In this document: one piece after another, positions 1 to 4,758 of the stretch
How positions within the stretch are numbered: position 1 is the stretch's first letter
How the letters are laid out: each line of letters opens with the position of its first letter
Virus record (IMG/VR): IMGVR_UViG_2802429219_000009
Strand: one strand, 5' to 3'
DNA from: a virus
Taxonomy: Duplodnaviria > Heunggongvirae > Uroviricota > Caudoviricetes
DNA length: 4,758 bases
Notes under the pieces: generated by a model
What the model was told of the DNA's origin: nothing
The model's input: the letters and a program-made list of their open reading frames with translations, nothing else
The model's database searches: none
Translations under genes and position numbers: made by a program

Positions 1-2160
1 GGTTTTCCGCCTTCACATGCCGGGACCATTACCGTCTATGAAGGTTCCAGACCAGGTACGCTGAATGATTTTCTCGGTGCCATGACGGAAGATGATGTCA
101 TGCCGGAGGCATTGCGTCGTTTTGAGGCAATGGTGGAAGAAGCGGCACGCAACGCTGAAGCCGCCTCTCAGAGCGCAGCAGCGGCAAAGAAATCCGAAAC
201 TGCAGCGGCATCATCGAAGAACGCGGCGAAAACCTCAGAAACGAATGCAGCTAACAGCGCACAGGCGGCAGCGTCCTCGCAGACTGCATCGGCAAACTCC
301 GCGACAGCAGCCAAAAAATCAGAAACCAATGCGAAAAACAGTGAGACAGCCGCAAAGACGAGCGAAACCAACGCAAAGTCCAGCCAGACGGCAGCGAAAA
401 CAAGCGAAACGAATGCCAAAGCCAGTGAAACTGCGGCGAAAAGCAGTCAGGATGCAGCAGCCGAAAGCGAGAGTGCTGCAGCTGGTTCTGCGACTTCAGC
501 AGCTGGATCAGCAACTGCTGCGGCTAACAGCCAGAAAGCCGCGAAGACGAGCGAAACTAACGCAAAGTCCAGCCAGACGGCAGCGAAGACCAGCGAAACG
601 AATGCCAAAGCCAGCGAAACTGCGGCGAAAAACAGTCAGGATGCAGCAGCCCAAAGCGAGAGTGCCGCAGCTGGTTCTGCAACAGCGGCAGCTAATAGCC
701 AAAAAGTTGCAAAAACCAGTGAAACTAACGCAAAGACGAGTGAAACAAAAGCAGCAGCCAGCGAGACAGAAGCAACGTCAGCCGCAACAAGAGCAGAGAA
801 TGCAGCCCGGATTGCAGAAGATGCCGCTGATCCTGCTTCTGTCCCTCCGCTTCCTGATATCTGGCTACCCTTGAATGATTCTCTGGAAGCGATAACAGGG
901 TATGCCCCGGGCTATAAAACAATAACCATCGGCAGTGATGAAATAACAATGCCTGTTAATGGCATATGCCAATTTAGCCGGGCTTCATCTGCAACGTATA
1001 TTGATAAGTCCGGGCATATTACCGTGGCAGGGAATAACGTTCCTCGTTTTGAAAAATATGGTTTGCTGATAGAGAATCAGCGAACAAACATGTTCGTAAA
1101 TAGTTTTAATCCTGATGCCTGGAATAAAAGCGGTGGTATATCTGTAACATCATCAACAGATGAATTTGAGTTTAAATATGGACGTTTCACGGTAGGAAGC
1201 GATATAGCAGGAACGACAACAGGGCGAAATATATGCACAGTTGCTGGTAACAAAGGCATAGATGTGACTGGCGATGATCAGTACAGTAAAGGTCCGTATG
1301 TTACCGCGTCGTTCAGGGTAAGAAGTGATCTCAATGTTCGCGCACGTATCCGTTTTGAACGATATAACTCGGAAGGATACACCTTCCTTTGCGACGCCTA
1401 TTTGTCATTACAGACCCATGAACTACAAATTACTGGTGGCAATGCCCAGCTATTAACAGCAAACTTTGAAATCGATCCAGGTAGTGGATGGATATATTTT
1501 CAGGCAACACTGAAATGTCTGCCAGAATGGGGAATGGTTGGTACGCAGCTGCAAATTGCAGCCGACAGAGCTGTGGGGTCTTTTGCAACAGGTGACTGGA
1601 TAGAAGTAACCACCCCGCAATTCGAGTATGGTGCTTGTGCAACTTCCTTCATCATAACGACAACTGAGCCAGCGACTCGTGCATCAGATTTATGTAAATT
1701 TCCGCTGATGAAAAATATGTATACCATGCCTTTTACGTTCATGGTGGAAGTCCATAAAAACTGGTTTATTTCTCATAATGCGGCACCGCGTGTCATTGAT
1801 TCAGAAAATCACCAGTCCGGAGGCCCATTTATTATGGGGTTTGGTTCTTCTGGAACTATTAGTCAGGACGGTTATTCGTATTGCGATATAGGCGGGGCTA
1901 ACCGACGTGTATATGAGTCATGCGGAGTAAGAGATCTTGTTATGGGATTCAGGGTTAAGGCTGACGGCATGACATGCTCATTTGCAAATAAGCATATAAG
2001 CACAGAAACAAAAACAGTATGGAAATATATTCGTGAAGCTGCTGTGATTCGTATCGGGGGACAAACGACGACAGGATTACGACACCTTAATGGTCATATA
2101 AAAAACCTCCGTTTCTGGAACAGAGCATTGTCAGATACGCAGCTTAAGGAATACGTATAA
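1..2160 (+). CDS. stf: Side tail fiber protein, 5'-partial (frame open from base 1; first in-window ATG at 82). Lambda Stf/StfR-like N-terminal region and Ala-rich repetitive shaft, then a different C-terminal tip ending in a LamG/concanavalin-like motif
   Basis: Frame 1 is open from nt 1 with no stop until TAA at 2158-2160. The translation begins GFPPSHAGTITVYEGSRPGTLNDFLGAMTEDD, which matches the conserved region of lambda Stf / E. coli StfR as I recall it. Residues about 30-250 are low-complexity KTSETNAK / AAxSxxAA repeats typical of Stf shafts. The C-terminus ends ...GLRHLNGHIKNLRFWNRALSDTQLKEYV, resembling the terminal strand of LamG-like jelly-roll domains. The alternate-frame and antisense ORFs over 92..949 are composition artifacts. 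Confidence 0.85.
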   Translation, partial: GFPPSHAGTITVYEGSRPGTLNDFLGAMTEDDVMPEALRRFEAMVEEAARNAEAASQSAAAAKKSETAAASSKNAAKTSETNAANSAQAAASSQTASANSATAAKKSETNAKNSETAAKTSETNAKSSQTAAKTSETNAKASETAAKSSQDAAAESESAAAGSATSAAGSATAAANSQKAAKTSETNAKSSQTAAKTSETNAKASETAAKNSQDAAAQSESAAAGSATAAANSQKVAKTSETNAKTSETKAAASETEATSAATRAENAARIAEDAADPASVPPLPDIWLPLNDSLEAITGYAPGYKTITIGSDEITMPVNGICQFSRASSATYIDKSGHITVAGNNVPRFEKYGLLIENQRTNMFVNSFNPDAWNKSGGISVTSSTDEFEFKYGRFTVGSDIAGTTTGRNICTVAGNKGIDVTGDDQYSKGPYVTASFRVRSDLNVRARIRFERYNSEGYTFLCDAYLSLQTHELQITGGNAQLLTANFEIDPGSGWIYFQATLKCLPEWGMVGTQLQIAADRAVGSFATGDWIEVTTPQFEYGACATSFIITTTEPATRASDLCKFPLMKNMYTMPFTFMVEVHKNWFISHNAAPRVIDSENHQSGGPFIMGFGSSGTISQDGYSYCDIGGANRRVYESCGVRDLVMGFRVKADGMTCSFANKHISTETKTVWKYIREAAVIRIGGQTTTGLRHLNGHIKNLRFWNRALSDTQLKEYV
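352..750 (+). repeat. In-frame tandem coding duplication in the fiber shaft: copy A 352..540 (189 bp), copy B 541..708 (168 bp), then a diverged partial third copy from 709. Copy A also carries an internal 21-bp duplication (481..501 and 502..522)
   Basis: Read directly: gcaaagacgagcgaaaccaacgcaaagtccagccagacggcagcg... at 352 recurs as gcgaagacgagcgaaactaacgcaaagtccagccagacggcagcg... at 541 with only scattered substitutions. The protein-level copies are AKTSETNAKSSQTAAKTSETNAKASETAAKSSQDAAAESESAAAGSAT(SAAGSAT)AAANSQKA and AKTSETNAKSSQTAAKTSETNAKASETAAKNSQDAAAQSESAAAGSATAAANSQKV. Confidence 0.8.
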
Positions 2161-2429
2161 TGCGGGATATAACATTACGATTCGATAACAGAGAACAGTT
2201 TAACGCAATTGTATATGACAGTGGCCTGTTCAGTCTTGAAGAAGAAAACGGGGTTCTTGTTGATGTTATTGGCTGCGTTATCGATTACGAGGAGCCAGAA
2301 AACGAAAGATGTACAGGCATTGATCGCGGTGGTTTTTTCGTAAATATGAGGATCGTTGATAGCAGTAAAAATATATCTTCTTTAATGCCTTTCATTACGA
2401 CAGATCAGCATGTAAGGACATGGGCTTAA
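2160..2429 (+). CDS. Hypothetical small acidic protein (89 aa), translationally coupled to the tail fiber gene; function unknown
   Basis: ATG at 2160 overlaps the stf stop (TAATG). AAGGA at 2146-2150 lies 9 nt upstream of the ATG. The ORF is co-directional and tightly packed with its neighbours, with no hydrophobic segment. I recognise no family by eye. Confidence 0.55.
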   Translation: MRDITLRFDNREQFNAIVYDSGLFSLEEENGVLVDVIGCVIDYEEPENERCTGIDRGGFFVNMRIVDSSKNISSLMPFITTDQHVRTWA

Positions 2430-2441
2430 TGGAGTAAGACA

Positions 2442-3125
2442 ATGGTTACAAAAACAGTAATTCCGGGAGACATCACCACGCTAAAGGGAGATATTTCCTC
2501 AATTAACGGAAAAGTATCAACGCTTCAGACTGAGATGACCAGTGCAAAGCAGGATATCAGCTCCAGATACACAAAAACTGAAGTTGATAATAAGCTGAAA
2601 AACAAAGTGGAAGTGAACGATCTGGAAAGTGGTCGTTATGGCGGAGATTTTTATCCACTGACAGGTCGTGAAGCGTTTTATTTATGGAATTTGGCCACGA
2701 CTACAGCGGCGGCAAACCTTTATCTTAATCCTGACCCCGCAATTTCGTCTGTGCTGCGGTCAACATCGTCTATCCGCTATAAACATTCAGTAGAGACAAT
2801 AGATTCAGAGCACGCTGATCTCATTTTCAGGATGCGCCCTGTGTGGTACAGGTCACAATGCGAAAATGACAGGCGTGACTGGGGATTCTACGGATTGATT
2901 GCCGAGGAAGTAGGAGAAATTGCCCCTCAGTTTGTACACTGGCGACCAGCTAACGAAGATGATGCACCGGAAGCTATTTCCAGCAATGGCCTTGTTGCCG
3001 AAGGTGTAATGTACGAACGTCTGGTTGTTCCACTGATTCACCATATCCAGAAGCTGACTGAAAGAGTTGATGAACTTGAGTCAGAATTAAAGTTGTTATC
3101 CGTTTCCCGAAGCGATATCGGATAA
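2442..3125 (+). CDS. Tail fiber-like protein (227 aa) with an N-terminal coiled-coil-like segment and a C-terminal intramolecular chaperone domain (peptidase S74 / endosialidase-chaperone type)
   Basis: GGAG at 2431-2434 lies 7 nt upstream of the ATG at 2442. Residues about 105-220 (nt about 2754-3101) read SSIRYKHSVETIDSEHADLIFRMRPVWYRS...WGFYGLIAEEVGEIAPQFVHW...GLVAEGVMYERLVVPLIHHIQKLTERVDELESELKLL. This follows the S74 chaperone pattern (S-D-x-R-x-K-x-N-I ... P-V-x-Y ... G-F-I-A-Q-E-V ... Y-x-x-L-I-P-L-L-I-x-A-I-x-E-L ... coiled coil) recalled from endosialidase and T5 L-shaped fiber C-termini. Confidence 0.8.
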   Translation: MVTKTVIPGDITTLKGDISSINGKVSTLQTEMTSAKQDISSRYTKTEVDNKLKNKVEVNDLESGRYGGDFYPLTGREAFYLWNLATTTAAANLYLNPDPAISSVLRSTSSIRYKHSVETIDSEHADLIFRMRPVWYRSQCENDRRDWGFYGLIAEEVGEIAPQFVHWRPANEDDAPEAISSNGLVAEGVMYERLVVPLIHHIQKLTERVDELESELKLLSVSRSDIG

Positions 3126-3135
3126 AGGAGGAGTA

Positions 3136-3429
3136 ATGGATATAACACCTTTCCTTCATGCACTTTGTGCTGTGGCTGCGCAGGTACTGATTGGCCTTTT
3201 TACCGGAAACTGGGTTTACGGTGCGATAGCTGGTTGTACGTTCTTCATTGCGCGTGAACACACCCAGGCAGAATATCGCTGGATTGAAATGTTCGGGCAT
3301 GGCAAGCGGATTAACATGCCGTGGTGGGGCGGTTTTGATCCGCGTGTTTGGGATGTGGCAAGCCTGATAGATTTTGCTGTGCCGGTGGTGGCGTGTCTGC
3401 TGGTCTGGCTGTTGGTTAATCGTGGGTGA
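3136..3429 (+). CDS. Small hydrophobic membrane protein (97 aa, 2-3 predicted transmembrane segments), function unknown; candidate lysogenic-conversion or superinfection-exclusion gene
   Basis: A strong RBS (AAGGAGG at about 3125-3131) lies 5-6 nt upstream of the ATG at 3136. There are hydrophobic stretches at residues about 6-38 (FLHALCAVAAQVLIGLFTGNWVYGAIAGCTFFIA) and about 74-94 (VASLIDFAVPVVACLLVWLLV). It is the last gene of the co-directional block. Confidence 0.7.
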   Translation: MDITPFLHALCAVAAQVLIGLFTGNWVYGAIAGCTFFIAREHTQAEYRWIEMFGHGKRINMPWWGGFDPRVWDVASLIDFAVPVVACLLVWLLVNRG

Positions 3430-3439
3430 AAAAAGGTGA

Positions 3440-3559
3440 GCTGTATATGCAACGGAGGAAGAAACCCCGTTGCTGGAAGCCAGGAAAAAGTATCGGGTGT
3501 TGCTGAACCGTGTTGATACGTCAACTGCACAGGATATTGAATGGCCAGCACTGCCGTAG
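3440..3559 (+). pseudogene. tfa: 3' relic of a tail fiber assembly (tfa) gene: a start-less 39-codon frame encoding the conserved Tfa C-terminus
   Basis: Frame 2 is open only from 3440 (preceded by an in-frame TGA at 3437-3439) to TAG at 3557-3559 and encodes [39 protein letters not shown]. The motif [11 protein letters not shown]-x-A-x-DIEWP is the conserved C-terminal signature of Tfa/U-type tail fiber assembly proteins as I recall them. There is no ATG and nothing upstream to complete a full-length tfa. Confidence 0.6.
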
Positions 3560-3656
3560 GGTAAAACATATAAATTCTATAATTAGATGTATCTTTCCAT
3601 TTACGGCAAGGAAGGGGGCTTGGAAGACGTAAAGCATCTCACACCGAGATTATTTT

Positions 3657-4247
3657 TTATATGTCAGGTGTCTGAAGTTTTGCTTTGGCTCTTAAAATGG
3701 TTTGCCGCGAGGTTTTGAATTCCCGGGCAATGGCACTTATACTTACACCTGACTTAATCCGTTCGAATACCACCTGTTTCTGTTCTTCATTTAACACAGG
3801 TGGTCGACCAAAACGTTTCCCTGCGCCCCGGGCTCTTACTATCCCGGAATGAGTGCGTTCAAGTAAAAGGTCTCGTTCAAATTCAGCGACTGCTGAAATT
3901 ACTTGCATCATCATTTTTCCTGTTGGACTGGTCAGGTCAATGCCCCCCAATGCTAAGCAATGCACTCTGATACCTGTTTCGGTCAGTTGTTCCACTGTTT
4001 TCCTGATATCCATTGCATTACAACCAAGGCGATCCAATTTTGTCACAATCAATTGATCACCACATTTCAGGCGAGCAAGCAACCGGTTAAAACCAGGACG
4101 CTCACTGGTTGCTGCTGAGCCGCTAATGTGTTCTTCGATTATTTGCTGAGGTTTGATTTTAAAACCTGCACTTTCGATTTCCCGGCGTTGATTTTCGGTG
4201 GTCTGATCCAGCGTTGATATCCGACAGTAAGCAAAAATTCGAGACAT
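3657..4247 (-). CDS. pinR: Serine recombinase / DNA invertase of the Pin family (PinR/PinQ-like), 196 aa
   Basis: Intact 196-aa ORF on the - strand. The N-terminus [15 protein letters not shown] carries the catalytic-serine motif of resolvase/invertase-type serine recombinases (Ser at position 11), and the C-terminus has an HTH-like segment ([21 protein letters not shown]). From memory this is essentially the E. coli cryptic-prophage PinR/PinQ sequence; I cannot distinguish pinR from pinQ here. Its placement convergent to the stf/tfa genes matches Rac/Qin/e14 organisation. Confidence 0.92.
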
Positions 4248-4340
4248 AGTGAGACTCTATACGAAATTGGTGTTCATATCATAATGCATCTCAGAAAATA
4301 ATTTTGATTATTTTTGTGCATATTTGTATGTGCACGTTCG
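4248..4340 (-). promoter_or_regulatory. Putative pin promoter/leader region in AT-rich DNA (candidate -10 TATGAT on the - strand, + coordinates 4278-4283; no convincing -35 found)
   Basis: This is the non-coding stretch immediately upstream of the pin start codon, and it has a weak RBS (AGAG). Only a -10-like hexamer was identified by eye, so this is a low-confidence positional inference. Confidence 0.3.
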
Positions 4341-4696
4341 AAAATAAACGAATGCGTATGCAACCCCGTAATTTTGGTGAGACCCAAAATCGATTTTGTG
4401 AAAAATGGCTTTAACTCGGTTTGTTTTTCGAGTTCCGGGCGGACTCAAGGAAGAAGAATAGTGTTGCGTGTTATTTTAACCAGATTTCAAGTTGTTTGGT
4501 CGTGGAAAAGTGGAGCAAAATGTTGTTAAAGTGGAAAAATGATAAAAAAGTAAGTTTATTATATTACATTTTACCATTTAAATTTTGGTTGTCTTTAAGA
4601 ACTGATATCGCTGTTTGTAATAATTCTTTGTTGAGCTGGCCCCCTGAAATACCAGACAGTAGATGTATCTTAAAATAAGAGATAGGCTTGGATATA

Positions 4697-4758
4697 TGTC
4701 TAACACTAGTTCTAATTTTGAGATGGCTGGCGTTTTGTTAGGAAAAGAGGTGCGTAAA
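4697..4758 (+). CDS. Possible 5' end of a + strand ORF running out of the window (MSNTSSNFEMAGVLLGKEVRK...)
   Basis: ATG at 4697 is preceded by AAGAGATAGG about 8 nt upstream, and the frame stays open to the window end. It is only 20 codons and AT-rich, so this is speculative. Confidence 0.2.

Follow-up and report, generated by a model that had tools for sequence, protein, structure and literature searches.

Side and lateral tail fibres set which cell surfaces a phage sticks to first, and the swapping of fibre tips is a main natural, and now also engineering, route to a new host range. The receptor suggested in the literature for lambda Stf is OmpC. Lambda Stf/Tfa, StfR/TfaR of Rac, and Stf/Tfa of mEp460 share with the locus analysed here the PF08400 domain, a position after J/lom and a homologous Ala-rich shaft. 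In engineered lambda STFs (lambda-P2, lambda-K1F, and lambda-K5, as well as lambda-KL106), an N-terminal part of Stf joined to a heterologous distal part redirects adsorption (PMC11338833). Rcc01080 (GhsB), the head spike fibre of the Rhodobacter gene transfer agent (RcGTA), binds capsular polysaccharide (PMC10218006). In the BASEL work, the lateral fibre loci of T5-like phages, Drexlerviridae, Queuovirinae, and Vequintavirus were found conserved only at the far N-terminus, and binding of these fibres to O-antigen glycans was suggested there, although not directly demonstrated (PMC8594841).

The window, that is, the whole stretch of 4,758 nt analysed, came from a lambdoid prophage at the Qin site of E. 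coli, of which it was the right end; its genes were stf, followed by three small ones, a remnant of tfa, and pin. A boundary, a mosaic pattern, homologies, and a scar were observed in it. The best explanation of the locus as a whole, to which we assign a probability of roughly 0.85, is that a portable module begins at nt 841 (± 3), that the gene is of mosaic origin, and that its tip is lectin-like.

Anchor and shaft of stf

Frame 1 was open from nt 1 to nt 2160; its translation started with GFPPSHAGTITVYE, ran through Ala-rich repeats of the KTSETNAK type, and continued as AEDAADPAS|VPPLPDIWLPLNDSLEAITGY. The start of stf lay 198 nt upstream of the window, giving a complete Stf of 785 aa. The order L-K-I-J-lom-stf was present in a locus of 99.9% identity, and the upstream part of stf as well as J-lom-stf were visible in NZ_CP196265. 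The PGAP annotation breaks the intact stf gene into two pieces.

Nucleotides 1–198 of the plus strand were the 3′ part of the sequence for the N-terminal domain by which Stf attaches to the virion, matching PF08400 (phage_tail_N) in Pfam with an E value of 4.1e-28 and 98.5 bits (cut-off 26.6) at profile positions 66–131 of 134. These last 66 residues are the in-window share of the domain, which was complete in NZ_CP196265; at the DNA level, nt 1–155 shared about 85% identity with lambda, Rac, and mEp460. An Ala/Ser/Thr-rich shaft of KTSETNAK-type units (repeat families D1 to D3) followed at nt 199–840 of the same strand, containing a tandem duplication of 189 nt with copies at nt 281–469 and 470–658. 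Comparison with StfR/Stf homologues had been proposed in a preliminary description made from the sequence alone as the way to find where identity collapses. The BLASTP alignment with lambda Stf (orf-401; 57% identity over 359 aa) spanned to the shaft end, RAENAARIAEDAADPAS versus RAKNSAKRAEDIASAVAL in lambda, and ended at full-length residue 347, corresponding to nt 843, while lambda orf-314 and the distal parts of StfR and mEp460 Stf gave no BLASTP match to the tip.

Tip module and downstream genes

The portable module was 439 aa long, starting at nt 841 with VPPLPDIW. Its first part, at nt 841–972 (plus strand), was a conserved connector or neck, VPPLPDIWLPLNDSLEAITGYAPGYK..., with the motif PLPD(I/V)W.P.NDSL; this neck was covered by no Pfam family, and AF2 confidence was low over module residues 1–40. 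Next to it, nt 973–1641 (plus strand) encoded a first beta-sandwich homologous to Rcc01080, with a score of 48.2 bits to NCBIfam NF048003 over in-window residues 356–561, above the cut-off of 36. PDB entry 6tb9 was matched at an E value of 5.6e-4 when the single sequence was searched, and a profile search lowered this to 7.2e-11. This sandwich was modelled with pLDDT above 90 and was the most variable part of the tip, homologues sharing 24–38% identity in it versus 45–61% in the neck, and the last 40 C-terminal residues of the tip were conserved. The remainder, nt 1642–2160 (plus strand, up to and including the stop codon), encoded a C-terminal LamG/concanavalin-A-like domain that has the jelly-roll beta-sandwich fold of the LamG superfamily; against PF13385, the window sequence scored 21 bits, below the gathering cut-off of 27.6 (E 4e-4), and 25 of the 50 aligned homologues matched at E ≤ 0.001, the best being 1.9e-11.

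The AF2 model of the tip, built from a 50-sequence alignment, had a mean pLDDT of 87 and superseded a first run with 14 close homologues (mean pLDDT 55, only module residues 90–265 usable, weak Foldseek matches). Its best structural match was gp46 of Pseudomonas phage Pa193, a baseplate wedge protein that has not been proven to be an adhesin; the tip may therefore serve in part as a docking platform. The tip is no orphan, since PHROG already has a family for the complete architecture and NCBIfam one for the middle domain. The lectin-like tip probably binds surface polysaccharide (O-antigen, capsule, or LPS core) in a reversible first adsorption, rather than OmpC; if so, the adsorption range of this prophage would differ from those of lambda and Rac.

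Alignments by BLASTP to the fibres of mar004NP2, tuinn, JenP1, nomine, and Lambda_2E9 began at nt 838–841 (full-length residues 346–347). With 33% to 54% identity, the tip stood behind unrelated anchors in fibres of Demerecviridae, Drexlerviridae, Queuovirinae, and Vequintavirus and in those of other prophages, the similarity beginning in every case at nt 838–841, and at least five unrelated N-terminal anchors were found ahead of the module. It was matched by 2098 representative protein clusters, 126 of the 150 best matches beginning at module residues 1–5, and the length of the N-terminal part varied widely among related clusters. In an alignment of 49 homologues, the module was C-terminal in nearly all, with 0 to 1058 residues ahead of it. 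Its N-terminal partners included PF08400, PF12571, PF03406, and PF18668 domains, one partner being presumably a T5 pb1-like N-terminus. The tip was present in 218 phage records; PhiR55_1 (record host E. coli C), with a 100% identical tip, speaks for viability, and the literature, when searched for its receptor or host range, yielded only an off-topic paper mentioning the phage.

Three small genes followed on the plus strand. The start of orf89 (nt 2160–2429; phrog_1361, E 9.6e-31), encoding a small acidic protein, overlapped the stf stop codon, and each of the 11 loci examined, from five phage groups, had a homologue directly after the tip gene; these homologues shared 29–37% identity, except for that of CE0007a, the same allele (99%). 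Orf227 (nt 2442–3125; phrog_3299 and phrog_454) encoded a second, short fibre whose C-terminal part holds the self-cleaving chaperone domain Peptidase_S74 (PF13884, E 7.1e-6, residues 109–165). The second fibres that mar004NP2, JenP1, tuinn, and lambdoid phages carry have kept its N-terminus, MVTKTVIPxDITxLK, and in nine of the 11 loci a second fibre with a conserved N-terminus of 15–28 aa, M(V/A)T(K/S)TVIPxDITxLK, followed the orf89 homologue, orf227 and its counterparts diverging beyond it. The loci with a second fibre spanned the siphovirus groups examined, and nomine had no clear counterpart. The small hydrophobic protein of orf97 (nt 3136–3429; phrog_1443, E 3.4e-58) was encoded with 93–98% DNA identity in lambdoid phages with different tips, and no annotated 97-aa counterpart was present at the T5-like, Vequintavirus, and Queuovirinae loci (the small ORFs following in tuinn being left out). 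Orf97 belongs to the lambdoid backbone beside the scar, outside the portable cassette, and the exchanged unit is larger than the tip, with downstream genes included. What class of receptor is bound, which role orf89 has, and the attachment mode of the second fibre are inferences; orf89 may encode a tip-specific chaperone or adaptor.

The regular company of orf89 homologues and second fibres bears on where the adhesin lies. The tip might be mainly a branching node, which together with orf89 docks orf227 as the real exchangeable adhesin, the junction then being one between shaft and adaptor. Branched fibres are documented in DT57C (LtfA/LtfB) and phiEco32 (gp14/gp15) (PMC4728585), and the frequencies given above, 11 of 11 loci and nine of 11, as well as the conserved last 40 residues of the tip, agree with such a role. 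So does the independent swapping of the second fibre, for which a 346-aa allele, bounded by breakpoints at nt 2485 and 3135, takes the place of orf227 in CE0007a. However, the high variability of the middle domain is that expected of a receptor-contacting surface, and Lambda_2E9 and PhiR49_2 carry the tip and the small ORF without a second fibre gene. We therefore regard this alternative as possible yet rather unlikely, and it is compatible with the lectin-like tip preferred here if one fibre bears two adhesins.

A broader reading of the lectin-like tip, which must be taken as tentative and, with all its parts together, as doubtful, is that the PLPD(V/I)W.P.NDSL connector opens a cassette complete in itself, with three genes at most, that moves as a unit and builds a branched fibre end with two adhesins. 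It would comprise the lectin-like tip, a partner of roughly 90 aa, and a short S74 fibre bearing a universal N-terminal anchor, and would be passed among temperate lambdoid prophages and phages of the virulent T5-like, T1-like, Queuovirinae, and rV5-like groups. Some 2000 protein clusters contain the connector, which lies outside the curated families; if the cassette reading is true, fibre tips would be spliced naturally and generally at this connector, and engineering could use it likewise.

Nature of the junction

At nt 840/841, the amino acid composition changed sharply, as the preliminary description had noticed in the passage from an Ala-rich, Stf-like shaft to a sequence containing Cys, Trp, and Tyr. 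From nt 1–840 to nt 841–2157, Ala fell from 30.7% to 6.8%, while Cys rose from 0% to 2.1%, Trp from 0% to 1.8%, and Tyr from 0.4% to 4.1%. The G+C content fell from 0.548 to 0.435, and the earlier counts for nt 361–420 (31/60) and nt 1021–1080 (25/60) were correct on recounting. The compositional step placed earlier near nt 820–880 was real, with the best change point of total G+C at nt 912 (reached in none of 1000 permutations), but it proved a poor sign of foreign origin: most of it was at codon position 2 (0.646 to 0.460), so that it mirrors amino acid content, mainly Ala/Ser/Thr codons, and is weak alone and not independent evidence. At the third position, G+C fell from 0.450 to 0.364, with the best change point at nt 666 (reached in seven of 1000 permutations).

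Two repeats were rejected as candidates. A 25-nt direct repeat at nt 62–86 and 872–896 (LNDFLGAMT/LNDSLEAIT, 76% identity) was equalled by many chance pairs in the same list, and the inverted repeat I1 at nt 752–786 and 822–856 (71% complementary) is low-complexity Ala-codon sequence, given zero weight. A scan of the window for promoters and terminators gave counts at shuffle level and none at the junction.

The identity collapse at the DNA level was located by maximum chi-square against relatives of the same architecture, and the breakpoint fell in the last shaft repeats at nt 738–753 (plus strand) for five of the six such relatives with differing tips: 738 for 2G7b, 741 for IdasGG and PhiR46_1, and 753 for Tritos and PhiR49_2. 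In these five, mismatches were 3–10% to the left and 43–51% to the right, that is, 90–97% versus 49–57% DNA identity. Tritos, 2G7b, and PhiR46_1 shared 90–100% identity with the window up to about nt 690, and IdasGG was equally close outside its own repeat deletion. The breakpoint thus lay about 90–100 nt upstream of the domain boundary and did not coincide with it. A junction at nt 780–900, as first proposed, therefore holds for the protein (nt 838–843), whereas the collapse in DNA identity is just outside that interval; the suggested division of the in-window ORF at residue 251 was close to the measured residue, 254. The 5′ part of stf was matched in 4788 of 5426 complete E. coli genomes and the whole gene with this tip in 132.

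A second trace was found at nt 3448–3559 (plus strand), where DNA identity revealed the last 36 codons of tfa, labelled by PGAP as a tail fiber assembly protein with its N-terminus missing. From nt 3448 on, identity was 98% to Rac and mEp460, and 91% to lambda tfa. This remnant marks the right border of the replacement and shows that a lambda/Rac-type tip and its chaperone were replaced.

The step in identity, the heterologous anchors, and the tfa remnant together bear out the original proposal of a conserved Stf shaft grafted to an exchanged tip. They also decide against vertical inheritance of one gene whose two domains, a coiled shaft full of Ala and a head rich in beta structure, merely differ in composition. 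The predominance of codon position 2 in the G+C difference and the modest difference in GC3 would suit such a gene, as would homologues uniform along their length, the observation that was named at the outset as refuting exchange: CE0007a shares 98.5% identity along the whole gene and PhiR55_1 has an identical tip. These homologues are no objection because they are the same allele; the identity step and the heterologous contexts already refute inheritance without exchange, and the leftover tfa codons speak against it as well, making it extremely improbable.

A pinQ-type serine DNA invertase was encoded on the minus strand at nt 3657–4247 (Pfam Resolvase, E 2.5e-36, and HTH_7; phrog_125 DNA invertase). 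The left crossover site of Mu, P1, and e14 marks where the constant part of the fibre gene meets the variable part, a layout also seen for e14 in this analysis. With such an invertase gene 1.5 kb downstream and adjoining the fibre genes, one might suppose that an invertible segment (Mu G, P1 C, or e14 P type) is driven by Pin to switch fibre tips and has its crossover site at the junction, but this is hardly credible: the window has no pix-like site above chance (the e14 pix sites, derived from the inverted repeat flanking the P segment, were matched at 16 of 26 positions at best, equal to the median maximum of 100 shuffles with a range of 15–19, and the AAACCNNGGTTT core gave 5 matches versus 2.7 expected, a chance level), no long inverted repeat joining the stf gene to the pin side was found in the window, and from stf to pin the plus strand carries all three annotated genes, with the minus strand holding only ORFs of chance length and no alternative tip.

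Under the preferred reading of a mosaic gene with a portable tip, the upstream part would be a widely shared, lambda-type anchor to the tail tip with an Ala-rich repeated shaft, and the downstream 439 aa would be a module of connector, variable RcGTA-type beta-sandwich, and LamG-like jelly roll. The module would have arrived by recombination together with at least orf89, and probably with orf227, the incoming block replacing the lambda/Rac-type gp37-like tip and most of tfa and leaving its last 36 codons. Lambdoid relatives would exchange through the nearly identical shaft repeats as homology, which would place the DNA breakpoint at about nt 740–755, and the functional splice point across phage families would be the connector at nt 841.

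Comparison with known systems

A chimeric stf is a well-known route to changed bacterial attachment; the conclusion is correct but ordinary, and the general understanding of fibre mosaicism is unchanged by this window. The window does map a natural fusion point precisely, at the end of the Ala-rich shaft and the PLPD connector, where the scaffold of lambda Stf is linked with a family of tips common to at least five coliphage groups, and it indicates neighbour genes that probably must travel with the tip. These data can be used in the design of chimeric lambda particles and in annotation.

Compared with lambda, Rac, and mEp460, the stf gene has the lambda-type N-terminal domain and location downstream of J/lom, and with lambda orf-401 it shares the end-of-shaft motif RA.N.A..AED.A; with Rac, the window shares the same tfa 3′ end and pin/ydfK flank. 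In contrast to the three, this stf has no similarity past nt 843 and no gp37-like distal half, its locus has no intact Tfa, and where lambda and Rac have the distal half and tfa, the locus has the lectin-like tip, orf89, and the short S74 fibre.

Similarity between the tip and Rcc01080 (6tb9, NF048003) extended over about 250 residues, both alignments starting from residue 45, with a common motif, ATY..G...A....PR(F/Y)....GLL(I/L)E...TN, although overall sequence identity was low. Rcc01080 is a free protein of 325 aa, anchored to the capsid spike base via its N-terminal 10 residues, whereas in the window the corresponding domain forms a fusion with the end of a tail fibre shaft, and an additional LamG-like domain comes after it. 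The similarity to Pa193 gp46 and the E217 baseplate wedge protein (9b45, 8env), which are parts of myovirus baseplates, was a match at the fold level only, with 13–16% identity. As for the invertible systems, the window shares with Mu G, P1 C, and e14 P a neighbouring serine invertase, but has neither inverted 26-bp sites nor a tip and chaperone on the opposite strand.

The same 439-aa module is found in the lateral fibres of virulent coliphages, namely T5-like phages (mar004NP2, AKFV33, and FFH1), Drexlerviridae (tuinn and tunus), Queuovirinae (JenP1 and JenP2), and Vequintavirus (nomine and FFH2). In these it is always C-terminal, at the identities given above, behind anchors and shafts different from those of the window; the small-ORF homologue is next at each of their loci examined, and a second fibre is present at the three siphovirus loci. 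As in DT57C LtfA/LtfB, the window has tandem fibre genes, the second with a conserved N-terminus and a variable distal part. Fusion points in the engineered STFs are at lambda residues 393 and 528, whereas the junction in the window corresponds to about lambda residue 353, at the end of the Ala-rich shaft. The window is thus a natural version of the chimeric lambda STF design.

Organization of the prophage end

A lambdoid prophage occupies the Qin site of E. coli, and the window represents its right end. Over nt 1–4632, the window shared 99.9% identity with NZ_CP196265, where L-K-I-J-lom-stf are followed in order by a small ORF, a "tail fiber domain" gene, a small ORF, a tfa (fiber chaperone) fragment, pinQ, ydfK, ynfT, and a truncated ydfJ. 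The side tail fiber gene, stf, begins outside the window, 198 nt further upstream, and stops at nt 2160, forming an intact ORF of 785 aa. It is followed on the plus strand by orf89 (nt 2160–2429), orf227 (nt 2442–3125), orf97 (nt 3136–3429), and the tfa remnant (nt 3448–3559), whereas an intact pin, encoding a serine invertase of the pinQ type, lies on the minus strand (nt 3657–4247). In the PGAP annotation of the 99.9% identical RefSeq genome (L001, 5803–8160), stf was divided into a pseudogene fragment, made up of the 5′ 367 nt, and a separate CDS, "phage head spike fiber domain-containing protein", beginning at window nt 949. Re-translation of stf in the RefSeq genome gave one unbroken ORF; the split therefore looks like an annotation artifact caused by the modular structure. 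Matches to prophage relatives all ended at nt 4632, and the following 126 nt (nt 4633–4758) shared 97% to 98% identity with one end of an insertion sequence of the IS3 family, mostly in plasmids; in this strain, pin and ydfK are therefore separated by an inserted IS.

Junction between shaft and tip

Three independent sequence comparisons placed a protein-level boundary in Stf at nt 841 ± 3. The BLASTP alignment with lambda orf-401, a part of lambda Stf, showed 57% identity across the N-terminal domain and the entire Ala-rich shaft; its final stretch set RAENAARIAEDAADPASV opposite RAKNSAKRAEDIASAVAL and ended at residue 347 of the full-length protein (nt 843). The 439-aa tip beyond it had no BLASTP match in lambda orf-314 (also a part of lambda Stf), distal StfR of Rac, or distal mEp460 Stf. 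Alignments with the fibers of mar004NP2 (T5-like), tuinn (Drexlerviridae), JenP1 (Queuovirinae), nomine (Vequintavirus), and Lambda_2E9 (divergent lambdoid) all started at residue 346–347 and extended to the C-terminus, with 39% to 51% identity. When 1.84 billion representative proteins were searched with HMMER, 2098 clusters matched at E ≤ 0.001, the match beginning at tip residues 1–5 in 126 of the best 150. Nearly all of 49 aligned homologues had the module at the C-terminus, with 0 to 1058 residues ahead of it. Its N-terminal partners included PF08400 (lambda Stf type), PF12571 (tail-collar fiber), PF03406, PF18668 (TSP1/gp66 type), and, presumably, a T5 pb1-like N-terminus. Separate homology of the 5′ and distal parts, as anticipated in the preliminary description, is borne out by these end points, since similarity to lambda stops where that to the T5-like, Drexlerviridae, and other fibers starts. 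Many of the 2098 clusters matched just the first 90–130 residues of the tip, often as two or three stretches (nt 841–1110), so the connector (nt 841–972) and the start of the first domain seem to be joined elsewhere to other distal domains; no Pfam family covered this region.

At the DNA level, five lambdoid relatives sharing the architecture and carrying other tip alleles (Tritos, 2G7b, PhiR46_1, IdasGreatGrand, and PhiR49_2) had maximum chi-square breakpoints at nt 738–753, with 90% to 97% identity on the left and 49% to 57% on the right. The recombination point of this lineage therefore lies in the last shaft repeats, 90–100 nt upstream of the domain boundary; in Lambda_2E9, a sixth relative with a differing tip, the breakpoint was far earlier, at nt 273. 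Thus, the interval originally proposed for the junction, nt 780–900, holds the protein boundary and just misses the DNA breakpoint, while the expected collapse of identity was found. Other discrete end points of similarity, among 4860 E. coli records, fell at nt 155/158, 272/278, 378/384, 429, and 682/693, so the shaft repeats evidently act as a recombination substrate. The 5′ part was matched in 4788 of 5426 complete genomes, and at least 80% of nt 1–2160 in only 132. The shaft contains a 189-nt tandem duplication (nt 281–469 and 470–658, 82% identical) as well as 42-nt sub-repeats. Relatives are distinguished by repeat-unit deletions (about 200–350 nt in IdasGreatGrand, PhiR49_2, and Lambda_2E9), and fiber length therefore varies through repeat recombination.

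A compositional step accompanies the junction. The sequences quoted in the preliminary description are present and both of its 60-nt G+C counts are exact. Ala accounts for 30.7% of the residues up to nt 840 and for 6.8% of those beyond, Cys and Trp are confined to the latter part, and Tyr rises from 0.4% to 4.1%. The G+C content is 0.548 in nt 1–840 versus 0.435 in nt 841–2157, with a change point at nt 912 that was reached in none of 1000 permutations. The main source was the second codon position (0.646 to 0.460); GC3 dropped only from 0.45 to 0.36, with its change point upstream, at nt 666. The step is therefore real, yet a consequence of Ala/Ser/Thr codons, and by itself says little about origin.

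Tip domains and downstream genes

The connector, the first ~44 residues of the tip (VPPLPDIWLPLNDSLEAITGYAPGYK...), shared 45% to 58% identity with the 49 homologues and was predicted with low confidence as a monomer. The first domain (tip residues 45 to about 290) is homologous to Rcc01080, the head spike fiber of the Rhodobacter capsulatus gene transfer agent (NCBIfam NF048003, 48.2 bits with a cut-off of 36; PDB 6tb9, E = 5.6e-4 by single sequence and 7.2e-11 by profile), which binds capsular polysaccharide (PMC10218006). The second domain, the last ~170 residues, is LamG-like; PF13385 scored below the cut-off for the window sequence and was found in 25 of 50 homologues (best E = 1.9e-11). 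The AlphaFold2 model of the tip, from a 50-sequence alignment, had a mean pLDDT of 87.2 and a pTM of 0.85. Variability within the tip is greatest in the first sandwich (24% to 38% identity), and conservation is strongest in the connector and over the last 40 residues. The whole protein belongs to PHROG 1419, its two halves matching at E = 1e-122 and 6e-185.

A homologue of orf89 (29% to 37% identity, phrog_1361) was located directly 3′ of the fiber gene in 11 of 11 loci from five phage groups, its start overlapping or abutting the fiber-gene stop in the loci inspected with coordinates; the exchanged unit is thus larger than the tip alone. The orf89 reading frame begins on the final base of the stf stop codon; its product is acidic and without known domain, and is a candidate tip-specific chaperone or adaptor. 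Next came a second fiber gene in nine of the 11 loci, with a conserved N-terminus, M(V/A)T(K/S)TVIPxDITxLK, and a variable remainder; the first 15–28 residues are conserved across T5-like, T1-like, Queuovirinae, and lambdoid phages. The orf227 product has a Peptidase_S74 self-cleaving chaperone domain preceded by only ~100 residues, so the mature fiber would be very short. CE0007a corresponds to the window over nt 1–2485 and 3135–4632, with an unrelated 346-aa second-fiber allele between, and the second fiber is exchanged independently. By analogy with DT57C LtfA/LtfB and phiEco32 gp14/gp15 (PMC4728585), such a short second fiber may dock on the tip, giving a branched fiber; the reading of the tip as a branching node is less likely than not, and is compatible with an exchanged, receptor-binding tip.

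Identity of 93% to 98% was shared by orf97 (phrog_1443) among lambdoid phages with different tips, and no orf97-sized counterpart was annotated at the T5-like, Vequintavirus, and Queuovirinae loci; it is therefore probably part of the lambdoid flank. It always adjoins the tfa scar and has about three hydrophobic segments; a membrane-protein moron and an exclusion protein are both possible identities of its product. Identity from nt 3448 onward was 98% with Rac and mEp460, and 91% with lambda (last 102 nt of tfa). The 36 codons at nt 3448–3559, annotated by PGAP as a tfa fragment, correspond to the TfaR C-terminus with two substitutions and lack a start codon. This remnant is a replacement scar, left when an incoming block displaced distal stf and most of tfa in an ancestor that carried tfa and pin and whose tip was of the lambda/Rac type.

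With an intact pin nearby, the junction might be the crossover site of a Pin-mediated inversion, but the e14 pix sites, taken from the inverted repeat flanking the P segment and scanned against the window, matched at best 16 of 26 positions, the median maximum of shuffled sequence; the core motif occurred at chance level, and the opposite strand carries no coding sequence for an alternative tip. A recognizable crossover site for pin was absent within the 4.7 kb examined, and the stf-tfa-pin arrangement is also found in Rac and mEp460. The identity step, the heterologous contexts, and the tfa scar rule out a purely compositional domain boundary with no exchange.

Possible function and comparison with known fibers

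At this locus, a discrete, widely shared C-terminal module from nt 841 goes together with shaft-repeat breakpoints, folds of the lectin type, conserved neighboring genes, and the tfa scar. The exchanged tip would bind a surface glycan and mediate reversible primary adsorption, as suggested for lateral fibers of related siphoviruses (PMC8594841); its receptor would therefore differ from OmpC, suggested for lambda Stf (PMC11338833, PMC11990801). An identical tip is present in PhiR55_1, whose host in the GenBank record is E. coli C, so the gene is probably functional in a viable virion.

It is established that tail fibers are mosaic, their distal parts being exchangeable behind a conserved N-terminal anchor; PMC8594841 describes this for these phage groups, and engineered lambda STF chimeras make use of it (PMC11338833). 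RefSeq already contains the stf gene, and curated families exist for both its architecture and its middle domain. What is new is the exact mapping of the junction, the connector as a recurrent splice point across ~2000 protein clusters and at least five coliphage groups, the small ORF and second fiber that travel with the tip, and the tfa scar. Although the finding is correct and sharply bounded, it adds an ordinary case to a known kind.

Follow-up and report, generated by a model that had tools for sequence, protein, structure and literature searches.

A LamG/concanavalin-like domain closes the two-domain head of a lambda-type side tail fibre at a mosaic Escherichia coli prophage locus

The DNA analysed here (hereafter the window; 4,758 nt of a Caudoviricetes virus record, IMGVR_UViG_2802429219_000009) matches E. 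coli ECAMP047 at 99.9% identity; the gene order there is J-lom-stf-89aa-227aa-97aa-tfa'-pinQ-ydfK, at ydfJ. The inducible phage PhiR55_1 has the same J-lom-stf order and the same three genes downstream as in the window; no tfa is present in its annotated stretch from stf downstream to the integrase gene. The features of the window are collected in Table 1.

Table 1. Features of the window, with positions in nt of the strand presented
Feature	Position	Strand	Remarks
stf, side tail fibre gene	1..2160	+	final 719 codons and stop; first 66 codons upstream of the window
Repeat shaft of Stf	330..753	+	Tandem Repeats Finder
Conserved linker IWLPLNDSL...	859-969	+	precedes head domain 1
Head domain 1, GTA head-spike-fibre-like beta-sandwich	970..1689	+	ORF aa ~297-536
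Head domain 2, divergent Laminin_G_3/concanavalin-A-like jelly roll	1690..2157	+	ORF aa ~537-692
89-aa partner gene	2160..2429	+	PHROG 1361, no Pfam family; start overlaps stf stop codon
227-aa short fibre-like protein with C-terminal intramolecular chaperone (Peptidase_S74)	2442..3125	+	PF13884
97-aa hydrophobic (membrane) protein	3136..3429	+	PHROG 1443; constant right-hand cassette flank
tfa remnant	3449..3559	+	last 36 codons, stop codon before it (PGAP, translation)
pinQ, serine DNA invertase	3657..4247	-	PF00239 and PF02796; PGAP name pinQ

The stf reading frame is open from the first base of the window, and GFRVKADGMTCSFANKHI and AVIRIGGQTTTGLRHLNGHIKNLRFWNRALSDTQLKEYV belong to the C-terminus of this plus-strand ORF. 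Full-length Stf has 785 residues, as does the Stf of PhiR55_1, and the two are 100% identical. The length of 692 aa given in the first-pass annotation is correct when counted from an internal ATG at nt 82, but is not that of the whole protein; ORF residue numbers below (1-692) start at this ATG. In ECAMP047 the gene is annotated as a pseudogene plus a 403-aa ORF, a split that we reject as a real disruption because the 785-aa frame is intact. PF08400 (phage_tail_N) matches residues 1-39 of the ORF (Pfam; 37.9 bits on the part within the window) and PHROG 1419, ‘tail protein’, matches Stf with an E-value of 0. The N-terminal PF08400 domain, together with the position after J and lom in ECAMP047 and PhiR55_1, identifies a lambda-type Stf. 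The shaft that follows consists of 2.2 copies of a 189-bp (63-aa) unit, with 21/42-bp sub-repeats encoding Ala/Ser/Thr/Glu/Lys-rich ‘KTSETNAK’ repeats, and is the constant part, common to other fibre alleles.

Beyond the shaft the resemblance to classical side fibres ends. Pfam analysis of the 692-aa ORF returned PF08400 at the N-terminus and nothing resembling a lambda/T4 gp37-type tip, and searches of the C-terminal 430 aa against Pfam, PHROG and NCBIfam gave no match to a gp37-like tip. Stf itself also lacks a C-terminal Peptidase_S74 domain in Pfam scans of the whole ORF and of the C-terminal part. The Stf/Tfa pair of lambda and the StfQ/TfaQ and StfR/TfaR pairs of K-12 Qin and Rac have the N-terminal PF08400 domain and the position after J/lom in common with the fibre studied here, and the loci are also alike in having a neighbouring pin invertase and a tfa 3' end. 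Unlike those loci, the window contains neither a gp37-like C-terminal region nor an intact tfa; its Stf instead ends in a globular two-domain head that has its own ~90-aa partner gene.

The first-pass annotation had proposed a LamG/concanavalin-like jelly roll at the fibre tip, ending in the motif that closes LamG-type folds, and both Pfam and AlphaFold analysis bear this out. PF13385 (Laminin_G_3) is the sole Pfam match for the C-terminal 156 aa (E 3.2e-4). The domain is divergent, scoring 21.3 bits on its own sequence as compared with a gathering score of 27.6 bits and thus falling short of the curated threshold. This match spans only ~50 aa, at profile positions 102-150 of 151, which are those of the proposed closing motif; it is absent when the whole 692-aa ORF is scanned and emerges from the C-terminal part alone. 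PF13385 is, however, matched by 40 of 61 diverse family members at E ≤ 0.01 (best E 1.9e-11), with scores above 27.6 bits in P0176, P0152, P0156, P0218 and P0245. P0176, which can be aligned end to end with the Stf query, reaches 41.4 bits across profile positions 8-151 with its final 143 aa; the equivalent region of Stf is about ORF residues 540-692 (nt ~1700-2157), in agreement with the nucleotide positions first proposed for the jelly roll. The AF2 monomer model of the head is confident, its structural neighbours are exclusively ConA-like, and domain 2 is predicted to adopt a beta-sandwich jelly-roll fold. Direct comparison of a domain-2 profile with PDB sequences gave weak matches (E 0.1-0.4) to a LamG-like S-layer protein (4qvs) and to C-reactive protein. 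We conclude that the C-terminus of Stf is a LamG/concanavalin-like beta-sandwich. The residue range originally assigned to it, 450-692, was too wide, as residues 297-536 make up a different domain.

That different domain, of ~240 aa and situated before the LamG domain, had been overlooked in the initial description of the tip. It matches NCBIfam NF048003 (GTA_spike_fiber) with 48.3 bits (cutoff 36), residues 329-534 aligning with profile positions 1-181 of 182, and so has already been named by NCBI. [quoted passage not shown] Rcc01080 mediates binding of RcGTA to capsular polysaccharide (PMC7296036, PMC10218006, PMC5026251). Both proteins are beta-rich adhesin modules carried on the virion by an N-terminal anchor. 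Nevertheless, they differ in several respects: Rcc01080 has 325 aa, of which only residues 2-10 are experimentally resolved, and is mounted on the capsid, with one chain borne by a pentameric base, whereas domain 1 of Stf is fused to a lambda-type shaft and followed by the LamG domain; the sequence match stops at about residue 284 of Rcc01080, which does not contain a full LamG_3 domain. A recent internal duplication as the origin of the two head domains was rejected, because hhalign detected no similarity between domain-1 and domain-2 profiles. One locus (L087) encodes a stand-alone head of 416 aa without a shaft; this, with the confident monomer prediction, fits a head that would fold independently.

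Related loci were retrieved with a 16-sequence alignment; a single-sequence query gave only relatives of 98-100% identity. Comparison with PhiR55_1 and phage ev207 located the DNA breakpoints: nt 1-693 are 95% identical to ev207, but the ev207 head is only 41% identical. The head alleles are highly variable (35-52% identity to one another), conserved residues gathering in the inter-domain segments. The locus is mosaic, in that the head allele and the 89-aa gene diverge together, the third gene shuffles independently and the 97-aa gene is constant.

An ORF of 89-93 aa begins no more than 3 nt from the fibre stop codon in all 83 related loci, and its 34 unique sequences are all homologous (phmmer ≤ 5e-10). 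As the head allele diverges, so does this partner gene, which is also found beside distant heads. A homologue search with the single 89-aa sequence found four fragments only, while a profile built from the locus-derived orthologues reached a family of 387 clusters, every one of them named ‘hypothetical’. The initial suggestion that a lectin-like tip would need no chaperone is therefore unproven, given the invariable presence of the gene and its co-divergence with the head. The 89-aa protein may be a functional replacement for Tfa; it could fold the two-domain head or, remaining attached, contribute to specificity. We regard it as possible, if rather doubtful, that it represents a new class of Tfa/gp38-analogue accessory proteins and that, with the S74 short fibre described below, it makes up a branched side fibre of dual specificity.

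The third gene, which had escaped the first-pass annotation, encodes another short fibre, whose chaperone domain is self-cleaving. Residues 109-165 of its 227-aa product match PF13884 with 26.7 bits (cutoff 22), and PHROG 3299 is matched at the C-terminal end of its 1385-position profile. Alleles of this gene encode 234 or 346 aa, or the gene is absent, and they are seen with either head allele; all those tested carry S74 and the common N-terminus MVTKTVIP. Given this gene, receptor binding at the locus may not be confined to the LamG domain. The adjacent membrane-protein gene, also overlooked at first, encodes a protein that is 86-97% identical across loci regardless of head allele (93% in ev207) and has no match in Pfam or NCBIfam.

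The decay of tfa had been noted earlier and ascribed to a tip with no need of a chaperone. The remnant is real: PGAP records it in ECAMP047 as ‘tail fiber assembly protein, incomplete, missing N-terminus’, and all that is left of an intact tfa is its 36 terminal codons beside pinQ. Gradual disuse, however, is a less direct explanation than recombination. Part of the fragment is common to ev207, and it looks like a recombination scar left by a fibre-cassette swap next to pinQ. The invertase gene survives from an ancestral tail-fibre segment that was invertible. Inversion of the present cassette by pinQ finds no support, as a search of the window for Din-type crossover sites and inverted repeats yielded nothing above chance level.

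On the homology, fold, synteny and mosaic structure established above, we think it probable that Stf is a lambda-type anchor and shaft bearing a two-domain lectin-type head encoded in an exchangeable cassette. The fibre keeps its lambda-type N-terminal attachment domain and Ala-rich repeat shaft, and the gp37-like, Tfa-dependent tip is replaced by an all-beta head, compact and ~430 aa long, which would be a monomer on each chain. We infer that the head most likely serves as a non-enzymatic lectin-type adhesin, through which the phage would first attach, reversibly, to a glycan of the cell surface (O-antigen, capsule, ECA or LPS core) before the J tail tip binds irreversibly. Together with the ~90-aa gene translationally coupled to it, the head would make up one exchangeable host-range cassette. 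A second cassette, for the short S74-chaperone fibre, follows, and both lie between the constant shaft and the 97-aa gene, likewise constant; the tfa fragment next to pinQ would mark where an older Stf/Tfa segment was replaced. The capsule binding of Rcc01080, by analogy, and the lectin-like structural neighbours of the head make a carbohydrate receptor plausible. It also agrees with the assignment by the BASEL authors of glycan primary receptors to such lateral fibres (PMC8594841, PMC11990801).

The structural neighbours, which include LamG/LNS, pentraxin and neurotoxin HcN domains as well as the baseplate wedge protein Pa193 gp46, also bear on a second possibility, that the ligand of the lectin-fold head is not a glycan but a protein, for instance an outer-membrane porin as in the default Stf model (OmpC). 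LamG/LNS-type domains can bind proteins too, and the LG domains of neurexin and laminin do so; protein-binding domains are thus found among these neighbours. Furthermore, rough K-12 and E. coli C, which lack O-antigen, were the isolation hosts of phages with related heads; on these hosts either the fibre is dispensable or its ligand is other than O-antigen. The first-pass annotation had preferred a carbohydrate to a porin, and we too consider a protein receptor unlikely.

Branched fibres occur in T5-like and G7C-like phages, and the head might accordingly be a docking or branching node, with the S74 short fibre as the distal receptor-binding element and the 89-aa protein as a possible bridge. 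The S74 third gene, with its constant N-terminus and variable body, occurs at most loci and is exchanged independently of the head, and the order of fibre, ~100 aa gene and S74 protein recurs beside a head of 34% identity. In addition, domain 1 has homologues in tail proteins to which receptor-binding proteins are anchored, namely Pa193 gp46 (PMC11456595) and the Dit protein gp17 of Sf11 (PMC12724387). A loop for tail-fibre attachment, which may or may not lie in the matched domain, is described in Pa193 gp46 (PMC11456595); in Sf11 gp17 the tailspikes are docked through a separate helical adaptor region, and the C-terminal appendage, which is the part homologous to the Stf head, is described as ‘of unknown function’ (PMC12724387). 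The peripheral domain of E217 gp45 and Pa193 gp46 and the appendage of Sf11 gp17 also differ from the Stf head in belonging to the baseplate or tail tip, not to the end of a fibre (PMC11456595, PMC12724387). Moreover, the third gene is missing in ev207 and in L027/L028, which retain the head and the 89-aa gene, and the variability of the head alleles is as expected for a part that contacts the receptor. A docking role for the head thus appears slightly less likely still than a protein receptor.

That the head is an enzyme (a glucanase, lyase or esterase) degrading surface polysaccharide in the manner of a tailspike depolymerase is improbable: its best structural neighbours are all non-catalytic modules, neither Pfam nor NCBIfam yields a glycoside hydrolase or lyase family, and the placing of the conserved residues between the domains fits a structural role. 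Least credible of all, a chance resemblance of the LamG motif in a region of another type, for which the short sub-threshold match and the empty whole-protein scan could be cited, is refuted by the full-domain matches of end-to-end homologues together with the AF2 fold and its neighbours.

Phage fibres with lectin-like domains are familiar, and the head described here is an ordinary member of a common, already catalogued phage module. Side and lateral fibres decide which E. coli surface types can be reached by a temperate phage or by an engineered lambda-based delivery particle. If the head and its ~90-aa partner are self-contained, they would offer a concrete unit for host-range swapping, with conserved boundaries; if the lectin-type cassette is real, it would account for the many prophages that bear only a tfa stub. 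The literature searched (including BASEL I and II, DT57C, Pa193 and the Eligo Stf chimeras) holds no description of the head or its receptor, and we found no published receptor for the module in BASEL or other coliphages. The module itself is present in the lateral tail fibres of many coliphage groups: VogelGryff/Bas25, CarlMeissner, JeffSchatz, tunus, the T5-like AKFV33 and the lambdoid ev207 all carry the same 433-aa head, at 33-52% identity over its full length, on fibres that differ from the Stf of the window in shaft, virion type and head allele. A ~90-aa gene follows the head in both of the coliphage loci examined (VogelGryff and ev207). About 2.6% of complete E. coli genomes contain the head allele of the window, and alleles related to it are commoner still.

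The first 4632 of the window's 4758 bp are 99.9% identical to E. coli ECAMP047, in which the counterpart region is part of a lambdoid prophage integrated at ydfJ, the Qin site, where tail genes L-K-I-J are followed in turn by lom, stf, three small genes, a fragment of tfa, pinQ on the opposite strand, and ydfK. The stf (side tail fibre) frame, on the + strand with its stop at nt 2160, is already open at base 1, and the window encodes the final 719 codons of a 785-aa protein; PhiR55_1, an inducible phage of E. coli C, encodes a protein 100% identical to Stf under the name 'side tail fiber protein'. RefSeq/PGAP splits the ECAMP047 gene (locus L001, 5803-8160, NZ_CP196265.1) into a 5′ 'pseudogene' and a 403-aa 'phage head spike fiber domain-containing protein'. 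We reject this split as an artefact of annotation, for which the repeat region is probably responsible, because the 785-aa frame is intact and has no internal stop. In Stf, a lambda-type attachment domain and an Ala/Ser/Thr/Glu/Lys-rich repeat shaft support a compact beta-sandwich head of two domains. The 189-bp shaft unit contains 21/42-bp sub-repeats, and shifts in its copy number would change fibre length.

The first-pass annotation had proposed a LamG fold at the fibre tip, quoting peptides that are indeed located in the window's Stf sequence. In Pfam, the whole 692-aa ORF matches PF08400 (phage_tail_N, N-terminal) and nothing else, whereas a query cut to the C-terminal 156 or 243 aa has PF13385 (Laminin_G_3) as sole match (E 3e-4, 21 bits), short of the 27.6-bit gathering score and spanning just the final ~50 profile positions, which correspond to the closing motif already recognised. 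Two large protein searches for head relatives yielded 743 proteins and 2072 representatives at E ≤ 1e-3, from which 61 diverse members were aligned (alignment A1); scanned singly, 40 of these 61 match PF13385 (best E 1.9e-11), and five of ten individually inspected members exceed its gathering score. The homologue P0176 aligns end to end with the query, and its last 143 residues match PF13385 profile positions 8-151 (41.4 bits); projected by alignment, this match covers ORF aa ~540-692 (nt ~1700-2157), where the LamG tip had first been placed. The Stf head belongs to the ConA-like/LamG superfamily as a divergent member with a fused Rcc01080-type domain, and is not a Tfa-dependent tip of the lambda/T4 type.

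AlphaFold2, run with alignment A1, confidently predicted an all-beta structure for ORF aa 260-692 (mean pLDDT 92.1, pTM 0.89), in agreement with the proposed fold. Foldseek against the PDB ranked first a baseplate chain of ~500 aa from the Pseudomonas phages Pa193 and E217, then tandem galectins, then the multidomain enzymes GH43 arabinanase AbnA and trypanosomal sialidases, and last C-reactive protein, laminin LG domains, CBM40 modules and botulinum toxin receptor-binding (Hc) domains.

That the head has two domains was absent from the first-pass annotation. NCBI's pipeline has already named the domain-1 part: NCBIfam NF048003 'GTA_spike_fiber' matches aa 329-534 (48.3 bits; cutoff 36). Against PDB sequences, the domain-1 profile (A6) matched Rcc01080, the head spike fibre of RcGTA (E 2.3e-34), the appendage at the C-terminus of gp17, a distal tail protein of Shigella phage Sf11 (1.7e-15), and two baseplate wedge proteins, E217 gp45 and Pa193 gp46 (~4e-12). 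Rcc01080 is required for RcGTA adsorption and binds cells in a capsule-dependent manner; its experimental structure comprises residues 2-10 only (PMC7296036, PMC10218006, PMC5026251). The Sf11 gp17 appendage was left unmodelled and described as 'of unknown function' (PMC12724387). Comparison of the domain-1 and domain-2 profiles revealed no mutual similarity, which rules out a recent tandem duplication. Conservation in the head peaks at three short stretches, RASxATYIxKxG...PRFE..GLLIE.QxTN, SSFI...TRAxD and the LamG motif at the C-terminus; the bodies of both domains are variable.

Each Stf chain would end in an independently folded head, given that the monomer prediction is confident and that stand-alone copies occur in RcGTA and in a metagenomic siphophage contig (L087). 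By analogy, this head is probably a non-enzymatic lectin that contacts surface polysaccharide and mediates reversible primary adsorption, as suggested by the capsule binding of Rcc01080, the lectin- and CBM-type structural neighbours and what lateral fibres generally do in coliphage groups with this module (PMC8594841, PMC11990801). Phages with related heads were, however, isolated on rough hosts, and three other readings therefore keep a low to moderate probability: a protein receptor, a docking site for the S74 short fibre, or an enzymatic activity.

The neighbourhood was compared in 86 loci (4 from annotated genome or phage records, 82 from IMG/VR; head identity 41%-100%). An ORF of 89-93 aa starts within ~3 nt of the fibre stop in 83 of the 83 loci with a post-fibre ORF of at least 50 aa, and each of the 34 distinct small-ORF sequences has homology to p89, the 89-aa protein encoded in the window (phmmer ≤ 5e-10). 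The family has no Pfam entry, and every one of its 387 clusters is named 'hypothetical'; conserved motifs are M-[KR]-D-[LI]-T-L-[KR]-F, LxD-[VE]-I-G, G-[FY]-[FYH]-V-N-[VLM]-R and a C-terminal R-x-W-A. It co-diverges with the head, p89 being 95-100% identical where heads are 98-100% identical and ~30-37% identical where heads are ~50% identical. Behind more distant heads comes a 100-aa p89 homologue with an S74 protein after it (34% identity), a 92-aa homologue (38%) or, in a phage with an SU10-type adaptor (31%), a 112-aa ORF whose p89-profile match is not significant (E 0.13). In L087 (5051-6301) a 30%-identical fibre head precedes a shaft-less 416-aa two-domain head and a 98-aa p89 homologue, so that two heads lie in tandem in a single locus.

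Features of the window
Feature	Coordinates (nt)	Strand	Remarks
Tandem repeat, fibre shaft	330-753	+	189-bp (63-aa) unit, 2.2 copies, 82-92% matching
p89, 89-aa ORF	2160-2429	+	Overlaps stf stop codon; PHROG 1361
227-aa protein	2442-3125	+	N-terminal coiled-coil-like segment and Peptidase_S74 intramolecular chaperone domain
97-aa hydrophobic protein	3136-3429	+	PHROG 1443; right edge of fibre cassette
tfa 3′ remnant, 36 codons	3449-3559	+	Stop codon precedes; PGAP 'tail fiber assembly protein, missing N-terminus'
pinQ invertase, intact	3657-4247	-	Adjoins tfa remnant

The head moves among phages jointly with its small partner gene. DNA identity to PhiR55_1 runs from nt 1 to 3414, and matches to phage ev207 are limited to the shaft (nt 1-693) and to nt 3124-3505, which span the 97-aa gene and slightly more; these breakpoints agree with cassette exchange. 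The tfa remnant, whose translation resembles the conserved C-terminus of lambda Tfa, has the constant 97-aa gene on one side and pinQ on the other; ev207 shares the first ~57 nt of the remnant, and the PhiR55_1 annotated stretch downstream of stf contains no tfa sequence. Decay of tfa had been noted earlier, and a remnant is present; the simplest reading of the sequence, however, is a recombination scar left by replacement of an ancestral Stf/Tfa (Pin-invertible) segment rather than slow decay. Neither Din-type crossover sites nor significant inverted repeats for Pin were found within the window, and pinQ therefore appears orphaned here from any invertible fibre segment. In the lambdoid phage ev207 (L004 5457-8281, NC_049949.1), the fibre cassette is directly followed by oppositely oriented sitABCD iron/manganese ABC transporter genes, a cargo locus at the junction occupied in the window by the tfa remnant and pinQ.

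The fibre evidently does without Tfa, as had been supposed. It may nevertheless need a chaperone of another kind, because p89, universally linked and co-diverging, is an obvious candidate for a dedicated helper.

The third gene looks like a second, short receptor-binding fibre. Its alleles (227/234 aa, 346 aa, or gene missing) occur in any combination with either head allele, and all those tested share a Peptidase_S74 domain and the N-terminus MVTKTVIP. The 227-aa protein is probably cleaved at the motif S-S-I-R-Y-K, at about aa 107-112. The 97-aa protein, which could be a membrane 'moron' or exclusion factor, is 86-97% identical throughout the compared loci (lambdoid prophages, phage ev207).

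The invariant, co-diverging ~90-aa partner family and the two-cassette layout of the locus are modestly new. The head module itself is widespread among phages, occurring in 218 phage records, 195 of which cover at least 80% of the head; the family comprises ~2000 representative clusters overall, and the exact head allele of the window is present in 141 of 5426 complete E. coli genomes.

Follow-up and report, generated by a model that had tools for sequence, protein, structure and literature searches.

Two open reading frames of a prophage, orf89 and orf227, share a frame and are separated by one stop codon, which raises the question of whether they are two genes, one fibre-like gene broken by a mutation, or one gene whose stop is sometimes read through. 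We analysed the 4,758-nt stretch of DNA that holds them (the window) together with 158 related loci. We are confident that orf89 and orf227 are distinct genes, each translated on its own, and that they form the second and third members of a conserved cassette for side (lateral) tail fibres. As far as sequence can tell, this cassette consists of a fibre gene, a gene for a small accessory protein and a gene for a second fibre with a self-cleaving C-terminal chaperone, with a small membrane protein added in prophages. RefSeq and phage depositors annotate two separate genes. The flagged junction is a normal pair of neighbours that annotation pipelines already call correctly, and in itself has little consequence.

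The junction and its setting

The window covers the right end of a lambdoid prophage that occupies the Qin site of E. coli, with the gene order stf, orf89, orf227, orf97, tfa remnant and pinQ. Its features are:

1 to 2160, + strand: stf, side tail fibre gene, 5' end outside the window; phrog_1419 over its full length
2158 to 2162, + strand: TAATG overlap, one base being common to the stf stop (2158-2160) and the orf89 start (2160-2162)
2160 to 2429, + strand: orf89, ATG start, 89 aa, TAA at 2427-2429
2427 to 2429, + strand: orf89 stop codon TAA, next base T; all 158 related loci have a stop at the equivalent position
2430 to 2441, + strand: 12-nt intergenic spacer TGGAGTAAGACA, which holds the orf227 Shine-Dalgarno GGAG
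2442 to 3125, + strand: orf227, ATG at 2442, 227 aa, TAA at 3123-3125
2480 to 2485, + strand: mosaic breakpoint, directly past the conserved codons at the orf227 N-terminus
2766 to 2936, + strand: Peptidase_S74 domain core, residues 109-165 of orf227, a Pfam match
3136 to 3429, + strand: orf97, phrog_1443, three hydrophobic segments; fourth cassette gene in prophages
3449 to 3559, + strand: tfa remnant, last 36 codons only; a PGAP pseudogene (L001, 13350-13460)
3657 to 4247, - strand: pinQ, serine DNA invertase; Resolvase and HTH_7, phrog_125

The sequence of the window bears out the layout given in the preliminary description: both ORFs are in frame 3, and a single TAA plus four sense codons (TGG AGT AAG ACA, W-S-K-T) lie between them. 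Such a layout has an a priori chance of about 0.28 by our own arithmetic (1/3 for the same frame, times about 83% for four random codons free of stops), and the shared frame is no excess over chance. It arises only because the length of the spacer that bears the Shine-Dalgarno sequence is, by chance, 12 nt. The one-in-three coincidence that had been offered as one reading is supported. Independent translation of the downstream part from a good ribosome binding site, also proposed earlier, is likewise supported: GGAG at 2431-2434 lies 7 nt 5' of the orf227 ATG.

TAATG-type overlaps are usually read as signs of translational coupling. Ribosomes would end stf at the TAA at 2158-2160 and restart at the overlapping ATG at 2160 to make the 89-aa protein. 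Translation of orf89 would then terminate at the TAA at 2427-2429, and orf227 would be initiated separately from its own GGAG and ATG 2442.

The full stf gene encodes 785 aa in a genome that is 100% identical (L001, 9704-12061). The protein carries phage_tail_N and has an Ala-rich repeat shaft followed by a domain of the GTA head spike fibre type (NF048003, GTA_spike_fiber, on residues 329-534). Its C-terminal end, GHIKNLRFWNRALSDTQLKEYV, is a motif conserved in relatives. On the other side of the pair, synteny of orf97 is conserved, and in two loci (L066 and L067) orf97 lies directly 3' of the small gene.

Since pinQ adjoins the cassette, we looked for gix/hix-like crossover sites. Matches to AAACCNNGGTTT with at most 2 mismatches number five, against 2.7 expected, and are put down to coincidence. 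The best crossover-like match, AAACCTCCGTTT (2103-2114), encodes the conserved NLRFW, which is found in relatives that lack an invertase and have different DNA there; an inverted partner for it was not found in the window. No invertible segment is detectable in the window, and no pair of crossover sites rises above chance.

The stop codon and the spacer in related loci

The preliminary description suggested that a larger fiber-like gene, of about 320 aa, had been split by a nonsense mutation at 2427-2429, with the downstream part a remnant or a re-initiated fragment, and proposed to look for orthologues in which 2160-3125 is one uninterrupted ORF. The support for such a split is the shared frame with its single stop. 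However, in each of the 158 related loci the small ORF ends at one alignment position, with TAA or TGA, and in none is it fused to the second fibre gene. A word-index search with the single orf89 sequence found only four fragments, so a profile search was needed; the best 120 of its 338 matches are 91-94 aa long, apart from one of 114 aa. HMMER, run exhaustively against 1.84 billion representative proteins, gave seven matches and no genuine orf89 fusion. The stop follows R.WA/M at the same alignment position in subfamilies only 26-35% identical, across four phage groups, and no lineage-specific (non-ancestral) stop was found among them. The downstream Met and the N-terminal motif that follows it are conserved as well, and the predicted fold of the 89-aa protein is globular, not fibrous. 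We give the split gene almost no credence.

Several long proteins looked like fused or extended homologues and were rejected. P0005 (246 aa) is an ORF that hops between several frames across the end of stf, orf89 and the start of orf227; it is an assembly or sequencing artefact from a noisy assembly. P0007-P0009, judged spurious, are multi-domain proteins of repetitive, N/T-rich sequence with 25-34% identity. When the stop was replaced by Q and the resulting conceptual fusion was scanned against PHROG, no profile spanned both parts. On that fusion the phrog_3299 alignment reached only about 11 positions upstream of the Met and gained about 10 bits.

Low-level programmed read-through to a minor functional fusion of orf89 and the fibre would explain why 9- and 12-nt spacers predominate. 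Homologous spacers among the 158 loci are 2, 9, 10 or 12 nt long, all purine-rich, and most lineages have 9 or 12 nt and hence an in-frame pair. Homology among the 9-nt spacers is apparent from their sequence (T[GA]AGG...ATG). In-frame spacers occur in 6 of 9 subfamily classes (nominal binomial p about 0.04, for classes that are not independent); given this non-independence and the limits that Shine-Dalgarno spacing sets on length, we do not treat the excess as significant. TGA is the leakiest stop in E. coli, and a group of loci with 93-aa small proteins uses it, followed by a first spacer codon GGN that varies only at its third base. In the third spacer codon of this same group, though, it is the first base that varies (C/A/G/T), a pattern unlike that of coding sequence.

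The in-frame relation, moreover, is not conserved. Spacers of 10 nt in AKFV33 and SA126VB and of 2 nt in VogelGryff and KarlJaspers place the two genes in different frames. Within Drexlerviridae (Tempevirinae), two phages whose small proteins resemble each other differ in this respect: KarlJaspers has 2 nt and tonn 12 nt. Two in-frame variants contain a second in-frame stop: L085 (TGA GGG AGA TAA ATG) and L069 (TAA TAG GGG GTA GTA ATG). In L066 and L067 a 12-nt in-frame spacer precedes an unrelated membrane-protein gene, so such spacers arise without any fusion logic. Finally, UAAU is said to be the most efficient, that is the strongest, terminator in E. coli; by this ranking the TAA-T context of the window is not of the leaky type. 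The spacer behaves as non-coding Shine-Dalgarno sequence, to judge from its purine-rich make-up and from the second stops in variants. Read-through, the other reading put forward earlier, is not required by any of this, and we consider it very unlikely. In a variant of it, slightly less probable still, the predominance of 9- and 12-nt spacers across several phage families would be no accident: rare read-through would join the alpha/beta protein to the second fibre's N-terminus, giving a minor component with a structural or nucleating role, optional and lost in some lineages.

The two proteins

With two separate genes as the preferred reading, each product can be considered in turn; the functions proposed here for the 89-aa and 227-aa proteins are drawn from synteny and domain homology. 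The orf89 protein matches phrog_1361, a 92-position PHROG profile of small phage proteins (residues 1-89 against profile positions 1-92 of 92, E = 9.6e-31). Its AF2 model (pLDDT 74.9) is a compact, small globular alpha/beta domain that is not fibre-like, and fold searches returned no informative match. The small gene adjoins a fibre gene in 157 of 157 related loci, through a TAATG or ATGA overlap (the most frequent arrangements) or within 10 nt, and in all 157 this upstream fibre gene ends in GH[ILV]RN.R.W..LTD.Q. The orf89 product may be an accessory or assembly factor, or an adaptor, for the tip of the upstream fibre.

The orf227 protein carries the conserved motif MVTKTVIPGDITTLK at its N-terminus, followed by a heptad or coiled-coil stretch and, at the C-terminus, an intramolecular chaperone. 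The chaperone domain had been placed at this C-terminus in the preliminary description, and Pfam agrees: Peptidase_S74 (PF13884) matches residues 109-165 at 26.7 bits, against a gathering cut-off of 22. Residues 103-215 align to positions 953-1068 of PDB 8hqz_d (L-shaped tail fibre), pairing TSSIRYKH with TSGIEYKK, and the protein also matches the C-terminal ends of phrog_3299 and phrog_454. The cleavage motif S-x-x-x-x-K is present at the start of the domain (S109-S-I-R-Y-K114), and SSIRYK aligns with SDSRLK, SDRRLK and SDRDLK of related second fibres; S109 and K114 are the putative nucleophile and base. We infer that orf227 would trimerise, dock by its conserved N-terminus and shed residues 109-227 by S74 autocleavage.

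The Met and the motif M.T.T.IP.DIT.LK are kept as the N-terminus in four phage groups, on bodies of 225-586 aa, and short full-length orf227 homologues are present in Drexlerviridae. Many E. coli genomes match only one side of 2480-2485 (query 1-386 versus 381/385-1101): the same orf89, spacer and first 8 orf227 codons are joined to bodies of 227, 234, 346 or 363 aa. This recombination hot spot, just past the conserved orf227 N-terminal codons, matters for engineering the host range of lambda-type side tail fibres. The second fibre gene is absent downstream of the small gene in 21 loci, and small genes of both types (89 and 93 aa) occur with both body types (L034, L085). Together with the breakpoint, these absences and mixed pairings indicate that the genes are separable.

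A different role for the same two genes is that orf227 is a trans-acting chaperone for Stf, with orf89 as co-chaperone, and not a virion fibre. In the window, Stf lacks its own S74 domain and only a remnant of tfa is left; no more than 108 aa of orf227 precede S109; and depositors annotated the homologues in BASEL phages as 'putative lateral tail fiber chaperone', a role whose key phrase 'lateral tail fiber chaperone' gave no match in a literature search. The same N-terminal motif, however, heads T5-like proteins of 557-586 aa that have large distal domains and are annotated as tail fibres; this is more in keeping with a module for attachment to the virion than with a chaperone. The S74 domains of endosialidase and T5 pb1 are known to act in cis, against the trans-acting role. 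Action in cis is also what is described for the S74 domains characterised so far in PMC4728585. We regard the chaperone role as unlikely.

Comparison with known fibre loci

Read as two genes of a cassette, the window has counterparts in several phage groups. The T5-like phages AKFV33 (orf137-orf136-orf135) and IrisVonRoten (bas32_0022-0024) share its gene order. As in the window, their first fibre ends GHIRN.R.W..LTD.Q and is followed by a roughly 90-aa protein with 30-33% identity to orf89, and then by a second fibre with M.T.T.IP.DIT.LK at its start and a Peptidase_S74 chaperone at its end. Their second fibre, with its large distal domain, is 557-586 aa long, compared with 227 aa in the window, and their first fibre sits on a T5-type collar, whereas that of the window would join a lambda-type tail through phage_tail_N. 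The 10-nt spacer of AKFV33 leaves its genes out of frame, unlike the 12-nt in-frame spacer here. Golomidova et al. (2016, PMC4728585) include AKFV33 in their list of phages that have two ltf genes.

In LtfA-LtfB of DT57C/DT571-2 and gp14-gp15 of phiEco32, a second fibre protein ending in S74 likewise comes right after the first (PMC4728585, PMC10713586). The window too has two consecutive fibre genes, the second with an S74 C-terminus. The second protein of these known systems attaches by its own N-terminus, as that of the window would. LtfA of DT57C has its own S74 domain, which Stf in the window lacks, and the consecutive protein numbers gp108 and gp107 suggest that no small gene intervenes there. 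The DT57C LtfB N-terminus is shared with phiEco32 gp15 (PMC4728585). We rejected orf227 as an LtfB homologue at the N-terminus, as gp15 (MARELMPKSG...) has no similarity to MVTKTVIPGDITTLK visible by eye.

Loci of Drexlerviridae and Seuratvirus (PeterMerian, KarlJaspers, tonn and VogelGryff; BASEL, PMC8594841) contain the same three genes as the window, with a short S74 protein that shares 56-62% identity with orf227 across more than 90% of its length. Unlike the window, these virulent siphoviruses have no orf97, tfa remnant or invertase, and in KarlJaspers and VogelGryff the spacer is 2 nt where the window has 12.

A parallel to the junction is the coat/A1 read-through of Qbeta, where two coding regions also lie in frame across one stop. 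The window differs in having its own downstream Shine-Dalgarno sequence and ATG, a frame that is not conserved, a strong stop context and second stops in relatives.

The lambda stf-tfa and Qin/e14 stf-tfa-pin loci share the site and flanks of the window (J, lom, the stf N-terminal domain, pinQ, ydfK and ydfJ'). In the prophage of the window, the cassette has replaced the original 3' end of stf, its distal part, and most of tfa, of which 36 codons are left. The combination of an stf-like fibre gene, the small gene and a second fibre gene is also present in T5-like phages, Seuratvirus and Drexlerviridae. A by-product of this analysis is the description of a portable fibre cassette common to these phages and lambdoid prophages, made up of a GTA-spike-type fibre tip, a roughly 90-aa accessory protein strictly linked to it, and an S74-bearing second fibre with its conserved N-terminal motif.

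Junction layout and prophage setting

The E. coli genome ECAMP047 is 100% identical to the window over the 1.1 kb tested. The counterpart of the window there lies at the Qin site and forms the right end of a lambdoid prophage whose gene order is tape measure ... J, lom, stf, orf89, orf227, orf97, tfa remnant, pinQ (- strand), ydfK, ynfT and truncated ydfJ. The relevant features are:

1-2160, + strand: stf (side tail fibre gene), starting 198 nt left of the window; 785 aa in one open frame
2160-2429, + strand: orf89, 89 aa, frame 3, stop TAA at 2427-2429
12 bases after the orf89 stop: spacer, TGG AGT AAG ACA
2431-2434: Shine-Dalgarno (SD) sequence GGAG, 7 nt upstream of the orf227 ATG
2442-3125, + strand: orf227 (second fibre gene), ATG at 2442, 227 aa, frame 3
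3136-3429, + strand: orf97 (phrog_1443), three hydrophobic segments; conserved fourth gene of the prophage cassette
3449-3559, + strand: C-terminal tfa (tail fibre assembly) remnant, 36 codons; the 16 letters ending its translation are withheld
3657-4247, - strand: pinQ, intact invertase gene adjoining the tfa remnant

In the stf product, a phage_tail_N end is combined with a shaft of Ala-rich repeats and a domain of the GTA-head-spike-fibre type (NF048003). Given this make-up and the short tfa remnant at the Qin site, the cassette with orf89 and orf227 has taken the place of distal stf and most of tfa. The shaft region (about 130-800) consists of degenerate Ala-rich tandem repeats (...KTSETNAKSSQTAAKTSETNAKASETAAK...). 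In several RefSeq genomes (L001, L076, L077), PGAP breaks the intact 785-aa stf into two, an N-terminal pseudogene labelled 'partial' and a second CDS named 'head spike fiber domain', which appears to be an annotation artefact.

The sequence bears out the preliminary description of the junction: orf89 and orf227 are both in frame 3, with a single TAA and four sense codons between them. Taken alone, such a pattern is nothing unusual: neighbouring genes on one strand will be in the same frame by chance in a third of cases, and a run of four spacer codons has a probability of about 83% of being stop-free. The stop of the upstream long ORF (TAA, 2158-2160) overlaps the orf89 ATG (2160-2162) by 1 base. 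The orf89 stop lies in the context TAA-T, reportedly (Poole et al. 1995) the signal at which E. coli terminates translation most efficiently.

Small gene and second fibre gene in related loci

The four-gene set is also present in other E. coli prophages, where the small protein has 93 aa and the second protein 234 or 346 aa. The first three cassette genes recur in T5-like phages (AKFV33 orf137-136-135, IrisVonRoten bas32_0022-24, KookSpook, phA11), Seuratvirus (VogelGryff, SA126VB) and Drexlerviridae (PeterMerian, KarlJaspers, tonn); orf97 is absent from these virulent phages.

The shared frame had been read as a possible gene split by a nonsense mutation, and comparison of orthologs had been proposed. 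That comparison refutes a split. We pooled 158 fetched loci with a recognisable small gene (some contigs are present twice). The two genes are kept separate, with fusion in 0/158, and the small-gene stop (TAA or TGA) falls at one alignment position in all 158, after a conserved ...R.W[AM]. The orf89 product matches the 92-position PHROG 1361 end to end. A profile search with the small protein against 5.8 billion proteins gave 338 hits, the best 120 of which measure 91-94 aa apart from a single one of 114 aa; an exhaustive HMMER search of 1.84 billion cluster representatives gave seven. The sole long hit with real similarity, P0005, is no genuine fusion: it is a frame-hopping translation that passes in different frames through the end of stf, orf89 and the beginning of orf227, the mark of an error-rich assembly. 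Three other long HMMER hits are repetitive proteins with 25-34% identity, which we regard as spurious.

Spacer length (small-gene stop to second-fibre ATG) and frame relation
12 nt; in frame; the window's type
12 nt; in frame; PeterMerian, tonn
9 nt; in frame; 93-aa prophage type and most T5-like phages
10 nt; out of frame; AKFV33, FFH1, NBEco002, SA126VB
2 nt (TAATTATG / TAATCATG); out of frame; VogelGryff, KarlJaspers

Read-through that serves a function is very unlikely given the out-of-frame 2- and 10-nt spacers and the second in-frame stops in two in-frame variants, L085 (TGA GGG AGA TAA ATG) and L069 (TAA TAG GGG GTA GTA ATG). Tests for the sequence hallmarks of a gene split by a nonsense mutation and of programmed read-through came out negative. 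KarlJaspers and tonn are both Drexlerviridae (Tempevirinae) with similar small proteins and differ in spacer (2 versus 12 nt), so the frame relation shifts even among fairly close relatives. Judging by these spacers, the in-frame relation is not conserved, and of the readings offered earlier the one-in-three coincidence is correct. In-frame spacers do occur in 6/9 subfamily classes (nominal binomial p ~0.04). We do not take this excess as evidence of selection, because the 9-nt spacers are plainly homologous and SD spacing limits the lengths available; a selected in-frame relation is a low-probability reading.

The spacers are purine-rich (GGAG, GGGAGA, GGAAGA, AGGAGG), as SD sequences should be. 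Independent translation of orf227, as previously proposed, is upheld by the GGAG 7 nt from its ATG and by an N-terminal motif that starts at the annotated Met. The flagged junction brings nothing new, since RefSeq and many phage records already annotate such pairs as two genes.

Some loci depart from the usual layout. The fibre downstream in L069 is 500 aa and lacks the usual N-terminal motif. Two IMG/VR loci, L035 and L037, are deletion derivatives in which the spacer TAATGGAG runs straight into the end of a 346-aa-type second fibre (...LLVQVARESDD...); this remnant is still in frame and has no start codon.

Modules and products of the cassette

Synteny is the strongest property of orf89. In 157/157 analysable loci the small gene lies directly 3' of a fibre gene whose product ends in GH[ILV]RN.R.W..LTD.Q, usually with a TAATG/ATGA overlap. 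It is kept where the second fibre gene is missing: 21 loci have no fibre gene downstream, and in L066 and L067 an orf97 homolog follows after 12 nt in place of the fibre gene. Its synteny and persistence therefore lead us to assign orf89 tentatively to the upstream fibre tip, where its protein might act as an assembly factor or adaptor standing in for the lost Tfa. AlphaFold2, run with 31 sequences, models the orf89 protein as a compact alpha/beta domain (pLDDT 74.9, pTM 0.65). For the orf97 product, an exclusion or accessory role at the membrane would be a guess.

Residues 1-15 of orf227 (MVTKTVIPGDITTLK) are part of a motif, M.T.T.IP.DIT.LK, found at the second-fibre N-terminus in all four phage groups; the remaining 225-586 aa carry unrelated distal domains. 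Similarity of E. coli genomes to the window breaks sharply at 2480-2485, just past these conserved codons. At 95-99% identity the query is matched by about 770 E. coli records, and the listed ones align only to the right of this point; other genomes match only to the left. One and the same orf89, spacer and initial eight orf227 codons precede bodies of 227, 234, 346 or 363 aa, and the 89- and 93-aa small-gene types each occur with both body types (L034, L085). The breakpoint, exchanged bodies and mixed pairings mark the orf227 start as a module boundary and recombination hot spot, not mid-gene.

Of known arrangements, the nearest is found in T5-like phages with a two-gene lateral fibre locus; one of them, AKFV33, is among the phages with two ltf genes (Golomidova et al., PMC4728585). 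Lateral fibres may be made up of one large polypeptide or of two or more proteins (BASEL paper, PMC8594841). LtfA/LtfB of DT57C, a much-studied pair, are analogous to the arrangement here and represent a different module. The LtfB N-terminus resembles phiEco32 gp15 (PMC4728585), and we set this pair apart because similarity between the gp15 N-terminus and the M.T.T.IP.DIT.LK motif is not visible.

The downstream ORF does contain the C-terminal chaperone domain described earlier: Peptidase_S74 at residues 109-165 exceeds the Pfam threshold. orf227 can be aligned with residues 953-1068 of 8hqz_d, the C-terminal end of an L-shaped tail fibre of known structure. S109 and K114 in SSIRYK line up with SD.R.K, the cleavage motif in related second fibres, and residues 5-45 of orf227 resemble P22 tail needle heptad repeats (E 0.012). 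Annotations in BASEL phages would fit a trans-acting chaperone for the main fibre, which we consider unlikely. From its domains, orf227 is predicted to be a short trimeric fibre: it would attach through an N-terminal motif, continue as a coiled coil and a small tip, and lose its chaperone domain by autocleavage.

In a conceptual fusion (stop changed to Q), the phrog_3299 alignment extends upstream past the orf227 Met by about 11 profile positions (...VRTWAQWSKT), gaining about 10 bits; Stf also matches phrog_3299 positions 214-446. On these two alignments, phrog_3299 may include long fibres made as a single chain, in which the C-terminal part is homologous to orf227 over its full length.

pinQ and neighbouring repeats

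No invertible segment or crossover-site pair was detectable near pinQ in the window, so this serine invertase gene looks like an orphan left over from the cassette's replacement of stf-tfa. At 2097-2122, ATATAAAAAACCTCCGTTTCTGGAAC agrees at 17/26 positions with a Mu gix site. We judge this match a coincidence because it lies within the HIKNLRFWN codons, and relatives without invertases encode this peptide with different DNA. A perfect 7-bp inverted repeat (ATTTTGG-TGAGAC-CCAAAAT, 4371-4390), which could be an operator or belong to a terminator, sits in AT-rich DNA that separates the pinQ start (4247) from the ydfK 3' end (about 4564, - strand).

What the first reader, a model, noticed from the sequence alone, without database searches (positions are those of the whole stretch)
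2442..3125. Stand-alone 227-aa protein carrying a tail-fiber intramolecular chaperone domain, with an atypical cleavage motif
S74-type chaperone domains normally sit at the C-terminus of large fibers or spikes and are auto-cleaved at a Ser within S-D-x-R-x-K. Here the domain is attached to only about 100 residues of coiled-coil-like sequence, and the position aligned to the cleavage motif reads S-S-I-R-Y-K, with Asp replaced. This may be a miniature fiber, a trans-acting trimerisation chaperone for the neighbouring LamG-tipped fiber, or a non-cleaving variant. All three are uncommon and worth testing.
Basis: partly seen in the sequence, partly recalled or inferred. Interest (0 to 1): 0.7.

Follow-up and report, generated by a model that had tools for sequence, protein, structure and literature searches.

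The report
Short distal side-tail-fibre subunit
This 227-residue prophage protein is most likely the smallest version of the exchangeable outer piece of a two-part phage side tail fibre, and its "odd" self-cleavage motif is the normal signature of a large subfamily, so the finding is real but fairly ordinary.

Summary
Window 2442..3125 (+) is an intact, RBS-preceded 227-aa gene with a Pfam Peptidase_S74 domain at residues 109-165. Its C-terminal half models as an intramolecular-chaperone (IMC) fold, and the motif reads S109-S-I-R-Y-K114.

The interpretation needs correcting. The Asp-to-Ser change is not a local oddity. R-S-T-S-S-x-[R/K]-Y-K is near-invariant across a large subfamily, including bona fide long Stf and P2-type fibres. 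The catalytic Ser and Lys are invariant.

The gene is also not an orphan. It is the third gene of a conserved cassette: a proximal fibre with a LamG/galectin-like end, a ~90-aa protein, then an S74 protein. This cassette occurs in lambdoid, T1-like, Seuratvirus and T5-like phages. Third-slot proteins range from 221 to 574 aa. All share the N-terminal peptide MVTKTVIPxDIxxLK and all carry an S74 domain. For IrisVonRoten Gp24, this slot's protein has been modelled as a distal fibre attached to the proximal fibre.

dN/dS is 0.16-0.23, and 740 of 5,426 complete E. coli genomes carry the allele.

Best reading: a minimal, self-cleaving distal fibre subunit. A trans-chaperone role is not excluded. 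Cleavage and virion incorporation remain untested.

The parts
1..2160 (+). stf: proximal side tail fibre. The reading frame is open from window base 1 and the gene starts upstream of the window. It has Ala/Ser/Thr-rich repeats followed by a C-terminal ~440-aa LamG/galectin-like receptor-type end.
   Evidence: Translation is open from base 1. Pfam phage_tail_N matches, phrog_1419 matches at E 0, and NCBIfam GTA_spike_fiber matches residues 329-534. It is 45% identical to IrisVonRoten Gp22 and 38% identical to the KarlJaspers lateral fibre. The full 785-aa Stf is present in phage PhiR55_1.
2160..2429 (+). 89-aa protein, the second gene of the cassette. Its start overlaps the stf stop codon (TAATG). 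Its function is unknown; it may be an adaptor or assembly factor.
   Evidence: phrog_1361 matches at E 9.6e-31. Homologues of 92-93 aa sit in the same position in T1-like, Seuratvirus, T5-like and lambdoid phages. The single-sequence AF2 model is unreliable, with pLDDT 49.8.
2431..2434 (+). GGAG ribosome-binding site, 7 nt upstream of the ATG of the 227-aa gene.
   Evidence: Read directly from the sequence.
2442..3125 (+). The 227-aa gene: a minimal distal fibre subunit with a C-terminal intramolecular chaperone.
   Evidence: RefSeq names it 'tail fiber domain-containing protein', WP_001545532.1.
2442..2486 (+). Residues 1-15, MVTKTVIPGDITTLK: a conserved N-terminal peptide and putative docking segment to the proximal fibre or the ~90-aa protein.
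   Evidence: The same peptide heads third-slot proteins of 221-574 aa in four phage groups, for example IrisVonRoten Gp24 (MVTKTVIPTDITKLK). Nucleotide identity with PhiR47_1 and PhiR11_1 ends at base 2485, just after this peptide.
2460..2609 (+). Residues ~7-56: coiled-coil stalk, inferred trimeric (heptad a/d pattern).
   Evidence: Hydrophobic positions are 7, 11, 14, 18, 21, 25, 28, 32 and 39. AF2 predicts helices 12-40 and 45-53. Residues 5-45 weakly match the gp26 tail-needle coiled coil. Homologues carry 7-residue indels here and dN/dS is ~0.5.
2622..2765 (+). Residues 61-108: short tip segment that would be the C-terminal end of the mature fibre. It includes the subfamily-conserved T-T-x-x-x-A-N and R106-S107-T108.
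   Evidence: T86, T87 and A91 are conserved in at least 90% of sequences and R106, S107 and T108 are invariant. dN/dS is 0-0.21. The segment is homologous to the distal end of long Stf fibres such as P0111. AF2 monomer pLDDT is low here, 44-61.
2766..2783 (+). Cleavage motif S109-S110-I111-R112-Y113-K114. The predicted scissile bond is T108|S109, and the predicted catalytic dyad is S109 and K114.
   Evidence: These residues align to Pfam S74 profile positions 1-6. S109 and K114 are invariant and S110 is conserved in at least 90% of sequences. The dyad and the Thr|Ser bond have precedents in T5 pb1 (T1263|S1264, K1269; PMC4690869) and in endoNF and MyRF (PMC8326128).
2766..3122 (+). Residues 109-227: intramolecular chaperone (Peptidase_S74) domain, ending in a long C-terminal helix (residues 191-226, nt 3012-3119).
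   Evidence: Pfam match. AF2 pLDDT is 87-97 with helix 191-226. Foldseek hits 7dc3, 3gud and 3gw6. dN/dS is 0.09-0.17.
3136..3429 (+). 97-aa hydrophobic protein with a strong AGGAGG RBS. It is the downstream neighbour in lambdoid versions of the cassette only.
   Evidence: phrog_1443 matches at E 3.4e-58. Hydropathy peaks lie at residues ~1-27 and ~70-97. It is present in PhiR55_1, Tritos, PhiR49_1 and PhiR49_2 and absent from the virulent phages.
3449..3559 (+). Remnant of a tail fibre assembly (tfa) gene, C-terminal fragment. Context only.
   Evidence: The RefSeq annotation of the 99.9%-identical ECAMP047 locus marks it as such.
3657..4247 (-). pinQ-type serine DNA invertase. Context only; no crossover-type inverted repeats remain in the window.
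   Evidence: Pfam Resolvase plus HTH_7, and phrog_125. Annotated pinQ. The inverted-repeat scan found nothing convincing.

Best explanation
The 227-aa protein is the distal subunit of a two-part side tail fibre, in its smallest known form.

Proposed mechanism:
1. Three chains are nucleated by the C-terminal IMC domain (residues 109-227; its last helix forms a three-helix bundle).
2. This drives folding of the short tip (61-108) and zips up the N-terminal coiled coil, inferred to be trimeric (~7-56).
3. Once the trimer is correct, each chain cuts itself at T108|S109 using the S109-K114 dyad. The IMC is released.
4. The remaining ~108-residue-per-chain stub docks through its conserved N-terminal peptide (MVTKTVIPGDITTLK) onto the end of the LamG/galectin-tipped Stf, possibly with the 89-aa protein as adaptor.

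What is shown: domain identity, fold, dyad conservation, synteny, the shared N-terminal peptide, and purifying selection. What is inferred: trimerisation, cleavage, docking, presence in virions, and any receptor binding.
For: S74 domain and IMC fold. S109 and K114 are invariant, and the RSTSSx[RK]YK signature is also present in long Stf and P2-type fibres.

The same three-gene cassette occurs in PhiR55_1, PhiR49_1 and IdasGreatGrand (lambdoid), KarlJaspers and PeterMerian (Drexlerviridae), KurtStettler (Seuratvirus) and IrisVonRoten (T5-like). All three proteins are homologous across these phages.

Third-slot alleles of 221, 227, 231, 234, 294, 346, 510 and 574 aa all begin with the same ~15-aa peptide and all contain S74. 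The recombination junction with PhiR47_1 lies right after that peptide, at base 2485.

The IrisVonRoten slot-3 protein, Gp24, is published as a distal fibre modelled as attached to the proximal fibre Gp22 (PMC11990801, Fig 12B). There is precedent for a secondary fibre docking by a ~45-aa N-terminal peptide, in DT57C LtfB and phiEco32 gp15 (PMC4728585).

dN/dS is 0.16-0.23, and indels in the stalk preserve the heptad register. The gene has its own RBS. The allele is in 740 of 5,426 complete E. coli genomes.
Against: There is no experimental evidence for cleavage, trimerisation, docking or virion incorporation of this protein or any close homologue. The Gp24-Gp22 attachment is an AlphaFold-Multimer prediction, not a solved structure. 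The mature part would be only ~108 residues with no recognisable receptor-binding domain, and its AF2 (monomer) confidence is low. BASEL authors label the T1-like homologues 'putative lateral tail fiber chaperone'. I found no characterised IMC of the R-S-T-S-S type, so cleavage in this subfamily rests on conservation alone. PhiR49_2 shows that the third gene is dispensable for a plaque-forming phage.
Confidence: 0.6

Rival explanations
1. It is a trans-acting assembly factor or transient cap. The protein docks via its N-terminal peptide on nascent Stf chains (or on the 89-aa protein) and uses its own IMC-driven trimerisation to bring three Stf C-termini together or to stabilise them. It is then released or degraded and is not a functional receptor-binding part of the virion.
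For: The mature portion is minimal and has no recognisable receptor-binding domain. Among the phage loci examined, every copy of this gene followed a LamG-tipped fibre and the ~90-aa gene. GenBank carries the label 'putative lateral tail fiber chaperone' for Bas05, Bas06 and Bas22. In DT57C, LtfA is unstable without its partner LtfB (PMC4728585). Transient chaperone caps on fibres have been described in Alteromonas phages (cited in PMC11990801).
Against: Known S74 domains act in cis on the segment immediately N-terminal to them (PMC4690869, PMC3742443). The same slot carries proteins that clearly bear receptor-binding domains, such as the T-shaped IrisVonRoten Gp24 (PMC11990801). The invariant Ser-Lys dyad and the strongly constrained 61-108 tip suggest that a mature cleaved product matters. 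PhiR49_2 keeps the Stf and the ~90-aa gene without this gene. That last point is weak, because lambda-type side fibres are themselves dispensable for plaque formation.
Confidence: 0.17
2. It is a non-cleaving variant. The Asp-to-Ser change, or other changes, disables autoproteolysis. The IMC then stays attached as a permanent globular distal knob of a short fibre.
For: Asp at +1 is strictly conserved in MYRF-family ICA domains (PMC3742443) and is present in the canonical slot-3 alleles. No R-S-T-S-S-type IMC has been tested experimentally, as far as I could find. In T5, an uncleaved IMC masks receptor binding (PMC4690869), so retention would have functional consequences.
Against: S109 and K114 are invariant across 53 diverse homologues, and Ser+1, Tyr+4 and R-S-T are near-invariant across ~230. 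That pattern is expected for an active site, not a decayed one. Only the Ser and the Lys are indispensable in mutagenesis; other nearby mutants still cleave partially (PMC8326128). Another fibre in the PDB, the DT57C-type LtfA (8hqz_d), also lacks Asp, reading T-S-G-I-E-Y-K. The Thr-Ser scissile pair matches T5 pb1 (PMC4690869).
Confidence: 0.12
3. It is a decaying remnant: the leftover C-terminus of an older S74-ended Stf, stranded when a LamG-tip cassette recombined in, and no longer functional.
For: Residues ~40-217 are 51-61% identical to the C-terminal ends of long Stf proteins. The locus is visibly mosaic, with a tfa remnant and an orphan invertase downstream.
Against: The gene has its own RBS and ATG. 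dN/dS is 0.16-0.23. The 221-234-aa form is conserved at ~60% identity in virulent T1-like phages with compact genomes. The N-terminal peptide is shared with other slot-3 alleles and is not derived from an Stf interior.
Confidence: 0.03

Closest known systems
IrisVonRoten (Bas32, T5-like) Gp22-Gp23-Gp24 lateral tail fibre module (PMC11990801)
   Same: The gene order is the same: a proximal fibre with a LamG/galectin-like end, a ~90-aa protein, then an S74 protein. Stf is 45% identical to Gp22. The 89-aa protein is 33% identical to Gp23. The N-terminal peptides are nearly identical (MVTKTVIPGDITTLK versus MVTKTVIPTDITKLK). Both have a C-terminal IMC.
   Different: Gp24 is 574 aa with two predicted receptor-binding domains (T-shaped) and a canonical S-D-S-R-L-K motif. 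The window protein is 227 aa, has only a coiled coil plus a ~48-residue tip before the IMC, and reads S-S-I-R-Y-K.
Drexlerviridae and Seuratvirus 'putative lateral tail fiber chaperone' / 'chaperone of endosialidase' genes (KarlJaspers Bas06, PeterMerian Bas05, SECphi27, JK16, KurtStettler Bas22)
   Same: The T1-like proteins are direct homologues over the full length (221-231 aa, 58-62% identity). They have the same cassette, the same S-S-x-R-Y-K motif and the same N-terminal peptide.
   Different: They sit in virulent phages rather than a lambdoid prophage, and lack the downstream 97-aa membrane protein. Their names are inferred from the Pfam domain title, not from experiments. The KurtStettler protein is 510 aa with a canonical S-D motif.
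S74 intramolecular chaperone domains of K1F endosialidase (3gw6), GA-1 gp12 (3gud), T5 pb1 (PMC4690869) and the MyRF ICA domain (7dc3)
   Same: The fold matches. The Ser-x4-Lys dyad spacing is the same. Thr precedes the scissile Ser, as in T5. There is a C-terminal trimerising helix.
   Different: Those domains end fibres or spikes of roughly 650 to 1,400 residues (or a transcription factor) and carry Asp after the Ser. Here the preceding part is ~108 residues and the position is Ser, a signature shared with a large subfamily.
DT57C LtfA/LtfB branched lateral fibres, and phiEco32 gp14/gp15 (PMC4728585, PMC10713586)
   Same: The fibre is built from two proteins. The second attaches to the first through a short conserved N-terminal segment. 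Both proteins end in autocleavable S74 domains.
   Different: The proteins and attachment sites are unrelated in sequence: the LtfB N-terminus is phiEco32-gp15-like. There is no ~90-aa middle gene. LtfB is a demonstrated host-range determinant, whereas nothing has been demonstrated for the window protein.
Lambda/Mu/P2-type Tfa tail fibre assembly chaperones (Caudo_TAP)
   Same: The gene lies immediately downstream of stf, and the idea of a fibre-assembly helper is similar.
   Different: Pfam gives no Tfa-family (Caudo_TAP) hit among matches at E <= 0.1, and PHROGs and NCBIfam list no tail-fibre-assembly family for this protein at E <= 0.01. A separate degraded tfa fragment lies at 3449-3559.

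Membership tests
Peptidase_S74 / intramolecular chaperone auto-processing (IMC/ICA) domain | Sequence match to PF13884 above the curated threshold | tested here: met
   Residues 109-165 match profile positions 1-57 of 58, with 26.7 bits against a cut-off of 22 and E 7.1e-6.
Peptidase_S74 / intramolecular chaperone auto-processing (IMC/ICA) domain | Catalytic Ser and Lys five residues apart at the start of the domain | tested here: met
   S109 and K114 align to profile positions 1 and 6. Both are invariant in 53 homologues.
Peptidase_S74 / intramolecular chaperone auto-processing (IMC/ICA) domain | Asp immediately after the scissile Ser (canonical S-D-x-R-x-K) | tested here: not met
   The position is Ser110. 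This is the subfamily norm, seen in 225 of 232 homologues. In the mutagenesis I read (PMC8326128, PMC3742443), only the Ser and Lys were shown to be indispensable; the Asp does not appear among the mutants listed.
Peptidase_S74 / intramolecular chaperone auto-processing (IMC/ICA) domain | IMC three-dimensional fold with a C-terminal trimerising helix | tested here: met
   AF2 pLDDT is 87-97 over residues 111-227 with helix 191-226. Foldseek hits 7dc3 at E 1.6e-5 (prob 1.0), then 3gud and 3gw6. The model is a monomer only, so the trimer is inferred.
Peptidase_S74 / intramolecular chaperone auto-processing (IMC/ICA) domain | Autoproteolytic release after trimer folding | not testable with these tools
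   This needs expression of wild type against S109A and K114A mutants, read out by SDS-PAGE or mass spectrometry.
Distal subunit of the three-gene lateral/side tail fibre cassette (IrisVonRoten Gp24 slot) | Synteny: proximal fibre with LamG/galectin-like end, then a ~90-aa gene, then this gene | tested here: met
   The order is found in the window and in seven phages from four groups. Homology of genes 1 and 2 is shown.
Distal subunit of the three-gene lateral/side tail fibre cassette (IrisVonRoten Gp24 slot) | Conserved N-terminal peptide M-[VA]-T-x-T-x-I-P-x-D-I-x-x-L-K | tested here: met
   The window has MVTKTVIPGDITTLK. The peptide is shared by all nine slot-3 proteins compared.
Distal subunit of the three-gene lateral/side tail fibre cassette (IrisVonRoten Gp24 slot) | C-terminal S74 domain | tested here: met
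   All slot-3 alleles tested carry PF13884.
Distal subunit of the three-gene lateral/side tail fibre cassette (IrisVonRoten Gp24 slot) | A sizeable receptor-binding domain between the N-terminal segment and the IMC | tested here: not met
   Only ~48 residues (61-108) lie between the coiled coil and the scissile Ser. Other alleles have ~200-460 residues before it.
Distal subunit of the three-gene lateral/side tail fibre cassette (IrisVonRoten Gp24 slot) | Physical attachment to the proximal fibre and presence in virions | not testable with these tools
   No multimer prediction tool was available. The published support for Gp24 is an AlphaFold-Multimer model (PMC11990801).
Tfa-type tail fibre assembly chaperone | Sequence similarity to tail fibre assembly protein families | tested here: not met
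   Neither the 227-aa nor the 89-aa protein hits any Tfa family in Pfam, PHROGs or NCBIfam.

The most novel reading that the evidence does not exclude
The minimal S74 protein could be a dedicated trans-acting trimerisation device. It would have shed its receptor-binding domain and kept only the docking peptide, a coiled coil and the self-cleaving IMC, which it uses to clamp and fold the three C-terminal ends of the LamG-tipped Stf (with the 89-aa protein). That would be the first case of an 'intramolecular' chaperone working intermolecularly.
Probability: 0.12. Interest if true: 0.65.

Novelty: new member of a known kind. Interest (0 to 1): 0.3.

Why it matters
The practical value is in annotation and engineering. 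The analysis shows that 'chaperone of endosialidase', 'putative lateral tail fiber chaperone' and 'tail fiber domain-containing protein' are labels for one exchangeable slot: the distal subunit of a three-gene fibre cassette. A ~15-residue N-terminal peptide is conserved from lambdoid prophages to T1-, T5- and Seuratvirus-like phages. That peptide is a candidate plug-and-play handle for swapping receptor-binding modules.

The analysis also defines a large IMC subfamily with an R-S-T-S-S-x-[R/K]-Y-K site in which the canonical Asp is replaced. Testing cleavage there would show how much of the S-D-x-R-x-K motif is actually required. Nothing here overturns current understanding of phage fibres.

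Tried and rejected
1. Invertible-segment idea. Because a Pin-type invertase lies next door, I looked for crossover-type inverted repeats that could flip the fibre genes. None were convincing. All cassette genes are on one strand and only a tfa remnant survives, so the invertase looks orphaned.

2. Pseudogene or remnant idea. Rejected on dN/dS, the RBS and conservation in virulent phages.

3. Structure of the 89-aa partner. The homologue search found only four fragments and single-sequence AF2 gave pLDDT 49.8. This is unusable, so I ran no fold search.

4. Deep-mutational-scan data on K1F endosialidase for tolerance at Asp912. The paper does not report that position in its text.

5. Literature searches for an experimental study of the stand-alone T1-like S74 protein, for virion proteomics of it, and for the PhiR phage paper. 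Nothing specific was found.

7. The PDB sequence search gave only one IMC hit (8hqz_d) plus coiled-coil noise.
Full report
**Where the window comes from**

The window is 99.9% identical to a lambdoid prophage at the ydfK/ydfJ (Qin-type) site of E. coli ECAMP047. The gene order there is J, lom, stf, an 89-aa gene, the 227-aa gene, a 97-aa gene, a tfa fragment, then pinQ on the opposite strand. In the window, stf is open from base 1. The 89-aa gene starts on the stf stop codon (TAATG). The 227-aa gene has a GGAG 7 nt before its ATG at 2442, and the 97-aa gene has an AGGAGG. The same stf, 89-aa, 227-aa and 97-aa block is present in PhiR55_1, a sequenced phage isolate with E. coli C listed as host. 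There the 227-aa protein is 96.5% identical.

**Checking the observation**

- Pfam Peptidase_S74 matches residues 109-165 (profile positions 1-57 of 58) at 26.7 bits, above the 22-bit gathering threshold.
- An AF2 model built on 53 homologues has pLDDT 87-97 over roughly residues 111-227, ending in a long helix at 191-226.
- Foldseek against the PDB ranks the MyRF ICA domain first (7dc3, E 1.6e-5, probability 1.0), followed by the GA-1 (3gud) and K1F endosialidase (3gw6) intramolecular chaperones.
- Profile positions 1-6 are S109-S-I-R-Y-K114.
- The N-terminal part has a clean 3-4 hydrophobic repeat at positions 7, 11, 14, 18, 21, 25, 28, 32 and 39. It weakly matches the coiled coil of a P22-type tail needle, which I take as the trimeric type. 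Homologues carry 7-residue indels there.

**Is the motif atypical?**

It is not atypical for this lineage. All homologues from the word-indexed search that retain the region carry R-S-T-S-S-x-[R/K]-Y-K, including marine and other metagenomic proteins. In the 53-sequence alignment, R106, S107, T108, S109 and K114 are invariant, and S110 and Y113 are conserved in at least 90% of sequences.

The exhaustive HMMER search found 3,542 representative clusters at E <= 1e-3. Pooled with the first search, 225 of 232 sequences with a recognisable site have Ser after the scissile Ser, and 222 have R-S-T before it. These include full-length fibres:
- P0111 (735 aa) and P0112 (958 aa), which have the lambdoid Stf N-terminal domain.
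- P0119 (1,009 aa), which has the P2-type tail-collar N-terminus.
- Others with Gp34_trimer or Phage_fiber_2 repeats.

Published mutagenesis shows that only the Ser and the Lys are indispensable. In MyRF, S587A and K592A abolish cleavage while most neighbouring mutants still cleave partially (PMC8326128, PMC3742443). In T5 pb1 the cut is between Thr1263 and Ser1264, with Lys1269 as the base (PMC4690869). The window protein has the same T|S...K geometry. The one IMC-bearing fibre recovered by the PDB sequence search, a DT57C-type LtfA, also lacks the Asp and reads T-S-G-I-E-Y-K. The conservation pattern is what one expects of a live active site. I found no experiment on an R-S-T-S-S-type domain, so cleavage remains an inference.

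**Is it a stand-alone oddity?**

No. tblastn against phage genomes finds full-length homologues of 58-62% identity in about 45 T1-like (Drexlerviridae) phages. These are variously labelled 'chaperone of endosialidase', 'peptidase S74 domain-containing protein' or, in the BASEL collection, 'putative lateral tail fiber chaperone'.

In KarlJaspers and PeterMerian the gene follows a 651-655-aa lateral tail fibre and a 92-aa gene. All three proteins are homologous to the window's three: the fibre end at 38%, the small protein at 32%, and the S74 protein at 61%.

The 89-aa protein also has homologues in T5-like phages. In IrisVonRoten the order is Gp22 (796-aa lateral fibre, 45% identical to the window Stf over its aligned length), Gp23 (92 aa), and Gp24 (574 aa). 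Gp24 begins MVTKTVIPTDITKLK, against MVTKTVIPGDITTLK in the window protein, and ends in an S74 domain. KurtStettler (Seuratvirus) has the same cassette with a 510-aa third protein.

Within lambdoid phages the third slot holds several alleles:
- 227-234-aa alleles like this one (PhiR55_1, PhiR49_1, IdasGreatGrand).
- A 346-aa 'tail fiber protein' (Tritos).
- A truncated 294-aa version (PhiR47_1).

The last two share only the first ~25 residues with the window protein and end in canonical S-D-R-D-L-K S74 domains. Nucleotide identity between the window and PhiR47_1 or PhiR11_1 runs through stf and the 89-aa gene and stops at base 2485, which is codon 15 of the 227-aa gene. A conserved N-terminal peptide followed by an exchangeable body is the usual signature of a protein that plugs into a conserved partner.

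**What the literature says about this slot**

The second BASEL paper models IrisVonRoten Gp24 as a T-shaped distal fibre with two receptor-binding domains and a C-terminal IMC. In that model it attaches to the proximal fibre Gp22, whose C-terminal galectin-like domain protrudes (PMC11990801, Fig 12B and text; AlphaFold-Multimer, not experimental).

In T5-like DT57C, a second fibre protein (LtfB) attaches via LtfA through a conserved ~45-residue N-terminal segment. Both proteins end in autocleavable S74 domains, and LtfA is unstable without LtfB (PMC4728585, PMC10713586).

I found no paper that studies the short T1-like or lambdoid protein itself. The 'chaperone' labels appear to derive from the Pfam domain title.

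**Is it functional?**

Among four lambdoid alleles, dN/dS is 0.16-0.23 overall. By region it is:
- 0-0.21 for residues 61-108;
- 0.09-0.17 for the IMC;
- about 0.5 for the coiled coil.

The gene body is present in 740 of 5,426 complete E. coli genomes, almost always annotated 'tail fiber domain-containing protein'. This rules out a decaying remnant, even though residues ~40-217 are clearly related (51-61% identity) to the distal ends of long Stf proteins.

**Most likely mechanism**

By homology with characterised IMCs, the steps would be:
1. The C-terminal domain trimerises first.
2. It templates the short tip (61-108) and lets the N-terminal stalk zip into a coiled coil, inferred to be trimeric.
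3. It then removes itself by S109/K114-catalysed cleavage at T108|S109.
4. The ~108-residue-per-chain product docks by its N-terminal peptide on the end of the LamG/galectin-tipped Stf, perhaps through the ~90-aa protein.

Because the tip is so small and so conserved (about 70% identical between lambdoid and T1-like phages), it may bind a conserved surface structure, or it may simply complete or stabilise the proximal fibre. I cannot tell which. I put 0.6 on the 'minimal self-cleaving distal subunit' reading.

**Rivals**

- A trans-acting assembly factor or transient cap is the main alternative (0.17). It fits the minimal architecture and the LtfA/LtfB instability precedent. It is disfavoured for four reasons. 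S74 domains are known to act in cis. The slot otherwise holds proteins with receptor-binding domains. The cleavage dyad and the mature tip are both under strong constraint. PhiR49_2 carries the LamG-tipped Stf (47% identical), the ~90-aa gene and the 97-aa gene but no third gene. That last argument is weak, since side fibres are dispensable for plaque formation in lambda-type phages (established knowledge).
- A permanently uncleaved knob is possible (0.12) but goes against the conservation pattern.
- A remnant is essentially excluded (0.03).

**Verdict**

The feature is real and correctly located. It is a common, already annotated, experimentally uncharacterised member of a known kind of protein: an IMC-ended phage fibre subunit, sitting in a conserved cassette. 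The 'atypical' motif is a subfamily signature. Interest is modest at 0.3. What remains worth testing is whether the R-S-T-S-S site cleaves, whether the stub is in virions, and whether the conserved N-terminal peptide is a portable docking handle.

Noticed in passing
window 3136-3429 (+): A 97-aa hydrophobic protein (phrog_1443; hydropathy peaks at residues ~1-27 and ~70-97) with a strong RBS follows the fibre cassette in every lambdoid version seen, whatever the third-slot allele and even when that gene is absent (PhiR49_2). It is missing from the virulent T1-, T5- and Seuratvirus-like versions. It may be a lysogeny-associated membrane 'moron'. Its function is unknown.
   Followed up: partly
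window 3449-3559 (+) and 3657-4247 (-): A C-terminal fragment of a tail fibre assembly gene lies next to an intact PinQ-type serine invertase, but no crossover-type inverted repeats remain in the window. This looks like the stump of a former invertible fibre-tip segment that the LamG-tip cassette displaced, leaving an orphan invertase.
   Followed up: partly
L011 (PhiR49_2, PV340570) 1306-3947: This isolated lambdoid phage has the LamG-tipped Stf, the ~92-aa gene and the 97-aa gene in direct succession, with no S74 third gene. The distal subunit is therefore optional at the genome level.
   Followed up: partly
L010 (KurtStettler, MZ501091) 4001-5533: The 510-aa third-slot protein has its S74 domain starting at residue 208. 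That leaves ~303 residues after the predicted scissile Ser, compared with ~111-120 in the other alleles. This is an unusually long post-cleavage part and may carry an extra domain.
   Followed up: no
L005 (PhiR47_1, PV340566) 5942-6826: The 294-aa third-slot allele stops only 68 residues after the start of its S74 domain, whereas the otherwise similar 346-aa Tritos allele has 120. Its chaperone domain is probably truncated and possibly inactive.
   Followed up: no
window 1-2160 (+), compared with L001 5803-8160: The stf frame is open throughout the window, and the intact gene is 785 aa in PhiR55_1. RefSeq nevertheless splits the 99.9%-identical ECAMP047 copy into an N-terminal pseudogene fragment and a separate 'phage head spike fiber domain-containing protein'. 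This may be an annotation artefact of the long Ala/Ser/Thr-rich AAKTSETNAKSS-type repeats (window ~100-800).
   Followed up: partly
window 2160-2429 (+): The ~90-aa middle gene is conserved at 30-37% identity across lambdoid, T1-like, Seuratvirus and T5-like cassettes. It matches no Pfam or NCBIfam family and has no usable structure model (single-sequence AF2 pLDDT 49.8, predicted all-beta). It is labelled 'tail fiber protein' in IrisVonRoten. Its role as adaptor or chaperone is open.
   Followed up: partly
PMC11990801, text versus Fig 12 legend: The paper names the proximal fibre of IrisVonRoten as Gp22 in the figure legend but as Gp23 in the running text. By the GenBank record, Gp22 is the 796-aa fibre and Gp23 is the 92-aa protein. 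It is therefore unclear whether the small protein was part of the published complex model.
   Followed up: no

Follow-up and report, generated by a model that had tools for sequence, protein, structure and literature searches.

The DNA analysed here, a stretch of 4,758 nucleotides referred to throughout as the window, is Qin-type lambdoid prophage sequence and is 100% identical to the prophage at the ydfJ (Qin) locus of Escherichia coli ECAMP047. The genes of that prophage follow one another as tail L, K, I, J, lom, stf, orf89, a 227-aa fibre, orf97, a tfa pseudogene fragment, pinQ and ydfK (Table 1). The tfa remnant behind orf97 indicates that the present fibre cassette has replaced the distal part of a classical stf–tfa pair. 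In phages Turner, Kati and PhiR42_1, the match to the window begins only at approximately position 3449, where these phages carry a normal tfa. Megablast matches of 2G7b, ev243 and PhiR49_1 span orf97 and continue to approximately position 3546, thus the tfa remnant travels with orf97 in several phages. A search of Rfam detected no RNA families in the window, and no convincing inverted repeats bounding a Pin-invertible segment were found.

Table 1. Genes, signals and protein segments of the window, with residue numbers referring to the orf97 protein.
Feature	Position	Strand	Description
Side tail fibre (stf) ORF	82..2160	+	Cut at left edge; Ala/Ser/Thr/Glu-rich repeats, then head-spike-fibre domain in C-terminus
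orf89	2160..2429	+	Small soluble ORF after stf; PHROG 1361 (annotated unknown function)
Short tail fibre, 227 aa	2442..3125	+	C-terminal Peptidase_S74 intramolecular chaperone domain; directly upstream of orf97
Shine-Dalgarno AAGGAGG	3125..3131	+	Perfect; 4 nt upstream of orf97 ATG
orf97	3136..3429	+	ATG, 97 codons and TGA; predicted three-helix membrane protein, PHROG 1443 family
Helix 1 (residues 4-23)	3145..3204	+	Predicted; hydrophobic; near-invariant H8, conserved Q16
Helix 2 (residues 26-53)	3211..3294	+	Predicted; short hydrophobic part 26-39, then conserved amphipathic segment R40-E41-H-T-Q44-A45-E46-Y-R48-W-I
Conserved polar core (residues 40-72)	3253..3351	+	RE.(T/A)QAEYRWI..FG.G.R.NMPWWGGFD.R.W
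Helix 3 (residues 74-96)	3355..3423	+	Predicted; most hydrophobic; D79 (84%), P83 (98%)
tfa 3' remnant, 37 codons	3449..3559	+	RefSeq pseudogene annotation and sequence reading

An earlier note on this DNA had described orf97 as a 97-aa frame on the + strand with two to three hydrophobic helices and a near-perfect Shine-Dalgarno sequence, placed immediately after receptor-binding genes. This description holds in each particular: the frame is as given, hydropathy and structure prediction agree with the helices (see below), the genes that precede it are stf, orf89 and the fibre with the S74 chaperone domain, and the ribosome-binding site is in fact perfect. The first base of AAGGAGG is also the last base of the TAA codon of the upstream fibre gene (3123-3125), and orf97 starts 10 nt past the end of that gene. 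Among 80 viral loci, the 15-nt leader of orf97 is identical in 33 and differs by a single base in 14 more. In 44 of these loci, 10 nt separate the homologue from the gene upstream, in 5 the distance is 42 nt, and the remaining 31 have no ORF of ≥150 codons directly upstream of the orf97 homologue. One of the 31 is phage 21, in which the homologue lies 12 nt after a 92-aa ORF.

orf97 is a genuine, selected and strongly conserved gene, far above what a chance ORF would display. This conclusion is drawn because (i) residues 1-96 of 97 match positions 1-96 of the 97-position PHROG 1443 profile (E=3.4e-58), (ii) clustering of its homologues gives 566 protein clusters at 90% identity and, at 50%, 425 that consist solely of stand-alone proteins 58-146 aa long, (iii) the gene is intact in all 80 IMG/VR copies examined, and (iv) dN/dS is 0.135 across 41 distinct alleles. 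The low dN/dS indicates purifying selection at the protein level within the phage copies. The family is thus already catalogued, and PHROG 1443 is annotated as being of unknown function. A search of the literature under the family's identifiers returned no relevant paper. In the record of phage 21 the gene is CPT_21_24, a 'putative membrane protein', and UniRef uses the name Ybl63 (E. coli B-style, from one source).

A consensus scan found no sigma70-like promoter on the + strand between positions 2000 and 3714, weak or internal promoters being beyond its reach, and no promoter-like or terminator-like site flanking orf97 was found on the + strand of the window. Because such flanking sites were not found and the upstream gap is short, orf97 is assigned to the late fibre transcription unit. 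This layout shows a putative coupling of orf97, in transcription as well as translation, to whatever fibre or spike gene precedes it. The earlier note had also proposed that orf97 is a moron. Its base composition is distinct (GC 52% and GC3 51%, against GC 39-48% and GC3 36-41% in its neighbours) and it comes and goes between related phages: Turner, Kati, PhiR42_1 and mEp460_ev081 share the tfa-3'/pinQ side with the window and lack orf97, whereas Tritos and 2G7b carry orf97 as in the window between different flanks. However, the promoter and terminator of its own that a moron carries were not found. Judged by these sequence features, orf97 is not a classic (Hendrix/Juhala) moron, though its composition and its pattern of presence and absence are moron-like.

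The gene is among the commonest uncharacterised prophage genes of E. coli. It occurs in 1,887 of 5,426 complete genomes (35%), usually in more than one copy (median 2, maximum 7), and its copies are always annotated as 'hypothetical'. Among sequenced phages, 70 have the gene; one of these is the classical phage 21, whose protein CPT_21_24 is 91.8% identical to orf97. In at least five unrelated phage architectures, homologues lie on the same strand directly 3' of a receptor-binding gene. In lambdoid phages the homologue follows an S74 fibre or an stf-orf92 pair, and in the P22-like podovirus JEP4 it overlaps the tailspike stop codon by 4 nt and fills the slot between tailspike and integrase. 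A P2-like prophage of Leclercia has it at a 0-nt gap after a 939-aa S74 fibre, and a P2-like prophage of E. coli has the order fibre H, a 75-aa ORF, the homologue and an invertase, then the sheath gene. It follows gpJ and a pectate-lyase spike in a Citrobacter prophage, gpJ in Comamonas prophages and a 935-aa tail spike in a Desulfovibrio prophage. It stands between two tailspikes in a Kuttervirus-like contig of 160 kb, and in one E. coli prophage it follows an SGNH-esterase spike and precedes a complete lysis cassette (two holins, endolysin, spanin). Kuttervirus is a genus of virulent phages; in Kuttervirus KFSST3, only a truncated remnant of the homologue was found. orf97 thus accompanies receptor-binding genes in siphovirus, myovirus, podovirus and Ackermannviridae-type phages of several proteobacterial classes. 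The upstream receptor-binding proteins that could be identified are all of a glycan-directed type (S74 fibres, pectate-lyase spikes, P22-like tailspike, SGNH esterase, head-spike-fibre domain).

The gene does not appear to follow the specificity of its neighbour. Alleles that are ≥92% identical have at least 6 different sequence contexts on the upstream side and 13 on the downstream side. Compared with its phage 21 counterpart, the orf97 protein of the window retains 91.8% identity, against 32% for the adjacent member of the orf89 family, and the two loci have different fibres. Furthermore, breakpoints of mosaicism fall at the edges of orf97, with the matches of Tritos, HannyBb and PhiR63_1 beginning at position 3135 and that of PhiR55_1 ending at 3414. 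By sequence comparison, orf97 does not co-vary with the fibre, whereas orf89 diverges with fibre type. orf89 was considered as a conserved partner of orf97 and rejected, given that the 75-aa ORF of the P2-like prophage and a 72-aa ORF of Comamonas at the same place are not homologous to orf89.

Many species-representative genomes carry an orf97 homologue with no phage genes nearby. At five loci in Aeromonas, the homologue is syntenic: a Pirin gene precedes it, and two lipid A acyltransferase genes, convergent with it and sharing no operon with it, are close by. In Leclercia, a Meth_synt_2-domain (cobalamin-independent methionine-synthase-like) gene and ABC-transporter genes lie downstream of it; in Silvania, it is near porin and pyruvate-oxidoreductase genes; and in sphingomonads, it adjoins ligA, the gene of a DAHP synthase and further housekeeping genes. 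In one metagenomic lineage, it sits within an island that also contains toxin-antitoxin, Fic and transposase genes. Beyond synteny at the level of the genus, no operon partners conserved across the chromosomal copies were found. A neighbour-joining tree (no bootstrap support) groups the family by host taxon and not by phage type, and genus-specific chromosomal clades are nested among the phage-borne copies. These data show that orf97 has been exchanged between phage types within host groups and retained alone in some chromosomes. The stand-alone copies suggest that the protein can work on its own in a bacterial cell.

orf97 is a small polytopic protein that is predicted to reside in the inner membrane. 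Kyte-Doolittle hydropathy over 19 residues has maxima of 1.88 (residues 3-21) and 2.45 (residues 76-94), which correspond to strong segments at about 3-24 and 74-94, and a weaker segment lies between them at about 26-39. An AlphaFold2 model (30 homologues; mean pLDDT 89.8, pTM 0.71) has three helices, 4-23, 26-53 and 74-96, with an ordered loop at 54-73. Conservation was examined in 108 diverse family members at roughly ≤50% identity. E41 and W72 are invariant in all 108, H8, R40, Q44, A45, E46 and P83 reach ≥95%, and R48, R58 and D79 are at 84-89%, whereas the hydrophobic helices vary freely. The conserved residues lie together at one end of the three helices and within the segment RE.(T/A)QAEYRWI...NMPWWGGFD. 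This polar pattern looks like a ligand-binding or catalytic site more than a mere membrane anchor.

The side of the membrane on which this site lies is assigned differently by different indicators. The family-wide count of Lys and Arg, 5.3 in the conserved loop against 0.2 in the turn between helices 1 and 2, would put the loop in the cytoplasm by plain counting. A periplasmic loop would instead follow from the TMHMM/SignalP annotation of the phage 21 record and from the basic tails at the C-terminus of chromosomal members. A firm placement of the conserved motif in the periplasm was dropped, since the family-wide counts point the opposite way. Searches of Pfam, NCBIfam, PADLOC and PDB, together with fold searches, returned no relative of orf97. 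Using hmmscan with thresholds of E up to 0.1 for PHROGs and up to 1 for Pfam, the only matches were PHROG 1443, 34165 and 9191, all annotated as unknown function, and a non-significant match to PhoR. SNIPE (PMC13190303) was considered as a relative and rejected, being an unrelated membrane nuclease.

Accessory and exclusion genes often adjoin receptor-binding genes, as do llp of T5, cor and gtrABC of P22. The orf97 protein probably acts on the envelope of the host cell. The best explanation that can be offered, and one held tentatively by analogy with known systems, is that orf97 may be an accessory protein, self-sufficient in its action on the envelope, through which the cell becomes refractory to phage at some stage later than receptor binding. 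It would then be a host-acting accessory of the receptor-binding cassette, and neither part of the virion nor a receptor mask. On production it would insert into the inner membrane of the producing cell. Since it stays invariant beside changing fibres, it would be expected to contact a conserved feature of the envelope, and the conserved polar site may engage either a lipid-linked molecule or a proteobacterial inner-membrane protein complex. An incoming phage would be blocked after it has bound its outer-membrane receptor, during crossing of the envelope or entry of the genome. The late-operon location suggests that this would take place mainly in cells already producing phage, and the chromosomal copies would confer the same protection constitutively. 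Identification of the target would reveal either a general mechanism of exclusion or a general manipulation of envelope biogenesis by phages, and would explain the stand-alone bacterial copies.

Small inner-membrane exclusion proteins of this kind exist, namely Imm of T4, SieA of P22 and gp15 of HK97. By analogy, theirs is the class that orf97 most probably works like, since they too are small phage-encoded proteins of the inner membrane (for orf97 by prediction) that are autonomous in the cell. However, orf97 has no homology to them that is detectable with PHROG, PADLOC or Pfam. Those proteins are made early or from the prophage, and their distributions are narrow, whereas orf97 belongs to a late operon, is conserved in several classes of Proteobacteria and has orthologs in bacterial chromosomes. 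Several points argue against exclusion. Rapid evolution and a narrow range characterise the known exclusion proteins, whereas the seemingly enzyme-like invariant core of orf97 extends across Alpha-, Beta- and Gammaproteobacteria and Desulfovibrio, and its conservation is far above what is usual for exclusion proteins. PHROGs, PADLOC and Pfam show no homology to a known exclusion or defence family, and no promoter of its own was found that would make expression in lysogens more than putative. Up to 7 copies coexist in one E. coli genome, therefore phages that have orf97 themselves are not shut out by it. In addition, the conserved synteny in Aeromonas looks more like that of a housekeeping gene than that of a defence gene.

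The enzyme-like core, independent as it is of fibre specificity, would be accommodated if orf97 modulated the biogenesis of a surface glycan or its lipid carrier, a reading that we consider somewhat unlikely. The invariant cluster of His, Glu, Asp and Arg, located where the helices meet the membrane interface, would bind or modify a lipid-linked intermediate found universally, for example glycan carried on undecaprenyl-(pyro)phosphate, or would target a conserved enzyme in that pathway. As a result, the supply of the polysaccharide recognised by the neighbouring fibre or spike would be reduced or altered, either as a generic shut-off of receptor supply or as seroconversion. Every identifiable upstream receptor-binding protein is glycan-directed, the bacteria with chromosomal copies all use polyprenyl carriers, and the Aeromonas copy is near two lipid A acyltransferase genes. 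In JEP4, the homologue occupies the slot between tailspike and integrase, which is where gtrABC of P22 and oac of Sf6 are located; the membrane character of the predicted protein and the glycan-directed spikes are further points of likeness with these genes and with the polymerase inhibitor of epsilon15. However, neither the window protein nor the 108 members have homology in Pfam to GtrA (PF04138), acyltransferases (acetyltransferases included), Wzy or any other family, and 97 aa is very small for an enzyme. The Aeromonas copy is convergent with the lipid A genes, and no partner of the gtrB/gtrC type adjoins orf97, the annotated neighbours being fibre, invertase, integrase or lysis genes. orf97 is also coupled to the spike gene, whereas the gtrABC and oac genes have a regulated promoter of their own. 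Moreover, the proposal would need recasting if the conserved loop proved to be cytoplasmic.

Seroconversion genes have been described near int-att-xis (PMC8787464). In phage Kapi1, 'hyp24', located between the tail spike and the integrase, was tested for modification of O-antigen or LPS, and none was found (PMC8787464). This gene was considered as an orf97 homologue and rejected, being a 34-codon ORF on the opposite strand that is not a member of the family.

A bolder form of the glycan proposal, which we regard as distinctly unlikely, is that orf97 belongs to a class of very small membrane enzymes or modulators not described before, with an active site of His, Glu, Asp and Arg that works on a universal lipid-linked envelope intermediate, for instance undecaprenyl-pyrophosphate-linked glycan. 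Many types of phage would have coupled it to their glycan-directed receptor-binding genes as a generic 'receptor-supply switch', and bacteria would have domesticated it repeatedly.

The housekeeping neighbours of the chromosomal copies, the mosaic breakpoints exactly at the edges of orf97 and the elevation of its GC and GC3 above those of the flanking phage genes would all be expected if orf97 were a cellular housekeeping membrane protein hitch-hiking at the 3' edge of the fibre cassette, its DNA serving mainly as a homology anchor for swaps of fibre modules. This reading is improbable, given the purifying selection on the protein within phage copies (dN/dS 0.135), the perfect ribosome-binding site, and the association with receptor-binding genes in very different phages and hosts, which DNA homology cannot explain. 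Whatever its function, orf97 marks the 3' edge of exchangeable fibre cassettes, and is useful in this respect for the annotation and engineering of host range.

Still less probable is a role in the assembly or maturation of the fibre or spike in place of Tfa (lambda Tfa, P2 G, Mu U). orf97 stands directly after the fibre gene and tightly coupled to it in translation, in the position of tfa in the window (where the tfa 3' remnant follows it) and in that of gene G in P2-like prophages, and a homologue is found in the Kuttervirus-like genome. However, Tfa is a soluble chaperone with Pfam and PHROG families of its own, to which orf97, a predicted membrane protein, has no similarity. A membrane protein would be an odd chaperone for fibres that fold in the cytoplasm and S74 domains that chaperone themselves. 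orf97 is unchanged beside structurally unrelated fibres and spikes, it stands alone in chromosomes where no fibre gene is near, and the truncated remnant in KFSST3 indicates that it is dispensable there.

In T7 and epsilon15, the lysis genes come after the fibre or spike genes. A function as a holin or a lysis-timing membrane protein would fit the size of about 100 aa, the three hydrophobic helices and the basic C-terminal tail of some members, all of which recall class I holins (lambda S, P2 Y), and it would fit the one E. coli prophage in which the homologue lies directly before the lysis cassette. This is nevertheless very improbable. The phages that carry orf97 already have complete lysis cassettes, the E. 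coli prophage in question having two other holins, and elsewhere orf97 is not part of the lysis cassette. Neither Pfam nor PHROG gives a holin match for the window protein, and only 1 of the 108 members matches Phage_holin_8, with a non-significant E=0.0036. Class I holins have their three helices in N-out/C-in orientation; for the three predicted helices of orf97, charge counts give conflicting orientations. An invariant polar loop of 35 residues is untypical of holins, and orf97 is stably inherited in chromosomes.

Llp of T5 and Cor (phi80, N15, HK022) are exported lipoproteins whose target is FhuA, a receptor in the outer membrane, and the specificity of Llp-type proteins corresponds to that of the phage encoding them. 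The earlier note had compared orf97 with them as a small accessory gene adjoining a receptor-binding gene, but this position is the only likeness, and masking of an outer-membrane receptor by orf97 is hardly credible. As a protein modelled with three integral helices and predicted to be polytopic in the inner membrane, it could not mask such a receptor as Llp and Cor do. It has no signal peptide with a lipobox ([LVI][ASTVI][GAS]C) and no outer-membrane targeting signal; its sole N-terminal Cys, C11, follows H-A-L and is replaced by Ile in 49% of the 108 members, and a basic n-region is lacking. Neither sequence similarity to Llp and Cor nor a PHROG or Pfam match to them or to a family annotated as exclusion was found. 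Furthermore, orf97 is unchanged beside fibres of different specificity, and it is present far from E. coli, including in sphingomonads and Desulfovibrio. What the earlier note had argued from position is strengthened in its general form, while neither the receptor-masking mechanism it suggested nor the Llp/Cor analogy is supported: homologues behind receptor-binding genes in at least five architectures point to an accessory gene, and the stand-alone copies suit a host-acting role.

The 227-aa short fibre encoded just upstream of orf97, the gene of the 97-aa membrane protein, is modular (features of the region are listed in the table below). Residues 1-45 match the N-terminus of PHROG 4563, a 346-aa fibre that occupies the same position in Tritos and E. 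ruysiae. In addition, the entire protein aligns with the C-terminal ~240 residues of the PHROG 3299 profile (1385 positions), a part that contains the S74 chaperone domain. This match pattern suggests that the distal fibres are interchangeable and have one docking segment in common.

Features of the fibre cassette and the right end of the window
Feature	Coordinates	Strand	Description
stf	82-2160	+	one 692-codon ORF
orf89	2160-2429	+	PHROG 1361, unknown function
227-aa fibre	2442-3125	+	modular; PHROG 4563 and PHROG 3299 profile matches
tfa 3' remnant	3449-3559	+	37 codons; tail fibre assembly gene, annotated as a pseudogene in RefSeq
pinQ-type serine invertase	3657-4247	-	adjoins the fibre cassette
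Low-GC stretch (35-40%)	4250-4758		downstream of pinQ, running into ydfK

The upstream gene orf89 always lies directly behind this type of stf, with its start overlapping the stf stop. Given that orf89 has diverged strongly between cassettes (only 31-54% identity), it looks fibre-specific; its product may serve either stf or the short fibre as an adaptor or a chaperone. The 5' part of stf itself, especially positions 100-900, comprises long near-repeats rich in Ala, Ser, Thr and Glu (SETNAK.S..AAKTSETNAK...), and shows a marked excess of A over T (AT skew up to 0.66). Where the window has a single ORF, RefSeq annotates two pieces of stf: a pseudogene fragment for the N-terminal part and a CDS of 403 aa labelled "head spike fiber domain". 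This may be due to a frameshift near the 5' end or to mis-annotation.

Behind orf97, the tfa remnant is a scar from the replacement of stf-tfa by the present fibre cassette. Several phages have orf97 and the remnant in common as a single unit, with matches extending to ~3546. The neighbouring pinQ may be an orphan invertase that remained after cassette replacement; within the window, no convincing inverted repeats were identified that would bound an invertible segment. A matching order of fibre, small ORF, orf97 homolog and invertase is found in P2-like E. coli prophages. At the right end, the cold-shock-like gene ydfK is interrupted by the window end, and no Rfam families were found in the whole window.

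The orf97 family also occurs in other phages. In phage 21, a complete iron/manganese transporter operon, sitABCD (5386-8835 of the phage 21 locus), lies behind the orf97 gene in the opposite orientation; the region behind the fibre cassette is a cargo hotspot. An intact family member lies between two tailspike genes on a 160,376-bp Salmonella enterica assembly contig, the size and tail genes of which are as in Kuttervirus; at the equivalent place in Kuttervirus KFSST3, only an unannotated 52-residue remnant is left.

Copies were also found in bacterial assemblies. One that shares 95% identity with the E. coli gene lies on a short, 2.8-kb contig in an actinobacterial metagenome-assembled genome labelled Collinsella sp.; it almost certainly reflects binning contamination rather than a Gram-positive homolog. 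The Aeromonas chromosomal copies (L004, L011, L013, L014 and L018) are flanked on one side by a Pirin gene and on the other by a block in which two genes for lipid A acyltransferases accompany one of RIO1/LPS-kinase-like type. The copies are convergent with this block and form no operon with it. This neighbourhood may point to a link with LPS or may be coincidental.

Follow-up and report, generated by a model that had tools for sequence, protein, structure and literature searches.

A truncated tfa fragment next to pinQ is probably an old scar inherited with a widespread Escherichia tail-fibre module

We analyzed a stretch of 4,758 nucleotides, hereafter the window, which forms the right end of a lambdoid prophage located at the E. 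coli Qin (ydfJ) site. ECAMP047 is 99.9% identical to window positions 1-4632 and carries a complete tail gene set. The window contains the following features.

1-746, plus strand: N-terminal and Ala/Ser-rich repeat part of stf, common to many stf alleles; the ORF runs in from the left edge of the window
798-2160, plus strand: distal (tip) part of stf, GTA-head-spike-fibre/LamG-like family (NF048003, phrog_1419)
2160-2429, plus strand: 89-aa gene whose start overlaps the stf stop codon (TAATG); phrog_1361
2442-3125, plus strand: gene of a 227-aa mini-fibre protein with a C-terminal S74 intramolecular chaperone domain
3136-3429, plus strand: gene of a 97-aa predicted membrane protein, the final gene of the fibre module; stop codon at 3427-3429
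3430-3436, plus strand: A-run (AAAAAAG) at the junction, between the end of the module and tfa-derived DNA
3437-3559, plus strand: tfa relic, tfa nt 453-576 with a 1-nt deletion at ~3448; open frame at 3440-3559
3560-3656, no strand assigned: spacer from the relic to the pin stop codon, as in K-12 Rac and Qin (98-99% identity)
3657-4247, minus strand: pinQ, 196-aa serine recombinase belonging to the DNA-invertase family; intact and oriented convergently to the fibre operon
4564-4758, minus strand: start of ydfK, the cold-shock gene of the Qin/Rac right end, clipped by the window edge (coordinates from the ECAMP047 annotation)

The Stf protein as a whole matches phrog_1419 (E 0), with residues 1-39 matching Pfam phage_tail_N and residues 329-534 matching NCBIfam NF048003 (GTA_spike_fiber). 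Its proximal part is 92-93% identical to that of AS19 and Ecol_656, and homology to both ends at position 746. The tip allele is common to phage PhiR55_1 and to ETEC4077 (97.6% identity over window positions 798-2485), while at the level of the family the tip starts at ~841-847 and shows 65-74% identity to the tips of phage 21 and AS19. The Ala/Ser/Thr-rich region of stf contains an internal tandem duplication (318-567 versus 507-735, ~80% identity). PGAP breaks the stf of AS19 and ECAMP047 into pseudogene pieces; the frame is continuous across the window.

The 89-aa protein belongs to a family of unknown function (phrog_1361, E 1e-30) and has no Caudo_TAP match in a Pfam search. Small ORFs of this type always accompany the GTA-spike/LamG tip family and co-vary with the tip type in the 96 junction loci described below, and we regard the protein as a putative dedicated assembly factor of the stf tip. 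The 227-aa protein contains a Peptidase_S74 domain (Pfam, residues 109-165, E 7e-6) and also matches the C-terminus of phrog_3299. Compared with the 346-aa alleles that occur elsewhere, its gene has only the stretch 2423-2485 in common. Within the protein, only the first ~15 codons (2442-2485) are shared with the 346-aa alleles of Tritos, A10 and ETEC4077, and an S-x-x-R-x-K-like motif (SSIRYK) is found where the S74 domain begins. The protein may represent a small branch fibre with a conserved N-terminal anchor and an exchangeable remainder. The 97-aa protein matches a further family of unknown function (phrog_1443, E 3e-58) and no entry in Pfam, NCBIfam or PADLOC. A defence-system identity of the 89-, 227- or 97-aa protein or of pin was considered and rejected for lack of any PADLOC match. 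The invertase gene is annotated as pinQ, and its product matches Pfam Resolvase (E 2.5e-36) and HTH_7 (E 3.8e-11). Homology to K-12, AS19, ECAMP047 and Tritos stops at 4632, within ydfK, and the last 126 bases (4633-4758) would represent either another 5' allele of ydfK or another neighbour. With stf, a coupled ~90-aa ORF and a terminal ~97-aa membrane protein gene, the window fits a lambdoid GTA-spike/LamG module (phrog_1419, phrog_1361 and phrog_1443), and the same module order is present in phage 21, Tritos, PhiR55_1 and many prophages.

A sequence-only reading of the window had proposed that a start-less frame behind the 97-aa gene encodes the conserved C-terminus of the tail fibre assembly protein Tfa, and this observation is confirmed. 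The frame opens behind a TGA (3437-3439), runs through 39 sense codons (3440-3556) and closes with a TAG (3557-3559). It begins 11 nt after the stop codon of the 97-aa gene, and translation of 3398-3559 returned the protein sequence given earlier. As had been claimed, an upstream in-frame start does not exist, since the TGA closes the frame and ATG or GTG are absent from it. A TTG at 3470 is the sole start-like codon; initiation there would yield 29 aa, and the same TTG occurs inside intact tfa genes. The 39 residues match positions 95-130/131 of Pfam PF02413 (Caudo_TAP) with an E value of 6.1e-14 and 52.7 bits (cut-off 22.1 bits), and they also match several PHROG families of tail fibre assembly proteins. 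At the nucleotide level, window positions 3448-4632 are 98.99% identical to the 3' end of tfaR, the spacer, pinR and ydfK of K-12 Rac. In a local alignment, tfa-derived DNA starts at 3437/3438 (tfa nt 453/454): window positions 3438-3448 cover tfa nt 454-464 but lack one base, and 3448-3559 cover tfaR nt 465-576. Because one base is missing at ~3448, the open frame starts with three codons ('AVY') that are off the ancestral tfa frame. Judging from these alignments, the 120-base frame is confirmed as a real truncated tfa, with a match far beyond chance. It is also already known as such: PGAP/RefSeq label the same bases in AS19 and ECAMP047 as a partial pseudogene ('tail fiber assembly protein, incomplete, missing N-terminus'). 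Compared with TfaR and TfaQ (Rac and Qin) and with lambda Tfa, the last 37 codons and the stop codon are homologous, and the spacer and the pin gene are the same; in contrast to these genes the relic retains only tfa nt 453-576, lacks a start and is therefore a pseudogene and not a member gene.

In Tfa the fibre-binding domain at the N-terminus is variable, and the helical domain at the C-terminus is conserved (PMC9608196). A complete Tfa ORF comprises a start codon and ~175-195 aa, and the 39 codons that remain here contain nothing of the N-terminal domain. The C-terminal domain (TfaR 127-191, which aligns with Mu U 113-174) is represented by the last ~40 of its ~65 residues, and its first helix (TfaR 127-152) is missing. 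In addition, the conserved Trp of the Tfa EAWKKYR motif is changed to Arg by a TGG to AGG substitution at window position 3483. At least 20 copies besides that of the window have this Arg, the substitution being shared by AS19 and the phage 21-type copies; others retain the Trp. Further copies of the relic have a Leu at the conserved Trp or an L-to-R change nearby, and one has a premature stop. The gene on the 5' side of the relic is that of the 97-aa membrane protein and not a Tfa-dependent fibre gene of the gp37-like type (Collar/Phage_fiber).

The 97-aa gene also exists in alleles that are not followed by a relic. These relic-less alleles encode 95 aa ending in ...LIR*, with a hairpin directly 3' of the stop codon (locus L007, 6024-6059; also L008, L010 and L013; -25.3 kcal/mol, z -4.4). 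As the U-run of the hairpin lies on the opposite strand, the structure is likely a terminator of convergent genes. This terminus was found in 97 genomes, and the hairpin is absent from all relic-bearing copies, whose 97-aa gene is the allele ending in ...VNRG*. BLAST homology of the window to relic-less alleles ends at 3414 because of small indels. We rejected 3414 as the junction: the two types of ends, ...WLLVNRG* and ...WLLIR*, can be aligned up to the stop codon and the A-run. Identity over the gene body fails to separate relic-linked from relic-less alleles. Since homology to the relic-less alleles fades by the A-run and tfa DNA follows AAAAAAG, the join lies at ~3430-3437, so that only a few nucleotides separate the truncation point of tfa from the 97-aa gene, as had been supposed earlier. 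The inducible phage PhiR55_1 (recorded host E. coli C) carries window positions 1-3414 at 97.9% identity with a relic-less allele that ends in the hairpin, followed by dinI and an integrase gene. The gene array thus exists independently of any tfa scar. We found no literature on PhiR phages. In ETEC4077 and NRZ99027-2 the relic-less module is followed by genes for a reverse transcriptase and a SLATT-domain protein and by dinI (L007, 6123-8022; L010, 4897-6796); the two genes at the prophage end look like a retron- or DRT-like defence moron.

Several roles of the junction region in expression were considered and rejected. Terminator-like sites are absent from positions 3000-4758 and folding of the spacer is unremarkable (z 0.10), which argues against the relic or the spacer being a terminator. 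A fusion of the 97-aa protein to the relic by read-through or frameshifting is countered by the different frames and by the TGA at 3437-3439, which blocks the relic frame. Slippage on A AAA AAG into the relic was discarded because the run is positioned after the stop codon of the 97-aa gene.

How widespread is the junction? An 80-nt probe (3396-3475) was found at 2702 places in 1743 of the 5426 complete E. coli genomes, counts that are affected by clonal sampling of the collection. It was also present in 36 phage records, among them phage 21, Tritos, HannyBb, 'Lambda_ev' gut phages and several PhiR phages, and several of the junction-bearing PhiR phages were induced from ECOR strains. An exact 28-mer of the junction occurs in 85 IMG/VR contigs and, among one-genome-per-species representatives, in Escherichia ruysiae only. 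All loci compared have one and the same junction sequence, at sites as different as Qin (AS19), prfC (strain 631), sitABCD (CD306 and A10) and yecD-aspS (RIVM_C037166). Only 461 genomes have the pin-linked form. When 96 junction loci were inspected, the downstream region contained pin in 27, sitD in 10, dinI in one and none of these in 38, with a flank too short to tell in the remaining 20; pin was hence present in 27 of the 76 loci with enough flank. Because the same junction is found at many sites and in many genomes and phages, the scar is old and inherited with a widespread module, and does not reflect an event at the locus in the window. We infer a single ancestral event. The earlier proposal that the breakpoint was made in this pin locus is at odds with this distribution.

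In phage 21 and in many lambdoid phages of the gut, a sit operon inserted at the equivalent of window position 3505 has left only the first 23 codons of the relic. In phage 21, CD306 and many 'Lambda_ev' phages, the sitABCD iron/manganese transporter operon lies on the opposite strand as phage cargo (L019, 4610-8075; L002 and L014).

The genes upstream of the junction are not constant. At the same Qin site, AS19 has positions 1-746 (93% identity) and 2438-4632 (97%) in common with the window and differs in the stf tip and the small ORF (747-2437). ETEC4077 shares 798-2485 and 3135-3414 and carries a 346-aa S74 gene in between, whereas in phage 21 a related tip and an ORF of 92 aa are followed, without any S74 gene, by the 97-aa gene and the relic. 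Across the 96 junction loci, three tip types, different types of small ORF, three states of the S74 slot (227 aa, 346 aa or no gene) and different downstream regions (pin, sit, dinI or other) occur in many combinations, with the S74 slot assorting independently and the exact combination of the window being found in three loci. These comparisons show three units that reassort independently of each other: stf tip plus small ORF, S74 mini-fibre gene, and 97-aa gene plus relic.

Recombination is also evident within the relic itself. At least six types of tfa 3' ends follow the one constant 5' junction, with C-termini reading ...PALP, ...PTNPVRE, ...LIQP, ...PVIPEV, ...PAAPIG and ...PEEPDTM, which mirror intact tfa alleles. 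The 78 full-length copies of the relic fall into 30 haplotypes, and 53 of the 153 informative site pairs failed the four-gamete test. The minimum number of recombination events (Rm) within 113 nt is three. This fits crossovers observed between lambda and Rac, one third of the recombinants having crossed over in a region of tfa with 95% identity (PMC3945230). In the window, the visible right-hand breakpoint relative to K-12 marks only the start of the inherited scar; the crossover that placed the module beside this pin gene, if there was any, is invisible and lies to the right of 3448.

A second class of tfa relic is present in 805 of the 5426 genomes. In C10, 200088 and STEC005, a stretch of 48 nt separates the end of an S74-type stf from tfa nt 440-576. 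This relic, too, is annotated as partial tfa and continues into pinQ or other DNA, but it begins 13 nt further upstream in tfa and its upstream partner differs, being the stop codon of a 1101-1258-aa stf with a C-terminal S74 domain. Both junction classes carry a GAGCTG signature and may therefore not be independent. In the second class, stf and the relic share one reading frame that only the TGA of stf interrupts (L005, 4900-5124; L015 and L017), which may be coincidence (1 in 3) or may permit read-through.

How did the relic come to lie beside pinQ, and is it kept for a reason? The sequence-only reading regarded 830-3430 as one cassette of ~2.6 kb that had replaced the ancestral stf tip and most of tfa in this stf-tfa-pin locus and whose 3' breakpoint is the relic. 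Indeed, the stf-tfa-pin arrangement is intact at the homologous positions of K-12 Rac and Qin, whose similarity to the window is confined to 1-332 and the part from 3448 on. The relic directly adjoins the supposed cassette's last gene, and nothing between the stf repeats and the relic resembles the K-12 stfR tip or tfaR. We nevertheless consider a single replacement at this place very unlikely. The identical junction recurs in all the genomes, phages and sites listed above, mostly without pin. The interval is itself a mosaic with crossover points at 746/798, 2423-2485 and 3124-3135, so that it does not behave as one cassette: AS19 differs from the window in 747-2437 only and the parts are found in many combinations. 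Moreover, the whole active phages Tritos, HannyBb and PhiR63_1 already carry the 97-aa gene, the relic and pin, and a prophage at the Qin site can simply be such a phage. The comparison with Rac and Qin that had been suggested as a check did reveal the intact arrangement in K-12, but the same junction exists at several other sites. A left edge at ~830 is reasonable as a boundary at the family level (~841-847), whereas the actual crossover points vary with the comparator (746, 798, 955 and 1073). What was taken as direct evidence of in-situ replacement is generic tail-fibre mosaicism of a documented kind. It is conceivable, though doubtful, that the relic is kept as DNA, its ~125 nt of tfa 3' end acting as a portable right-hand homology arm for the exchange of Tfa-independent fibre modules. 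If true, modules keeping the relic could recombine with tfa in nearly every E. coli genome and spread. Relic-bearing genomes outnumber those with the relic-less hairpin by ~18 to 1 (1743 versus 97), the second junction class keeps nearly the same piece with a boundary only 13 nt apart, crossovers within the relic are demonstrable, and experimental crossovers between lambda and Rac fall in tfa (PMC3945230). However, neutral hitch-hiking with a successful module gives the same counts, sampling of the collection is clonal, and the two junction classes with their common GAGCTG signature may share an origin; it is for these reasons that we hold the idea to be tentative. In addition, phage 21-type copies without the distal half of the relic are still common.

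A function of the relic as a gene appears extremely unlikely, whether as a small protein (the TTG-initiated 29-aa peptide from the Tfa C-terminus) or as an sRNA of the IS009 type. The frame is open and its residues are conserved in most copies; selection might be behind this, but recurrent gene conversion from intact tfa genes would lead one to expect the same just as much. Against a protein speak the missing ATG or GTG, a GGAGG 11 nt from the TTG that is tfa coding sequence in intact genes, the loss of the first helix of the C-terminal domain, and the occurrence of W-to-R, W-to-L, premature-stop and shortened copies in viable phages. The candidate sRNA IS009 (Rfam RF02111) does match window positions 3365-3525 (E 3.5e-13), but its 63.5 bits fall short of the gathering score (117 bits); the relic aligns to the last ~65 positions of the model, only ~135-199 of 199 aligning well, because the model in effect represents the 3' third of tfa. 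Consistent with this, the model gives 221 bits on intact tfaR and 229.5 bits on the tfa gene of O157. The 202-bit match in K-12 is an orphan degraded tfa fragment between yagU and ykgJ (~75% identity to tfaR nt 406-519), and the CP4-6 region of K-12 was dismissed as the home of IS009 on these grounds. The matches outside the window map to L004 (4880-5078), L016 (3879-4077) and L018 (29323-29522), and 'IS009 sRNA' calls in prophage regions are to be read as tfa genes or relics. An intact invertase gene only 97 nt away raises the idea that the relic belongs to a Pin-invertible segment with an alternative fibre/tfa set, as in the Mu G, P1 C and e14 P segments. We consider the chance of this negligible: the relic and all fibre genes are on the plus strand like stf, and bracketing inverted repeats are missing, the best pair (923-940/3546-3563) extending over 18 nt with 78% identity. 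A search with a Din-type site pattern gave one match at three mismatches (0.42 expected), a result equalled by 65 of 200 shuffles. Moreover, pin is convergent with the fibre genes here, unlike the pin-type invertase genes of Mu, P1 and e14, which are divergent.

We thus consider it highly probable that the relic is a dead, non-coding 3' fragment of tfa that is explained by one old join, inheritance with the module and recombination within the relic, all three taken together. In this scenario the 3' end of a Tfa-independent fibre module would have been joined once, by an illegitimate event, to about nt 453 of tfa. The join would have cost the module its terminal hairpin and tfa its first three quarters. 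A parental pair was not found: we did not detect a 97-aa allele ending in ...VNRG* followed by the hairpin, and found no intact tfa allele with the GAGCTG signature (GTTGAGCTGGAAATC). Tfa would have been dispensable, as the upstream fibres lack a Tfa-dependent gp37-like tip, and the GTA-spike/LamG tip with its coupled 89-aa gene and the S74 mini-fibre may have taken its place. K-12 stfR, which is followed by intact tfaR, contains Collar and Phage_fiber domains, while stf genes followed by relics have tips of the S74 or LamG type; dependence on Tfa is thus correlated with the type of tip. As the loci compared here show, the unit of 97-aa gene and relic has since been passed on as the constant right end of the freely reassorting fibre modules of Escherichia lambdoid phages and prophages. 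The relic remains highly similar to live tfa genes, and homologous recombination or gene conversion in the relic and the pin region has connected the module to many downstream regions. In the window, at Qin (ydfJ), the partner appears to have been pinQ together with a K-12-type tfaQ/R 3' end. The relic is predicted to contribute nothing to fibre assembly. Overall, the earlier interpretation is partly supported, holding for the nature of the fragment and the position of its edge but not for the event that was thought to have created it.

Mosaicism of tail fibres with crossovers in stf and tfa is already established, including by experiment. Lambdoid and other phages exchange mosaic fibre modules in the same way, with crossovers in conserved stf and tfa segments (De Paepe 2014, PMC3945230), and work cited there describes exchange of fibre tip and chaperone between phages and defective prophages (Haggard-Ljungquist 1992; Sandmeier 1994). 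The locus described here is nothing new in kind and adds only one particular tfa-truncating junction that forms the fixed terminus of a very common module. For the analysis of such loci this means that the scar is a lineage marker of a fibre module present in a third of the complete E. coli genomes and in phage 21, and that it is no evidence of a local rearrangement. The separate assortment of the module parts is relevant to the prediction of host range from prophage fibre loci.

Follow-up and report, generated by a model that had tools for sequence, protein, structure and literature searches.

Does the serine recombinase gene that adjoins the tail fibre genes in this phage DNA act as a switch of those fibres, and if not, what would account for its presence there? 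The window, by which is meant the whole stretch of 4,758 nucleotides that was analysed, contains at 3657-4247, on the minus strand, an intact open reading frame of 196 amino acids that matches Pfam Resolvase (E 2.5e-36) and HTH_7 (E 3.8e-11). A preliminary description of this DNA had rightly called the serine recombinase frame intact, and had taken its product for an invertase of the Pin/Gin/Cin/Hin family with no segment to invert in sight. The gene has been described before, as has the fact that it is an orphan. What can be added here is the reason why the gene is an orphan: it is probably the fossil of a transposon resolvase, whose res substrate has now decayed.

The window belongs to a Rac/Qin-type lambdoid prophage of E. 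coli and covers the right end of its late region. Positions 1-4632 are 99.9% identical to strain ECAMP047, where the locus is preceded by gpJ and lom and the prophage ends about 1.3 kb past the recombinase, at a truncated ydfJ. The side tail fibre gene stf (1-2160, plus strand; PF08400; phrog_1419, tail protein) has its 5' end beyond the window, and its frame is open from base 1. Its product starts with a prophage tail-fibre domain, continues with Ala-rich SETNAK-type repeats and ends in a spike-fibre tip, and the NCBIfam GTA_spike_fiber match covers residues 329-534 of the 692-aa ORF. Within the Ala-rich SETNAK-type region, an internal tandem duplication can be seen at 318-735, with copies about 80% identical and offset by about 190 nt. 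The stf gene, open in the window, is annotated as broken in ECAMP047. It is followed on the plus strand by an 89-aa ORF, orf89 (2160-2429; phrog_1361, E 9.6e-31), which is hypothetical in the annotation of genomes H1 and H2; by a 227-aa tail-fibre-domain protein (2442-3125; phrog_3299, phrog_454) with a C-terminal S74 intramolecular chaperone domain (PF13884, residues 109-165); and by a 97-aa ORF (3136-3429; phrog_1443, E 3.4e-58). The fibre module thus comprises an stf tip with a GTA-like spike-fibre domain, then a separate S74-chaperone protein and two small ORFs. Overlooked in the preliminary description was a 3' remnant of the tail fibre assembly gene tfa at 3448-3559, plus strand, which matches tfa phrogs; its 36 codons, the last of the gene, are near-identical to the C-terminus of K-12 TfaR.

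Beyond the recombinase gene, an AT-rich spacer leads to a 3' fragment of the cold-shock-like gene ydfK (4564-4632, minus strand), cut by an insertion sequence, and homology to every ydfK locus ends at 4632. From there to the end of the window (4633-4758, plus strand) extends the left end of an IS3-family element, with the ATG of orfA at about 4723, which matches an IS3-family transposase locus in genomes H66 and H67. The closest genomes have an intact ydfK, which in H1 spans the positions equivalent to 4564-4797, and in strains FHI_NMBU_10 and JNEC-KY176 the same element is located about 0.65 kb farther out.

A local invertible segment was sought in several ways. For a Din half-site matrix, real gix, cix and pix sites were taken from phage Mu, P1 and K-12 e14, together with hixL. 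True Din sites score 27-31 bits on this matrix. No Din-type site was found in the window, where the best score was 11.0 bits, a value equalled by 13% of shuffled windows, and none was found in a 28.6-kb locus of 99.9% identity (L001) that takes in the entire tail region as well as the end of the prophage, where the best score was likewise 11.0 bits. A search of the window for inverted repeats returned just short imperfect pairs of 16-35 nt, 70-88% complementary and scattered in coding sequence. Of the antisense ORFs in the fibre region, the two longest (117 and 108 aa) show no match to any family of phage proteins, and the genes stf, orf89, the S74 protein and the 97-aa ORF all lie on the plus strand. 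On these points the earlier reading by eye, which had reported a fibre region on the plus strand only, no antisense tip or tfa copy and no convincing gix/hix-like inverted pair, is borne out.

Several stretches picked as candidate sites were set aside. A pix-like stretch upstream of pin (about 4380-4405), chosen by eye, scored 2.5 bits on the Din matrix, and another where the tfa remnant begins (about 3455-3480), also chosen by eye, fell outside the top hits. The stretch at about 3640-3670, where a cixL-style site at the 3' end of the gene might be looked for as in P1, is the relic of a transposon end instead, as described below.

The preliminary description had allowed that the sites might lie beyond the window, and the corresponding explanation, a classical fibre-switch invertase with crossover sites and alternative tips just outside, has a real precedent among lambdoid phages: in HK225, a Din-type invertase gene occupies this map position, after the fibre genes. 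It nevertheless finds no Din-type site in the 28.6 kb of near-identical locus, and the prophage ends only about 1.3 kb beyond pin. Furthermore, the 291-bp junction from the end of tfa to the 3' end of pin is intact in 2,664 E. coli genomes, and an E. coli genome search by BLAST is reported in PMC12529663 to have found inversions only in e14 and none in Qin or Rac. With an enzyme that is just 36-39% identical to the Din recombinases, a switch of this kind is very improbable, and these results effectively refute it. The absence of a local invertible segment, as had been proposed, is upheld by the lack of Din-type sites together with the invariant junction.

If there is no switch, then the nature of the enzyme itself needs to be considered. 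The window protein is identical to K-12 PinR at 196/196 positions and to PinQ at 194/196. Compared with PinE, Gin and Cin, 68-71 residues are identical among 184-187 aligned (36-39%), against 75-82% among PinE, Gin and Cin themselves; for this reason it is not placed in the Din family. The stretch of pinR that corresponds to the cin enhancer as annotated has 58% nucleotide identity and carries a 12-nt insertion, against 76-79% among cin, gin and pinE. By the protein identities, the ORF is the known PinR/PinQ of Rac/Qin-type lambdoid prophages and not an invertase of the Pin/Gin/Cin/Hin family, so that the family assignment first given to it has to be replaced.

A database search revealed a large family related to PinR at 78-86% identity, mostly on plasmids. 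The closest diverged relatives, at about 84% amino acid identity, are the TnpR proteins of a 3.8-kb Tn3-family transposon, in which the gene lies 160 bp from a divergent gene for a 994-aa transposase (DDE_Tnp_Tn3). In one copy, L010, both genes are enclosed by terminal inverted repeats of 53 bp with 96% complementarity. Among species-representative genomes, a divergent tnpA (80-92% identical) begins 160-161 bp upstream of the gene in 22 further relatives, which come from many genera, and 20 of the 22 are full-length. The transposase is annotated by PGAP just as 'Tn3 family transposase', and we presume that the element may be related to Tn5403.

The homology between the window and L010 is continuous through the inverted repeat relic, pin and the res region, extending over 3618-4327 of the window in a local alignment, and MAFFT carries it on to about 4345. 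Downstream of the coding sequence, the local alignment continues through the pin stop codon into the 53-bp inverted repeat, with window position 3618 corresponding to L010 position 5630. The relic of this tnpR-side terminal repeat (3614-3662, minus strand) overlaps the stop codon; 37 of 49 aligned positions match the repeat consensus, there is a 3-nt deletion, and its outer GGGG end falls at about 3614-3618. No tnpA was found in the window, in L001 or in the K-12 loci, and upstream of the res relic the DNA is phage DNA leading to ydfK.

According to these alignments, the ancestry of PinR and PinQ is that of a Tn3-family TnpR resolvase. An ancestral phage would have received a Tn3-family transposon about 55 bp downstream of tfa, and the surviving stump would consist of the resolvase gene with the tnpR-side terminal repeat on one side and about 100 bp of res on the other, the transposase gene having gone. 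A literature search combining pinR with Tn3 returned plasmid surveys, none of which, by title and abstract, concerned PinR ancestry, and among these titles and abstracts we found no paper describing a Tn3-family origin of PinR. No member of the resolvase clade of this transposon was found to have been characterised biochemically.

The substrate expected of such an enzyme would be a res site, and a comparison was made of the tnpA-tnpR intergenic regions of 16 transposon copies. All have conserved blocks with variable spacers between them. The block nearest tnpA contains a nearly invariant 26-bp dyad, TGACCGAAACCG-GT-CGGTTTCGTACA, at 114-115 nt from the tnpR ATG, located at 4886-4911 in L010 and at the same place in the 15 other copies. 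From its dyad symmetry and position, and by analogy with the res of Tn3, this dyad is the putative crossover site I. Its 12-2-12 layout with an AAACC...GGTTT core recalls the invertase sites gix and pix more than site I of Tn3.

Upstream of pin, the decayed res region of the window (4248-4360, minus strand) comprises, besides the likely promoter of pin, relics that resemble sites III and II and, at 4335-4360, a relic of site I. The identity to L010, followed outward from pin, is 36/43 in the site III and promoter segment, 21/32 in the site II-like segment, 8/14 in the spacer, 11/26 in the site I relic and 6/18 beyond it. Within the site I relic, the right half matches at 8/13 positions and the left half at 3/13. 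On a matrix of the transposon site I, real sites score 33-36 bits and the window relic 6.7, which equals the shuffled background. A scan with this matrix found no transposon-type site I in the window, L001, the K-12 Rac, Qin and e14 loci or HannyBb, and the pix, gix and cix sites have negative scores on it. The break in homology at the putative crossover centre is what resolvase-mediated exchange would leave, but it could be ordinary decay over these 26 positions.

With a Tn3-family TnpR as its apparent ancestor, PinR would have lost as substrate the res site and its transposon rather than a segment of the fibre genes. At this fibre locus the gene would never have served as a switch, which is why no segment lies nearby for it to invert. 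The suggestion that the recombinase had been retained after loss of its substrate and may act elsewhere therefore comes close to the evidence, and also to the action of PinQ on the e14 P segment described in PMC12529663, except that a res site takes the place of the alternative fibre tips. As the recognition helix is almost that of the transposon enzyme, PinR is predicted still to bind resolvase-type half-sites (TGTCCGAAA-like).

Whether binding is accompanied by efficient catalysis is a separate matter. In an alignment with gamma-delta resolvase, Y7, R9, S11 and R73 of PinR correspond to Y6, R8, S10 and R68, and Cys76, encoded by a TGT codon at 4020-4022, corresponds to R71. The Tn3 catalytic set of Y6, R8, S10, D36, R68 and R71 is incomplete in PinR: E39 replaces D36 (Tn3 numbering) family-wide, and C76 replaces R71 in the prophage lineage only. 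The motif DRLGC is confined to Escherichia/Shigella prophage alleles (5/120 clusters, 9/80 loci), and DRLGR occurs in 112/120 clusters and in 71/71 loci from other genera. For Tn3 resolvase, the changes R71A and R71K are known to abolish recombination and to slow cleavage about 1000-fold (PMC2794168).

Taken as a whole, PinR/PinQ is in our judgement probably a leftover Tn3-family resolvase with a decayed crossover site and a mutated catalytic Arg, which was never the fibre switch of this locus. A more extreme form of decay, in which the gene is a functionless relic that has yet to gain a stop codon, can draw on the loss of transposase, crossover site and key catalytic Arg alike, and on the fact that most copies are at least 99% identical and for this reason young. 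It is set against a dN/dS of 0.34 between two Cys76 prophage alleles (dS 0.23) and of 0.15 relative to the transposon gene, values by which the gene would not be drifting freely. The ORF is also complete in about 2,800 genomes and present in deposited phage genomes such as HannyBb (100%), and phenotypes of pinQ deletion are reported in PMC12529663. A functionless relic is accordingly judged unlikely. The leftover resolvase may instead be kept under selection for a role to which efficient recombination at the locus is not essential; DNA binding with autoregulation is one candidate, and a weak action in trans such as that reported for PinQ on e14 is the other.

Action in trans has been developed into a full model. 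According to Kirigo et al. (2025; PMC12529663), adjacent DNA is not inverted by PinQ, and the 1,797-bp P segment of e14 is inverted in trans. According to this explanation, PinR/PinQ would be an active invertase that flips Din-type segments elsewhere, for example the 1.8-kb e14 P segment, an anti-phage switch, and the locus in the window merely encodes the enzyme. The same article reports that overproduction of PinQ gives 88% inverted P segment compared with about 30%, that deletion of pinQ lowers both inversion and survival of T2, that these effects vanish in stfP, stfE and e14 deletions, and that pinQ and pinR are induced by T2 infection. As reported there, the overproduction and deletion data suggest a real recombinase activity on Din-type sites despite Cys76, and they count against the reading as a fossil resolvase.

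Other observations are difficult to accommodate in a direct action of PinQ. In a pinE single mutant, where pinQ and pinR are still present, the P segment is locked, again according to PMC12529663, and in the text consulted neither a test of PinQ in a pinE deletion background nor an in vitro assay was found. The enzyme has Cys in place of the Arg whose loss slows cleavage by Tn3 resolvase, and its recognition helix is that of a transposon resolvase on whose site matrix the Din sites score below zero. The K-12-type P segment with pinE, at an identity of at least 99%, was found in 274 records, compared with pinR/Q in 2,968 of 5,426 complete E. coli genomes. The results obtained here sit uneasily with a direct PinQ mechanism because of Cys76, the resolvase-type helix, a pix sequence unlike the ancestral site and the locked pinE mutant. 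An active invertase in trans is consequently regarded as possible but doubtful. With similar caution we raise, as a tentative proposal that may well prove wrong, that PinR/PinQ is a domesticated, catalytically attenuated Tn3-family resolvase kept by lambdoid phages as a DNA-binding factor, and that stimulation of the e14 P segment is indirect, via PinE or the balance of orientations, rather than strand exchange by PinQ at pix. If true, this proposal would overturn the mechanism put forward for the first 'recombinase-activated' anti-phage system.

The distribution of the gene shows how widely the question applies. Where pinR/Q is present in the complete E. coli genomes, the identity is nearly always at least 99%, and the gene is near-complete in 2,777 genomes. 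Deposited phage genomes carry pinR as well, and in HannyBb the gene order is also the same. Copies at 99-100% identity were noted in metagenome bins of Alistipes, Draconibacterium and Caldithrix (L019, L022, L023), and in these three bins pinR is most likely contamination from E. coli. Four rare alleles (P0004, P0005, P0007, P0008), 86-93% identical to PinR, appear mosaic, a transposon-type N-terminal part (Arg76) being joined to a C-terminus of the PinR type, a pattern suggestive of recombination of the tnpR of plasmids with the pinR of prophages.

The surroundings of the gene give an indication of how fibres are diversified at this locus. Window positions 3448-4632 (1185 bp: the tfa 3' end, pin and the ydfK fragment) are 99% identical to both K-12 Rac and K-12 Qin, and the start of the tfa remnant at 3448 is the left edge of this common block. 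No counterpart of 195-3447 was found in K-12 Rac or Qin. Fibre diversity would arise here by replacement of a module between the conserved 5' part of stf and the last 36 tfa codons, and not by inversion. The composition of the module suggests that a Tfa-dependent tip was replaced by a tip that needs no Tfa chaperone.

These findings bear on the interpretation of a gene that over half of the complete E. coli genomes carry and that annotation pipelines label an invertase. A recent anti-phage mechanism, as set out in PMC12529663, builds on PinQ as an active invertase. If the gene is a resolvase stump whose own crossover site is dead and whose catalytic Arg has been replaced, then no fibre switch is to be expected at Rac/Qin-type loci for these reasons, and phase-variable fibres should not be inferred from the name 'Pin'. 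The 'pinR' of Salmonella Senftenberg sits in a fljAB locus (bioRxiv 2025.10.27.684867) and was left out of the comparisons.

Compared with known systems, the window is nearest to the K-12 prophages Rac (PinR) and Qin (PinQ), with which it shares the order of tfa, convergent pin and then ydfK/ynaE, an order also seen at the prophage end in H1, H2, H110 and phage HannyBb. It differs from them in that the fibre module at about 195-3447 is a different cassette, tfa is cut to 36 codons and ydfK is split by the IS3-family element. With the Din family (Gin of Mu, Cin of P1, PinE of e14 and Hin), PinR has in common that it is a small serine recombinase with a C-terminal HTH whose gene adjoins tail fibre genes, and Gin is its best sequence match in the PDB (105 bits). 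Unlike these enzymes, PinR has 4-aa and 2-aa insertions and a recognition helix with RQTILR against STLYK, and its gene lacks both flanking 26-bp inverted sites and convergent alternative tips. In phage HK225 (L009), a true Din-type invertase, 35% identical to PinR, is situated at 5998-6546 between the fibre genes and attP; from this comparison, two unrelated small serine recombinases occupy one map position in different lambdoid phages.

The resemblance to Tn3 and gamma-delta resolvases lies in the divergent tnpA-res-tnpR layout of the PinR relatives, the several dyads between the genes, half-sites that resemble TGTCCGAAA, and the alignment of the catalytic Y, R, S and R. Gamma-delta resolvase is, however, only a distant match (83 bits, against 105 bits for Gin), and the PinR family would not be a textbook resolvase, its sequence score being somewhat nearer to Gin. 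Among diverged relatives, the closest likeness of the enzyme is to the Tn3-family transposon of enterobacterial plasmids (L010, L017, NZ_CP012500), with about 84% amino acid identity, a near-identical recognition helix and homology that runs on into the inverted repeat and res; the transposon copies keep the Arg, an intact 26-bp dyad and both inverted repeats, whereas the window has no tnpA, a decayed site I and Cys in place of the Arg.

Follow-up and report, generated by a model that had tools for sequence, protein, structure and literature searches.

A composite of prophage spacer, ydfK remnant, and insertion-sequence end upstream of a pin invertase gene

What occupies the AT-rich DNA upstream of a prophage-type DNA invertase gene, and does any of it act as a switch for that gene? 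We consider this question for a viral stretch of 4,758 nucleotides (IMG/VR record IMGVR_UViG_2802429219_000009), the whole of which is called the window below. Positions 4248 to 4758, directly upstream of pin, have a G+C content of 34.2%, compared with 45.1% for the whole window and 44.8% for pin. A first-pass annotation had described these positions as an ORF-poor leader of about 500 bp containing palindromes, and had suggested that they could hold a promoter and operator for pin, a leader for a downstream gene, or a small RNA. The AT richness of this DNA is real, and a direct count returned the figure given for 4501 to 4560, 17 G+C in 60 positions, which is below that of the coding regions. 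However, the DNA is intergenic only over 316 bp (4248 to 4563), and the rest belongs to ydfK and to an insertion sequence (IS).

A three-part composite at the end of a Qin-type prophage

Positions 4248 to 4758 join three parts, namely a spacer, the ydfK tail, and one end of an IS, and this composite lies at one end of a lambdoid prophage of the Qin type, integrated in ydfJ. Together with pin, the parts are:

3657 to 4247, minus strand: pin, a pinQ/pinR-type serine DNA invertase gene encoding 196 aa (ORF and Pfam)
4248 to 4563, minus strand: the ydfK-pin intergenic spacer, 316 bp (identity to the K-12 spacers), which on the flanking annotation would take in the untranslated end of ydfK transcripts as well as pin's promoter and leader
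4564 to 4632, minus strand: ydfK 3' remnant, a truncated pseudogene, with the last 22 codons NKELLQTAISVLKDNQNLNGKM and a TAA stop at 4566 to 4564
4632 to 4758, plus strand: left end of an IS3-family (IS2-like) element, identified by identity to complete copies and running off the window

Because ydfK is truncated and the orfA gene of the IS runs off the window, both genes were invisible in the list of open reading frames on which the first-pass annotation drew.

The pin product matches the Pfam families Resolvase (2.5e-36) and HTH_7 (3.8e-11), and the gene is 99.2% identical at the nucleotide level to both pinQ and pinR of K-12; its counterpart is annotated pinQ in a locus (L126) that is 99.9% identical. 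In a megablast search of 4248 to 4758 against 5,426 complete E. coli genomes, positions 4248 to 4632 were 99.7% identical to the pinQ-ydfK region of thousands of genomes. The spacer was found in 2,801 of the 5,426 (99.7% identical over 316 bp), the match reached at least 99% identity in 2,325 records, and RefSeq places no annotation under it in about 2,800 genomes. In E. coli genomes, the ydfJ end of the Qin prophage carries pinQ, the unannotated 316-bp spacer, ydfK, and ynfT in succession on a single strand, and the Rac prophage has the same layout with pinR, ynaE, and ynaM. Comparison with these two regions, which the first-pass annotation had proposed, gives a simple answer: the spacer is that spacer. 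It is identical at 314 of 316 positions (99.4%) to the ydfK-pinQ copy of K-12 (Qin; NC_000913.3, 1633306 to 1633621) and likewise to the ynaE-pinR copy (Rac; NC_000913.3, 1433675 to 1433990), with the same two substitutions, at 4332 and 4304, separating it from both, and it shares their 316-bp length, flanking genes, and orientation. In the window, too, pin and the 3' end of ydfK are both on the minus strand, with stf and a tfa remnant upstream on the plus strand. The normal order is ynfT, ydfK, and pin, all on the minus strand, with the 316-bp AT-rich spacer between ydfK and pin. In line with this arrangement, ydfK is annotated at the equivalent position in four loci (L001, L004, L007, and L126), and one genome matches positions 1 to 4632 of the window at 99.9% and has an intact ydfK. 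The pin-spacer-ydfK module is also carried by the viable lambdoid phages 2H10, mEp460, Tritos, and Kati.

In the window, unlike in the Qin and Rac copies of K-12, an IS cuts ydfK short so that only 69 nt of its 3' end are left, and pin is split from the ydfK promoter region. Positions 4564 to 4632 are identical to K-12 ydfK at 69 of 69 nucleotides, and the alignment with intact ydfK loci breaks after 4632; of the 77-codon frame that encodes YdfK, a cold shock protein, only the last 22 codons and the stop are present. From 4632/4633 onward, the DNA matches, at 99.3% identity, the left end of an element whose complete copies are annotated "IS3 family transposase, programmed frameshift". Its terminal inverted repeat reads TGAGCTGGCCCCCTGAAATACCAGACAG, and the left repeat at 4632 to 4659 pairs with the right repeat in two loci that carry the element, L003 and L128. 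The beginning of orfA (from ATG 4696) is identical to that of full copies, and relatives are annotated from ATG 4723. A terminal repeat starting with TG and an inward-reading orfA with a helix-turn-helix transposase domain (HTH_Tnp_1, 3.8e-18 in the full copies) together place the element in the IS3 family. It resembles IS2 and IS2-like elements in its terminal repeat, which likewise starts with TG and contains GGCCCCCTGAA..CCAGACA, in an orfA with HTH_Tnp_1, and in the programmed frameshift of orfAB in full copies elsewhere. It departs from the IS2 family model in its match to the NCBIfam model "IS2 repressor TnpA" (1.2e-46), which at 158 bits falls below the 229-bit cut-off.

An IS2-like element of the IS3 family is inserted at 4632/4633 with its transposase reading away from pin, cutting pin off from the rest of ydfK and from the cold-shock-type promoter region that precedes ydfK. 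Neither the 5,426 complete genomes of E. coli nor IMG/VR yielded the exact ydfK::IS junction; as an allele, the ydfK cut by the IS is new but holds no special interest. The idea of a leader for a downstream gene finds no support in this anatomy: downstream on the plus strand there is only an insertion sequence, and the neighboring gene, ydfK, is upstream of pin and shares its strand. Taken as a whole, the region is very probably explained by a spacer, a ydfK stump, and an IS end, with pin having a promoter of its own. It is the already known K-12-type spacer, whose promoter has already been catalogued.

Several further features of the IS and of its surroundings were observed. Both full copies of the element (L003, 2004 to 3336; L128, about 1610 to 2965) are flanked by 15-bp direct repeats, GATAAAAACTTTGTG and AATATAATCTATGCT. 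Target duplications of the IS3 family are usually short, and 15 bp is much longer. The three insertion sites, including that in the window, are all AT-rich and have a ...CT.TG.. motif beside the left end; for the element in the window, a target duplication of 15 bp, AATAATTCTTTGT or thereabouts, is predicted. On the other side of pin, the plus strand carries a tail fiber module (82 to 3429) unlike stfQ-tfaQ of K-12. It comprises a 692-aa fiber that is rich in Ala, Ser, and Thr and has KTSETNAK-type repeats, an ORF of 89 aa, and two further proteins, one of 227 aa in which Peptidase_S74 (an intramolecular chaperone domain) is recognized and a hydrophobic one of 97 aa that has no family match. 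Between the 97-aa ORF and pin lies the 3' remnant of a tail fiber assembly gene (tfa; 3449 to 3559, plus strand), a pseudogene in the 99.9%-identical locus, on which a sub-threshold match to Rfam IS009 falls (3365 to 3525, plus strand; 63.5 bits against a gathering score of 117), the sole Rfam hit anywhere in the window at E ≤ 1. At least 80% of the window is covered in only 7 of the 5,426 genomes.

How far the module can be followed by comparison is set by ydfK. In a survey of one genome per species, distant relatives of YdfK came only from Escherichia and Shigella, barring obvious contaminant contigs, and two of the copies were decayed; this confinement makes a deep comparative analysis impossible. 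Contigs labelled Caldithrix, Alistipes, Draconibacterium, and Chryseobacterium (L008, L010, L013, and L016) carry a ydfK that is 99 to 100% identical to the E. coli gene, almost certainly as E. coli contamination of the assemblies.

Possible transcriptional inputs to pin across the spacer

Two elements of the spacer bear on how pin might be transcribed:

4307 to 4334, minus strand: sigma-70 promoter-like site for pin, with -35 TGCACA (4334 to 4329), 16 bp, and -10 AATAAT (4312 to 4307); consensus scan, 9 of 12 matches
4450 to 4563, minus strand: C-rich, G-poor untranslated tract adjoining the ydfK stop, by its composition a candidate for a rut-like region where Rho would load

The first-pass suggestion of a pin promoter gains support from the first of these elements, which lies on the pin strand, and from genomic SELEX in K-12, which proposed the same element. 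An RpoD-holoenzyme site was found in both K-12 spacers, ydfK-pinQ and ynaE-pinR (Shimada et al. 2014, PMC3946193), and TGTACA-16-AATAAT was put forward as the promoter of both pinQ and pinR (PMC3946193). The substitution at 4332 falls within the -35 hexamer, which reads TGCACA in the window and TGTACA in K-12. In this AT-rich stretch, promoter-like sites of this kind occur about 2.7-fold more often than in shuffles, so that a consensus match alone is weak. Considering the match and the K-12 SELEX data together, we suggest that pin may be transcribed from its own weak sigma-70 promoter (TGCACA-16-AATAAT, 4334 to 4307), with a start that would lie near 4300 and a predicted leader of about 53 nt. 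The same SELEX table marks an H-NS site in the ydfK-pinQ spacer and none in the near-identical ynaE-pinR spacer, a mark on one of two copies by a SELEX-chip method that cannot tell the Rac copy from the Qin copy (PMC3946193). The low G+C of the region would fit binding by H-NS, as reported for the Qin copy of K-12.

Two other sequences toward pin are candidates from the sequence itself. The pin leader has a putative 10-codon upstream ORF (4257 to 4289, minus strand; ATG CAT TAT GAT ATG AAC ACC AAT TTC GTA TAG, MHYDMNTNFV*), whose stop overlaps a GAG that is a possible ribosome-binding site for pin and which is kept, with N changed to Y, in the diverged allele described below. Within the ydfK remnant, a consensus match to an extended -10 promoter, AAGACA-16-TAAAAT preceded by TG, points toward pin (4568 to 4595, minus strand). 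In a viral contig from IMG/VR (L104, variant v29), an insertion lies exactly at the proposed -35 of pin, the equivalent of about 4330 in the window; we take it to be the end of an IS1, and on this count the spacer and its surroundings collect IS insertions repeatedly.

A second route to pin may be read-through from ydfK. One differentially expressed transcript on tiling arrays spans ydfK and pinQ (PMC6505713). At the level of single cells, pinQ and ydfK mark different rare expression clusters (PMC10522482), which fits separate promoters. Together, the tiling-array transcript, the separate clusters, and the SELEX data agree with a spacer that transcription from ydfK crosses and in which pin has a promoter of its own as well. 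A scan of both strands of 3400 to 4758 returned no terminator-like site, and neither the ATTTTGG-N6-CCAAAAT repeat nor the AACTCG-N10-CGAGTT repeat, both considered below, is followed by a T-run on either strand; pinQ, pinR, ydfK, and ynaE are unlisted in the Term-seq supplements. In the first 78 nt past the ydfK stop, C outnumbers G on the sense strand by 19 to 2, a more extreme ratio than in any other 78-nt stretch on either strand of the whole window, and the tract from 4450 to 4563 is weakly structured in the minimum free energy fold. In composition, it resembles a rut region, that is, some 70 to 80 nt of untranslated, C-rich, G-poor, and weakly structured RNA, and it is put forward by inference only as a candidate Rho-loading region. 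Judging from this composition, Rho would load on the untranslated part of ydfK transcripts and limit read-through into pin. A literature search found no effect of bicyclomycin tied to these gene pairs. In this window, Rho-limited read-through would be moot in any case because ydfK is cut off from its promoter.

A diverged allele of the spacer is typified by phage 2H10 (NC_049950) and E. coli O145 RM9154. It has the same order of tfa, pin, spacer, and ydfK, and its identity to the window is 99.8% in pin and 97.4% in ydfK but 91% in the spacer. Relative to the window, its spacer has a 63-nt insertion directly after the ydfK stop and differs in both promoter hexamers and in both the ATTTTGG and AACTCG repeats; near-identity is kept only over the 52 nt that precede the pin ATG and over roughly the first 75 nt beyond this insertion. 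The insertion opens with a run of C (L021, 3817 to 3879; L005, 2814 to 2878), and the Qin and Rac copies are without it. The hexamers read AATAAG at -10 and TATACA at -35, so the proposed pin promoter is not strictly conserved. The lower conservation of the spacer relative to the genes on either side speaks against dense functional constraint, and it also leaves conservation unable to single out the bases that matter.

Palindromes and other readings of the spacer

The symmetric elements that drew attention to the spacer are:

4371 to 4398: three alternating heptamers, ATTTTGG (4371 to 4377), CCAAAAT (4384 to 4390), and ATTTTGt (4392 to 4398)
4385 to 4398: 14-bp perfect palindrome CAAAATCGATTTTG, overlapping ATTTTGG-N6-CCAAAAT
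4413 to 4434: 6-bp inverted repeat AACTCG-N10-CGAGTT

The first-pass annotation had placed ATTTTGG-N6-CCAAAAT correctly at 4371 to 4390 but called it imperfect, whereas its arms pair at all 7 of 7 positions; it was right about the AACTCG-N10-CGAGTT repeat and missed the 14-bp palindrome. We counted perfect inverted repeats against 1000 dinucleotide-preserving shuffles, with overlapping registers of one repeat counted several times. With loops of 3 to 12 nt allowed, six repeats had arms of 6 nt or longer, against 2.2 ± 1.9 in the shuffles, 6.3% of which reached six; three had 7-nt arms, against 0.6 expected (5.8% of shuffles). With p about 0.06, the palindromes do not exceed chance frequency, and most likely they are incidental to the AT richness of this DNA.

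Comparison among alleles bears on the same point. The set consisted of 97 further IMG/VR copies retrieved with a degenerate pattern (38 distinct, and 12 distinct in the core) and two decayed chromosomal copies. In the cluster at 4371 to 4398, the A/T pairs are invariant across the 12 alleles. Six of the 12 have C-G as the outer pair of the 14-bp palindrome, one has A-T, and five have mismatched bases there; an apparent compensatory change from C-G to A-T, seen in the first two alleles, was undone by A-A and A-G in further alleles. In the 2H10-type allele, the N6 palindrome becomes TTTTGG-N5-CCAAAA. The AACTCG repeat, read on the pin-sense strand, varies in its 5' arm (AACUCG, AGUUCG, and AUUUCG) and is fixed in its 3' arm, and its second pair is broken in 3 of the 12 alleles. 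Changes in this arm that preserve wobble pairing were considered as a sign of stem conservation and rejected, being contradicted by the third allele, ATTTCG. Across the 12 alleles, no pair in the ATTTTGG and AACTCG repeats is changed on both sides, and the counts do not exceed those in shuffles, a comparison in which divergence is small and power low.

These data weigh on the proposal that the cluster at 4371 to 4398, with or without the repeat at 4413 to 4434, is the operator of a dimeric regulator controlling pin, for example in its induction by phage T2. The position is suitable, with a perfect 7-bp repeat and a perfect 14-bp palindrome 40 to 70 bp upstream of the proposed -35, and pinQ/pinR RNA rises 14-fold upon T2 infection (PMC12529663). 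The core AAAATCGATTTT is also identical in all alleles seen, although this invariance is partly by construction, as the search pattern required the core. Against these points, inverted repeats occur at chance frequency for the composition, the ATTTTGG and AACTCG repeats show no two-sided pair changes, 5 of 12 alleles leave the outer bases of the 14-bp palindrome without a pair, the N6 spacing shortens to N5 in the 2H10-type allele, and no candidate regulator gene adjoins the cluster. With the palindromes at chance frequency and free of compensatory change across alleles, the first-pass reading of an operator loses its footing, and we regard it as unlikely.

The small RNA proposed by the first-pass annotation is not supported either. 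One could imagine an sRNA derived from the 3' untranslated region of ydfK, or a structured cis element such as a thermosensor in the pin leader, as the spacer is transcribed within the ydfK-pinQ transcript (PMC6505713), and the two AACUCG-arm changes of the 2H10-type allele yield G-U and U-G pairing that only the sense strand allows. Yet a search of the whole window against Rfam 15 gave no match at E ≤ 1 in 4248 to 4758, no terminator-like 3' end is present, and the folding energy of the spacer is ordinary (z = -1.5 sense and -0.5 antisense, not significant). The third allele, AUUUCG, breaks the stem with no two-sided change to repair it, and the Hfq-bound and riboswitch-like candidates of these genes lie in the 5' untranslated region of ydfK/ynaE, outside the window (PMC4152368). 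A functional RNA in the spacer is therefore very unlikely, and our literature search found no sRNA named after these gene pairs.

Because the gene downstream is an invertase, we also considered the palindromes as a relic or variant of a pix-like crossover site bound by Pin, serving autoregulation, as with Cin at cixL, or left over from a former invertible segment. The crossover sites of Hin-family invertases span 26 bp, with two inverted 12-bp half-sites TTnTCnnAAACC around a 2-bp core, and in Gin, Cin, Hin, and Pin (e14) the invertase promoter either overlaps this site or has it close by on its upstream side. These promoters likewise consist of AT-rich DNA with dyad symmetries and a weak promoter before a serine invertase gene. 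In the window, two AAAAT arms surround a 2-bp CG center, and the outward arm TTTTCACAAAAT (4404 to 4393, minus strand) matches the half-site at 8 of its 10 specified positions. However, the partner half GAGACCCAAAAT matches at only 4 of 10, so that the best candidate, 4379 to 4404, fits at 8 of 10 in one half and 4 of 10 in the other, and the window holds 21 half-site matches with up to two mismatches, in line with the chance expectation of 18.3 ± 4.3. There is no second, inverted copy of the palindrome region in the window to bound an invertible segment. The e14 pix site CCTTCTCCCAAACCAA, which PinQ uses (PMC12529663), is absent from the window even with three mismatches allowed. Thus, in contrast to the Gin, Cin, Hin, and Pin (e14) systems, this locus has no recognizable crossover site or adjacent invertible segment, and its pin converges on the tail fiber genes where theirs diverge from the invertible segment. 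PinQ is moreover reported to act in trans on e14, and a BLAST survey saw no inversions in Qin or Rac (PMC12529663). We consider a crossover site here highly improbable.

A real small protein gene, whether one of the two plus-strand, TTG-initiated ORFs that the first-pass annotation had described as low-complexity and lacking convincing starts (4314 to 4529, 71 aa; 4421 to 4678, 85 aa) or one of the minus-strand ORFs of 46 aa and 37 aa called in some phage annotations, can hardly be credited: hypothetical proteins are annotated in the spacer in records of the phages Kati, Turner, and HannyBb, and ynfT and ynaM are very small neighboring genes in the same module, but all four ORFs of at least 36 aa start with TTG in the window, none is intact in the 2H10-type allele (where both plus-strand frames are broken up, and hence are not genes), and RefSeq has no annotation under the spacer in its roughly 2,800 genomes.

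Bearing on the induction of pinQ and pinR

The composite explanation, with pin behind a promoter of its own, leaves this DNA as a common and almost invariant prophage spacer in which the IS insertion is a routine pseudogenization; by itself it is of little importance. Its single link to an open question is the wiring, from this spacer, of the 14-fold induction of pinQ/pinR. PinQ and PinR invert the P segment of e14 in trans and block adsorption of phage T2 (PMC12529663), and it is their RNA that rises upon T2 infection (PMC12529663). The cis control of this induction must lie in the 316-bp spacer or come from ydfK read-through. It is conceivable, though unlikely, that the spacer is the switch for a trans-acting invertase, responding to T2 or to cold-shock read-through from ydfK past a Rho-sensitive tract, with 4371 to 4398 as the operator of a regulator. 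If this were true, the IS insertion in this strain would have uncoupled pin from the ydfK input. A strain of this kind, in which ydfK is cut off by an IS, offers a natural test of the read-through route to pin.
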